Source of the DNA: Laetmonice hystrix
Taxonomy: Eukaryota
Assembly: GCA_965235115.1 (NCBI GenBank)
Contig: OZ249442.1
Coordinates: forward strand, 15,748,001 to 15,812,000
Length of the DNA stretch: 64,000 nt
Direction of reading: 5' to 3'
Shown: positions 1-64,000 of the stretch, piece by piece
How the letters are laid out: every line of letters begins with the position of its first letter
How positions within the stretch are numbered: the stretch's first letter is position 1
Position numbers and translations under genes: made by a program
Notes under the pieces: generated by a model
Seen by the model: only the letters and a program-made list of their open reading frames with translations
Told to the model about the DNA's origin: nothing
The model's database searches: none

Positions 1-3000
1 TATAGGCTACTGGAGTTTGAAATTAAATATACCGCATGTCTGAATTTTACAGCCTTGAGAATTCAGCTCCTCTGCGTTCGGTAACGCATGTAGGGGCCTA
101 GTCGTGTCTCTTCTAACATTCACATGGCAAGGTGAATTCTAGAATACGACTCATGGTCATGAGGCGAAACAGAACATAAACTCAAAGCTACCAGTTCCGG
201 GGGCAAAGACACCTATTGGAGTGTAGGCCCACGACCCATGCAGGGGCAAAGAACAGCAATCCCAGCAAACACGGTATGTTTTTACAACGTTGCTAATAAA
301 CGTTTCTGCAATGCTATAAATGTTTTATTTGGAGTAATTCCGTCCATCCGTCCCATCCATTCTTCCAACGCCGATACATATTACTAAGTATTTGAAACAT
401 GTCAGAAATTCGTGGTTCTTGTCGGGAGATCAGGTTACTGTCGGATTGTATCAGAGGCGAGCTTTGGTCATGATTAGAAGGGGTCTGGTAGATCTCTCGG
501 TTATCAGGTAACCCAATTCGGGAACAGAGATCGAAAATATACGATCCACGTCATGTGTAACGTTACATAGTGAAGTATCATAAAGTAAAATCACATACAA
601 TCAGTCCTTTGGGTGATGTACTTTATGTTCAATATATTCCGGTTGCACACGAAATCTGACGGATACTTGTGGTTGGGCGTAATAGGGGCCTACAATAAAA
701 AAGGGGGAGGGGGAGGTTGGATATGGGTAGACATACGGTTTGGACATATAGCAAATGGTACAACTGCATGAGGACACCTGCACTAAGAACAGGCGGTATG
801 TGGTTATCGAAATTACTTATGATCTAGGAGGTCTACATTCCTAAAATGAAGCCTTTTCGACCCTAGGCCTTTTTCAGATTTCCTATTTGGATCCTCCTAT
901 CCATGTTGCCCCCCCCCCCCTCCATTCTCGTCTGCTTCTAAAATAGTGAAAGATTTCCAACTTTTCTGTAGAAACACACAGTTCAAGCGTTTCCATTAGG
1001 GCCATGCGTTTTTAGACTAAAAACATTGTACGAACTAATGGCTTTACTAATGACCAAAGTATATAAAAACAACACATTATTTGATTGTTATTTATTCACT
1101 TGCTACTGATGCAATCAAAATAATCGGTTTATGCGTCATCATTATTACAAGAAAACAAAAAGAAGTTTTTTCATCTCTATCCAAACGCCTTGTTAATTGA
1201 GATTGGTTTTATACGCCTAACGAGCGGCCTATGGATCTATATTATTCCAATTAGTAGGTCCCCATCAATGTTTACCCCAAACTACCGTTGTAATAATAAT
1301 TATTATTGATCAATTGCTTTTACAATTGCTCAACTAAATGCATGAAAATTGGACTGCGCAAAAACTACCCAAGCCCTGTATATAATTGTGAAAATAGGCG
1401 ACACAAATTTGGCCTGATAAGATCAAAGACCGATTAGACGGTCTTTGATAAAATCTACCTCGCGATGTAGTTGGAGTAGCTGCCACCTCTGGCGCCTCTT
1501 GTAGCTGACTTATGAGTATTATACTACTGCTCAAGGCTACCGTATATTGTATAAAAGTACTAAAGCGTCGCTAACACGGCGTCAATATGAAGGTGTTCAT
1601 ACTGTAATAAGATCCAAGTCCGCGCACTACTGACGATCTAGAAGGATAACAAATTCTGCACACCTGCTGGACTCCCTGATCGATAGATTTAAAGGGTAAT
1701 GCAGTAACTGATGCTTAAACTTGAAGAGCAACCTATCTTTTGTACTATCCCTGCCGCCAAGACAAACGACAGTGTGGGGGGGGGGCGTTATTATAGGCCC
1801 ACACGATATATAAACTCCAGTCTCAAGAAAAGAAATCCCATTCGTCAACAATTCAACTGGATGTCATCCTGCGATTCGATCCAACGAGGAGTTCTCGAAC
1901 AATATGATACATGTGTTCTATTGAAGAGTGCAGTAAAACGATATTATCAGTGATCCCATGTTTGATAAGGCAGGTAGGTATACTTCCGTATTACGTTATT
2001 GAACATGGGATGACGATTTTATTATTTGGTTTTCAAAGCGAGGCTACCAAGTAATACAGTCCCCTCCGGTGACGTCAAACATGTAATACAGGAAATATCA
2101 GCGCTGGGACGTTCAACCCTCGATCAACCCCGTAGTACAGCTTTATATTGAGAAATAACCGACCAACCACGTTTCAGTATTCTACATTTTAATGTAATTG
2201 TAATTTGGAAATTAGTAACCGACGTCAGGGGGCTATTTCTAGACGCAGGTGCAGCTTATCTGCGTAACTTCAAAAAAATAAGAATTAATGGGGTAGAAAG
2301 ATATCCTGGGAAAATTGTCCAGTCATTCGGTCATAGACGTCAGTGAATCGCACATCGACCCTCCTAACGACACTGGAGATGGTTTTTATGATCGACACCC
2401 CCTCAGGACCTGAATACTTCCAGCTGCCATAAAACCAGCAATAAATGATTGTCAGCAAACAATCACAGTTCCAGGAGTTTTCTGAAATCTTCCGGGAATT
2501 GCTGTATTCTTTTCTCTCCAGGACATCATCCGGCCATAAGGAGACAGTGAACCGGTGGATTTTACGCCCTGTCACCAGTATTTCAACCATACTGACAGCG
2601 TAAATACAACGTTTATAAATTGTTCAGTTGATGTTCCAAGGGGGTGATGATGAAGATGAAGTGAGAAAGAAACCTGCCACCTGGGAGCAATCCCTTACAC
2701 TTTTTGAACCATGGAACGTCAACTCTGGTGGCCAGAGGCGTAGGAAGACGCAAACAGTGATGTGTGCATCCCTTTAAAAAAATCAAAACGTATATTTAAA
2801 CGCAAACTCAGCAGTGATATGAAGGGGCGAAGTAAGCCCCCGTGAAAACTATGCCATACATCTGTACCTTGCCATGTACTTTACGTATACGTGTGCACCT
2901 AAAAGTTTTGCTACAAAGCATGAAAAACAAGATAGAACACGGATGTAGCGAAAGTTAATATCCCGAACTGCAACCCTTAATGAGGTTGCCCTGGTTCTTG

Positions 3001-3338
3001 GCGGATGGATTGCAATCAAACCTGGTTGAGGCCTAGCAAGCATAAATTGGATGCGGAGTTGCGCAGGCAGACGTTTGTAGAAATGTAATCAGTTTGTGGC
3101 ATTGCACCACACGCACGGAATTATGGTATTCTTGAGCTTACGTCGACCTCCCATAATCACACCCTGTTTGGTATCCCTCTAGGCCCTACTTCGTGCGAAT
3201 AATGCTCATGTGTAGATAATAGATGCAATGATTTAAATCACGCTTTATCCGCTTATAAATGGTGATCACAAAGGTAATTATTTAGAAATAGCATATTAAC
3301 TTGCGCAGTAGTCTTTATGTTCTGCTATGTGTGTGGGC

Positions 3339-3374
3339 GAGGAGCAGGAGGAGGAGGAGGAGGAGGAGGAGGAG
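3339..3374. repeat. (GGA)n microsatellite
   Basis: Run of gga/gag triplets. Confidence 0.85.
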
Positions 3375-3527
3375 CTACCTGAACTGGACGGGTGCAGCTT
3401 GCGAGTGCTCTCCTTGAAAACCGCACCACATCTACACATCTCTCGCAACCAAATCATCTGATCACATTATTTCCAGAAGGAGCAACCATAATATAGCTCG
3501 AGCATATGGTTAGAGCAATGTACTCAC

Positions 3528-6500
3528 CCACAGACGTGCTCAAGTTGAATATCGGTGTATGTGGGGAAGATAGTCTGTTCGGTGAACTGTTGAAGTGGTT
3601 TCATGCACCGTTCAATGTCCTTGACTGTACACGTGTGCCAGCACAGGATACCAGCAACTGTAACAGACCACGACAATATACCTTCAAAATCCTCAAGCAA
3701 CGTTTGCTCAAATTCTAAAAGCCTTTATCTGTTAACAAGTCTGTAGGATTACACTTGTTGAGGGTAACGTTCACCCATAACCTCTATTGCCATTCATTTT
3801 TAAGACCATTACATATGTATACACATGTATATTATTCAAAACGTCACAGTCTCAGGCCCCATTCACACAGCGGCCGATAGCGACACTGACACCGACGCCG
3901 ACGTCGTTGGCCGACACACGGCCGGAGAATAGAGAGCAATGACAACAATATGTTACGTCCAGAGGTAATACCAACTGACGTTCATGGCTGTCTGTTGTCT
4001 ACTTTTCATCAAAATCATTAGAGGCGACCCTTCCGAAATAGCACTACGCCACATATTATGTTGATACCCACTTCTCTAGTTACTCCTGTACCGAGAACGA
4101 AGGCGATTAACGCTATCAAATGCTTTACGAAGATCTGTGAATAAGGCCAAATCACAGTTAATAGTGACACTTATTGCAACAAAAGATGTGTATCACCAGT
4201 AGGTTTTCCGGCAGTTTTCCTGCACTTATAATCATCCATCATTCGCAGGAAACACAACCAGACCATTCTTAACTATTTCTATACAATTAGCATCTTTATG
4301 AATGGCCGAGTGCGTTGCCTTCATTCTGTACATGGATGGAAGAAGTCCATCAACGACTTCACCAGGTAACTTTTACCTGTTAAGTCCACGTACATTACCG
4401 CGAATCCTGCTAGTTGGATTTCCCCAACAAAATGTCTAGGGGTAGTAGGTACCTAACGCAACCTTTAGCCGTGGTTAGTTGATATTCAGCGGCATGCAGC
4501 TGGGCTAAATTAAGTTTGACAAATTGGACATCTTGGCGTGGAGAGTGGTGCCGAGGGTGGTGGCATGGATGACGGCCTCAGGGCCCGGATTCCGTTCATT
4601 GTGGAGGAGGGCGACGTGGTTGTGTCTGTCGCAGAATCTCCTTATCTCTGTTTAAAAGTTTTTTTCTATAGGTTTCTAGTCATGGGAGCAGATAAATAAA
4701 GACACACTGAAAAAGAGATACATCCTTTACAGGATCATTACCAGAAGTATGCTACGCACGCAGCGGCCAGAATGATTGCATTTGGGAGTTGTCGTCCTCA
4801 CAGACAAGGAAAGAATCGGTTTGATACTATTGTAATTCTATTTTTAATTATTCCATATGTTCATGTGCAATCAACGGACGTCCTTGCTTTTATAGAACAT
4901 TGTGTGCATGTTGATTAAAGTCAATGTATTGAATGATATAGCCTTATTTGAGCGCATTGCCCTGAAAATAGCCTTCAGTTTCTGTAAAAATGCGGGGGTA
5001 ACACATATCAATGTATTGAGGTTTTGGCACTGCCATTAATTATAGGCTGGGCTTAATTAGGCTTGAAACCAAATAGCTGCACCTTTCAACCCAGTCGATT
5101 TACTTGATAATGATAAACGCTTGAAGATCAGGGAGGTCTCAATTTGCCCGGGTTGGCAGAGCAGGGCAGGACTTGTCACCGCCCTGCAACCGCTGGACTG
5201 CCGGGCCAAGGCCGCCAGGCTCAACAAGAGCATACAAACGACCCTTTGTTGGCAGCAGCACTTGGTAAAGCGTCCATCTCCATCACCATCCTTTGTGAAC
5301 CACCACAACGGCGATCACCGCCCCTGTGAAAATAATGGAAATAACTCGAATGAATGTGACCGATTGAAAAGGAGCGCGCGTTGTATCTGTCCACATATAT
5401 CCCCCCGTGGTGATTGAGTTCGGCGCACGGCCATCGACTTGATGCTGATTGGCATTAACCTGCCATCATGTCCTCTACATCTTCATTGAACAAAAGGGAA
5501 TGGCGCATCGTACTCCTAGCTCGATGCCGGCTATTATTACCACAACCTACTTCAGATTTATCATATTTATGACTACAGTACACTAATGGAAATACATGTA
5601 GCACCTTTTCATGTCTCCAATAGGGGGAGTGGTAGTGGACGACGACCATATAGATTCTTCTATTAGCCAGGACGCAGTCCTTAGAGCTGTAGATTGCGGG
5701 ACGTTGCCATAGCTTCCTCTTTCATGCTAACTTTAATTTATCCACTTTACCAATTCAATAAGACGTGACAGAGACTCAGCGGCCGAGTCAAAACGATGGA
5801 CACAAGAATAACGACGATAGGCTCATCACTTCATAAACAGTCTGGTCAACTCTGACCGAGATATACATAACGAATGTAATGGATGAATCAGTCATTCGGA
5901 GCGAAAAGAGAGTCCCTGCACTTTAGTTTTTAATGAGAACCCCCATGACGTGAACGAGATTGTCTGACTAAAAATCAGATACTACATGTATTAACGTTTG
6001 ATAATTATACGGCACCCGGAACCATAATTACCTGGTCGCCTTGACAACCAGCGCCGATCTGTCTTAAGTCACCTTGTAAACCCATTGAAGCACAGAGTTA
6101 TAATTATTGGCGGCTTTCATAGATTCAATGCTCTGAGGTTATTTATTCGCTAGGTTCTGTGGTGTAAAAGTCATCATAGACGACCACGGCCAGGTGACAC
6201 ATGCAGACAGATAGCAGACGGTGTCGGATCTTTCTTTAGTTCATTTTCCCGACCTCCTACATTCATTGGCCGGAGAGGTCGCGGCTTATGTCCCCTGAGA
6301 AATCCAGTTCCTTGATCTCTTGGACAGCTTAGATGGGAACTGTTCTTGTCATATGTGGCCAATCATCATTGCTGCATAAAAGGGAAAGGGTGAAGGTTCC
6401 ATGGCAAATAGTTCCATCATACACACATACAGAATAGGGCAGGGGGAGGGGGAGTCGGTTATTGTGGTCATTGTCTCGGGGTGTGTTTCCATCACGGTGC

Positions 6501-9500
6501 AGAGTAGTTAACCCGTCACCTGTGCATGTATCGAGATTGTCCATTTATAGCGGCCCCAGCAGACAGCTAATACTATAGATAGTTGCAACTATATCAGTTC
6601 ATGGAAGGGTATTTTGACTGTCACTAACCTCAAAACCAAATTACCAATTACGATGAGTGCTCTTCGTCGACTTCTTCGCGTACAGTGCAATAGGGGCCTC
6701 CTCCCTTGGCCGCAAAGGGTGACACGCACCCTTCTACGACTTTATAATAGGATCTTGGAAATCTTCACCAGCAAACCGACAGCAATGACAACCAAGCCTG
6801 ACAACCTCATTGGCCCGCTAACAAGCATCTAGCAAGTCAGCCGGTTGGACCCAGCGTGTAATATAATCCATCCGCTGCTGGCGGATGATGTTCAACAGGA
6901 AGATCGCGTGATACGTAATTATCACTCAGTCAACGGGGCCCTTCGAATAACACCTTTCATCTTAACTTGTCATCCTCATTCACCTCCTCTGTCGAGGAGA
7001 CCATGACCCCACTCCTCCTGTATCAATCTGCACGAGGATTTTGTCCTCATTCCTGTCATAGTTTTATTTTATTTTCATCAGCTTTGTTCTTTAGTCCCAC
7101 TGATCGGTAATTGCAGATTCATGATGTGTTCGTTCCGTCCGTTCGAGCCGGTAGCTGTGTCCCCAGTGGTGGTGCAAATATTGGTGTATATTTCGTTTTC
7201 CTAATGATGTGTCGTAAATTTCTCCTCATACATCCTTACTCCTTCACAGCCCACACTCCGGCCGACCATCGCTCGACGTCAGGTCAAGGTTCACATAGGT
7301 TTAACTCTCAGCGATCGGTCGGCCGATGGCCGGATCGCTGAACTATAAACGTCGAGCGATGGTCGGCCGATGGTCGGCCGACGGACTATAAACCGGCCTT
7401 TACTCGAAACTGATCCAGAATTAATGATTTGCCATGCAGGCAGACAGTTTGAGACGACTATGGGGAAATCTTGTCTTACGTTCTCCGCTTGATTCATCCT
7501 CTTTCCGTATAGAGCCGTATAATACTTATTCTCCGCTTGATTCATCCTCTTTCCGTATAGAGCCGTATAATACTTATTTTCTAGTGTTGCCAAACACCAC
7601 GACCAAAGTCAAAGTCCCCTTCCCTTTTCTTTTGACCCTCAACATCACGAGATCCGCCATTGTCATTTTTCAAGAACTTCTCCGTTGTGGCTCGACAGAT
7701 GAAAAGTCCAGAATATACCAATGATACTCATACCGCGAACATCAGTCCCGAGGTAAATGACAGGTTCTCTAATTGATTTTGTTCATAATTATTGAAGTCG
7801 CACAATGTTAGGTAAACAGATCTGTTTTTGATTTGTTCATGGCCTCAACGGGCTTTGTAAAAAGATTATTACAAAGATTAAAAAGTGTGTTCGTATTTTT
7901 ATTGAATCGTTTATTTAGATGTTTTTCATGTTTGCTTCTTCACATATTTTATTCTTTATGCCCATTAACTCGAGGAAACGAATAGTCATGCCCCTGTGAC
8001 TCATGATATGATCAGATTACTTCACAGTCAGGTCCCAATCCCTGAGGGTCGAAATATTTTAGAGCATTTTAATTTAATTAGTGATGATGCTGATGATGGA
8101 GAAAACTTCCACATAGGAAGGCAATGTCTCAACAGAAGACGCAACGATTCTTCTACGTGCAAGAGATGAGAATGTGACCGTACGTATACTCCTGTCGTAA
8201 CTTTGACCGAAGAATGTGACCGTACGTATACTCCTGTCGTAACTTTGACCGGAGAATGTGACCGTACGTATACTCCTGTCATAACTTTGACCGGAGAATG
8301 TGACCGTACGTAAAATCCTGTCGTAACTTTGACCGGAGAATGTGTCCGTAAGTATACTCCTGTCGTAACTTTGACCGGAGAATGTGACCGTACGTATACT
8401 CCTGTCGTAACTTTGACCGGAGAATGTGACCGTACGTATACTCCTGTCGTAACTTTGACTGGCGAATGTGACCGTACGTATACTCCTGTCGTAACTTTGA
8501 CTGGAGAATGTGACCGTACGTATACTCCTGTCGTAACTTTGACCGGAGAATGTGACCGTACGTATACTCCTGTCGTAACTTTGACCGGAGAATGTGACCG
8601 TACGTATACTCCTGTCGTAACTTTGACCGGAGAATGTGACCGTACGTATACTCCTGTCGTAACTTTAACCGGAGAATGTGACCGTACGTATACTCCTGTC
8701 GTAACTTTGACCGGAGAATGTGACCATACGTATACTCCTGTCGTAACTTTGACCGGAGAATGTGACCGTACGTATACTCCTGTCGTAACTTTGACCAAAG
8801 AATGTGACCGTACGTATACTCCTGTCGTAACTTTGACCAGAGAATGTGACCGTACGTATACTCCTGTCGTAACTTTGACCGGAGAATGTGACCGTACGTA
8901 TACTCCTGTCATAACTTTTACCGGAGAATGTGACTGTACGTATACTCCTGTCGTAACTTTGACCGGAGAATGTGACCGTACGTATACTCCTGTCGTAACT
9001 TTGACCGGAGAATGTGACCGTACGTATACTCCTGTCGTAACTTTGACCGGAGAATGTGACCGTACGTATACTCCTGTCGTAACTTTGACCGGAGAATGTG
9101 ACCGTACGTATACTCCTGTCGTAACTTTGACCGGAGAATGTGACCGTACGTATACTCCTGTCGTAACTTTGACCGGAGAATGTGACCGTACGTATACTCC
9201 TGTCGTAACTTTGACCGGAGAATGTGACCGTACGTATACTCCTGTCGTAACTTTGACCGGAGAATGTGACCGTACGTATACTCCTGTCGTAACTTTGACC
9301 GGAGAATGTGACCGTACGTATACTCCTGTCGTAACTTTGACTGGAGAATGTGATCGTACGTATACTCCTGTCGTAACTTTGACTGGAGAATTGGGTTGTC
9401 TGTCCATAACTGAATCACTGACTCCCCGTTTTTTTACCTCCGCCAACGAAGGTTATGAGGTTATATTTTTAGCCCTGAGGTTATGTTTTCAGCCCTGTCT

Positions 9501-12384
9501 GTCTGTCTGTCTGTCTGTCTGCCTGTCTGCCTGCTTGTCTGTCTCTCTGTTCGTATGTTCGCAATTAAGGTATCTCTAAAAGTAATGAAAGTGATGGGTT
9601 TCAGATATAGATTTTGGAAAGATCCGTATTTTTTCGTGGATTCAGGATCATTGGCGATTTCTTCACCATTGCGAGATGGGTCAAAATGGAGGATTGCACC
9701 GCTTGGCGGAGGTATAATGCGCTCAACTGAGCGCCCCCTAGTTGTAACTTTAGTGTAGAAGCGCAGGTGCATGGACGCGAATTGCTGTAAGCCTTATTAC
9801 ACTATCCACCATTTTCTCGTCGACCTGATGAACGAGTGCCCTGCCTGAGAATAATTGGTGTCACCAAACCCAGTAGGCCTACCCAAGGAAATATATCAGG
9901 TGACATGACAAGGGTAAATGCAAGGAAGGTGACATGGTTTTCTTTCAATCGTGCCATGTCAAGTTTGAAACGTGACGGTGACCATCATAACGTGCGTGCA
10001 CTTAAGGGGCCTATATAGTTCAAGCTTTCAACACCAGAATCGCAGCAGTGGGCCGGCGCGTCGCCGACAGTTCAGTCGCAAGTGTGCACGTCTTCACTCT
10101 CGTTGTAGACATCGTGCAGTGTGCGCGTGTCAGTCTTTAATCGGAAATCGGAAAAAATAGCAAATATATATTTTGGGGTACAATCTGTGTCCTCAATTTT
10201 TGCTGAATCATGCAGGCCCTGGTTAGCGTTTGACTGATTACCCGACCTATTCTGTAAATAATAAATATTTGTCGGTGGAAAGCTGTCATATAGGAGATAA
10301 CGTCATTCGGGTATTACTACCCGAAATTATTGTTGTGGATGTGAAAGCTGCATGTAGATCGTGCTGCCCTCATTACGGCCTAATCATGAACGCCATGAAC
10401 ACTTTTATACCACAATGGGACGGGATGAAAAGGTCGGACGATCATGACAATTAATGGAAGTTGTAAATCAAGAAAAGGCGGTCGGAAAATACAGCTGGCA
10501 CCCAGGAATCGCGGTATAATTATAATGGAACGCTCGACGCGTATCGCAACCTGACATAGGCCGTTCAATAACGCTAACGATTTATTGCACATATAATTGG
10601 TCAGCTCGCAAACCTCTCTGGACAAGGAGCGCAGGTGACAAATCGGCAAAATGCAATATTTCAGCGTGGTCAGCTAAAGTGGCCGAGGCTTTGGTACGGA
10701 ACACCCCTCTCTAACTGCACGCCGCACGGATCCATGCCGTTAAACCCACAGAGAGACACACGAGGGACCAAGAGCTAGGAATAAGGCAAACTTAGCAGTT
10801 AACCGGAAATTTAACAATGTCTAGTTTCAGCCTCACATAGGCCCTATTTGGACTATGGTCCATTAATCTGCAAGCGTAGAAAGTAGTCTCTTGCGGATTA
10901 TAGGCCTACAGAGTTGATACCGTGTGCTAAAATACCGGCTGCGCCGCCCCTCCCCATCATCGCCGCATTATAGCTGAGTCGTTTGCCTCACCGTTGAGTT
11001 TGATTGTCCGTTTAATTCACACTTCCTACACTTACCTTAGCCGTCTGTCCGTTCATAAAGAAATCTCGTCGTGATTAACATATAGTTTCTCTCCGTCCGG
11101 GATATCGCGCCCAGGGTCCATGATGAGGCCCTGTTCCGGACATATCCGGATTACCTCTACCCGGTTACATCTAGCTGATATTTACGGACATTATCTCCTA
11201 TCGGACATAACTAGCCGTCCGGACATTATATGTAGCTGGAACAGGTCCTTTACCACTTGTAGTTCTGTTGTTACTTGTAGCTATTTCAGACTTGTATCCC
11301 ATTCTACGGGTACCCGACGCTCCATACAAAATAAATAATATACAGTCCCTGTAATTGATCATCTCTATAGAGGAGCGTATAATAAAGTAATCAAGAAGAA
11401 AGACAGTTCTAAGCATGATGAAAGGGTAAGTTATACCATAATGGTTTTCACAGATCAGTCTAGGGCCCTGCGTGTATATATTTTATACTTGTGCACTAGC
11501 TCCGTTCTGTTGTTATATACATTTGTGTGTATGTGAAGTCAACACTACAGTGTGTGGAGGCGATCGTATATATGGTATCTATGCGGCTATATGGTAATTG
11601 CTGTGCGGAAAATGGAATGTCAACCCTCCCTATCGTTTTCTATGTGAAAGCGGAACAGTCAACATTTCCTTTCACTTTTTGCGACCACTACTGTTAATTC
11701 AAGCAATGGAATGAGTTATATCGTCGTCTCCAGGAGGATCTGTCAATGAATTTGGCATAGCTACTTCAAATTAATGCAGGTCTACAATGCGCAGTGATGT
11801 AAATTTCCTTCATGAATATTTCTGTACAGGTCGAATCCATGTCTGGAAATGCACGCACTTAATTAAGTCTTTGTGCATTGTTGAGGTCACTACTAAAATG
11901 AAGTGCCACATCTCTTTCAAGCCAGTAAAAATATGGCATTCCCTGAAACGGCTAAAGGTAGCCATCGCTTTCTAGTCCTGTTTTTCATATAGCATCTCCA
12001 TCAGGTAGGCCCGGTCATACCACCATGCAGATAAATCCGAAATAAAAAAACAGAAATGGTTGAAGTAGCGCATGCAGCATACTATGAACCCTATATCCTA
12101 TTCATGGCCCCTTCTCCGGGGGGGGGGGGGGGGCTCATGTAGGAGACTTATTCAGAAAATATAATGAAGAAAGGCCTAATAGATTCGTATAGGCCTATTG
12201 CTTTCTCTCTGTAGCCAGAGTAGCCCTATAGACCTCTAGATCAATGGTTGTATACTTTGAGTCTTTGCCGCTATCTTTCCCCAACAAACTCAAAGATAGG
12301 ACACCCCTCTAACAAGACGTTTCTAATACTTATTGCCGACTTACCGTGTAGAAGCAGCAGCTGGCCCGTCCAGTGCCATTGCAT
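3528..12384 (-). CDS. Tentative 5' part of a secreted Cys-rich protein gene: join(12384..12345, 3657..3528); later exons not found in the window
   Basis: Exon 1: ATG at 12384, MQWHWTGQLLLLH+G, donor G|GTAAGT (phase 1). Exon 2: acceptor TGTTACAG|, 130 nt open, donor GG|GTGAGT. Joined, they read MQWHWTGQLLLLHVAGILC-WHTCTVKDIERCMKPLQQFTEQTIFPTYTDIQLEHVCG, a signal-peptide-like start followed by spaced cysteines. The intron would be 8.7 kb. Confidence 0.45.
7258..7400. mobile_element. Palindromic MITE-like fragment
   Basis: cggccgaccatcgctcgacgt (7258-7278) and its reverse complement acgtcgagcgatggtcggccg (~7349-7369), plus repeated tcggccgatgg. Only one apparent terminus was seen. Confidence 0.4.
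7481..7578. repeat. 48-bp tandem duplication (2 copies)
   Basis: ttctccgcttgattcatcctctttccgtatagagccgtataatacttat starts at 7481 and 7529. Confidence 0.9.
8168..9390. repeat. 42-bp minisatellite, ~29 copies
   Basis: Unit GAGAATGTGACCGTACGTATACTCCTGTCGTAACTTTGACCG, near-identical copies. It accounts for the 472, 416 and 166 aa repeat ORFs. Confidence 0.97.
9431..9743 (+). mobile_element. DINE-1/HINE-like non-autonomous Helentron (rolling-circle) element
   Basis: 5' T-run; 12-bp subterminal inverted repeats TACCTCCGCCAA (9435-9446) / TTGGCGGAGGTA (9703-9714); internal (GTCT)n microsatellite ~9497-9545; 3' stem-loop GCGCTC-AACT-GAGCGC (9719-9734); ends CTAGTT. Confidence 0.75.
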
Positions 12385-13177
12385 TGTGTCCCGCTGTTTC
12401 TGTTTCCCTCTCGGGGCGTCCTACTCCAGTACTGTCTCGAGTTCCTCCAAGTCGGCCTCCTACACTGCAGTTCTACCACAGCCCTCTCAAATCTATATGA
12501 CGCAATCTTAAGGCCCAAGTAAGAACACAGTTCAACCTCTTCCGATGCGACTGTAGAGTTTCAGAACCATCCTGGACAAGATGCAGGCGTCAATGGTTCT
12601 AGATTTAAGGCAGTCTTACGCGATTACCCCGGATTTAGGGCGTCTATCGCACGGAAGAGGCGCGCCTGGCGCGATAGTGCTGTACGTGGGTCGTGTGGGT
12701 GCGGGTGTGGGTGAGGGTGGGTGGGTGTACCGCTGCGTGCCCGACACGTGCGTTCGTTCGTACCTTGTGGTTGCTCTCGGACTCTGCGAGCTGCAGCAGA
12801 CGTTTATCTGCAGTCCGCAGAGCTGCTCGGATCTCGCTCGCCCCCATCCAACGATGGAGCGCTGGAAATAGAGCCGAGACGCTGCTCCGTGGGAACTACC
12901 TGGGATATAATTATATTCATTGATAGGAATGGTGAAACTCGGCGATAGGTGAAAGACTTAGGTAATCGGAATGGATTAGGCCTTTACAGACAGGGGATGG
13001 TAATTGGATAAGGCCTATATGGGATTGTCCACTTAGGGTGGCTTCCAAGTGCACATGTAGGCCTAGATAGAGACAAAGCAATTCCGCTTAGAAGTTAGGA
13101 GTTAGGCCAAGTGAACAGCGCTAATGTTTGTTAGAAATGTGCTTAATTCGCACACAACAGGTTTGTTTTATTCCCTC

Positions 13178-14176
13178 TTCCCTCACTATACTTACAACTA
13201 TATCCACGGACGTATAATGATAGGGTTTCTATTTGTTACGTTTTCCCTCACTATACTTACAACTATATCCACCGACGTATAATGATAGGGTTTCTATTTG
13301 TTACGTTTTACCTCACTATACTTACAACTATATCCACCGACGTATAATGATAGGGTTTCTATTTGTTACGTTTTCCCTCACTATACTTACAACTATATCC
13401 ACCGACGTATAATGATAGGGTTTCTATTTGTTACGTTTTCCCTCACTATACTTACAACTATATCCACCGACGTATAATGATAGGGTTTCTATTTGTTACG
13501 TTTTCCCTCACTATACTTACAACTATATCCACCGACGTATAATGATAGGGTTTCTATTTGTTACGTTTTCCCTCACTATACTTACAACTATATCCACCGA
13601 CGTATAATGATAGGGTTTCTATTTGGTACGTTTTCCCTCACTATACTTACAACTTTATCCACCGACGTATAATGATAGGGTTTCTATTTGTTACGTTTTC
13701 CCTCACTATACTTACAACTATATCCACCGACGTATAATGATAGGGTTTCTATTTGTTACGTTTTCCCTCACTATACTTACAACTATATCCACCGACGTAT
13801 AATGATAGGGTTTCTATTTGTTACGTTTTCCCTCACTATATTTACAACTATATCCACCGACGTATAATGATAGGGATTCTATTTGTTACGTTTTCCCTCA
13901 CTATACTTACAACTATATCCACCGACGTATAATGATAGGGATTCTATTTGTTACGTTTTCCCTCACTATCCAAAGACGTTTCTATTTGTTACGTTTTCCC
14001 TCACTATACTTACAACTATATCCACCGACGTATAATGATAGGGTTTCTATTTGTTACGTTTTCCCTCACTATCCACCGACGTATAATGATAGGGTTTCTA
14101 TTTGTTACGTTTTCCCTCACTATACTTACAACTATATCCACCGACGTATAATGATAGGGATTCTATTTGTTACGTT
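13178..14176. repeat. 65-bp minisatellite, ~15 copies
   Basis: Unit ATTTGTTACGTTTTCCCTCACTATACTTACAACTATATCCACCGACGTATAATGATAGGGTTTCT; starts at 13231, 13296, 13361; a few units near 13960-14070 have internal deletions. Confidence 0.96.
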
Positions 14177-16401
14177 GAGATTTTCATATTATGTTCAGGG
14201 AGAGATGCATCAGCTTTGAAAGGGGTCGGAGTCTGACATCGGAAAGTAGCAAAAGGAGGCGGGTTCACTGGCACTATGTTTGGAAAATTGAAAAACCGGG
14301 GTAAAAAAACAAATATGTCCTATATTTATATAATACAGATTTGTATATGCCTTTAGGGCTTATAAACGGCTCCGGTGCTATATATTGCAGTGATTTCGTC
14401 GGCAGATGTATAGGGGCCACTTTTTTTTGGGGGGGGGGGGGTACCGTTTATCGTTTACAGTTTACAGTCGCAGTTGGAATCCACTTCCCCGAGTCCTCCA
14501 TAACGTCCCCAACAAAGGCTTCTTTACGCACCCACAGATCGTCCACTGTATAACGTATTGCTGGGTCTCTTCCCTGTCGCGGGACAGATCACAAAACAAT
14601 TCAAGCCAGAGAGTGCCAAGCACTACTCAAAATTGAGTGCCTAAGGTTACTTAAAGTAAAAGGGAATTAAAGTGACAAAGAGAATTTGTGTTTAGTTTCT
14701 TTTACCTAGACCTAGACCCATTTTGGAGGACTGATCGCAGGCAAGAGAATGACCGATACAACCTGGGTCGCCCAGTGTAGGCCTATAGCCTTTGTGACGA
14801 TTTGTTGTCACAACTTGATCGCCAGTTGCCTGGAACGTGGCAACCCGTCGTCTGTAGTGTATAGCGGACTGTCGTGCTGACAAAAATAGCCGCTAATTCG
14901 AGGGGACATATCCTGGCCTGTTTTCACGATGTAGATCTAATGGTATAGTATTAGTTGGCCGAGCTGTTGAAATCAGGCCTTAAAATCGCCTCATTCTCGG
15001 AAAATCCTTACTTGTTATTAGATCACTCGCATGGTAAAATGAATAGTACCATGAGAAAGATAAGAGTTTAATAAACATTTTCCCTACAGATTCAGCTCAT
15101 AATCGCATTACATAATGCTGGATGTAGTGTAATCCAGTGGAATCTGTTTGTCTCTGTTAGCGACGTTCTTTCTATATGCTTATATTACACAGCTGCTGAC
15201 ATGATTCGACACGCTACAGTTTTAAATGTGATGTCGAACTGCGTATTTTTTACCTGTATAAAAATTTAATTACAAAAATGAAAAAAAACGTACATTTACA
15301 ATCAAGACAGATGTGCATGTCCATTACCGTGCTGCAGTGTTCTATATGGATTCCACTGCATATGCTCAAATATTTTTTCCCTTCCTTGCACATGTTGGCA
15401 TCCATATTAATATGTAAATATAATAATTAGTTTAATTGATTTTTTCTCAATCAGTTTGTTATTGATAGCATATTACATTTTGTCTTCAGGCAGCCTCATG
15501 TATCATTTTTATGTTTCCGAAAGCATAATAAATGATAGATAAAATCACAAGAAATCCAATATTCTCTGAATAATTTGCTTCTCCTTTGGTCCAAATAAAA
15601 CTTTAGGCTATATTATATTTTTAGTGACGTTATGATGTGTATCGCATTCGCCCATATGTAAGGGGCTCTCACGTAAAATAAACTGTCTATAGGATATAAA
15701 GAAGTACATGTTTTAAACAAGGTAGTAGTAATATACACTAACGATTGTGTATGTGGACGTGTGTTGGTTACCGGGGCAAAGACAAAATCGTCCCTATTCG
15801 ATATATCCACACAAACTTTTCAAAAAACATTTGTAGAAAAACACTTTCTTTTTTATCGACATTATTTATGACCTACTTTTGTTTTTCCTGCGTTCCGCCA
15901 TTCTTGTGATATTCAACTGATAGGCGCATTATGCGTCTGCAAGCACTTCCCACGACCTCTAGCACGACCTATAGCTGACCACATTAGAACAATTTAAGAA
16001 TCGAAGGTAAGAACAAATCAAAACATCCACACCCAATTTTTTTAATTATAAGATTTCTCAAATTTACGCTGACGCGTCCGAGGTGCCCTGTCACACTAAC
16101 AAATTCCAGTCTAGTGCATAAACCCCTTTTAAAAAAGTAGAAAAGCCAGTTAAAACTTTTAGTACGATACACCATTTTGAAATCACGGAGCGTTGAACCA
16201 GGTACCATGATCGACTCAAATATTATCAAACTCGTCTTGCTGAATTTAGTGAGACGGTTCAAAATAGTTTTGGGGGGATGAGAACATCGGCATTCTTTGC
16301 TCATCGTTTCCGTTTTATCTTATAATTGATCACAGTAGAAATGTAAGGTTTAAACATGCCAGACTAATCCAGCTGGGACAACATGGATGTAATCATAACG
16401 T

Positions 16402-17625
16402 ACAGTCATACTTTTCAGCTCCTCGAGATTACTGCACAGTCACGGTCAAATTATACAGCTCCTCTAGGTTACTGCACAGTCACGGTCATACTATCAACTC
16501 TTGTACTCTAGGTTACTGCATAGTGATGGTCATACTATACAACTCCTCTACTCTAGGTTACTGGACAGTCACGGTCATACTATACAGCTCCTCTAGGTTA
16601 CTGCACAGTCACGGTCATACTATACAGCTCCTCTAGGTTACTGCACAGTCACGGTCATACTATCAACTCTTGTACTCTAGGTTACTGCATAGTGATGGTC
16701 ATACTATACAACTCCTCTACTCTAGGTTACTGGACAGTCACGGTCATACACAACAGGTCTAGGTTACTGGTTTTTCACGATCATACTATACAACTCCTCT
16801 AGGTTACTGGACAGTCACGGTCATATTATACAACTCTTCTAGGTTACTGGACAGTCACGGTCATATTATACAACTCCTCTAGGTTACTGGACAGTCACGG
16901 TCATACTATACAACTCCACTAGGTTGCTGCACAGTCATAGTCATACTATACAGCTCCTCTAGGTTACTGCACAGTCACGGTCATACTATACACCTCCTCT
17001 AGGTTACTGCACAGTCATAGTCATACTATACAGCTCCTCTAGGTTACTGCACAGTCACGGTCATACTATACAGCTCCTCTAGGTTACTGCACAGTCATAG
17101 TCATACTATACAGCTCCTCTAGGTTACTGCACAGTCACGGTCATACTATACAGCTCCTCTAGGTTACTGCACAGTCACGGTCATACTATACAGCTCCTCT
17201 AGGTTACTGCACAGTCATAGTCATACTATACAGCTCCTCTAGGTTACTGGACAGTCACGATCATACTATACAGCTCCTCTAGGTTACTGCACAGCCACGG
17301 TCATACTATACAGCTCCTCTAGGTTACTGCACAGTCACGGTCATACTATACAGCTCCTCTAGGTTACTGCACAGTCATAGTCATACTATACAGCTCCTCT
17401 AGATTACTGGACAGTCACGATCATACTATACAGCTCCTCTAGGTTACTGCACAGCCACGGTCATACTATACAGCTCCTCTAGGTTACTGCACAGTCATAG
17501 TCATACTATACAGCTCCTCTAGGTTACTGCACAGTCATAGTCATACTATACAGCTCCTCTAGGTTACTGGACAGTCACGGTCATACTATACAGCTCCTCT
17601 AGGTTACTGCACAGTCACAGTCATA
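16402..17625. repeat. 40-bp minisatellite, ~30 copies
   Basis: Unit TCATACTATACAGCTCCTCTAGGTTACTGCACAGTCACGG; more diverged at the left end. Confidence 0.96.
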
Positions 17626-18849
17626 GAAACAGTGCCTCGGGGTGCCATACCTGGAGGTTTGTGTTTCATTCAATAAATTCAATTGAAAAGCAAATCTCTG
17701 AATAAACCGAATATGACTTTGCTGTACACGTTCACTGAGACGCTGAGACTGAGTGACCCTACAAGAATAGTAGATCTATCTGATCCGTAAAACTTTTTAC
17801 AATAACCAGGTGCTCAGGTTATTGCTCAAGTTATTTTTCAGCTCGTGGAGCTCTTCCTTTGCCTTTAGAAATATAAGTTATAAACGGACGGAGACAACCC
17901 GTTGAATCTGGGAGTCAAAAACAAATTATCTTTATAAGTAATTATCCTAATGAGCTTGTAAAGTCTACACGTTTTGCCCTTTATAGTTGGGATTCGGGGG
18001 AGAATCAGCATGATGCTGCCTAATGTAATTACAGGTCAGGATTTAGTAGCCTCCTTCATGCCCGTGGGGTATCCTGGCAGGAAAGAGCCGCGTTTCGTCC
18101 CGGCGGCACTAGAATCTACGTTAGGAGCGGATATTATACGGACCTTGCTCGTCTTGGGAGCCAGCAGATGCATTACTGATAAATTCATCCGTCAACGACA
18201 TCTGTCTTTAACAATTAATTTTAGATCACGTTTATTGTCAACATAATAATTATTACAATATTGTAAGGTTATTATAGTTTGTGTGCCCAGCGATGATGAC
18301 AGTTTACATGTTAGCATACAGGTGGTCATATTTGACGAAGAACTTTAATCTGCCATTTCTTTGGAGAGTAGACCTTTCTATTGTTAATTTAGTTTTTAGA
18401 AAGTTTTGAACTTGCATAGATATAACGTTTCATAGTTGTTCATTTTCTGTATATATATAAATAATTTAGCATTTAGTATAACATAATTTAACATTTCTAA
18501 AAGGGGGTCGTTATTGGACCCTTCTTGGACTGGTCAACGACATCTTGTTATTTTTCTGCATTTCAGAAAGAAAGGTAGGTATGTTGGATGAGATGTTTCT
18601 GAGGTAAAGTTTATAACGACCCAAAGAATTGATTGCGTGTGAAAAAGCAATATCTCAAGAAAAAAAATTAGTGAAAATAAATATAAAAAAGAATATAAAT
18701 ATATAAATCAAATGTACATGTAACCGTTATATTTTCAACATTGCCTTTGTAAATTATACATCCTGAAGGAAACGTTGCCGCTATCTTCTGTGTATGAATT
18801 GCAGTACAGGCTGCGCACCAGTCGGTTGTGAACCAGAACACCCCTCCAA

Positions 18850-20678
18850 CCCCCACCACCAGCTAGTGTTGATACAGAAACCCCCACCACCAGCTAGTGT
18901 TGATACAGAAACCCCCACCACCGGCTAGTGTTGATACAGAAACCCCCACCACCAGCCAGTGTTGACACAGAAACCCCCACCACCAGTTAGTGTTGATACA
19001 GAAACCCCCACCACCAGCTAGTGTTGATACAGAAACCCCCACCACCAGCTAGTGTTGACACAGAAACCCCCACCACCAGCTAGTGTTGATACAGAAACCC
19101 CCACCACCAGCTAGTGTTGATACAGAAACCCCCACCACCAGCTAGTGTTGATACAGAAACCCCCACCACCGGCTTGTGTTGATACAGAAACCCCCACCAC
19201 CGGCTTGTGTTGATACAGAAACCCCCACCACCGGCTTGTGTTGATACAGAAACCCCCACCACCAGCCAGTGTTGACACAGAAACCCCCACCACCGGCTTG
19301 TGTTGATACAGAAACCCCCACCACCAGCCAGTGTTGACACAGAAACCCCCACCACCACCGGCTTGTGTTGATACATAAACCCCCACCACCGGCTTGTGTT
19401 GATACAGAAACCCCCACCACCGGCTTGTGTTGATACAGAAACCCCCACCACCGGCTTGTGTTGATACAGAAACCCCCACCACCGGCTTGTGTTGATACAG
19501 AAACCCCCACCACCGGCTAGTGTTGATACAGAAACCCCCACCACCAGCTAGTGTTGATACAGAAACCCCCACCACCAGCTAGTGTTGATACAGAAACCCC
19601 CACCACCAGCCAGTGTTGACACAGAAACCCCCACCACCAGCTAGTGTTGATACAGAAACCCACACCACCAGCTAGTCTTGATACAGAAACCCCCACCACC
19701 ACCGGCTTGTGTTGATACAGAAACCCCCACCACCGGCTTGTGTTGACACAGAAACCCCCACCACCACCGGCTTGTGTTGATACAGAAACCCCCACCACCG
19801 GCTTGTGTTGATACAGAAACCCCCACCACCAGCCAGTGTTGATACAGAAACCCCTACCACCAGCCAGTGTTGACACAGAAACCCCCACCACCAGCTAGTG
19901 TTGATACAGAAACCCCCACCACCAGCTAGTGTTGATACAGAAACCCCCACCACCACCAGCTAGTGTTGATACAGAAACCCCCACCACCACCAGCTAGTGT
20001 TGACACAGAAACCCCCACCACCGGCTTGTGTTGACACAGAAACCCCCACCACCGCCGGCTTGTGTTGATACAGAAACCCCCACCACCGGTTTGTGTTGAT
20101 ACAGAAACCCCCACCACCAGCCAGTGTTGATACAGAAACCCCCACCACCAGCCAGTGTTGACACAGAAACCCCCACCACCAGCTAGTGTTGATACAGAAA
20201 CCCCCACCACCAGCTAGTGTTGATACAGAAACCCCCACCACCACCAGCTAGTGTTGACACAGAAACCCCCACCACCACCAGCTAGTGTTGATACAGAAAC
20301 CCCCACCACCACCAGCTAGTGTTGACACAGAAACCCCCACCACCGGCTTGTGTTGATACAGAAACCCCCACCACCAGCCAGTGTTGATACAGAAACCCCC
20401 ACCACCACCAGCTAGTGTTGACACAGAAACCCCCACCACCAGCCAGTGTTGACACAGAAACCCCCACCACCAGCTAGTGTTGATACAGAAACCCCCACCA
20501 CCAGCTAGTGTTGATACAGAAACCCCCACCACCACCAGCTAGTGTTGACACAGAAACCCCCACCACCGGCTTGTGTTGATACAGAAACCCCCACCACCAG
20601 CCAGTGTTGATACAGAAACCCCCACCACCGGCTTGTGTTGATACAGAAACCCCCACCACCGGCTTGTGTTGATACAGA
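18850..20678. repeat. 31/34-bp variant minisatellite, ~55-60 copies
   Basis: Unit AGCTAGTGTTGATACAGAAACCCCCACCACC with variants (GGCTTG/AGCCAG, GAT/GAC, extra ACC). It accounts for the VGVSVSTLAGGGG ORFs. Confidence 0.97.
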
Positions 20679-21360
20679 GCACGAAGAGAGGCTTGGAGAG
20701 CAGGTGCCGTGTGGTGTTCGGGTCGTCGAGGGGAGCTTATCGCAAGAGCCCCCAGGGGGCTCTATGGGACGAGTACGTGTCGGTTGAAGACGATGTCGGT
20801 CCCTCCAAATGGACGCAGTCTGTTGACGTTAAGAGCCCAAGTGGCGGGTCCGCGGGGTGGGGGTGGGGGTGGGGGTGGGGGGGGGGGGTGGGGGGGGGGG
20901 TAAAGAGCCTGTATTTAATAAAATACTCGCAAAGGTTAGCCAGAGATCGCGGGGTTTAAGTGGTTGGCCTGTCGCGATCAGCTGGCGAGGATTCTTCCCC
21001 TCTAAATACGCCTTATATTATTAATAAGCCATTTATAATTACTAGATTAAGCGAAGAATGACGTTTAATCTAGGTTTACACGATACGCCTTAGAATAAGT
21101 AATGGTTATTTGGTTGGGTGGGCACGCAGTATGGCCACCTCGTGTGACCATCGTGCAAGATTAAACATCTCTCTTCGTTTAATCTAGTAGTTTACCCTCA
21201 CTTGGTGACAGGCATTTTGCCATGGCCCATGGCGTTTGAATCTGTCTGGGGTGACTCTGTCAGTGTGATATGTCCAGTCGCTATCGGCCTGGATGAAGTA
21301 TCGAGACCTGCACAGCGGGGTTCCTCCAGAGATGTAGCAGTAAAGCTATAGGACATAGGC

Positions 21361-21575
21361 ACTGGCGGATCCAGGGGGGGGGGGGGCGGGGCTAAGGGGG
21401 CTCCAGCCCCCCCCCCCCCAATTCTGGACGATGTTATTTTTATCATCTAATTATGATCATATTTATCATATATTTTAGGCATAGGCCTAATAATATATTT
21501 TTGCCCGATGGTTAGCCCCCCCCCCCAAAAAAAAAAATAAAATAAAATATAAAAAAAAAATCCTGGATCCGTCCA
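21361..21575. mobile_element. Degenerate G/C-tract MITE (GGCGGATCCAGG-type termini)
   Basis: Left ctggcggatccagg, right cctggatccgtcc, internal poly-G/poly-C tracts. No clear target duplication. Related GGCGGATCCAG starts occur at ~58570 and ~58757. Confidence 0.55.
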
Positions 21576-22964
21576 TTAGGTGTTCGCAGTACATCCAATC
21601 TGTTGATTGTGACCAGTAATGAGGGTGAAAGTTCCTCCAAGCCAAGAGGACGAGACACCCTCAATCGTGGTCCACCTTGGAGTGCGCCTCATCAGGAGCA
21701 GGAGCATACGAACTGCCTTGTAAGCCACTGGCAGACACTGGGGCAATTAAGCTTGTCAAAACGCGCCTGCCTTTGCTGACCGTGCCCCTTTAACTGAAAG
21801 TCCGACCCACTTGTGGTCCACCGTCCACCCACTGTTTTGTTAGTAGTACAGTGTATCCCTTGGCCCTATATCATTTGATGCTCCCGCTCCCAATGCCCCC
21901 AACGGTAATCCACCAATGTAGTCGGGTAGCAGGCGGCGTTGGATACAATCAGGCCCCTGAGGCAAGTAGGCGCCAGGCATGTTATGTAATCCAAGGGGTC
22001 TGCTCCCATTCACATAAAGCATGAACAGGGAGGTCGGCCGGGGCGGAGAGACCGCTGTTAACCTAATTAACGACGATTCAAAAATTAGTTCTATGATGAA
22101 GTTGAAGAAACGCCGTTCTCCAGCTGTCGATAACCAGAGTGACAGGTAACGTGGTCCTCTCGGTAACGACTGTAAAGCCAGGAATCCATGTGTACGTACT
22201 ATGGGCGTGATGCGCACTGCGTACTGCGTACTGCGTACTGCGTATTGACTGTTTCCATGTACTGCGTATTGACGTGTGCGTGATATCTGAGATTACCATT
22301 TAACCAAGGTCACAGAGCTTTCGCTGATATTTACAGAGGTGAGTTTTATCTTTTTTTCTGGATAAAATTTGTGCTACATTCTGTGAAAAAGTATAATATG
22401 TTAAAGAATATATAATGACTAAGATCAGTGTGTAAAATTAAGGAAAGCAAGCTGCCGGTCAGAAAGACCATAGCATATTGAAGCTACCGGTCCTTCGGGG
22501 CCGTCCATAAATTATGTAACCAGATTTTCCCGGATTTGTCCGACTAATCGGAATTTATGAGGCTTCGCGGTTCTTGTCGGCGTAAAACCACCACTACTCA
22601 CTCACTCCTAGTTCTGATGATTGCGCATAAAACCGGTGATACACGCTGCGACTTACGACTATTTGTCGCCGACTATTTATCGTGAACAATCTAGCACTGC
22701 TAGATATCTTCCGACCCGACGATTCGTCGCCGACGATTGTTGTAGGGTAAGGTACACGTCACGACTTACGACTGTCACGACTGCTTTTAGCGCTGAAAAC
22801 TGGGTCACGACGAAAAATCGTAGCGTGTATCGCCCGCTTAACGCATTGCGCAATACGCATGACGTACACATGAAAACACTTTAGTAAATTTTAATAACTG
22901 TTGTTTGCACACTACGCATTACCCACCATGGATTCCTGGCTTAACGCAGCACTTTCACACAGAA

Positions 22965-24170
22965 CATGGCACCGGGACACGAGGAATGTCCCCCATGACT
23001 TGCTACCGTTTACTATGAATGTCAGCCGTATCAACCGTACGTACACATGGCACCGGGACACGAGGAATGTCCCCCATGACTTGATACCGTTTACTATGAA
23101 TGTCAGCCGTATCAACCGTACGTACACATGGCACAGGGACACGAGGAATGTCCCCCATGACTTGATACCGTTTACTATGAATGTCAGCCGTATCAACCGT
23201 ACGTACACATGGCACCGGGACACGAGGAATGTCCCCCATGACTTGGTACCGTTTACTATGAATGTCAGCTGTATCAACCGTACGTACACATGGCACCGGG
23301 ACACGAGGAATGTCCCCCATGACTTGGTACCGTTTACTATGAATGTCAGCTGTATCAACCGTACGTACACATGGCACCGGGACACGAGGAATGTCCCCCA
23401 TGACTTGGTACCGTTTACTATGAATGTCAGCCGTATCAACCGTACGTACACATGGCACCGGGACACGAGGAATGTCCCCCATGACTTGGTACCGTTTACT
23501 ATGAATGTCAGCCGTATCAACCGTACGTACACATGAAACCGGGACACGAGGAATGTCCCCCATGACTTGGTACCGTTTACTATGAATGTCAGCTGTATCA
23601 ACCGTACGTACACATGGCACCGGGACACGAGGAATGTCCCCCATGACTTGCTACAGTTTACTATGAATGTCAGCTGTAACAACCGTACGTACACATGGCA
23701 CCGGGACACGAGGAATGTCCCCCATGACTTGGTACCGTTTACTATGAATGTCAGCCGTATCAACCGTACGTACACATGGCACAGGGACACGAGGAATGTC
23801 CCCCATGACTTGGTACCGTTTACTGTGAATGTCAGCCGTATCAACCGTACGTACACATGGCACCGGGACACGAGGAATGTCCCCCATGACTTGGTACCGT
23901 TTACTGTGAATGTCAGCCGTATCAACCGTACGTACACATGGCACCGGGACACGAGGAATGTCCCCCATGACTTGGTACCGTTTACTATGAATGTCAGCCG
24001 TATCAACCGTACGTACACATGGCACCGGGACACGAGGAATGTCCCCCATGACTTGGTACCGTTTACTATGAATGTCAGCCGTATCAACCGTACGTACACA
24101 TGGCACCGGGACACGAGGAATGTCCCCCATGACTTGGTACCGTTTACTATGAATGTCAGCTGTATCAACC
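22965..24170. repeat. 81-bp minisatellite, ~15 copies
   Basis: Unit CATGGCACCGGGACACGAGGAATGTCCCCCATGACTTGGTACCGTTTACTATGAATGTCAGCCGTATCAACCGTACGTACA. It accounts for the 461, 211, 213 and 219 aa repeat ORFs. Confidence 0.97.
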
Positions 24171-27100
24171 ATCCCCATGAATGTGAATCACAGCGGTCAC
24201 TTCGGAACCCCCCCCCCCCCGGATAACTGTGCTTTACCGACATAGAGCCTATGAGGAGGTCAGAACTGAAGGAAACTGAATACAAAGGTTTCCTCACAGA
24301 ACCGGGTAGGCACAGCAGGAAGCAGTGGTCTAATGACGAATAATGACTTGATTATATACGACTGTCTGAGAGTGACAGGAGATCGTTGTATGGATGATGC
24401 CAGGCCATGGTCTACCTCAGTGATTCGGTGTCATCTCATCCACTATCCTGTGTGCCCACTTTATTTTGAAGAAATGACAACAATTCTCGGGGGGAGGACC
24501 CCCCTCCGAACTTTCGCTAATTACTGCTCTCATTTCGTACCTTTGACAACCAATGTATCCAAGCAATAGCACAGGATTACTGTACGACTTCATAAGACGC
24601 AGGTTTCCTGCAACGGACAGGCCCTATTAAAATCCAAACCGGAGTCAGAGTGCCGTGACTAGATTCTTGGCAACGCAACAACCGCCACATATTTTACACC
24701 TTTAATATCCGTCCACGCAACCGTAACAGCATAGATTCAAGGTGACGATGCCATAGTAAATACACAATCAAGGTTGTTTTCAGTGTAGTGTCATTTTTAT
24801 TAACCTTCTGGATTTTCCAAAACGCTGTACATTATAATGCGATCACAATGACCTTTGCACGTCAGACAACATTTCACAGATGCGTCCACAAAGTTCAGAC
24901 GCAGCTGCAATCTCATGTGCTGTTTCCCTGTATACTATATTTTATCACGTTATTTGTTTATTTTTACACGCAAAAAGCGAAATAAATAGTGCGGAAAGAC
25001 AACATTTTTCAGCGCCCGCATTATTAGCTACGATTCTGGCACTGCTACACTGAAACAGCATCTTTTGGTCGGATCACTGCAATACTTTCAGCCGCACAAG
25101 CCCATCATAACACTCATTGCCTAACTTCCATACCGCACGTAGGAAATCTCCAATTCTCACTGGCCGTGCGAAAGCGTACTCTAGGCCATGTCTAGTTCGA
25201 AACTTAACTTCTGGCTTCTGTTTAAACTTAAAACAAGAATTTCAGTTTCGAACTACCAGGCTCGGGTTTCATTTCAAACCTCGAACTCCCGCGTTTGCAC
25301 GCCATCCACGCACACACTAACTATAAGATCAAAAAAGTTCTTTGTTACAGCGGAATATCAATTATACTCTACTCTAACACTGGAGAAGGGTACAATGAAC
25401 TCATCACAACCCATTAACCGTTATCATGGAGATAAGTCCATTCAGACGTAGGGCACTTTGGATTTCGATGATTTACTTTTCATTTTACCTCAATTAAAGA
25501 AAAGACTGTTGCATGTATAGAGAAAAACTCATCTCTTTGTTGATGGAACCCACTTCGCTCCGACATTCTGTGTGCCTGGTTTGGATATTCATGTCAGACG
25601 AACTTGACAAGCGTATTGTAGACGACAGAGATCACATTTCTACCGGGCGCATTTTTTTTCTGCCGAGCGCGACCATCGTAGAGCCATGGACAGGGAGAGT
25701 ACTTTAATGGAGCGGCTACTCACGGAGATATTTTGAGTTGGTATATATCAGCACAATCTCAACATCTGAGTATGATGTCCCCCTCCCTCCAACAACAACA
25801 AAAACAACAACAAAAAATGGTAGGTGAACCGACTATCCTTTCAACTGTTCATTAAACTTTTCCTAAAGGGTTTGCTCTGATAAACTCGAACAGGCCAATG
25901 GCAAGGTCAGGGGATTTCTGTAATCAATGTATAGATACCCCGTGTTTTTTACATAATGTTCAAAATTATCCCAAAATCTGTCTTCGTTGTCATATTCCAT
26001 TTACTAGGATTGCAAATGTCACACGAAGGATCAATTTCGGCCATTACAGGGCTGAAAACGACAGTAAATCTTTCTTTTAGTTAGGAAACATCTGTGCTAC
26101 CAACTTCTTTAACGTCTAAATACATGTGTTTCTCAATTTGTGTCCTTAAACGAGTCTCAAGTATCACAGTCCACATCGACCATGTTTGGCAAAACGGACC
26201 GCCAGAATCCCTCTTTACGCGTCAAGTTCAAAATATCTGGAATTTTCATGGAATGTGAATTGGGGAATAAAAAATCACAACTGAAAACATTTAGAGCTAA
26301 CCAGACTTCGTCTAGCCTTTCAAACCTTTCCTCTGTGACGGGACTTTCTTTAATATATAAAATAATTGTTACCGCCTTCCATACGTTTAGGGGGGATGCC
26401 CCCCCCCCCCAAAAACTCCGCTAACAAAATCTTTTTGGAAGCTCGCCTTCACTTCTTTGACCAGACACTTCCATTTACTCTACAAAACTTATTTTACATA
26501 CTTCTATTCACGTGGAACACACCTTCCACTACGGTAAATGTCAGCTTCAACTTCCCTCTCCACCGTCATTGTCTCTCCTTCCAGGAATACAATCTGTATC
26601 ATGGTTCTTACATCAACGCCCTTCCATTGTCCCATTTACACCCAATCCAACGATACCTGCCTATCTTTAACACGTATTCTATGGCATAGCATAAAGTAGG
26701 CAATCTTTACGAAATTATGTCCATAACAATCGGCCAGCATGATGTAAATCCTATACACTCGTTTTCCGGAAATATGTACAGAAATATATTACAGTGCTAA
26801 CAGTAGCATAAATTAAATCTTTCAAAGAAGGCCAAGGAAAACATTACTTTGATACATGCGGAGATACGCAGCGCAGTGGTAACGCATGTATAATATACAT
26901 ACATATTAGATTATATACACACAATTTCTGGATATTACATGGTTATACCCACCAGAGGAAATATGTAAATCTTTGTGTCTTATTGGTTACAATTATTCTT
27001 CACAATTGTACATCACATGCTGTGTCTTATACTTTATATATATTATATATACCGTATTTATATTTAGCTGGCATGGTTCGACTGTTTAGTATGTACATGT

Positions 27101-27401
27101 GGTATATCAAATAACATGTCATGATAATATTATGTAACAAGGCAATGGTAGCTATCATTGGCAAAACCTTTTATTCTATTGGGGTCTATGTGAAAGGCAT
27201 TGCGAGTTAGAAAACGCTTATCTAAGGACATAACAATCCAATATGACGTACTATATGCACATTGCTCCATTTGACGTCAAGTGGGAGCAAATATAGAGGG
27301 GGGGGGGGCTGGGGTCGAGATGGGTGATGGTTATTCTACGCTTTACACTACTGATTGCCATGACAACGACCACGTGACGGGACGGTGACGTCATCTCAAT
27401 A

Positions 27402-28220
27402 CTGTTTCAGTTCATACGTTTGGTTTCACTCGTTCACTCAGACTGCTTCAGTTCATACGTTTGGTTTCACTCATTCACTCAGACTGCTTCAGTTCATACG
27501 TTTGGTTTCACTCGTTCACTCAGACTGCTTCAGTTCATACGTTTGGTTTCACTCATTCACTCAGACTGCTTCAGTTCATACGTTTGGTTTCACTCATTCA
27601 CTCAGACTGCTTCAGTTCATACGTTTGGTTTCTCTCGTTCACTCAGACTGCTTCAGTTCATACGTTTGGTTTCACTCATTCACTCAGACTGCTTCAGTTC
27701 ATACGTTTGGTTTCACTCATTCACTCAGACTGCTTCAGTTCATACGTTTGGTTTCTCTCGTTCACTCAGACTGCTTCAGTTCATACGTTTGGTTTCTCTC
27801 GTTCACTCAGACTGCTTCAGTTCATACGTTTGGTTTCACTCGTTCACTCAGACTGCTTCAGTTCATACGTTTGGTTTCTCTCGTTCACTCAGACTGCTTC
27901 AGTTCATACGTTTGGTTTCACTCGTTCACTCAGACTGCTTCAGTTCATACGTTTGGTTTCTCTCGTTCGCTCAGACTGCTTCAGTTCATACGTTTGGTTT
28001 CTCTCCTTCACTCAGACTGCTTCAGTTCATACGTTTGGTTTCTCTCGTTCACTCAGACTGCTTCAGTTCATACGTTTGGTTTCACTCGTTCACTCAGACT
28101 GCTTCAGTTCATACGTTTGGTTTCACTCGTTCACTCAGACTGCCTCAGTTCATACGTTTGATTTCACTCGTTCACTCAGACTTCTTCAGTTCATACGTTT
28201 GGTTTCTCTCCTTCACTCAT
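27402..28220. repeat. 41-bp minisatellite, ~20 copies
   Basis: Unit GTTTGGTTTCACTCGTTCACTCAGACTGCTTCAGTTCATAC; stop-free in all three plus frames. Confidence 0.97.
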
Positions 28221-28850
28221 TAATTTCACATTGAATTGTCTGAGGAATGAACAGACATCAAAATGGTCCAGCATTGTAAAGGCGGAAAATGTGCGATATC
28301 AAGATGACTCTCATGGGGTAGGCTATCTGCCAAGAAACTGGCATTCTACAGTTCTTAAATCAGGCTAAAATCCTAAATAACTGACTGGATAAGCCATAAA
28401 ACATCAAGCTATTTCATAAGCTGGGGTTGCATTATAAGAAGTTTGGAAAAAGAAGGGTACTAATTTCCAAGGAATTCCTGCCAACCTCCCCACAACCCAA
28501 ATGGTGCTCAATCTCAGGCAAGAGGAACATGGAAAAGAAATCTGTGGAAAAACTCTCAGGTCTGATGGGAGAAATACCATCATAAAATATTGATTTCTTA
28601 CAGAAGGAATCGCATCTAAAGCACCATCACTAATATAAATTTCAAATCTTTATAAAGCTTTGAAAACCTACATGCATATTGGGCAGGGATTGGAGTCCTG
28701 AATAAGAAAACCCTGTATAATCCACTGGCAGGCTTAGGTTTTCCTGAACAGGATATCAAAGAATGAAGAGAAACCATATTGAGCGTCTTGTCCCCCATGA
28801 TTTCCACGTCCGTTGTGACCTTCTGGTTGTGGTGCCCCATGGGCCGACCT

Positions 28851-29154
28851 TCAGGAAGATGGTGCTGCAGTCTGTTTAATGGTAACAAGGCTGTTAGTCG
28901 CGTGTGACTGTAGCGCCATCTGGACCATGACACCATCGACGGGGTCAGCAGGGGCGCTGGCTATATGCAAATTACTCAAGTTATAGACACCTGGCTTTAC
29001 AAAACACGCCCTGAGGGTCAACATGCGAGCCTGAGCTGGGGTCAGGTGTAGTCTGGATACAGTGTGGCCAGCCCACGTGAACGTGGCAGTCGGGCTGTGC
29101 TGGACCAGGGACGGGTAGGTTGGCATTGGGGCACGAGTCGAGCTGCTTGACATC
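28851..29154 (-). CDS. TRAPPC8: TRAPPC8 coding exon 28 (terminal)
   Basis: TTTTGTTAG|G MSSS...FTWAGHT...LRACFVKPGVYNL...PSS TGA. Confidence 0.93.
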
Positions 29155-32100
29155 CTAACAAAACAAAAAAAAGGAACTGTGGAAACTGTGGAAATGTGGG
29201 GAATCTGTGGCATGATGAGCTAACATAACTTTGTCAACGTTAGCGATGGACCGGACAGAACTTTTTCTAAATGAAGGAGGTTCTTTATTACATGGTCCCT
29301 GCCAAAAGACTTAACGTTTAAGGATTTAACTTCACGGATTCGGCAGAGTATCTGCAGGGCCCGGTTTCTTGGTGGAGCTTGAGCTGAAATTCTTGGCTCA
29401 AGCTCAAGGATTTGGAGCTTGAGCCAAGGATTCTCGGCTCAAGCTCAAATTTGGGTTTCACAGTCAGACGGCCGTTGAGCTTGAGCTTGAGCTGGGACAT
29501 GACTGTGAAACCCAAATTTGAGCTTGAGCCGAGAATCCTTGGCTCAAACTCCAAATCCTTGAGCTTGAGCCAAGAATTTCAGCTCAAGCTCCACCAAGAA
29601 ACCGGGCCCTGGTATCACTCCGGCCAATAAAAATATCTCTAGTAGCTTGATTATTACCATACACCAACAGACATCTACATCTTTCAGATTTTTAAGAATA
29701 ACAAAACAAACATAAGAAATATTTCTCACCTCTCCTGTCTCTTTGTTGTATCCACCTCAACAAGCACGTCGGCATCACAACAATTGAAGAGATGGAGTTG
29801 TACGGTTACCATGGCAACACGAGAACGAGTAAAGTCGTGCGTTACGACAGCATCATAGCAAAGGTGGACCTTGACTAGCTGGCTAAGTGTGAGGTCGTCA
29901 GGCAGTGGTACACTGTCGGGCTCTGAATCCTTGATGATCTTCACGGGCGGCTGCTGAACCGGCGCCTTGAGAAAATAAGGACTCATTTGCTACAACTTTG
30001 GCTTATACCTCAAGTACAAAACTCAATTATATAACAAGATTTTTGTGAACAGCTACGCTATACTGTAGTGGATACAAGAGACAGATAGGCTGTTGGTATG
30101 GAATCTTAAATTTAATAGTCAACTGATCCATCCTTCCATTTATTCATCCTTTCATTCAATCATTGATTTAATCATTTAGTTTACGTCAGCACTAACCTTG
30201 ATAGTTGGTGGAGTGACGACTAGAGAATTCAATGCTTCGATAGTCAAATGATGCTGGCCCATGACACAATGACTGTCACCAGCTTCGCTTACCACAAATG
30301 CCTGTCAGGAAAACAAGATTTATAATACTACCGGTACAAAATATTGTATATGAAACAAGTTCATTCATCATGAAACACATCCTTCTACAACAGCATCTCA
30401 AATGGTACATCTCAAATCATTCCGCCATCATTGATGACCCAATTAACACTACATACACATTTAGGTTAGTGAGAACGGCTCATCTCCTTACCTTCCATAT
30501 AACAATAAGAGTGAGACCTGCTTGCAAAGCATGCTCTAATGGTTCAAAGTGTTTTGTTTTGTCCTCCTTCCGGTGGTCTGTCTGCAGGAATGCTAGGTTT
30601 ACTGGCAAGGACTCCACATCAGCGAAGTCGGGCACTCCCCGCGACCGGAAGTAGAGGTCGGAACATGGCGTCAGCGAACTCTCGATCTGGAAAGGCAAAA
30701 ACCACTCTGTCAAAATTCTTATATCAATAATTATCTTCTTGCTAGACATTCATTCTCAAAATTCTCTTTATTTGGAGCTCAATTTGAGTTTTACACCAGA
30801 ACAAAAGTTTGTGTTTAGATAAAGAAACTGACATCTTATACTCACCGGATGTTCTTGGAAGGTAACATTTGTGAAAACTACTTCTTTACTAGAAGAACCA
30901 TTACTAGACTTTTCACTAATACAACCTGAAAAAAAACAACAGGAAAGAGATTTTGAATTACTTAATCTGAAAAATAAATCCTTCAAAAGATCTTAATTTA
31001 CATCATTTGAAAAAACATTCCTTCAAGTACATATGTCAATCACAAAAAACATATTGATCACTGGTGAGCCTTCCACCTTGTTCACACTTACTAGGACTTG
31101 TACATATATGCTGACACTTATGAGCCTTGAACGATAGGAGCATGGTCTCTCTACAGTTCAACTTCATTTCTGAAAACAAACCAATAGAAAAAGCTTGAAA
31201 AATTTCAATGCCAGATCTTTGTATCATGGAGAAGGATAAAAAACCTAGGTTTTTACCATTTGTGCCAAAGATCTGAACGGTGCTAGAAGCTACAAAATAA
31301 GCAATTCTTATTACTTAGGTACTGTATACATTAAACAATCAAATGTCTGAACTGGAAAACACTTTACTCAGAAATGCTATCAATAGCATTTATACAATTT
31401 TGAGTTGTAAAAGGGGGCTCAAAAGGTCAATAGGCCAACTCACCTGTGAGTCGCTGTGTGGAAAGATGGCGCAGGTGCCATCTGCATGATGCACAAGAAA
31501 CCTGAAGCAGGCTCAACTCGGCAATACTAGGATCGTGTACCTATGTGTGACATGACATATAAAGTACATAAAATTACTACAACTATAAATGCATTATTTA
31601 AATTTTGGAAAAAAGAGAAAAAAGTACATAAGGCTGGACTGACCTGATTCATGTTTTCTGCCTCAACCGTGACCATGATGGTGTTGAGAGGTTCCGAGAC
31701 ATTATCATGACTGCATGTTAAACCTCGTGACGCTATGGCACGCAGGCCAAGTGAGTTGTTTGCTGTCACTTGTACGGTGTGCCGCAGCACTCGATGCCTG
31801 GAATTTAACCAGATACTGTAAGGTTATAAGGTTTGGCTGGTAAATGCATGGGTGACTCAACTATCTATATTTACTGGTCAACGTAGGATGTCGGTTTTCA
31901 AACTAGATGCCCATTGTTTTGAGTAATGTATTTGTGTAAGAGAACTCTACTATAACTGAAAGTGTTACATCTAGCCAACAACTTCGTTTATATATACTCT
32001 AAAATCAAAGGAGGGCAAATATTACATTTGCAATGAAACTAACATCAAAGATGGTATCTACCGCAATACGAAAATTTCCTGGTTAATGTGTATCTGAAGC

Positions 32101-35100
32101 ATATATGTTCATTGTTGCCTTAGACCTTATCTTATCAAAACTGACAATATGGTTCAAATCCTACGTGATCTCGAACAATTTCTACATGAAGTCAATCATA
32201 CCTGAGCTTTGGGTTGCTGGCTGAAGACTTGTAACAAAACAGAAGATGTATTTTGTGATCGCCGGCAGTATCAGGACCGCGAATCCACAACGGTAATGTT
32301 ACAGACTTTCCTGGAGCTAAACTTCCTTCCGGTAATGGAATATCCATGACATGTTTGACATCCATTTCCTTGGTAATGTATTCGTCAGAGTCAGTTGGAG
32401 CGATGAGGTTTTGGTACATACATCCAGGGGCAGGCAGTTGGGAGCCAGAGCCAAACGTGAAAAATTCTGGGTTTGTCGAGGCCACCTGGAGGCCATGGAG
32501 GGCATAATCTCCTGTATTTGTGAACTCCACCGAGACGTGCTTCACCTCACCACACAGCAGTTGGCTGGGGAAACCTGTAAAGTGCACCTGCACCGGCAAA
32601 CCAAAGAACATTCTGGTTAGATCCAGTTTCTGACACTCGATTAAATCTTGACCACTCAAATGTAGATTGAGACAGTCACCACTTACTTACCTGTAATAGA
32701 GGCATCTTTGGGGCGACAATGAGGTCCAACCGTCGGTCAGGGCCATACATTTTGCTCTTCTTCTCAACTCTGGAACTGTTGAGCCTCGGACCTTGCACGT
32801 CAAGGTTGACCCTCCCACGCACCCATACTGAACTGAGAAAACTGGGTTTCGCGGGCTGGTTCCCTGTTTGTCCGCCAGAATTACTCAGATTGTTCTGTTC
32901 GCTACTTAGTGTCGTGGCAGTGACGACTGGCTGGCCACTAGGTGTGGTTGCAGTCGCTCCTGCAGAAGATGCCAGAGAGCTTGTGCCAAGATTATAGGCA
33001 AGACCGATGATGTGAAGTTCTCCAGTTTGTTTTGGTGTCAAATTTAAATGAATCTGCAAGATTAAGAAGAGAGTGTCAAACTTTACTTAAAGAGAGTACT
33101 TTGCCTTTCTAAAGTCAACCACCAACTGCTTTGCTGGAATGCAGTTACATCCCCCAATGTATCATATGAATACTGGTAGCTCTTTAGTCTTAGATTTAAG
33201 GATCTTTGACTTAAGTAATAGGAATAACTTTGACTATCGGAGAAGCCCAGTAAGTAATTTAGTTACTATTAAATCAATATCTCCCCCGACCCCCCCCCCC
33301 CCCTCGGCCTTTCATGAACAGAGGCCTCTACAAAAAATATCACAACACAAAACAAAGTGGAAAATCCACGACATAACTAACACAACCTCTCAATCACTAA
33401 ACGCAACATCATGCCACTGGGCACCTTAAATGTACGGGGTACACACACTAATGTCAGATTCTCAAAGGGTTCAGTTTGACCCATTCCACTCCAGTCAGTA
33501 CGTAAACTGACCAGACCTGACCATGCTGCAGAGACGGCAGAACATGGTGATCTTCAGTTACTGAGGACTGCCTGGGTCGGTACGGGTGACTGTAATCAGA
33601 CTGCCTCATGTTGGTGCAGTCTCTGTAACCCTTGGCAACCAGGGACCCATTCCGCTCCAGTCAGTACCAGACCTGACCATGCTGCAGAGACAGCAGAACA
33701 TGGTGATCTTCAGTTACTGAGGACTGCCTGGGTCGGTACGGGTCACTGTAATCAGACTGCCTCATGTTGGTGCAGTCTCTGTATCTCTCGGCAACCAGGG
33801 ACCCATTCCACTCCAGCCAGTACCAGACCTGACCATGCTGCAGAGACGGCAGAACATGGTGATCTTCACTCACATCTCTTTAAACTGTCTTCTCACTCCA
33901 CTTTCCTGACATGGTGCACAGCATGAAATGACTGCCATGTTGTAATGACATGCTATGGAATCACATGCTACTGCCAGGGCAAGATTCTGTTGAAGCACTC
34001 CTCCAACAGTTGCCTCGTTGCCATGCACTAGTAGATTGGGTAGAAGAAACTAATTTCTTAACACGGACAGCTCTGGCCAAAACTTTCAGTACTCACTTTC
34101 TCTTCAGACTTGAAACATGAAAAACAAATGACATCATGAACAAACTTTGTGGTCTTGTTTGCACTTCAAAACCTGTTACCAGCAACCACAACCAACGAAC
34201 CATTCTTTTATGTGTTCAGCAGGATTTTTGAAAAATTATCTCCACATGGTCTCACAATGTTTGTATGTCGAACCTTTTTACCATCCAAAGATTGAAACAA
34301 ACGTCTGTAATGTTAAAGCAGGGCCTGCGAAATCCACTCACCTGCTCATATAGGTGGGTGTAAACAACGTAGCAACTGGGCAGACCCATAGGGTACAAGT
34401 CAGATCATGTTTAAATTTTCTCAGCAGTTCTGATGAACTTTTGGCAACAAAATGTACTGTACTATTTCGGCACTCACAGAAATTTCTAGGGACTAGGTAG
34501 TGTAACTTGAACGATCACTGTGAGTTGAACGAGTGTCGTGGGCAAACTGGGTTAATTCCAATCAGTACAATCTTCCCCACTACCACTGCCTGTGATTGGC
34601 CCACGCATTAGATCACACTGCTGGCCCAACTCAATCATGACTCAAGCCATGACCAAATAACAAACTAAGTACTCACTGATATAGAATCACTCGCAGACAG
34701 AATCAAGTCTGAGATGACTTGAGTTTCCACAACCTGATCAGCTAACGGGTTCTGAAATAGGAACACCTTTTACTTTCAACAGAAATCTGAATTGAACATG
34801 TTTGAGATGAACCAATACAACTCCTAAAAAAATTGTTCATACAAAACTTCCTAATATCTCCAACACCTAATAATTCATCCTGGTTGCTTTTGTGCCCATA
34901 AGGACCTACAAAAAGGTTTCTATGGAAGCCTTCATTTTAAGTTTTCAAGAGGGCTTGATATTATCAAATTGCTTAACAAATAAAATAAATCTAAATCAAT
35001 TTTTCGTTTGGGTGTCCTTTAGTGTTGATACCAACACTTAGCATGCCACACACAAACCTTGATTGCTTCGACTTCATTGGAAATTGGCTGAGCGCCATTC

Positions 35101-38100
35101 TCCGGACTGGGCATTTTCTCAAAGTCGATAGGGACGAATTTCCAGAGGAGTATGACGTCACTGAGGGCCAGGGGTATCTTCAAGGGGTTTCCAAGTTGGA
35201 CCTCGACCGTGATACGCTCTGATTATAAAAAAAAATCATATTATCAGTGTCTCTCTCAGTTGCATTGCAGGTCCATTGTTCATACAGTATTCACAATCAC
35301 AAGTATTGTTCTAGTTGTCAGTACTTTTACCTCAGAAAGACCTGGTAAAATTCCAATTCTACCCCATGATGACCCAGATATATACACACCATCGACCACT
35401 GCTATAGGGTTGCCACTGTTGGAAGTCCTGTTTGTAAAACATTGTAAGGATGGCTGAAAGTTTGCCGGGAAGTTTCCAGACCCAGTCAGGACGAGTTCCT
35501 CTAGTTTTCTCCACATGGCGTTTTCTGATTCGTCTGATTCAAACGTCACCCCAGAGGCTGGACTTCTAGGTTCTGTAAAAAGTTGGCATAAAACAGCTGA
35601 AAAAGATTCTTTTATTGTTTTTATAATGTGACCATGAGCTGGAAAGGGTTAACAAAAAAGAATAGCACAATATAGTAATTTATTGTGAGAAATATGATTT
35701 TTTTAAATAGCTGGAGCTGTCAAAAATATAAAAAAAAACATATCAAAACAGAACACTGCAGGGAAAATATTATTTTGCTTTGCTACTGGCTACTGAGATA
35801 ACTACCTCAATGGGTCCAGTAATACTTTGAGAATCTTTTCATGTTAGTCCTTGACTATCATGAACAATGAAACAAAAAGTCTGTATGAAATATTTACCAT
35901 CTATGTCGGGTTTGACAAGTTTACACAGGAGCACCTTGGTGTTGTTTCCATCCATTACCGGCAGAGGGAGCTGGGGTAGTGTGTCGGGACTGATAGCAAC
36001 GCCATCTAGTGAGGATTGTGCCAACAGCTGCTGGAAACGAAAATAAGGCCACTCATTGCTCTACTGAAAAATCAGTTAGCATCACTTCTTTCACACCCTA
36101 ACGGCACCACACCCTAACATCACTGCTTTCACACCCTAACAGCACCACACCCTAACATCACTGCTTTCACACCCTAGCAGCACCACACCCTAACACCACT
36201 GCTTTCACACCCTAGCAGCACCACACCCTAACATCACTGCTTTCACACCCTAACATCACCACACCCTAACTTCACTGCTTTCACACCCTAACACCACTGC
36301 TTTCACACCCTAACACCACTGCTTTCACACCCTAGCAGCACCACACCTTAACATCACTGCTTTCACACCCTAACAGCACCACACCCTAACTTCACTGCTT
36401 TCACACCTTAACAGCACCACATCCTAACAGCACCACACCCTAACATCACTGCTTTCACACCCTAACAGCACCACACCCTAACTTCACTGCTTTCACACCC
36501 TAACAGCACCACACCCTAACATCACTGCTTTCACACCCTAACATCACTGCTTTCACACCCTAACATCACTGCTTTCACACCCTAACAGCACCACACCCTA
36601 ACATCACTGCTTTCACACCCTAACATCACTGCTTTCACACCCTAACAGCACCACACCCTAACATCACTGCTTTCACACCCTAACAGCACCACACCCTAAC
36701 ATCACTGCTTTCACACCCTAACAGCACCACACCCTAACTTCACTGCTTTCACACCCTAGCAGCACCACACCCTGACTTCACTGCTTTCACACCCTAACAG
36801 CACCACACCCTAATATCACTGCTTTCACACCCTAACAGCACTGCTTTCACACCCTAACAGCACTGCTTTCACACCCTAACATCACTGCTTTCACACCCTA
36901 ACGGCACCACACCCTAACAGCACTGCTTTCACACCCTAACAGCACTGCTTTCACACCCTAACATCACTGCTTTCACACCCTAACGGCACCACACCCTAAC
37001 ATCACTGCTTTCACACCCTAACATCACTGCTTTCACACCCTAACGGCACCACACCCTAACATCACTGCTTTCACACCCTAACAGCACCACACCCTAACTT
37101 CACTGCTTTCACACCCTAACAGCACCACCCCCTTACATCACTGCTTTCACACCCTAACATCACTGCTTTCACACCCTAACATCACTGCTTTCACACCCTA
37201 ACATCACTGCTTTCACACCCTAACACCACTGCTTTCACACCCTAACATCACTGCTTTCACACCCTAACACCACTGCTTTCACACCCTAACATCACTGCTT
37301 TCACACCCTAACATCACTGCTTTCACACCCTAACTTCACTGCTTTCACACCCTAACAGCACCACACCCTGACTTCACTGGTTTCACACTCTTACATCACT
37401 GGTTTCACACCCTAACCTTTGGAAATCTTCCCACAAAATAGCCAGGGATGAAAGTGGCCAGCTGTAAAATTTCCTGAAATTCTGACCGGGGGCGAGCGGC
37501 GGGGGCCAATGTCCATAATTAATATTTGTTCATGCGCACATCCAAGGCTTACCCCACCCCCCCCCCCTTAAAAAAAGTCAGGCTAGGAACAGCAGACAAT
37601 CATGATCCGATAAGGCCTCCTAGCTATTATATATTATAGGGCCTAGCCCTCAGTATTTAGTCCCCCCCCCCCACCCCCACCCCCTCAACCCCCCACCCCT
37701 GCAAATTTGCTGGATAGACTCCATCACTCATCAGTCCATGCCCCTGTTCAAGGCTGTTGCTTGCCTGTCACTCAGTCACAGTCAGTGCATGTCAACCTCT
37801 GCCTGGCTCTGCCGTCTCTCTCCAACATTGGAATCCAGTCGGCTTTTAGCGTCCAAAATGCAACCGATTACGTTGTCAAACAGCTTCCATGTGTTAGACT
37901 GACCACACAGGCTGTCCATCAGTCTTGGCCCTCAGCAGTCACGACCCTCAGCGGCTCTCAGCCAAGCAACACAGGCTTCGCTGAGTCGAGTGGTTCAGCC
38001 CGTGTGTCCATGTGCCACTCATGTTGTTGTGAAAATTGTCACTTCCGGTCTTATCAGGACACCTGCACTGATCGACAAATGTAATGAAAAGTCCTGACAA

Positions 38101-41100
38101 CCCCAAAACTTCAGTGAAAACCACTTACGTAATGCCACTATCCTCAAATTTATATGCAAGAACACATTATGAGAACTTACTGACATATATACTAGGCAGA
38201 TTCATAGAACTAAATTGACCCAGTTTCCTGTGAGGAGTGACATTGTGATGGTGCATAGTTCGTCAGCCTAATCACTATCACCAACGCCGGGACTAGACAG
38301 ACCGGTCTGTCTATACTATAGTCTCGTTCACTAAGTGAGCGCTCAGGCAAAACTCGCGCATGGATATGGCATAATGGCAAGCCTGAATCAACGGGCTTCG
38401 CAGCTGCCTGACCATCAATTTTGCCTGAAGTCATTACCTGAGGTGAGTCGCTCTCACCACAGCGACGCGGGGCCGTGCCTGCCAGACGGGACAGACGCCA
38501 CCGCGTGCCGGTAGAAGTCAGCCCACGCGGGCCGGTCTCTGTGAGCGATGTCACCACAGCTACAGGGACCAGCACCCCCGGCAGACCGGCCTATGCACGG
38601 TGGCACCCGTGACACTGAACGGGTTTGAGACACTCTAATATCCCCATCTATAAACGAACTTTGGCAGGTAGAGATATATTGAGCTGCATGGTGTTAAAAA
38701 ACGTCCTGGAAGGGGATATTGTTTCATTTGATATTAATTGCCCACCACACAGTCCAGGGCAATACTTAGCCTTGGCTTAGGCCTACCTCTTTTGCCTATA
38801 GATCTAGGCCTATTTCCTTTATTGGGTGTTATTTCTTGGGGGGGGGGGATTTTTTCAAATTTCCTGATTTCAGGAAATTTCCTGAAAACTTTCATCCCTG
38901 ATAGCAAAATGCTGGGTTTTGGCTGTGTTGAAGCTAGGTATTTAATTTTTGACAAAATTTTTATCATGGAATAAGCCCATACAGAATATGGGATTCCCTT
39001 AAGTTTCCATTTCGGCCTTTTAACTTCCTATTTGTTGTGCCACCTGATAAAAGCACACTTACCTTATAGACAAACAGGTATTCACGGAGAAAGGCTGCCT
39101 GCTGTGGCGGCGTCTGTTTGCTTTCAGATGTCAGCAGATGTTTGAACGCAGCTGTGGCGTTCTCCAGCTGCTTCAAGTTGAACGACTGCCGACCAATAGT
39201 GAAGTTTATATGATCCTAGAATCACAAAAAAAAAATTATATCACAAAAACATAAATTCGCAATAATGCGCCTGAGGGTTGGACAATATGATTCCCAGGTT
39301 CTGTAAACAAATTCACCAGCTCATGAACTTGGTAGTTGGAATTACACGGACTGACTGAGTCACAGATATGACAGAGGTTTACCTTACTATAAGCTAGCAG
39401 GTTTTAGCAGTGGAGACTACTACATCAGAGTTCTGCACCACATCAATGAGTTTGTGCTATTTTCTTCACAGAGACAGAACATCTCTAGACAAATCTCTCA
39501 TCAGGCCATTGTGACTGATCTCACCAACAATCGTCATACTAGATGTACAGATCTATGCATGATGTTACCCTGATAATCCAGAGAAATGCCAGTGATGGAC
39601 GATATAAATATTAAGATATTTCCTTCATCCCACACTGGCTCTCCAATCAAATAAACACCAGCCCACAAACTACACATTACTCTGCCTGGGGCTAGTTGCA
39701 TCACTGTCCGTTCGTTAAAATGCTCATTGAAAATACATGGGGAAATTTAACGAATGGACAGTCATGCAACTGGCCCCTGACATGGCATCCGAAAAGAGGA
39801 ATAAGATATTACACTTGTAACCGAATAATGGCGGTAACTGCATTATTCAATACTCAAATCATGAGATCACAAGACCTGAGACTGTCAAAATAAATATCAA
39901 CATAGACAAAGTCAGTGAAGCCTACCTCTGCCAGTGTCCAGTGTTTGCCTTTGTAGACTTGGAGAGCCTGAGTGTAAGACCTGAGGGCATGCTTTTTCTA
40001 CAACATCAGTATGACAAAATGTTTGAACAAGGATCCAAATTACGTGCATTCAACGATTTCCTTATGTAATTCTCAAACCAATTGCAAGAATGTAACTTTC
40101 AGGTGTCGTGTACTTCTCGACTATCACATCGCTGCTGTAAACATAAATCTTTCTGTGAAAAAAAAAAACTTCTTGGGTCTAACAAGTCAGGAAATGGTAT
40201 CATAAAATTCAGAGCACTTGCTGCAATTCCAGTGTATGATGTCAAAGTAGATCAGGAAGCCAGCCCAGCTACAATGACTTCTCTTTTTGACAGTATCTCT
40301 ATTACTAGGAACGTCCCGGGGATTATAATACCCTATTGAGCCTATACAGTTTTCAAGGTATGGAACCTAACATCTTACTAATGCATTTCCCACAAGTTCT
40401 GGTTGAAAAAAGGAAGGGTCAGGTGGATATAAAACAAATAATGTCAGCTTTTCCCCCACCGTTTCCTGTCCTTAGCTCAACCTACACCCCCAGGCAGTGG
40501 ATGACTGACCTGACCAGCCTTGCTGAACCGGTGCCCTGCGAGTATCATATGAAAGGCAAACTTGCGCACCATTGGAGCCTTCATGTTGATGAAGCAGTGG
40601 GCGGCCTGTTCCAGGAGTAGGGCACTGCGTAGATCAGAGTCCTGCAAGTCGGCAGGCAAGATAAGAGAAAACATCATCATCAAAGTCTGGGAAAAAGGTA
40701 CTACCGTTACCTGATTTAGAATGTCTAAATCCTGTGTTCGATGGCCAATTTTACCATGGTTGGTCATAGTGGACAAAAATCAGACAGATGGCGATAGATA
40801 TTCAAATATATCAATAGATTATGATCTGTCCTCTTATAGGAAAATCTTATGAAGACATAGATAAGGTATCTTATATCAGCATATATATGTCCCATAATCC
40901 TGATTTAAACAACTTAAATCAACCAGACCCATTCAACATTAAAATTAGCCCGACCAGAGCAGTGGAGTCAAAGTCCCGGTAGAATTTATTATACACATTT
41001 CCTACAGTCATGGCTGCAGCGGCATGCCCTGTCACTCCAGGGCTTGCGATGTTTAAATATGTGATTTAAAGGTGAACCACCTTGAATTTTAAAGGATCCC

Positions 41101-44100
41101 AGCAACAAAAATGCCAAAAAGGTTTGGGTCAAGTTTGAAAGGTAGATTCAATTTTGTATTTTGGCGAGTAACTCTTCAACTCCTGATCTACTGGCAGTTA
41201 GTGTCAAGGCCGTGAAATCGAAAGGACTTCACTAGCTAAATATCCCCTTCTATTTTACTGTACTGTACTTTTATTCTACTCCAAGTTCAAATTCCTGACA
41301 ATAGAACATGAGGCTGATGGCTATCCAAGCAAATGGAGACTATAATCGAGTATCAAGCCGGTAGCTCATAATCGTAGGTTATTACAACCACCCACCCACA
41401 ATAATACTAATGTTAGCCAAAAAATATTCAAAAAGGTTTTGATAGCATGCCTTTAGATGGCAGCTTATAAAAGGACAAGACAAGCATGGCTAACTTTAAT
41501 TTGACAGGATTCGTGTACATGACTAAACTACAGGATATTACAACCATATTTTGGGAAGGATGGGAGGGGGAGGTCAAGGACCACAACACCATTCAGGTAT
41601 CATTATATGGTGTCAAAATAATAAATATAGATCTATTTGACTACAGACCAAACAACATTTACCAATATTTAATCTATTACACCATGGTATGCACATGTAC
41701 GCGACAAAGAGGTATCAACTCTAAGAATTTTTAGTGTGTATAATTATTGCTGTACAAAGGAGCAGGGGGAAAGTGTGGTGTAGTGCAATGTGCAGTTCAA
41801 GGCCTTATCACTTTTAGAGCTTCCTTTAAAAATGCTTATAATGACTTATTTCTATTTAAATCAAGGTGTCAATGGTTTATGCTCCGAGTGTAAATGGATT
41901 GGTACTCCTGATTATGTCCTTGTGTGTATGTTTTTAACAAAATAATTTTTTTTTGTAAAGTACATGTACAGGTAATAGGTAAACAATCAGCTATGGCCAA
42001 AGTTTGTTTAAACGTTTCTTTTGTCCAAATCGACCTTATTTCATGAGTTGGAAACTGAACTTTAATATTACATTACCAAGTATCATTTAAAGCTGGATGG
42101 GTCTACAGTAGTGAGGTGCTGCACTGTGAAAGTCCACCTCTACCTAGTCACTATTCTCTCTTTGGGATTGCACTAGGAGTAAAGAACACCTCATGGAAGA
42201 GAAGGAGAAAGAGCTACAGAGAAACAATATTTGAATGCCATACTTTTGTGCTGATCAATCTATACTGGAGTTTTGCATGCCATATCACTTTCTTTAACAT
42301 GGTGACCTACCTCGTAGCAAGCAGCCTTTCACAGGACATAAACAGACACTTCAGCAGTTAAATTATTTCTCAATCATATGGTGTGTGAAACTACAAATTC
42401 TGCTTTCTTCTGGTGGGGAAGCCATGGCAGTTGTCATGCAGTGAAATATGCATGAAGTGCTAGTATAATTACAGAGGATATTTATGGATAATAATAAAAC
42501 AAAAAATACCAGTAAAGAAAAATATCCCTATTTTTGCCCAGGTATTTCGGCTAAGATTTTGTGCATACATTTGTGTTTGTTGTAAATATTTCTTTTTTAA
42601 TTCTTTTATTCCATTTAAGATCCCCCGCCCCGTCGCAGGTATCAACTGAGAACTAAACCAGTCATGGCGAAATCAAGTTACCGTATATGTCCCATTTGCC
42701 GCGCATGCGCGTGTGCAGAAGGGGGGTGCGCGGCAAATGAATTATTTTAACGTTAAGGGGGCATTTTCTTTCCAAATAGGTCCCCAATATGAGTCCCCAA
42801 TATGAGTTTTCCCAAATTTCCACCCCTGACAAACACATTGGGTTTTAAAAAATGCTGGGGTGCGCGGCAAATAGGAGGTGCGCGGCAAATAGGACATATA
42901 CGGTATATGAACTTTTTATTAAAACAATACTCAAACATCAGATGATTTTGGGAGCGAGATTTTGGAAAGAAAGCTGTCAAAGCAAAAGGAAAGCAGCCAG
43001 TTAAAGCCCACATTCCAGACGACAATCGCACGTTGAGTGACCATGCCAAATAAACAGGCTTTCGATTCCAAGCCCTTGCCAAGCAGTGCCCAGTAAGGGG
43101 GGTCAAACACAAACCTAGTAAGCCCACAACGATCAAAAGCACCACAGCTAGCCAGTTTCAGATTTCTTCCTGCGAGAGAATATCGCTTACCACTGTTTCT
43201 AAGCTTTGAGCATATAGTGGTCTCCAAATGGCACTTCTGTCTGCAAGCTTTGGCAGAAGGTCGGGTCAAAAGTTCAGAGGTCAATGTCAATAGTTCACAC
43301 AAAAGTCACAATGGTTAAGAGAGGGTGTGATTATTCTAAGATCAGTTTTTTTGCAGTGTCAGATTCAGTATTTGTTAATGGAAACTGTCTAGTACAAAAA
43401 CAGGGAAGAAAAAGAGACTATTTTCTTTAGTTCTTTACATGGAGGTGGCTAGTAATAAACGAATATACCGGTAGTAGTAGCCTATCATAACAATTAATCA
43501 CCATTATTTTTTTGAAAACTAAAACGTAACCATAATGCTAATACTGAACTTAGATCATGCACTTTGATAAACTGACCCCCATGCCTACCGGTCATGAGGT
43601 TCTATCCATGGAACTGTTATATATAGAGGCATGCACTATCTACAATATGTAGCATCCAGTATAACTGCATGCAAATTGTACTAGGGAGCACCGGTACTAA
43701 ATACAGAGGCTGCGAGTTTTAACATGTTGCGAGATGCCCACTTTGTTTGTTTGGGCATACTGCCCCTGGTTTCCCACCAGAACTGTGGGTTGCTAGTTGT
43801 GTTCTAGCAGCCTGTATGAGTCTTTTTCTTTTATTTTCTTTTTATTAGATAGAATTCGCTGATAGGCTTCCTACTTCTGTTATGTCGTAGCAAAAGACTA
43901 TCTTTCAAACCCAAATCGCTGGATTTATGCTACTTGCCCAGTTAAAGCCCTTTCCTTGGGCAGACAAAGGCAGATTATGACCGAGGTTTTCGTGTCTCAG
44001 AAGTAAACAGTCAGGAGAGTGAGATTAGGGACTGGGAATTTGGGCAGACTGTGCTGTTTAACCAAATGTTTAACCAACCAAAGTTACTGCTTGGCATTAT

Positions 44101-47100
44101 TCTCAAGCTGGTTGTTATTGTCAACTGTCCCGTGCCGGGTGTTACTCTCAAAAGTCCTGTGCCAGGTATTATTCTCAACTGTCCCGTGCCGGGTGTTATT
44201 CTCAACTGTCCCGTGCCGGGTGTTACTCTCAAATGTCCTGTGCCGGTTGTTATTCTCAACTGTCCCGTGCCGGGTGTTATTCTCAACTGTCCCGTGCCGG
44301 GTGTTACTCTCAAATGTCCTGTGCCGGGTGTTATTCTCAACTGTCCCATGCCGGGTGTTATTCTCAACTGTCCCGTGCTGGGTGTTATTCTCTACTGTCC
44401 TGTGCCGGGTGTTATTCTCAACTGTCCTGCGCCGGGTGTTACTCTCAAATATCCCATGCTGGGTGTTATTCTCAACTGTCCTGTGCCGGGTGTTACTCTC
44501 AAATATCCCATGCTGGGTGTTATTCTCAACTGTCCTGTGCCGGGTGTTATTCTCAAATATCCCGTGCTGGGTGTTATTCTCAACTGTCCCGTGCCGGGTG
44601 TTACTCTCAAATGTCCTGTGCCGGTTGTTATTCTCAACTGTCCCGTGCCAGGTGTTATTCTCAACTGTCCCGTGCCGGGTGCTATTCATAACTGGCCAGT
44701 GTACAACTTTATGTTCACTCACCCAATAACTTAGTTGTTCTCCAGTCCCTCAGAGCCAGCCTGATGGATATCAAAATAACTAGGAATCTAAGCTAACCAA
44801 AGTTCTATTTTGTTAAAGTGAGTATTTTACATACCTCGCTTGTCATTTTAATGAACTGCATGGCAGCCTCTGCATACATTCCTCGACTTTTGAGTGCCTC
44901 CGTGCTCAACATTGTTGCCCTTGTTGCAAACTGTGGTGACCTTGAACACAAAAATGTACCGGGATATAAAATACTTCACACAAGTTCACCTTCTAAAGGG
45001 CTTGAAATACAAGATCTTTATTTTGGTTAAGATTGTTAGTTCATAAAAATGAAACTGACTAAAGAAGCCGACGTTTAACAAATAACATTTCTTCATTGAA
45101 TCACTGCATGCTATGGTATGTGGAGTTTTTTAAATTCCAATGACAAGTCAAATTTAATTCAAATTCTCATGCGCACTTGAGGCCATATATAACACCATAA
45201 AAGTAGACAAGCTTACACCAACATTTGTGGGTTTCACATATTTACAAGTTTCCCGCAAATTTGAATCGATCCTGCCAAGGTAAGAGTGATGGACACTTAC
45301 TTGCAGGTATTGAGGTAGGTACTGACTGCAGTCTCCATATAATGTTGTGGATATTGTCGCTGGCTCGCATTGCCCTGCATGAACACGGACATACATGCCA
45401 TTTCCTGGAAAACATGGAAAGCGATCGTTACGTACATGATCCCTTAATGAGAATTCTAAAGTGGTCAGTTTTTACACAGTCTTTATAAAAGTGATCTGAC
45501 AGAATACCCTGCAATATTTCTGCATAGATCTCAAACGGAATGATTCGGCAACTATTTCAACCCCTCCATGTATGCCAGATGTAAGAGGTAAGGTATCTTA
45601 CAGTAGCACCAGCAAAGTAGAGCCAGGCATGGTCGTTGTTGAAGTCTCGTTTACACGAGTGGTAAGTTTGGTAGGCTATCTCATAAAGTTGGAAGATGAA
45701 TGCCAGGTCAGCCAGACGTCTGTTCTGCATCTCTGGGGCCTCCGTCGTGTACCTGTCACAGGTAAGAGATCATTTGTTAAGGGGTCAAATATGGCTTATC
45801 CTCACCATCTCTGATGATGATCCAAGTATCATGTTCTCGTTTAACTAATATAAACAAAGACATTTCTAAGGGATTCATAAAGGAAGCTTATGATAATGTG
45901 CTAACGTGTAGAATGTTCTAACTTTCAGACACCTTCCCTCAGTGAAGGGTTAACTTACACAACGTTTGCCTTCTCTTGCATTGCTGCAGCAGGTCCTACA
46001 GGCTTGTTTCCACCAAACCACTTCTTGGTGGCATTGAAGAAAGACCTATGGATTCCTTTACGAGATGTTAGCTGTAAAGACAACAGTAACTCAAATTAAC
46101 AAACCTTAACAAGAACAAGAGTCAAACAGAGATCGCATGATTAGCAAGCCACTGGTAGAAGTAAATTTGACCATTACAAAATCAATATCCTGGATGCAAG
46201 GCTACATATTTGTCGTTACCTGTTCACTAAGAGTTCGCAGTGTACGTTCAGCCCATGGGATAAGTCCGCGCACAATGAACTCGTGAACAAATATACGCAG
46301 ACGATCATGATCACTTAGAGTAAGGCAGTGGCCATGCTGATTTGACCGTGCAGATTTGTTTTGGCTGCTCAGTGCATTGTTTTGGCTGTCCCGTGGAATA
46401 CGGTTGTCCATCTCCGGCTGGTCTTCCATCTCTTTTGCATCACTAGAGCTACTTTCAGCACTGTCCTGGGCCAATGGGTGGTCGATGACAAGTGAGCTTT
46501 GCTGGCCGTCTGGCTCTGTTAGGGGGAAGTTAACAACAATCACCTGTCATGTACAGAATCTTATTTAAAAAAACAATGCTGAAATGAAATTCAAGCAAGT
46601 GTGTTTGGTTAAAAGTGATGGTGGAAAGGATCTAATGGCCCGTGCACCCAATCACTGTCCAATAAAAAAAAATCAAAAAGACATTCCTAAAAGTTGTAGT
46701 TCAACTAGTTTCACTTATTTACTTTTTAAACTCTCTCTTCGAAAGCCTTTTAGTGGTTTTGTACTTTGCAAATAAAAAAGAACACAGCCCTTCAATGACT
46801 CCATAACGTTTTTCACTGACTCTAATGAATGTGATGCGTTACCTTCTGTTGCCTCAGTGGCATCCTCTACAGGATGATCTGGGGTAAGCTCACTCGTACC
46901 CTCGGCAAGCTTTGCTGGGAATGCCTCATTCTCCATCCGTGATTGTACATTCTCATAGTTGTCCAACGTATCCTGTAATCACAAGTATACAACTCTCTCA
47001 GTCCACACATTAGCTCTACGTGATTGTACATTCTCATAGTTGTCCAACGTATCCTGTAAAAGTGTAATCACAAGTATACAACTCTCTCAGTCCACAGACC

Positions 47101-50100
47101 ATGGTAAATAGCTCTACGTGATTGTACATTCTCATAGTTGTCCAATGTACCCTGTATTCACAAGTATACAACTCTCTTAGTCCACACCATGGTAACAAGA
47201 TACGTGATTGTACATTTTCATAGTTGTCCAACGTATCCTGTATTCACAAGTATACAACTCTCTTAGTCTACAGACCATGGTAAATAGCTAGAGCTACGTG
47301 ATTGTACATTCTCATAGTTGTCTAATGTATCCTGTATTCACAAGTATACAACTCTCTCAGTCTACAGACCATGGTAAATAGCTAGAGCTACGTGATTGTA
47401 CATTCTCATAGTTGTCCAATGTATCCTGTATTCACAAGTATACAACTCTCTCAGTCTACAGACCATGGTAAATAGCTAGAGCTACGTGATTGTACATTCT
47501 CATAGTTGTCCAAAGTATCCTGTATTCACAAGTATACAACTCTCTCAGTCCACACTATGGTAAATAGCTCTACGTGATTGTTTCTAATAGGTGTCCAACG
47601 TATCATGTATTCAGAAGTATACCTGGGCTTCTGCTAGCCGTTCGCCATGTTCGCATTGGCGAAATAGAAAGCAAGGTGGCAAAGGATATGATCATGAAAT
47701 AGTCCCTTGTTTCGCCACACGGGCGACCCTCCCACCTAAAATGTACGCAAAGATATCCATTTACAACTGGACAAATTGTAGCTCAAAAAATGTGGCTAGA
47801 GAAAATCTGATGTGGCTACAGGATTTGGGTGCCCGTTTAGCCACGGTGGCTCAAGTGAAATATCGGCAAGCGGGAGCCCAGTATACAACTGTCTCAGTCT
47901 ACAGACCATGGTAAATAGCTCAATGTAAGCAACGTATCCCAACATTCTGTGAAACTGACCATTCCTGAGAAAAAGAAAATCGATGCAATGACTGATTATG
48001 ACACCACATTGAAAGAAAAAAAAAACTGCTTACATTGAGGTCGGAAGTTTTCCTGGTGAGAAACTGACCCCAGGGATCAGGCATGTTGTCCTCGTCAGGT
48101 GTCATGGTGTCAGCACTGCTCAAAGACCGCGAGTTGATCTGCAGCAAGTGGCACGCGTTCACACCATACGTAGCCTTCATGGTCTGATACAGTGCCTCGG
48201 CCCTGACGCAGGAGGAAACAATATCAACAACATCAATAAAACACGAAAAATAGAGCTTTATCAGGTCATGGAACAAAACAAGTCGAGTTATACTACTGAC
48301 CATGTTCTAAACCCCCAAAAAATTTATCTATCAATGTGAACAGATATTGGTCTCTGCTGTTTGGAGAGGGAAATTAAGTCAAATTTGTAAAAGGTGAGTA
48401 AACTGGTTATACAGCAGCTGGAACTCTTTACAATGTGTATGTCTCAACTAACTTTGTCTCGTCTGCGTCGACAACATCGTGGAGAAGGACATAGTAATGC
48501 AGGATGTTTGGACAGAACCACTTGGGATGTTTGTTGGTGTGCTGATGCTGCTGCTGATGTTGTTCCTGCATCAACTTGGCAAACTGGTCCATTGGGTCGG
48601 CATGGCTTGATGACACCACAAAGATACCTAGTAGATGTCTGTCAAGGTCTTACCTCTGGTATAAACTATCACAATTTATGTGGAGTTACAGAGAGCAACC
48701 AGAGAGCATTTCTAAATAATATATCCATTACAGGCAGGGGTTTACAGCACCATCGGAAAAAAAAGCAAGTGTCTCAATCATGGCTGTGATGCTTACTAAA
48801 ATATTTGCATATTTGATCTGTTAATGGCTGCAAATCTAAGAAATGGAGAATCTTATTACTTTACCTAGACAATAGCTAAAAAATATTAATACAATACATG
48901 TAATATTTATAGCACCCTGGGCTCTCAAATTGTTTTTGAGTAGGTGGAGATAAGGCTAAAGTAGCAGGCACAATCACTCTTTTTCCAAGGTTGTCCTCGA
49001 GTGCAATCCATGGCTGGAATTCCGTTAGCCAGCGCAGGTTGTCCTTGTAGACAGCCATCCCGCTGGCTGCCAGCTTAATTTGAAAACCACGAATCCACAA
49101 TTTCAACTGATAAATTGAACATTGCAAGATGGACCAAACTTAGTGGGTTGCTCTAAAGAATGTACACATACTTTGTCTACATCATTTAAACCTAAATACA
49201 GAATATACATTCAGTATGTTTTGTCTCATGGTATCCATATGGTCTACTACATTTACCTTGTATTTCACCCTGCTCAATCGCAGGTGGCCAAGTTCTATAA
49301 ATCCTCCCACCCTACACTTAGCTGCTATTTAAGCTGATCCTTCTCAAGGCTATCTGATCAATTATGTAGCCACAGTAAGCTGGTCACATTCCCCCTGAGG
49401 TTTATGTGCAAGTAAAATGAGCCATTTATTTTATGATGAGACAGCTGTCCAGCTCACTATTCCGTGCTCCCTAAATAGAGCTGACTTGCAGCACACAGCT
49501 GCCTAGCTTCCTGAGAAATATCTGGCTGCCTCCCATACCTGTAGGCATACATTACCAGTCAGACTTGTCATGAGAACAGTCATCTCACTGCAGGCATGGG
49601 ATTCTCAAATTACAAAAACTCTGACAAAAGGTGCATGCAGGGTTTCCTGCAGGCCCTTTTGGGGGGGGGGGGGGAGACTCGCCCCCCCCATTATTCAGCT
49701 ACTCCCCCAAAAATTTCCAGAGGGAAATATTTTGCATTACTCTCTCCCCCCAAACTCGCACCACCATCCCCCCCCCCCCCAAAAAAAAGTCGAAAATCTC
49801 CAGGAAACCCTGGCATGGGTGGGGTCCAGGTAACTCAAATGCGAGCACCAAAGGCACGAAGCCCCTCTAGGGGGTCCAGGGGCATGCTACCCAGAAAAGA
49901 TTTTGAAAATAAAGCCGACATCTGGTGTCTTTTAGAGCATTTCAAGAGGGGGTTCTGGCATGGTAAATTGCAAGTCCTCAACAGAGGTTTGGTGACAAAA
50001 GACCATATGTTTGCACCAGATTTGTGAGGGGACTGGATTGACACCCAAACCTATATTCTCCCACCCTCAGTTCCCACATCCCATGACCCACAAAGCTGGT

Positions 50101-53100
50101 TCACTTCATGATCAAAGAATTTGGATGTACTGAGGGAAGGAATGATACTAACCCCCTGGTGATACAGCCATGAACTATAGGCTACACGCCAGGACCTGGG
50201 TCGGACTGGAGGATGATCATTGCCGCCAGAAGCCCCCCTGTAAAATTTCACTTTGGATTTGCATCGATCCCAGAAATGGCCCAGGATATAATGTACCAAA
50301 TACACAATAATTTTCTTCATACTCTGGAGGCCTATTAGAATGGCAACTATCATGATTTCTTTAGACAAACTTAATTTTTCTGCATTATTTGATTATACCT
50401 GAATGGGAGCCTTAAAACTAAAACATACTTTGGATCCTATGCGTATGACCTCATGTGAACCCCAACCTTTCAAGACAAAAAGGATACAAGCCAGGTAATG
50501 CTTGAGAAACTCATGGTCTGAGGGGTAGGAAACCTGTAGAAAACAGTCACGGTAGGCTTCATACCATGGAGTTGAGGCTGAAATATAAACAAGATTCACA
50601 CATAATGCTTTGTTTGGTATTGCCGTATGTCAGACCTGCACAATTTTGGTGTGTGGGTGTGTGTGTGTGTGTGTGGAGGGTGGAATCCTTTTTGCTAGGT
50701 TTTCTTTTCTATCAAGTCTCCATTTCCAAAATTCACCCCTATACTAGTTCTTAGAGGGAGAACGATACATTTTCTTGCAATACGATACTGCGATGTACAT
50801 ATTGCAATACAGAGATCACAATACGATTCACGATACGATTCTTTTACATCTGTACTAAAGAAAGTATCATTTGTTCATTTTTGTCTTTTAAAAACATGTT
50901 ATAATCTTGAGTAAATATATAGAGCTACAGATGTTGTTCTGTAGACATTTCTCTATCAAAAAGAATAGCATAATATAATAATGCAACTTACCTGAAAGTT
51001 GAAGATCATAATCACCGACACTCAAGACACTCGTTCGCGAGTTTTCCACTTGTGGCTGTGCATTTGCAACTACATCATTGAGCATTTTGCGTGCCATGGT
51101 TGGGTTTGGTGGTGCGATGTTCATCTCCCTGACATTTATATGTAGGTTGTGAACTGTGTGAGCCACATTGCCAGGTTCTCGTACAGGTGCTTTGAAAAGA
51201 TTAAAGCCAAATTGTATCAATGTGATTGACTAGTACAAGCAGCAAAATAACCTGTTTTGCATCGCAAATTGCTATACAACTAATGCATTTTGCTAATCAT
51301 TTTCCAAAAATGTTTAGTATAATTTTGATCTGCAAATCAAACTTTTAGTTTGCTAGTCAAATTTTCTGGATTATTTTGCGCTTTGGATTACTTGGAGTTA
51401 GAACATTCCTTGGCTTAAAACTAACAATTCTGTGTCTTTTTTTGACAAAATCAATTTCACCTTATAGGGGTGTTCACTTTTTTTTCTGCATCTGGCAACT
51501 GCCCCTTAGTTCGTGCTAGATAGGCTTAAACTAAGGACAACCTGAATGTTCATCCAGTAGCTCAACTGGAGAATTTAGTAGCCCCAGTGTGGTGTACTGT
51601 AGCTTCCACTGTACTGTACATTCCGCTTGGGCACCTTCCCGGCAGGGAGCTGTCACTGACCGGGACTTGCACGCACCGATAGCCGCAACAGTGCAGTTGG
51701 GCAGCCGGTCTCTCTGGCCGTGACTTGTCGAGCGCCGAGCAATCGTACTTTTAAATGATTGTGTAATTATTTAAATGGTATTTTATCAGGCCCAAAGTAT
51801 AGGGCCTAGTACGTGTTCTGTGTCGAAAAAATTGCAAACTATGGTCAAACTAGCTGGATTTATGCCAGTTAAAGAAGCCTTGTTCAGTGCTCAGCTATAT
51901 CGCGGCAGGACACCTGCAGGTCAGCTGCTTGTTGACGGTACTTGGTGCGTGCAAGTCCTGGTCAGTGATGGCGCCAAGCCGGGTAGATGCCCGAGCGGAA
52001 TGTACAGTACGGCGGAAGCTACAGTACGCCACACCGGGGCCGGGGGTCGGTTGATAGAAAGTCAACACTACTGCCCTATAATTTGCTAAATAAACCAAAA
52101 TGCAGCTTGGGTATAATTATATTTTATAGACCTACACATAGTTTTAAGCCTAAATACTTATTATTGAAAAATTATTCAATTCATGATGTTCCTTCTTCAC
52201 GGTCTAGCCTAGGACTGTCTATACAATATAGCACAGCTGGCTCCTATTTATAATTAATGGAACTGGCTATGCCTATGGCTAAACAAACGCCTAAAACTAG
52301 TTTTAAAAAAAGGCAAAATTCAATGTCACATTCACAAGACACAACTATTCTATTACTCCAACAAGCCAGAGTCTGATATCTGATATGTGGTCTGTATCAG
52401 ACTCTGGCAGTTGAATCGAAAAAGCGCGAGGCAACCGCATTGCACGTTCGAGTGACGGGGGTTCGCGTCATTCGGCGACTGATAACTTCCTTTTGGGATC
52501 ACTCCGGGTGGTAAAACTTGCCAAGTAGATACAAAAGATATTAATGTATGATTCACGGTGATGTGTTGCGTTGCGGTCTTTATAAAGCATACTTTTGTGC
52601 ACGGTTTTGCCTGTTCTCTTTGCACACACAACCGTCGAACGGAAGTATAGCCATGTTGGATTGACCGATTGGTCATGAACATATGAATTGTTATGTGGCC
52701 GCCAGGCGGAACGAACCACGCAGATTCCCAGCCAGCGTGGTGCTGTTCACTTCCCATTGCGATTCCACCTTTACCAGAAACATGCCCATGACGTCACCGC
52801 TAACCAAATTCGAATCAAGATGGCGACAGATTCATCGACGATTTCAGAGAGGGTTGCAAACGACAGCCGCACACGAACTCAGTATTAATCAACATACCCC
52901 AATAATGGTGTGAAGAGAGAGAAAAAGGTGTCTGCTGTCTCCGGTAGAGTCAGTTAGTGTAATGAGTCAGTCGTAGTGAGTGAGTGAAGCCAGTGAAGTT
53001 TGCCACGGGGGTAGGCGTGGCAAGGTGCCACTGGATTTGAAAGCTTAACTCCTAGACCCTGTTGACAACAAACTAGCAGAACAGGGTCTAGGTTCCTGGA

Positions 53101-53615
53101 CTACTATTCTATTATTTCCTAAAGATTCCCTTTATTCCCCCCCCTTGATGCTCACTGCACTATCTACGTCAAATTTGGGGCCCATGTGACCCATGTTTTA
53201 GCAGGAGACGATTGGCCGGGCCTGTTTTATTGCGTGTGAGTCTCGAGGGGCCCCGCGGACTACGACAGTCTCGACAGAAAAGTGGGAGTGACCGAACCCA
53301 CTCAGTCGATCAGTCTGGGCCGCGGCGATGTCAACACTGCCTATCACAGCCAGGGGTTGTCTATTCTCTATCATTCTCTGTGTCTCAGAAAGTCGACGAC
53401 TTGCTAACCCTGCCGTGACCGTGAACTACTGGTTATCTGGGTCCCGACCATGACGTACCTTCTGTGGTTAGCCGACAAAACGGCTGTATGAGTTCACAAA
53501 ATGACAAGTTGTTCTTCTCACACACGACCTCCGCGTCGTGGCTGCACAGCGCAGCCACCATGGGGGCGAAGGCATTGTTGATGAATTCTTGCGCAGTCTG
53601 CTTGCACTGAGCCAT
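28851..53615 (-). CDS. TRAPPC8: Trafficking protein particle complex subunit 8 (TRAPPIII subunit, Trs85 homologue), 28 coding exons, 1531 aa
   Basis: Translated exons follow the vertebrate TRAPPC8 sequence as I recall it, in order: MAQCKQTAQE..., STPWYEAYRDCF..SDHEFLKHYLAC, PKWFCPNILHYYVLLHDV, HGHCLTLSDHDR, DSDLRSALLLEQAAHCFINMKAPMVRKFAFHMILAGHRFSKAGQ, LPQLPLP, YGPDRRLD, LPLWIRGPD, LRACFVKPGVYNL. All 27 introns are GT-AG with compatible phases, and the exons sum to 4596 nt. Confidence 0.97.
29355..29611. mobile_element. Fold-back MITE (possibly PIF/Harbinger-like) in the last TRAPPC8 intron
   Basis: CAGGGCCCGGTTTCTTGGTGGAGCTTGAGCTGAAATTCTTGGCTCAAGCTCAAGG... and its reverse complement ending ...CCACCAAGAAACCGGGCCCTG; arms ~110 bp around a ~35-nt loop; target duplication ambiguous. 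Confidence 0.8.
29730..29965 (-). CDS. TRAPPC8: TRAPPC8 coding exon 27
   Basis: TTCTCAAG|APVQQPPVK...HDFTRSRVAMVTVQLHLFNC...RQE AG|GTGAGA. Confidence 0.9.
30197..30301 (-). CDS. TRAPPC8: TRAPPC8 coding exon 26
   Basis: CCTGACAG|AFVVSEAGDSHCVMGQHHLTI...PTIK|GTTAGT. Confidence 0.9.
30492..30686 (-). CDS. TRAPPC8: TRAPPC8 coding exon 25
   Basis: TTTCCAG|IESSLTPCSDLYFRSR...LTLIVIWK|GTAAGG. Confidence 0.92.
30846..30925 (-). CDS. TRAPPC8: TRAPPC8 coding exon 24
   Basis: TTTTTCAG|GT CISEK...VVFTNVTFQEHP|GTGAGT. Confidence 0.85.
31092..31169 (-). CDS. TRAPPC8: TRAPPC8 coding exon 23
   Basis: GTTTTCAG|AA MKLNCRETMLLSFKAHKC...SP A|GTAAGT. Confidence 0.87.
31444..31540 (-). CDS. TRAPPC8: TRAPPC8 coding exon 22
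   Basis: CACATAG|VHDPSIAELSLLQVSCASCRWHL...LT G|GTGAGT. Confidence 0.87.
31644..31797 (-). CDS. TRAPPC8: TRAPPC8 coding exon 21
   Basis: ATTCCAG|G HRVLRHTV...EAENMNQ|GTCAGT. Confidence 0.92.
32202..32587 (-). CDS. TRAPPC8: TRAPPC8 coding exon 20
   Basis: GGTGCAG|VHFTGFPSQLLCGEV...LPLWIRGPD...PKL AG|GTATGA. Confidence 0.92.
32691..33053 (-). CDS. TRAPPC8: TRAPPC8 coding exon 19
   Basis: CTTGCAG|IHLNLTPKQTGELHIIG...YGPDRRLD...MPLLQ|GTAAGT. Confidence 0.93.
33478..33868. repeat. ~157-165-bp tandem repeat, ~2.4 copies, TRAPPC8 intron 18
   Basis: gacccattccactccag...cagacctgaccatgctgcagagacggcagaacatggtgatcttca recurs at ~33480, ~33645 and ~33802. Confidence 0.9.
34677..34751 (-). CDS. TRAPPC8: TRAPPC8 coding exon 18
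   Basis: CTATTTCAG|NPLADQVVETQVISDLILSASDSIS|GTGAGT. Confidence 0.85.
35058..35218 (-). CDS. TRAPPC8: TRAPPC8 coding exon 17
   Basis: ATAATCAG|AG RITVEVQLGNPLKIPLALSDVILLWKF...EAIK|GTTTGT. Confidence 0.9.
35390..35572 (-). CDS. TRAPPC8: TRAPPC8 coding exon 16
   Basis: TTTTACAG|AA PRSPASGVTF...WRKLEE...NPIAVVD G|GTGTGT. Confidence 0.9.
35898..36030 (-). CDS. TRAPPC8: TRAPPC8 coding exon 15
   Basis: TTTCCAG|QLLAQSS...LPQLPLP...DID G|GTAAAT; a tandem CAGCAG acceptor is possible. Confidence 0.9.
36080..37416. repeat. Composite 22/16-bp minisatellite containing CCCTAA, TRAPPC8 intron 14
   Basis: Interspersed monomers CCCTAACATCACTGCTTTCACA and CCCTAACAGCACCACA. Confidence 0.96.
37443..38900. 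mobile_element. 1458-bp non-autonomous TIR element with 5-bp TSD (hAT-like termini)
   Basis: 13-bp perfect TIR CAGGGATGAAAGT / ACTTTCATCCCTG; ATAGC directly repeated at 37438-37442 and 38901-38905; no recognisable transposase ORF inside. Confidence 0.8.
39063..39215 (-). CDS. TRAPPC8: TRAPPC8 coding exon 14
   Basis: ATTCTAG|DHINFTIGRQSFNL...FLREYLFVYK|GTAAGT. Confidence 0.95.
39926..39997 (-). CDS. TRAPPC8: TRAPPC8 coding exon 13
   Basis: GTTGTAG|KKHALRSYTQALQVYKGKHWTLAE|GTAGGC. Confidence 0.94.
40510..40641 (-). CDS. TRAPPC8: TRAPPC8 coding exon 12
   Basis: CTTGCAG|DSDLRSALLLEQAAHC...SKAGQ|GTCAGT. Confidence 0.95.
42681..42903. mobile_element. 223-bp MITE with TA TSD (Tc1/mariner-pogo type)
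   Basis: TA|CCGTATATGTCCCATTTGCCGCGCA ... TGCGCGGCAAATAGGACATATACGG|TA (25-bp TIR, 1 mismatch). Confidence 0.88.
44110..44695. repeat. 27-bp minisatellite, ~21 copies, TRAPPC8 intron 11
   Basis: Unit GTGCCGGGTGTTATTCTCAACTGTCCC; ends ~140 nt from exon 11. Confidence 0.96.
44835..44940 (-). CDS. TRAPPC8: TRAPPC8 coding exon 11
   Basis: GTTCAAG|G SPQFATRATMLSTEALK...MTSE|GTATGT. Confidence 0.92.
45301..45404 (-). CDS. TRAPPC8: TRAPPC8 coding exon 10
   Basis: TTTTCCAG|EMACMSVFMQG...YPQHYMETA...TC AA|GTAAGT. Confidence 0.93.
45602..45752 (-). CDS. TRAPPC8: TRAPPC8 coding exon 9
   Basis: GTGACAG|G YTTEAPEMQNRRLADLAF...FAGAT|GTAAGA. Confidence 0.93.
45959..46071 (-). CDS. TRAPPC8: TRAPPC8 coding exon 8
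   Basis: CTTTACAG|LTSRKGIHRSFFNATKKWFGG...NV GT|GTAAGT. Confidence 0.93.
46220..46515 (-). CDS. TRAPPC8: TRAPPC8 coding exon 7
   Basis: CCCCCTAACAG|AG PDGQQ...HGHCLTLSDHDRLR...LSEQ|GTAACG. Confidence 0.88.
46843..46972 (-). CDS. TRAPPC8: TRAPPC8 coding exon 6 (poorly conserved acidic region)
   Basis: GATTACAG|DTLDNYENVQSRMENE...EATE G|GTAACG. The phase fits both neighbours; an alternative in-frame donor lies at 46894. Confidence 0.75.
46939..47921. repeat. ~81-98-bp tandem array duplicating the TRAPPC8 intron 5/exon 6 junction, ~8 copies
   Basis: gtgattgtacattctcatagttgtccaacgtatcctgta(a/t)tcacaagtatacaactctctcagtc recurs from 46939 to ~47575; the last unit is split by a MITE and resumes at 47882. 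Confidence 0.93.
47623..47881. mobile_element. 259-bp MITE with 5-bp TSD
   Basis: TIR CTGGGCTTCTGCTAGCCG / CGGCAAGCGGGAGCCCAG (15/18); TATAC repeated at 47618-47622 and 47882-47886; the host repeat unit confirms the empty site. Confidence 0.8.
48034..48202 (-). CDS. TRAPPC8: TRAPPC8 coding exon 5
   Basis: GCGTCAG|G AEALYQTMK...PDPWGQFL...DLN|GTAAGC. Confidence 0.92.
48453..48627 (-). CDS. TRAPPC8: TRAPPC8 coding exon 4
   Basis: CTACTAG|GT IFVVSSSHADPMDQF...DADET AA|GTTAGT. Confidence 0.92.
48628..50487 (-). other. TRAPPC8: U12-type (minor spliceosome) GT-AG intron 3 of TRAPPC8
   Basis: 5' splice site GTATCCTTTT; branch site ACCTTGAC (48648-48641) with the branch A 15 nt from the 3' end; no polypyrimidine tract; joining gives ACIFVVSSSH, in line with conserved ACMLVASSS. 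Confidence 0.88.
49638..49812. mobile_element. 175-bp MITE with 5-bp TSD inside the U12 intron
   Basis: 12-bp perfect TIR CAGGGTTTCCTG / CAGGAAACCCTG; GCATG repeated at 49633-49637 and 49813-49817; internal poly-G/poly-C. Confidence 0.8.
50488..50577 (-). CDS. TRAPPC8: TRAPPC8 coding exon 3
   Basis: ATTTCAG|CC STPWYEAY...KHYLA T|GTATCCTT (U12-type donor). Confidence 0.93.
50992..51189 (-). CDS. TRAPPC8: TRAPPC8 coding exon 2
   Basis: TTTTCAAAG|CA PVREP...DYDLQLS G|GTAAGT. Confidence 0.93.
53459..53615 (-). CDS. TRAPPC8: TRAPPC8 coding exon 1
   Basis: MAQCKQTAQEFINNAF...RLTTE; donor G|GTACGT, phase 1. Confidence 0.93.
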
Positions 53616-54689
53616 TTCTGCACACGGTATAATCTCTCCCTTTTGTATTTGTTCTAAGGCGTGCGATCTGGGTCGCGTTTACCGTATCCAATTCATTTAG
53701 GGGGAGGGAAGATCAGTCCAAGATCCACCTATCCGCCATCGTTACAAATGTTTGTTATTTGCGCAGCCTTTCGCGCACCATGACGTCTTTCCTGTTCAAA
53801 ACTTGAAGTGATAGCAAACTGCTTGTTAGACAAAGAGGTGGTACTGACTTACTTCGCCAGACGGCAGCAACGTCATCTCCCGCCAGGCCAGGCATCATTC
53901 CTCAGTTGGAGACGTGCGTGGGATAAGATCCGTTCTTTTTAACTAGAAATTGTTCAGTCCGAACAGGACGTCTCCCCTTTTTTAAAGTAATGACATCATA
54001 TAATTTTTGAGAGAGGACTAATTAGTATGAAAGTAGTGTGTTGCAAAAGCAATGATATAGCTATGGCAGATTTTCTATGCGAAAGAAAAGATTAAAGGTC
54101 CCCTAGTCACTCTCCCCCCGTTCCAGTTAGTCAATTTGTACCCACATGTGAAATATGATGTCTCACAGGCGCTGCAATGTCGAGAAAACCGTGAAAGTGT
54201 GCTCCAGCCGGGGTCCCGAGTAAACACTGTCCATGTTTTTGTTGTTGAGTTCAAATCTGCCGCTGTCGACAAGTGGCGCTATGACTGACGTCATTGCATC
54301 AACCATCCCAAAATACCCCGCTAGGCCGCTTCCGGGGAATGCCCCACCGCCCCACGCCCCGCAACACACGCTGGGCCATTTCAGTCGATGCTCGCACCTC
54401 GGTACGTGGAGGAGCAAACTAGTACTGCGACTACTGGTATTGGCTATAGACTATACTAAGATAAAATATTCATCGCTCATCCTCTGCTGAGAAAACGGGG
54501 CTTGTTGTAGTGGCTACACTAAAACGGTTGCCAGAGGAGTCTGCTACGCGAGGAGTGTGCTCGGTGTGCTACTCGTTCTGTGCTACGCGACTCAGCCGAG
54601 CTGCCGAGGCCCCGGTGCCCGTTAACACGCGCATAAGGAGGGGTGCTATTTACTCGAACTTTACACTAGCATATAATATTTCTATGTTG

Positions 54690-55100
54690 TAGACCCTAGT
54701 CTAAGTCTGATAACGATGCGTAGCGTAGTTTATGAAAAATCGCGAGTTGAGTGTGTGCCAGCGGCAGCCTTCCCACCCGCGGGGCGAACCGTGACGCCGC
54801 CGTCCCTCTCAGAGCACCGCCGTTCGTCGGGCTGCCACTCACTGACTCAGTGACACGTTCGGCAGGCGAGGTGGCGAGGGCCGGGGTGGGGGGTGTCTGT
54901 GTGTGTAGGGACCGCAGTAGGGGGCCCGGAGCCCGTTCCCCTAACATGCCTAACCTCCTGTTCGCTGTCCGCCATTTTCCGCGTGCTCCTCTGGGGAAGG
55001 AGATGCAGTCACGTGGTTATGCGCGCGCATCGACGGAATTCCCCCGTTACCCAGCCGAGGCAACATGGCAAAATGGCGCGAAGACGCAGGCATGATACCA
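54690..55100. promoter_or_regulatory. GC/CpG-rich promoter-like region upstream of TRAPPC8
   Basis: Dense CpGs; YY1-like CCGCCATTTT (54969-54978) and AAAATGGCG (~55071); a CRE-like TGACGTCA at ~54286. Confidence 0.45.
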
Positions 55101-55267
55101 TCATGGTACATCGTCGGTTCTCACAGTAAATCGGGTTGGTTCCACTCACATTTATTACGATAAGTGCAGGGGATCCATATGGGAGGGGTCAACTTCATGG
55201 GGCGAATAAATAGTGCCACTTTAACTAGTTGCGAGGTGCCCAGGGCACAGGTATCCCATTCACCAGT

Positions 55268-56215
55268 CAATGGTGTTAAAATCGGAAATTAGGTCAACTT
55301 GGCCGCCATCTTGGATTTTTCAAATTCTGTTCAAATGGGTCAAGTTTTCCATCCTAACCCCAATGGTGAAAACCAGACGTTGATATCTTTAACCGTTTTA
55401 GAGATATCACTGATTTTGGTTTGAAAATGACCTAAAAGGGCCAACTTTGAAGAGCCATAATTTGGAAACTATTGATTTTAGGGGAGCCATCTCGGTGTCA
55501 GAGACAGCTGACCCATTACCCAATCCAATGGTTTTAAAATCGGAAATTAGGTCAACTTGGCCGCCATCTTGGATTTTTCAAATTCAGTTTAAATGGGTCA
55601 AGTTTTCCATCCTAACCCCAATGGTGAAAACCAGACGTTGATATCTTTAACCGTTTTAGAGATATCACTGATTTTTGGTTAAAAATGACCTAAAAGGGCC
55701 AACTTTGAAGAGCCATAATTTGGAAACTATTGATTTTAGGGGAGCCATCTCGGTGTCAGAGACAGCTGACCTATTACCCAATCCAATGGTGTTAAAATCG
55801 GAAATTAGGTCAACTTGGCCGCCATCTTGGATTTTTCAAATTCAGGGAAAATGGCTCAAGGTTTTCATCCCAAACCCAATGGTCAAAACCAGACATTGAT
55901 ATCTTTAACCGTTTTCGAGGTATCACTGATGTTTGGTTGAAAATAACCTAAAAGGGCCAACTTTGAGGGGCCATAAGATGGAAACTATCGAATTTAGGGG
56001 AGCCATCTCGGTGTCAGAGATAGTGGACCTATTACCCAATCCAATGGTGCTGAAATTGGAAATTAGGTCAACTTGGCCGCCATCTTGGATTTTTCAAATT
56101 CGCTGAGGATGGGTCAAGTTTTTTATGCTAAACCCAAAGGTGAAACCCAGACATTGATATCTTTAACCGTTTTCGAGATATCACTGATCTTTGGTTGAAA
56201 ATTACCTAAAAAGGG
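55268..56215. repeat. 258-bp tandem repeat, ~3.7 copies (probably DNA-transposon internal repeat)
   Basis: atcggaaattaggtcaacttggccgccatcttggatttt at 55281, 55539, 55797 and (variant) 56055, an exact 258-bp spacing. Confidence 0.92.
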
Positions 56216-56230
56216 TCATTAAGCCAGATG

Positions 56231-56940
56231 GGGTCACGTGACAGCATTTAAATTGACGTAAATTGAAAACTCATATATGATTTTCCATATGAGTTTAATA
56301 GGAACCATGGACCCATCTGGCTCTGTTTCTAAGTTACAGCCATCTTAAAATACCAATGACGTCATAGGGCAACGTAGGGTCACGTGACCTTACTAAAAAT
56401 GGGGTCATTTGAAAGGCCATATATGACTTCCTATGGGTATCACTAGTACGTATGGGCCTATCTGGCTCTTTTTCCAAGTTACTGCCAGCTGAAAACACTG
56501 ATGACGTCATACAGCCATATATGGTCACATGACCTAATTAAAAATGGTGTCATTTGAAAGGCCATATATGACTTCCTATCTGTCTACAATAGTAACTATG
56601 GGCCTATCTGGCTCTGTTTCCAAGTTATTGCTAATTGAAAATACCGATGATGTCATAGAGTCACGTAGGGTCACGTGACCTAATTAAAAATTGTGTCATT
56701 TTAAAGGCCATAATGACTTCCTATCTGTCTTCAATAGTAACTATGGGCCTATCTGGCTCTATTTCCAAGTTACTGCTAATTGAAAATACTGATGACGTCA
56801 TAGAGTCACGTAGGGTCACGTGACCTAATTAAAAATGGTGTAATTTTAAAGGCCATATATGACTCCTATCTGTCTTCAATAGTAACTATGGGCCTATCTG
56901 GCTCTATTGCCAAGTTACTGCTAGCTGAAAATACCGATGA
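56231..56940. repeat. ~145-146-bp tandem repeat, ~5 copies
   Basis: ggtcacgtgacc / gggcctatctggctct motifs recur at ~56232, 56378, 56523, 56668 and 56814. Confidence 0.88.
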
Positions 56941-57076
56941 CGATAAGGTATGTATGTATGTGGGTAGGGGTGTGGGTGTGTGTGTGCGATGTGCTGGCTG
57001 TGGTAAAGGAGTTGGTGGTTGTTGGTGGAGCGTGGAAGTGTTATGTAACTCAGTTGTGGGATCTGCGGTGGTGGGG

Positions 57077-57314
57077 TATGGAAATACCGGCGACGACATG
57101 CGAGATGCGAGAAGCGACATGGAACCGAACACTGTCAATTTAGCACATAGAATGTTTCTTATTGACACCGACATCACGATCCACTGCTCAATTAGTGCCT
57201 ATTTAACAATAATTTTGGGGCTAAAGTGAAAACTAACACTAACCGTAGGCCTAACCTTTACCCTAACCCAAACACACTGTCTCGCATCTCGCATGTCGTC
57301 GCCGGTATTCCATA
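57077..57314. mobile_element. 238-bp MITE with ~35-bp TIR and 7-bp TSD
   Basis: TATGGAAATACCGGCGACGACATGCGAGATGCGAGA / TCTCGCATCTCGCATGTCGTCGCCGGTATTCCATA; GGTGGGG repeated at 57070-57076 and 57315-57321. Confidence 0.85.
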
Positions 57315-57479
57315 GGTGGGGGACGGGCGGCCGGCCCGTGTAGGGGTTTGGTGGGGAGTTACCACGGCTGAGAAGGACGCCTGACTGGGGATTGGCGGGA
57401 GTTGCTAAGGACAACGGCTGAGAACAGGCGCACAGGCCAGTGACTGGGAGCGGGCCCGCTGGCGAATTTTTTTCCCACG

Positions 57480-58372
57480 CTAGTTCTGGATACTCATTAG
57501 CATACAGCCAATCAGAAACAAGTTGTTTACGCGCTGTGTAAGCCGCATAAGTCGGAAACTATTAACTGTAGAGAAAAACACTTAATGTAGCGGTTGTAGG
57601 GAAAGACCTGGAGATTCTTCTCCACCAAGTTTCATAAAGATACGGTCAGGGGTTTGGGATATATAAAAGGCTTCTCTAAGGTTGGCACGGTACTGAGGTC
57701 AAAGGTCATGAAGTGCTAAAAATAGCAAAATCCCGAGAAAATATCCACAGTTGTCTTTTCCCCAAATTAGGACTTTCTAGCCCCGGTAGTTTTTGAGCTG
57801 ACGTCAAGTAAGCGCCCAACCACTTCGAAAATGTTGAAGGTCACACAGAGGTCATCTGGGGTCACAGGAACGTGTCCTCCGGGAAATCTAAATTTGGCAC
57901 ATAGATGACCCTGCTGACCAAATTTGATGTTATTCCAGCCAGTATTTTCCGAGTTATGGCTTTGGCAAAAAAATGGCACGTGCCATTTTTTTTAGATCAG
58001 CCGCCATCTTGAAAGTTCTGGGTCAACCAAACTGGTTTTCGAACTTGTCCAAGCCCCGGATGAAAGAAGGCCGACATGCCAATTTTGGATCGATTCAGGC
58101 TATTTTTCTCGCGTTATCGTGATCACAGCACAAGTTGGCACATTCGTGCCACAGAAGAGGTCAAAGGTCAAATGGCACTATAAGTAGAAACAAAGATTTT
58201 TCAGAAGGTTCTGTCGGGCCATTTCAAATTTGATAACTCCCTCTCTAACAGTGGCCGAGTTATTCCAAAAAGAAGAAAATAAAAGAAACAAAGAAAGAAA
58301 GAAAGAAAGAGAGAGAGCGGTCAGAAACAGCGTGCAAAACAAAACGTCTCCCCCAGCTGGGGGGAGACGTAA
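57480..58372 (-). mobile_element. Possible second HINE/Helitron-like non-autonomous element (partial)
   Basis: On the minus strand it begins with a perfect 26-bp palindrome ACGTCTCCCCCAGCTGGGGGAGACGT (58344-58369), then a (CTTT)n-type microsatellite (~58255-58318). The far subterminal repeat was not found, so the left boundary is uncertain. Confidence 0.4.
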
Positions 58373-59845
58373 TGACCTACGTGGAACGAGGCCTACTAAA
58401 TGTGATAGGCCTTAGTCCCTTAAATCTCAGGCCTTAAGCTATTTTATGTGATAGCCTCTAGGCTTGGCTAGGCCTACTTCGCAAAAATCTGTATAGACCT
58501 CATAGGCCTGTAGCTAGGCCTAGGCCTACACTCAAAAAATCACGTTGATAGCCTAGAGTCTAGATAGCAGGCGCGGATCCAGAGGGGGGGGGGGTTACCC
58601 CCTGCCCTCGGCCATTCCCCCTCTCTTTCCAATAGGGAAACATGTATTAGGCCTAATCAGTGGGGAATAAGGGGGTGGAGCTCACCTAAAAGGTTTTTTG
58701 CCTCGCTACGCTCGGCATGATTTCATTAATTGTGGTAATAGACCTACTAATGCAAAGGCGGATCCAGAGTGGGGCACAGGGGGCACGTGCCCCCCCTTTA
58801 GCTTCACTAATTAGGCCTATACACGGCTATAGCCTACTCATTTTTAATTAATTTTAACACTGACGGTGTATCTCAGGCAAACCCCGAGCTATTTTGTAGG
58901 CCTGTAGGCCCTACCTCCTTGGATCCCCTACTAATTAATACATTAATTATCTAGGATTTTGATAAGGGGGTGGGGCTCACCTTAAAAATCTTTTTGCCTC
59001 GCTACGCTTGGCATGATTTCATTTTGGCTGTATAGGCCCTACTATAGGCCTAATGCATCCTAATACAAAAAATGACACCCCCCCCCCCCCACGCATGCAC
59101 GGCCCTGGCAATGTCATGATGGAATGCAAGCCCGTCTCTAAAAAGACAGTAGGCCTATTCAGTTCCATTTCCAGTATATTCTCAAGAGTAGCATAAATCA
59201 GGCTGTGTATAAGCCTAAATTGGCTCCAACCCTATAATGCATGGTATATCTTACCCATGCACATTTCATTGAATGCACACATAGATCTACATGTATAGGC
59301 TATAGACTCTATATGTGGATACATGGGCCTATATTAATAGCTCATAGACTAACCTTATATTTTATCAGGTATAACATTTATGAGTAATTTTGAGATCATC
59401 ATCATAATTTTATTACAAACGGAGTAGGCCTCTACTATTAAAGATATACGCTTTCAAGTTATAGGTCAAGTTTGTCATTCTATTTGTTCGCATTCATACG
59501 AAACCTGTCCTGGCTCTCTTAAACTCAACACACACACATATTTGGCGCGCTGATGGATAGCTGGATAGCTGTCTGAAAGTTATGTCTGCCCTGTGGGATA
59601 AATAACATGGTTTTGTCATATCTGTCAGCAACCGACTAACACGCAGCAGAGCCATCATTCCCTCTCTCCGACTGTGTCATTGAAGAGCCTATAGGCGTTA
59701 ATTAACGACTTGTGGCAACGTCGAGTCAGACTGGTAAAAAGTCTACAAATAAAACTTCAAAGTTTATAACTACGTGAGGACGTCTCTGACGCATCGCAAA
59801 TTAATCTGGAATAACCATCTATTGTAATGTTGTAACGTCGGCGGA

Positions 59846-59853
59846 TATATAAA
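59846..59853 (+). promoter_or_regulatory. Candidate TATA box of the secreted-protein gene
   Basis: GGA-TATATAAA-CG, ~165 nt upstream of the ATG at 60013. Confidence 0.5.
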
Positions 59854-60012
59854 CGCCACTCCACGCCGCATAGGCATGACATCATAATAAAATGCTCCAC
59901 GGCTACGTAAACGTCCGGTGGTCTTGCTGTGAAGTTAAATAGTCCAATCAAGTGCATGTTTAATATTCCGTTACGCGTTTAATGTACCGGTACATGTAGG
60001 TTGCAGCAAACA

Positions 60013-62782
60013 ATGGATACGCACTGCTTCCTCGTTTCCTTTTCGTTCGTCGTTGCTGGAGTTATTTCTGTTTCGGCCGTGGAGCAAGGCTATCAACAGA
60101 GTTCGCGGCACTCCAATACGAGGATTTCGGATTATGGCCTGCGCGGACACCAACGATATGCGCCACGCAGTCCTTACGCGACTGCATATACAGGTTTGCT
60201 TGCCTTGTGGTATTTTCTGTTTTCTTCGAGATATTGTAAATTATGAAGAATAATAACCTTTAGGAGACACAAAAATGTGCATCATAGAAGGAACTAGGCC
60301 CTAAGTGAACATTTAAGTGTAGGCCTAACTGTGTGTAGGCCTGTAGATGTGTCAGTTAGTTATATTATTGTCCAGCCAGGTTTAGGCCTATTTGCAATCA
60401 TGAAGAGCAGATAATATTGTGTTCCAACTTTTGTCCCGAAAGGTTACACAAGAGGGTACTACAACCCGCGGAATGTGATGCTGGCTGCACTAGTCCCCGT
60501 AGAGTTACAGGCGTATCAAAACACCCTTTACGGATCAAGCCCGACGGATTTTAGCCCAGCTGATGCTAAGTTTATTTCTGGAAAACGTTACGAAAAGAAC
60601 CCGTTCATGTATCATAAAGCAAAACACCTTTTTCAATCTGGAAATCGAGCAATCCTACCATTGTCACTCTACCAGTTGAACCCAGATGTAGGCCTATATA
60701 GGCAAGGAACATACCAGTATGGGGGCAACATGCGAACAAATTCGGTTAATGACAAACGGGGTTACAGGAAACCCTTCGAAAATTTAGAGGACCCTCCTAC
60801 GAACGTTCCACTACGGGGGTCCAATGGGTCGAAGCGATACACCGGAAGCTACTTTAACGGAGGAGGAGCCTTGCACTCGAAGATAGGTTACGGAAGCCGT
60901 GCTCGTAGAGCTGACTTGCCGCGGGATGGCTACTATAGCGCAGAATCCGATCTTGGGTTCCGCAGAAACGATTACCCACCACAACACGTCAGTTTGTACG
61001 GTTACACACCTAAACAAGCAGTAGGTTGGTCAGTCAAGCTGTACACCCATGAACAAGGTAGGCCCTACGATGTATTACGCTTTGATTTGCTTCTATACAG
61101 CGTGATTGTCCTGATTTTGCCAAATCTCTCATTCATCACCCTATTTTTGAGTGTATAGTTTTTTTTGACTCACCATGTACCTGTATATTATAATGCAGGT
61201 ATTTCTATGTTCGAATGCTCGAAATGCTTCAAACCCCCTCAGTGCACAAACTGGGCTTTAAACTCTATATTGAAGTTGCTCCAATCGCTCTTTTCGTTTT
61301 CCATGGGGACTAAAAGGCTATAATGAGAGTATACTGCACATTAATTGCCCCAACAATTATCAGGTTAACCTATTGGTCTCCGCCTCATAGTTCCAGTGTC
61401 ACACATGCAAGGCAAAAGTAGGACGGAACTTTGCCTGAATCGTAGCTCAGCTGATGTTTATGAATACGTTGGCATGCATGTTTGGTCCCAAAGTTCAGGA
61501 GAATTGCATGTAAATGCGGGCATGTTAACAATCAAGGGCGTGGAACTTCAAACATTTGCCAATTCTTACCGAATAATATTATTGGAATTAAGAGGTTTTC
61601 TTTACATGTGTATCGTGTTTTGGGCTACTAAAAGAAAACGTAATTATGCCGACGTCATCATAAACCTAGGAAACGGTTGGATACGACTTGTGTTTTTTGG
61701 TTGGTTCCTGTATAGTTCTCTGTGCTAACAAAAATCATGGTGGCAGATTAATATGAGACACACGGACAGAAGCTGATTCATGCCTATGACCCTTCTGAAT
61801 TGAATTGAACGTTGGGATCTGTCGTGACATTTAAATTTGTCCCGGTGTACGGAAAGTGCATAATTATAATTATGGTTCTTAAATTGGCATTTTCCGGGTC
61901 AGACACATGCTTTGATTTATATTACAATGATAAACACAGAGAATTAGAAACCCGAGGCACCGTGTGAAATAAAACACACTTATACGTATGTTATGGTCCA
62001 CCTATATGTTTACAACCCCCCCCCCCCCATGCATGTCTGCTATAGGGGCCTGTACATGGACAGTTGGTTTAGGATACGCTATCGTGGTTGCTGAATCCCA
62101 TTATCTCAAGTATGGGGAAATGAATTATATTCAGCAGGCACTGTGTAAAGTGCCACATTTGAAGATCTTAATAGATATTAATTGCAAATTATTTTCAAAT
62201 TATATCCATCAAATACAAATACAAATCACGATAATACAGTGATACTCCGTGAGCAATAATAATATTGTTGCCTTGTGATACAGAAAGGTTTCCTTCCCTC
62301 AAAATGTCATTACGAGAGACAAAAACTATTGTGTACTGTTTTGTCTTGCTGGTCTCCCCTGAGGGACCCCGTGGCGTCTTACCTTGGGACGTTTCCCTGA
62401 GCTGCCCTTAGAAAAGAAACCATTAAAGAATAATATTGTTGCCTTGTGATACAGAGACGGTAACAAATCTTTTGTGGACAACTTCTGTGTCCCTAAAAAA
62501 ACATGCCTTATATAAAATGATGATAACGTTATTGTCTTCGATTGGCTATACCTTTCAGCTTGCCGACGGCTGGGGCTGTACCTGAGGGACCCGGACGACC
62601 GCTGTTCCTACTACCGTTGTATGTACGGCGACCAGCCCATGAAAAGGGACGGCTCCGTGTGGGTGGTAGCCCGGAGAATGAGCTGCCCACCCGGAACCTC
62701 GGTCCCCTACAACTACAGCGGAGGACAGGCCGCCCCCTGTACCGTCTCCGACAACTTCTGTCTACACAAGGTGCACCTGTAG
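60013..62782 (+). CDS. Secreted Tyr/Gly-rich protein with dibasic sites and a C-terminal six-Cys chitin-binding type-2-like domain: join(60013..60193, 60443..61057, 62559..62782), 339 aa
   Basis: Signal-like MDTHCFLVSFSFVVAGVISVSA; donor G|GTTTGC; acceptor TTTTGTCCCGAAAG|; 615-nt open exon; donor AAG|GTAGGC; acceptor CCTTTCAG|; exon 3 CRRLGLYLRDPDDRCSYYRC...MSCPPGTSVPYNYSGGQAAPCTVSDNFC with GC-rich third positions. All junctions are phase 1 and the total is 1020 nt. The stop at 62782 is less certain because a weak donor AAG|GTGCAC exists at 62770. Confidence 0.72.
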
Positions 62783-63794
62783 GTGGCGTGCACTGGTGGG
62801 CATGCATGACCGGCGCTAGCTATAGACAGAACCCCAGGTTAGACCGAAGCTATCAGGAAGGGGGTGGCGCCCCCTGTCAAAACTCTGTGGAACCTCTGTA
62901 CTCGTACCCTGTTGAATTTTACCTCACACACGCACCGAGTGAGAATTTTCTGTCTACGGCCCTGGTCTGGTATATAGGGTCACGAGGAGTTGGGTTGGAC
63001 ATGGCCCATGAAATAATCCAGCAATATTATAGTTATGTATAACCATGGTATAACTATATTATAGCATCGCGAACCCGATCCCGACGACCCCCCCCCCCCA
63101 CCCCCACCTCGACACAACCCCATCATCCCAGTACAAGATCCTCCTGATGACGACAAATGATTAAGCATGCCCTTTTATATAGAATATAAGGGGTTTTTAA
63201 TATAAGTTTTACTCATTATTATATAGAGTAGACCTATTGCAAGGTGTGTACATAGTCACCATATAACACCGCCATTGTGATCTTTAATGTCGACCTTGCG
63301 GTTATTACATCAACACTGCCGCACGAGTCTCGGTGTCCTTACGTCTGCAGTCCAGGAAGGGTCAGCCAGCCGTGTCGCCAAGTTATATATAAGTCTAGAC
63401 AATATCGCTGTCATTAAAACATATTTATTAAATTTTCCCATTTTACTTTTTATCACGTAATAACTTTCAACACCATCAAAACATGAATAGACACAGCAAT
63501 GCATTGTGATTATGATGGTACAATATAATGTACCAGAATTTGGTTTACATGTGACGTATTCAACTCAATCTAGGATTTCACACTGTTAATAGATTGGTTT
63601 ACGGTTTAATCACATAATTATTACTATGGGTTACTCCATATTATATTATGGTTCATCATTGGTTTATTAGAAACATTCTTTATCATAAACATTAAATTCT
63701 TTAATGCTAGCGCATTACCCGCTCTTAACACTACTAAACATGTTAAATGGTGTGTTTTTCACACACATGTCATGTCTCCTGGTTTATCAACCAC

Positions 63795-63948
63795 CCATCC
63801 ACCGATGGGTCGGACCCATCGGCCAATGGGCCGCGACCCTGGCGCGCCGCGTATCCACCGATGGGTCGCCCATCGGTCGATGGGCGACCCGTTGGCCGAT
63901 CCACCGATGGGTCTGACCCATCGGCCGATGGGCCAGATCGACCGATGG
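63795..63948. repeat. Cluster of short palindromes built from CCGATGGG/CCCATCGG
   Basis: CCGATGGGTC-G-GACCCATCGG (63802-63822), GGGTCGCCCATCG-GT-CGATGGGCGACCC (63863-63890), CCGATGGGTC-T-GACCCATCGG (63904-63924), CCCATCGGCCGATGGG (63917-63932). Confidence 0.85.
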
Positions 63949-64000
63949 CGCGTAACATATAGGTCATACATTGATGAGACCCCCAGATTACCTAATACTT

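Follow-up and report, generated by a model that had tools for sequence, protein, structure and literature searches.

The window, by which we mean the whole 64,000-nucleotide stretch of Laetmonice hystrix DNA analysed here, carries on its plus strand a predicted gene with three coding exons (60013-60193, 60443-61057, and 62559-62782), giving a coding sequence of 1020 nt and a product of 339 amino acids. Both junctions are of the GT-AG type and in phase 1, with donors at 60194 and 61058 and acceptors ending at 60442 and 62558. The start ATG at 60013 has A at –3 and G at +4. A pattern scan gave weak evidence of a TATA-like box, TATATAAA, at 59846..59853 on the plus strand, 160 bp upstream of the ATG, which is a possible core promoter candidate; since several upstream ATGs lie between the box and the start codon, the true transcription start may be closer.

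Exon structure and variation

The coding part of exon 1 (60013..60193, plus strand), which ends in phase 1 on translation, opens with a hydrophobic N-terminus predicted to be a 22-residue signal peptide (60013-60078, plus strand), with likely cleavage after residue 22 (VSA/VE), and continues as a Tyr/Arg/Ser-rich spacer. Its donor, GTTTGC, is weak; if a second phase-1 donor, at 60236, were used instead, the exon would gain 14 hydrophobic residues. Intron 1 (60194..60442, plus strand; 249 nt, GT..AG) contains a single SNP at 60202. Exon 2 (60443..61057, plus strand; 615 nt) is an open frame, symmetric with phase 1-1, and closes with a good donor, AAG/GTAGGC. Intron 2 (61058..62558, plus strand; 1501 nt, GT..AG) shows 15 SNPs and 11 indels among three DNA runs and contains a fragment of a very high-copy repeat (about 61105-61184) as well as a direct repeat of 30 nt, with copies at 62255-62284 and 62426-62455. 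Candidate alternative first exons for exon 3 within this intron were set aside because of their small size, their poor donors, and their location in repeated DNA. Read-through of the exon-2 donor would append a hydrophobic tail of 33 residues, which is encoded by very high-copy repeat and was judged to be an accident.

Exon 3 (62559..62782, plus strand) is the last coding exon, with a phase-1 acceptor and a TAG stop at 62780-62782. Its acceptor lies 2 nt ahead of the codon for the first cysteine of a six-cysteine domain, exactly as in 12/12 paralogues of this domain in the genome (AG/NN-TG[CT]), such that the intron position before Cys1 is common to the gene and its genome paralogues. Six of these paralogues have a signal-peptide exon upstream that closes in phase 1, as exon 1 does. 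The three-exon gene model is a prediction that we consider plausible. The splice structure, signal peptide, 32 tyrosines, and six-cysteine spacing described in an earlier note on this locus can all be read in the sequence. As that note also stated, the program-made listing of open reading frames misses the cysteine domain: its entries here are a 166-aa ORF in a different frame and, for the correct frame, a fragment of only 53 aa.

Three runs match the stretch, all of them DNA contigs of one sample; they are the source of our polymorphism counts and yielded no information on splicing. Against 16 SNPs and 11 indels in the introns, they contain four SNPs and no indels in the 1020 nt of exon sequence. 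All four exonic SNPs (60126 and 60132 in exon 1, 60684 in exon 2, and 62668 in exon 3) are synonymous, and the density of variants in exons is about four-fold below that in introns. These data bear on the idea that the locus is a silent or decaying gene copy, a dispersed member of its family whose frames are still unbroken. Such a copy would be in keeping with the weak exon-1 donor, with the purely genomic origin of the matching runs, with the absence of the protein from a collection of 5.8 billion proteins, and with the position of the gene as a singleton apart from a cluster of paralogues on contig 12. The three exons are nevertheless intact, the six cysteines and the other conserved columns of the family are kept, and the synonymous character and low density of exonic variants point the same way, making decay extremely unlikely.

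The six-cysteine domain

Exon 3 encodes a domain of ~67 residues running from Cys267 to Cys333 (62561..62761, plus strand), for which paralogues, a family profile, an AF2 model, hhalign, and structural neighbours all provide evidence. Its cysteines, at positions 267, 281, 286, 308, 326, and 333, follow the pattern C-x13-C-x4-C-x21-C-x17-C-x6-C, and the motif CPPGT is present. About 12 paralogues of the domain were found in the genome, with E 1e-7 to 1e-5. Elsewhere, the domain profile retrieved 109 cluster representatives, of which 35 reach E<=1e-10; among the 109 are proteins of the annelid Owenia fusiformis (CAH1799274, CAH1772294, CAH1792418, and CAH1790132 are examples), of the brachiopod Lingula anatina (XP_013393952, labelled 'thrombospondin-2'), and of Tara marine metatranscriptomes. 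BLASTP of the domain against dozens of family members gave E 2e-16 to 1e-9; the best identity was 44%, and at this level we find no close orthologue. Word-indexed searches with exon 3, exon 2, and a two-domain family alignment returned nothing new, the last of them, aimed at named proteins such as the beta-chitin-binding protein of Riftia, not reaching these, and comparison of the family-alignment profile with PDB sequences gave only a chance match to an antibody chain.

An alignment (A5) defines what we refer to as the annelid-brachiopod EPW-type six-Cys family. Five of the six cysteines are conserved in at least 90% of 76 family sequences, and all nine conserved columns of their alignment (C1, G5, C15, C20, C42, G45, P59, C60, and C67) are kept in the present gene, where the conserved Trp of the E-P-W motif of the family is replaced by Met. 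Outside this genome, lengths of 90-160 aa are common in the family. Tyr/Pro/Ser-rich tails or linkers stand beside the domain in P0001, P0002, P0007, P0021, and P0035, and other members pair it with the extracellular partners PAN, laminin-G, TSP1, or carbonic anhydrase. The present gene differs from the rest of the EPW-type family in its N-terminal Tyr-rich arm, which is found in this gene alone. Judged from these sequence comparisons, the six-cysteine domain is real and is a member of an unnamed annelid-brachiopod family. The Diedel family (PF13164) was rejected as a chance match: it came near threshold in P0001 only (20.9 vs 21.3 bits), one of 109 members.

The earlier note had likened this module to CBM14/peritrophin-A domains while recognizing no named family, and had proposed HMMER (PF01607) as a check on exon 3. 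Pfam at E<=10 gave no match for the three exon products or for 10 paralogue domains, in line with the absence of a named family, and CBM_14 (PF01607) matched only 6/109 of the family-profile hits. The proposed HMMER check came back empty. In profile-profile comparison, hhalign of the family against 21 canonical CBM14 domains of this genome gave probabilities of 93.5% and 92.9% across 36 core columns, at E 2.4e-7 and 3.7e-7. Canonical multi-CBM_14 proteins also come within reach of the family HMM (P0037, E 1e-10; P0099, E 2e-4), and proteins of this kind form the tail of the family-profile match list.

Structure prediction points, at weak scores, in the same direction. The CBM14 fold is a three-stranded sheet plus a small hairpin, tied by three disulfides, for which the pairing C1-C3, C2-C6, C4-C5 would be expected. 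AF2 modelled the domain with a pLDDT of 91.6, and exhaustive structural alignment of the model against 48,161 PDB chains yielded only 16 chains at Z>=2, with CBM14-type modules at ranks 1-6 and 8 (Der p 23, EHEP, Blo t 12, Avr4 twice, the CBM14 of CHIT1, and tachycitin). Foldseek searches of PDB, AFDB, and Swiss-Prot likewise placed CBM14 modules nearest, obstructor-E among them. Each of the structural scores is weak on its own (Z 3.0-4.6, TM 0.36-0.58, Foldseek E 0.01-1), and ESM features concur with CBM14 kinship. The AlphaFold/Foldseek check suggested earlier gave a confident model whose nearest folds are almost all CBM14 modules, at weak scores, and the kinship claimed for the last exon is upheld by the combination of hhalign, structural neighbours, and profile reach to PF01607 proteins. 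Taken at the level of sequence profiles and models, these results point to a divergent, distant branch of the CBM14/peritrophin-A fold.

Like CBM14 modules such as those of human chitotriosidase, Avr4, tachycitin, and Der p 23, the domain has six cysteines within a module of ~60-70 residues, and three core motifs are retained in it: G-x-[FY]-x-x-[HD]-P, C-x-[YF]-[YFL]-x-C-x-[YF]-G, and C-P-x-G-T. The cysteine spacing departs from the canonical one, as had been noted, at C2-x4-C3 and C3-x21-C4: canonical CBM14 domains (the 21 genome domains and P0099) have C2-x5-C3 and a C3-C4 spacing of ~x9-11. The hhalign placement puts a 13-residue insertion between C3 and C4, with the consensus E-P-W-x-D-x2-G-x3-L, and the C4-C5 loop is also longer than in CBM14, ending in a conserved N-P-C.

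A CBM14-like fold need not serve as a chitin anchor, and an antimicrobial, toxin-like, or polyphenol-binding job has precedents among the neighbours, which include the antimicrobial tachycitin, the Aplysia protein EHEP, which binds phlorotannin, and centipede scoloptoxins, which derive from a CBM14-like fold. The 13-residue insertion and the altered cysteine spacing could shift specificity in such a direction. We nevertheless consider such a job very unlikely here: most of the structural neighbours are true chitin binders, the core aromatic positions of CBM14 are kept (GLY.., C-S-Y-Y-R-C, M-Y-G), and the partner domains found across the family are of matrix type.

The tyrosine-rich arm and its dibasic sites

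The predicted mature protein has a mass of about 36 kDa and a pI of about 9.6. The whole product contains 32 Tyr and 32 Gly in 339 aa, a Tyr content of 9.4% that agrees with the ~9% (32/339) reported earlier. Ahead of the six-cysteine domain lies a Cys-free arm of ~245 residues, which is basic (pI 9.8) and rich in Tyr (10.7%) and Gly (10.3%). Most of it is the exon 2 product, a basic, Cys-free segment of ~205 residues rich in Tyr, Gly, Ser, and Arg. AF2 modelled the exon 2 segment with a pLDDT of only 37.7 and the charge-hydropathy test classed it as disordered; on these predictions, the segment is probably disordered. The contexts of the tyrosines in the arm are varied. The arm had been described as low-complexity, a term that does not apply in the repetitive sense, as no tandem repeats were found in the DNA. 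The only internal likeness is a weak similarity over ~50 residues, between 40-90 and 209-261, which spans the junction of exons 1 and 2.

Exon 2 is an orphan. No homologues were found in 5.8 billion proteins and no paralogues in the genome, where it is single copy, ruling it out as a transposon or repeat. The main product of the gene could be imagined as the two-exon protein typical of the family, in which exon 1 is spliced directly to exon 3 to give ~134 aa (signal peptide, short Tyr-rich spacer, and domain) and exon 2 is skipped, an alternative cassette, or young and barely used. The splice would stay in frame because exon 1, like exon 2, ends in phase 1; paralogues L002, L006, L007, L008, and L009 consist of a signal exon followed by a domain exon; and the length would resemble that of the many family members of 90-160 aa. 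The third-position GC content of the orphan exon (0.48) also differs from that of the domain exon (0.81). Several properties of exon 2 speak against this arrangement. An open frame of 205 codons with an AG before it, a good GT donor after it, and phases that match would arise by chance with a probability of ~1e-5 per position. By codon log-odds the proposed frame is the best of the exon and exceeds every intron window, and the one SNP of the exon is synonymous. The composition of exon 2 is a continuation of that of exon 1, and the weak internal similarity crosses their junction. Paralogue L010 also seems to have a long basic N-terminal region. Weighing these points, we regard the short form as unlikely to be the main product, and infer that exon 2 is included in the mRNA.

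The dibasic sites listed in the earlier note (G-KR at 107-109, D-KR, S-KR, RA-RR at 213-216, and F-RR) are present in the sequence, and had led to the proposal of a prohormone-like polyprotein. According to this proposal, furin or prohormone convertases would cut the precursor at its dibasic sites, releasing Tyr-rich peptides, one of them perhaps amidated, and a free chitin-binding module. In its favour stand a signal peptide, dibasic sites, and one G-K-R (residues 107-109, 60580..60588, plus strand; a possible amidation/cleavage motif), features shared with neuropeptide/prohormone precursors. The arm counts six dibasic pairs, and a minimal furin-type R-x-[KR]-R site occurs in it once, read from the sequence as R-A-R-R (residues 213-216, 60898..60909, plus strand), where composition would lead one to expect ~0.2 by chance. 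The mollusc matrix protein Pif, cut at RMKR, offers a precedent for cleavage (PMC11291548). The six dibasic pairs, however, are not enriched over the 4.1±1.8 found in shuffled arms (P=0.2), and the single G-K-R is compatible with chance. The putative fragments are long (20-85 residues), mutually unrelated, and without tandem repeats, in contrast to the repeated or conserved peptides of prohormone precursors. Homologues are absent from the protein collection and the genome, so that no site is known to be conserved, and Pfam gave no neuropeptide or hormone family for any piece. To our knowledge, a C-terminal disulfide-rich domain of carbohydrate-binding type is not typical of such precursors. 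With dibasic pairs at the level of composition, one G-KR, one R-x-R-R, and mutually unrelated fragments, the prohormone-like polyprotein is not supported, and we judge this reading very unlikely.

A candidate chitin-anchored matrix protein

For the product, we find a role as a secreted component of the extracellular matrix most plausible. The earlier note's reading in these terms gains from the matrix-type partners of the family and from the basic, Tyr/Gly-rich, disordered-looking arm. Our preferred explanation, which we hold as somewhat better than evenly balanced, is a chitin-anchored, cross-linkable secreted matrix protein of this marine worm. We infer that the signal peptide would direct secretion of the 339-residue precursor. 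The C-terminal module would then fasten the protein to chaetae, tube, cuticle, gut lining, or another structure based on chitin, and the flexible Tyr-rich arm would provide cohesion or covalent cross-links (DOPA, dityrosine, or quinone tanning) to neighbouring matrix proteins. What the analysis shows is the reading frames, the domain family with its common intron plan, the relation to CBM14, and the predicted fold; secretion, chitin binding, cross-linking, and tissue are expectations. The arm has traits of DOPA/dityrosine proteins such as mussel foot proteins, sandcastle-worm cement, and resilin, being Tyr- and Gly-rich, basic, predicted to be disordered, and putatively secreted; no repeated motif typical of known DOPA or elastic proteins was found in it.

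This design has counterparts in insects. The chitin-binding domain of resilin is of the R&R type, and its elastic motifs are strongly repetitive. Like resilin and the CPAP1/obstructor-type cuticle proteins, the present product would be secreted and would combine one module of chitin-binding type with a disordered Tyr/Gly-rich region that is potentially cross-linked through Tyr. It is unlike resilin in that its arm is non-repetitive and basic, and beyond the domain the sequences are unrelated.

Among molluscs, the shell-matrix protein Pif (Pif97, Pif80) comprises peritrophin-type chitin-binding domains and a low-complexity part, and is cut at RMKR (PMC11291548). It resembles the present product as a secreted matrix precursor with a chitin-binding and a low-complexity part, and is the best precedent for the idea of processing; by analogy, the precursor may be processed proteolytically. 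Pif differs by its VWA domain and by an aragonite-binding part rich in Asp, Lys, and Arg; the present product has neither VWA domain nor acidic repeats, and no evidence of cleavage was found.

In one annelid tube matrix proteome, chitin-binding proteins are major components (PMC8476170). Annelid proteins of this kind are secreted and tandemly expanded, and a class termed ExoChtBD is listed apart from ChtBD2 proteins (PMC8476170, PMC2175520). The tube chitin-binding proteins of Riftia and Paraescarpia are candidate kin of the present family.

A bolder proposal, which we put forward as speculation and consider improbable as a whole, is that the EPW-type module constitutes, in annelids and brachiopods, a chitin-binding class in its own right, which may be specific for beta-chitin and may also be of the same kind as the beta-chitin-binding protein of the Riftia tube, with a recent exon birth in the present gene giving rise to a new structural protein. 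A lineage-specific, symmetric phase 1-1 exon would have been inserted between the standard signal and domain exons of the family, and the 205-residue Tyr-rich cross-linkable arm thus added would have conferred a new material function.

No new field would be opened by these results, as the fold and the design principle are already known. Should our preferred explanation hold, current domain databases overlook a domain family that spans at least about 100 sequence clusters from annelids, brachiopods, and marine metatranscriptomes. Because the databases miss the family, lophotrochozoan chitin-binding matrix proteins would be under-counted in genome annotations and in tube, chaetae, and shell proteomes. 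The orphan symmetric exon would be a testable case of a new disordered segment joining an old gene. Across the family, one anchor module would be joined to varied arms (Tyr-rich, Pro-rich, basic, or acidic) or to enzymes, carbonic anhydrase for example, an anchor-arm series useful for understanding, and borrowing, the way in which marine worms make tough chitin composites.

Gene model and its support

The predicted gene at 60013–62782 (forward strand) comprises a coding exon 1 (60013–60193), exon 2 (60443–61057) and exon 3 (62559–62782), whose GT-AG splicing and translation give a CDS of 1020 nt, or 339 codons followed by a TAG stop. The sequence around the start ATG is favourable (A at –3, G at +4), and the translation opens with a hydrophobic N-terminus with probable cleavage after residue 22. 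The 339-residue model contains 32 Tyr, 32 Gly and seven Cys, one inside the signal peptide and six at positions 267, 281, 286, 308, 326 and 333. The signal peptide, Tyr content and dibasic sites claimed in the earlier note could all be read back from the sequence, as could the C-x13-C-x4-C-x21-C-x17-C-x6-C spacing with its C-P-P-G-T motif in the exon 3 product and the different frame reported over exon 3 by the mechanical ORF list. The exon 1 donor (GTTTGC) is weak, and a second phase-1 donor is present at 60236. Upstream, a TATA-like box at 59846 is followed by several ATGs in 59877–60012, indicating either a transcription start nearer the start codon or a 5′ leader with short upstream ORFs.

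The three public runs containing this stretch, all from one sample, cover introns as evenly as exons, showing that they are DNA. Support for the predicted model is good and indirect, coming from paralogues, variants, codon usage and the open frame. A six-frame search of the 627-Mb L. hystrix genome with the exon 3 product revealed ~12 paralogous domains, in all of which exactly 2 nt separate an AG from the Cys1 codon, giving the same phase-1 intron as in this gene. In six paralogues (L002, L006, L007, L008, L009 and L010), a signal-peptide exon with a phase-1 GTAAG-type donor lies 0.2–1.3 kb upstream, so that the family gene plan is a phase-1 signal exon followed by a domain exon, which exons 1 and 3 match. 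Between the window and the contigs of the three DNA runs there are four exonic differences (60126, 60132, 60684 and 62668; the third lies in exon 2, the fourth in exon 3), all of them synonymous third-position changes in the proposed frames. The introns (1750 nt) carry 16 SNPs and 11 indels, vs. no indels in the exons. Using codon-usage log-odds trained on other coding exons of the genome, exon 2 scored –0.02 in the proposed frame vs. –0.31 and –0.66 in the two alternatives, exceeding every 612-nt window of intron 2 (maximum –0.40). The chance of a 205-codon open frame is ~1e-5 per position.

Part of a repeat of very high copy number lies in intron 2 (61105–61184). In each of the three DNA runs, contig depth rises there abruptly from ~45 to ~2,700–5,200, and many contigs are broken at this point, with unrelated continuations. 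The same repeat codes the hydrophobic tail of a hypothetical exon 2 donor read-through. Two copies of a 30-nt direct repeat (62255–62284 and 62426–62455; 97% identity, spaced 171 nt) border a stretch of raised contig depth (62289–62366), an arrangement resembling a small insertion or duplication ~100 nt before the exon 3 acceptor. Poly-C runs occur at ~62017–62028 and ~63089–63100, and the gene is followed by a GC-rich tandem repeat at 63797–63946 (46-nt units, ~2.7 copies, 78% matches).

A six-cysteine domain family of CBM14 kind

No Pfam match was found at E ≤ 10 for the exon 3 domain or ten paralogues. A family HMM built from 12 copies in the L. hystrix genome and searched against 1.84 billion proteins matched 109 cluster representatives, with E ≤ 1e-10 for 35. 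Named members are proteins of the annelid Owenia fusiformis and of the brachiopod Lingula anatina (the latter wrongly labelled ‘thrombospondin-2’); Tara Oceans metatranscriptomes supply further members, indicating that the family is expressed elsewhere. Alignment of 76 sequences gave the consensus C-x3-G-Q-F-L-x2-P-x3-C-x-Y-x2-C-x-Y-G-x2-P-W-x-D-x2-G-x3-L-x6-C-x2-G-T-x-V-P ... N-P-C-x6-C, all conserved columns of which are kept in the window’s domain; its identity to any family member is ≤44%. Pfam CBM_14 scores just six of the 109 matches, two of which (P0037 and P0099, at the tail of the match list) are canonical multi-domain peritrophin-type proteins.

The earlier note had compared the domain with CBM14/peritrophin-A. 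Four independent lines, namely HMM reach, hhalign, predicted structure and language-model features, tie the family to CBM14. The family HMM reaches true CBM_14 proteins, and hhalign against 21 canonical CBM14 domains (18 from the L. hystrix genome) gave 93.5% and 92.9% with the 12- and 76-sequence profiles, respectively (E 2–4e-7). The AlphaFold model of the domain is confident (pLDDT 91.6), and exhaustive structural alignment gave Z ≥ 2 for only 16 of 48,161 PDB representatives, with Der p 23, Aplysia EHEP, Blo t 12, two Avr4 proteins, the chitotriosidase CBM14 and tachycitin at ranks 1–6 and 8. Foldseek against PDB, AFDB clusters and Swiss-Prot returned the same CBM14 neighbourhood, and language-model features place the domain beside PF01607 clusters. 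The structural scores are each modest (Z 3–4.6, TM 0.36–0.58), as expected at ~60 residues, so that the fold is described as very probably CBM14-like, short of proof. As previously pointed out, the Cys spacing departs from canonical CBM14. The differences are C2-x4-C3, a 13-residue insertion placed by hhalign between C3 and C4, and a longer C4–C5 loop. The family is therefore filed as a divergent unnamed branch of CBM14 kind, outside PF01607.

Most paralogues (L003, L004, L007, L009, L010 and L013) lie in a loose cluster on contig 12 (~11.78–12.70 Mb), where L003 and L004, separated by 3.76 kb, are identical, pointing to recent tandem duplication. The window’s gene stands alone, on contig 7.

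The tyrosine-rich arm and its exon

The arm (residues 23–265) lacks Cys, is basic (pI 9.8; Tyr 10.7%, Gly 10.3%, Ser 8.6%, Arg 8.6%) and is disordered by the charge-hydropathy test. AlphaFold gave it no fold (pLDDT 37.7; weak evidence from a single sequence). No tandem repeats were found in its DNA, and it is non-repetitive. Residues 40–90 and 209–261 show weak internal similarity (local score 60 vs. 34 ± 6 in 100 shuffles; ~60130–60530 vs. 60886–61044), which crosses the exon 1/2 boundary, suggesting that the spacer preceding the domain underwent an old internal duplication.

The earlier note read the arm as a prohormone-like polyprotein. Dibasic pairs are not enriched (6 observed vs. 4.1 ± 1.8 expected, P = 0.2), and the arm holds one G-K-R and one furin-type R-A-R-R, leaving this reading unsupported by statistics or comparison. 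The matrix precursor Pif is a precedent for cleavage at a dibasic site (PMC11291548), which could also occur here.

Exon 2 is symmetric (phase 1-1), and joining exon 1 to exon 3 is also in frame, giving a family-typical product of ~134 aa. No exon 2 paralogue was found in the L. hystrix genome, and no homologue among 5.8 billion proteins. Its GC3 (0.48, vs. 0.52 in exon 1, 0.81 in exon 3 and 0.56–0.74 in paralogous domain exons) could mean a young or little-used exon.

A predicted matrix protein

Family members elsewhere carry Tyr/Pro/Ser-rich tails or linkers (P0001, P0002, P0007, P0021 and P0035) or are paired with the extracellular modules PAN, laminin-G and TSP1. Such sharing of one anchor module among varied partners is characteristic of extracellular matrix or biomaterial proteins, and chitin-binding proteins are prominent and tandemly expanded in an annelid tube matrix (PMC8476170). 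The gene product is therefore most likely a secreted, chitin-anchored, Tyr-rich matrix protein, for which we infer chitin binding, cross-linking and tissue. The predicted design resembles insect resilin or CPAP/obstructor proteins; since fold and design are already known, the system is not new in kind. What is new is a sizeable domain subfamily missed by databases and, in the predicted gene, an orphan symmetric exon supplying the arm.

P0075 (510 aa, from a JGI metagenome/metatranscriptome contig) combines an alpha-carbonic anhydrase (PF00194, E 1e-74) with one EPW-type six-Cys domain through Ala/Pro/Thr-rich linkers. It could be a carbonic anhydrase tethered to chitin, and it recalls biomineralisation proteins. 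Arms also differ among the L. hystrix paralogues, with a Pro-rich tail in L006 and, apparently, a long basic N-terminal region of quite different composition in L010. After the signal peptide of L010 (G000:C12:11809214-11812411), and upstream of its domain exon, lies an open frame of at least ~200 residues with a very high content of Lys/Arg and dibasic pairs.
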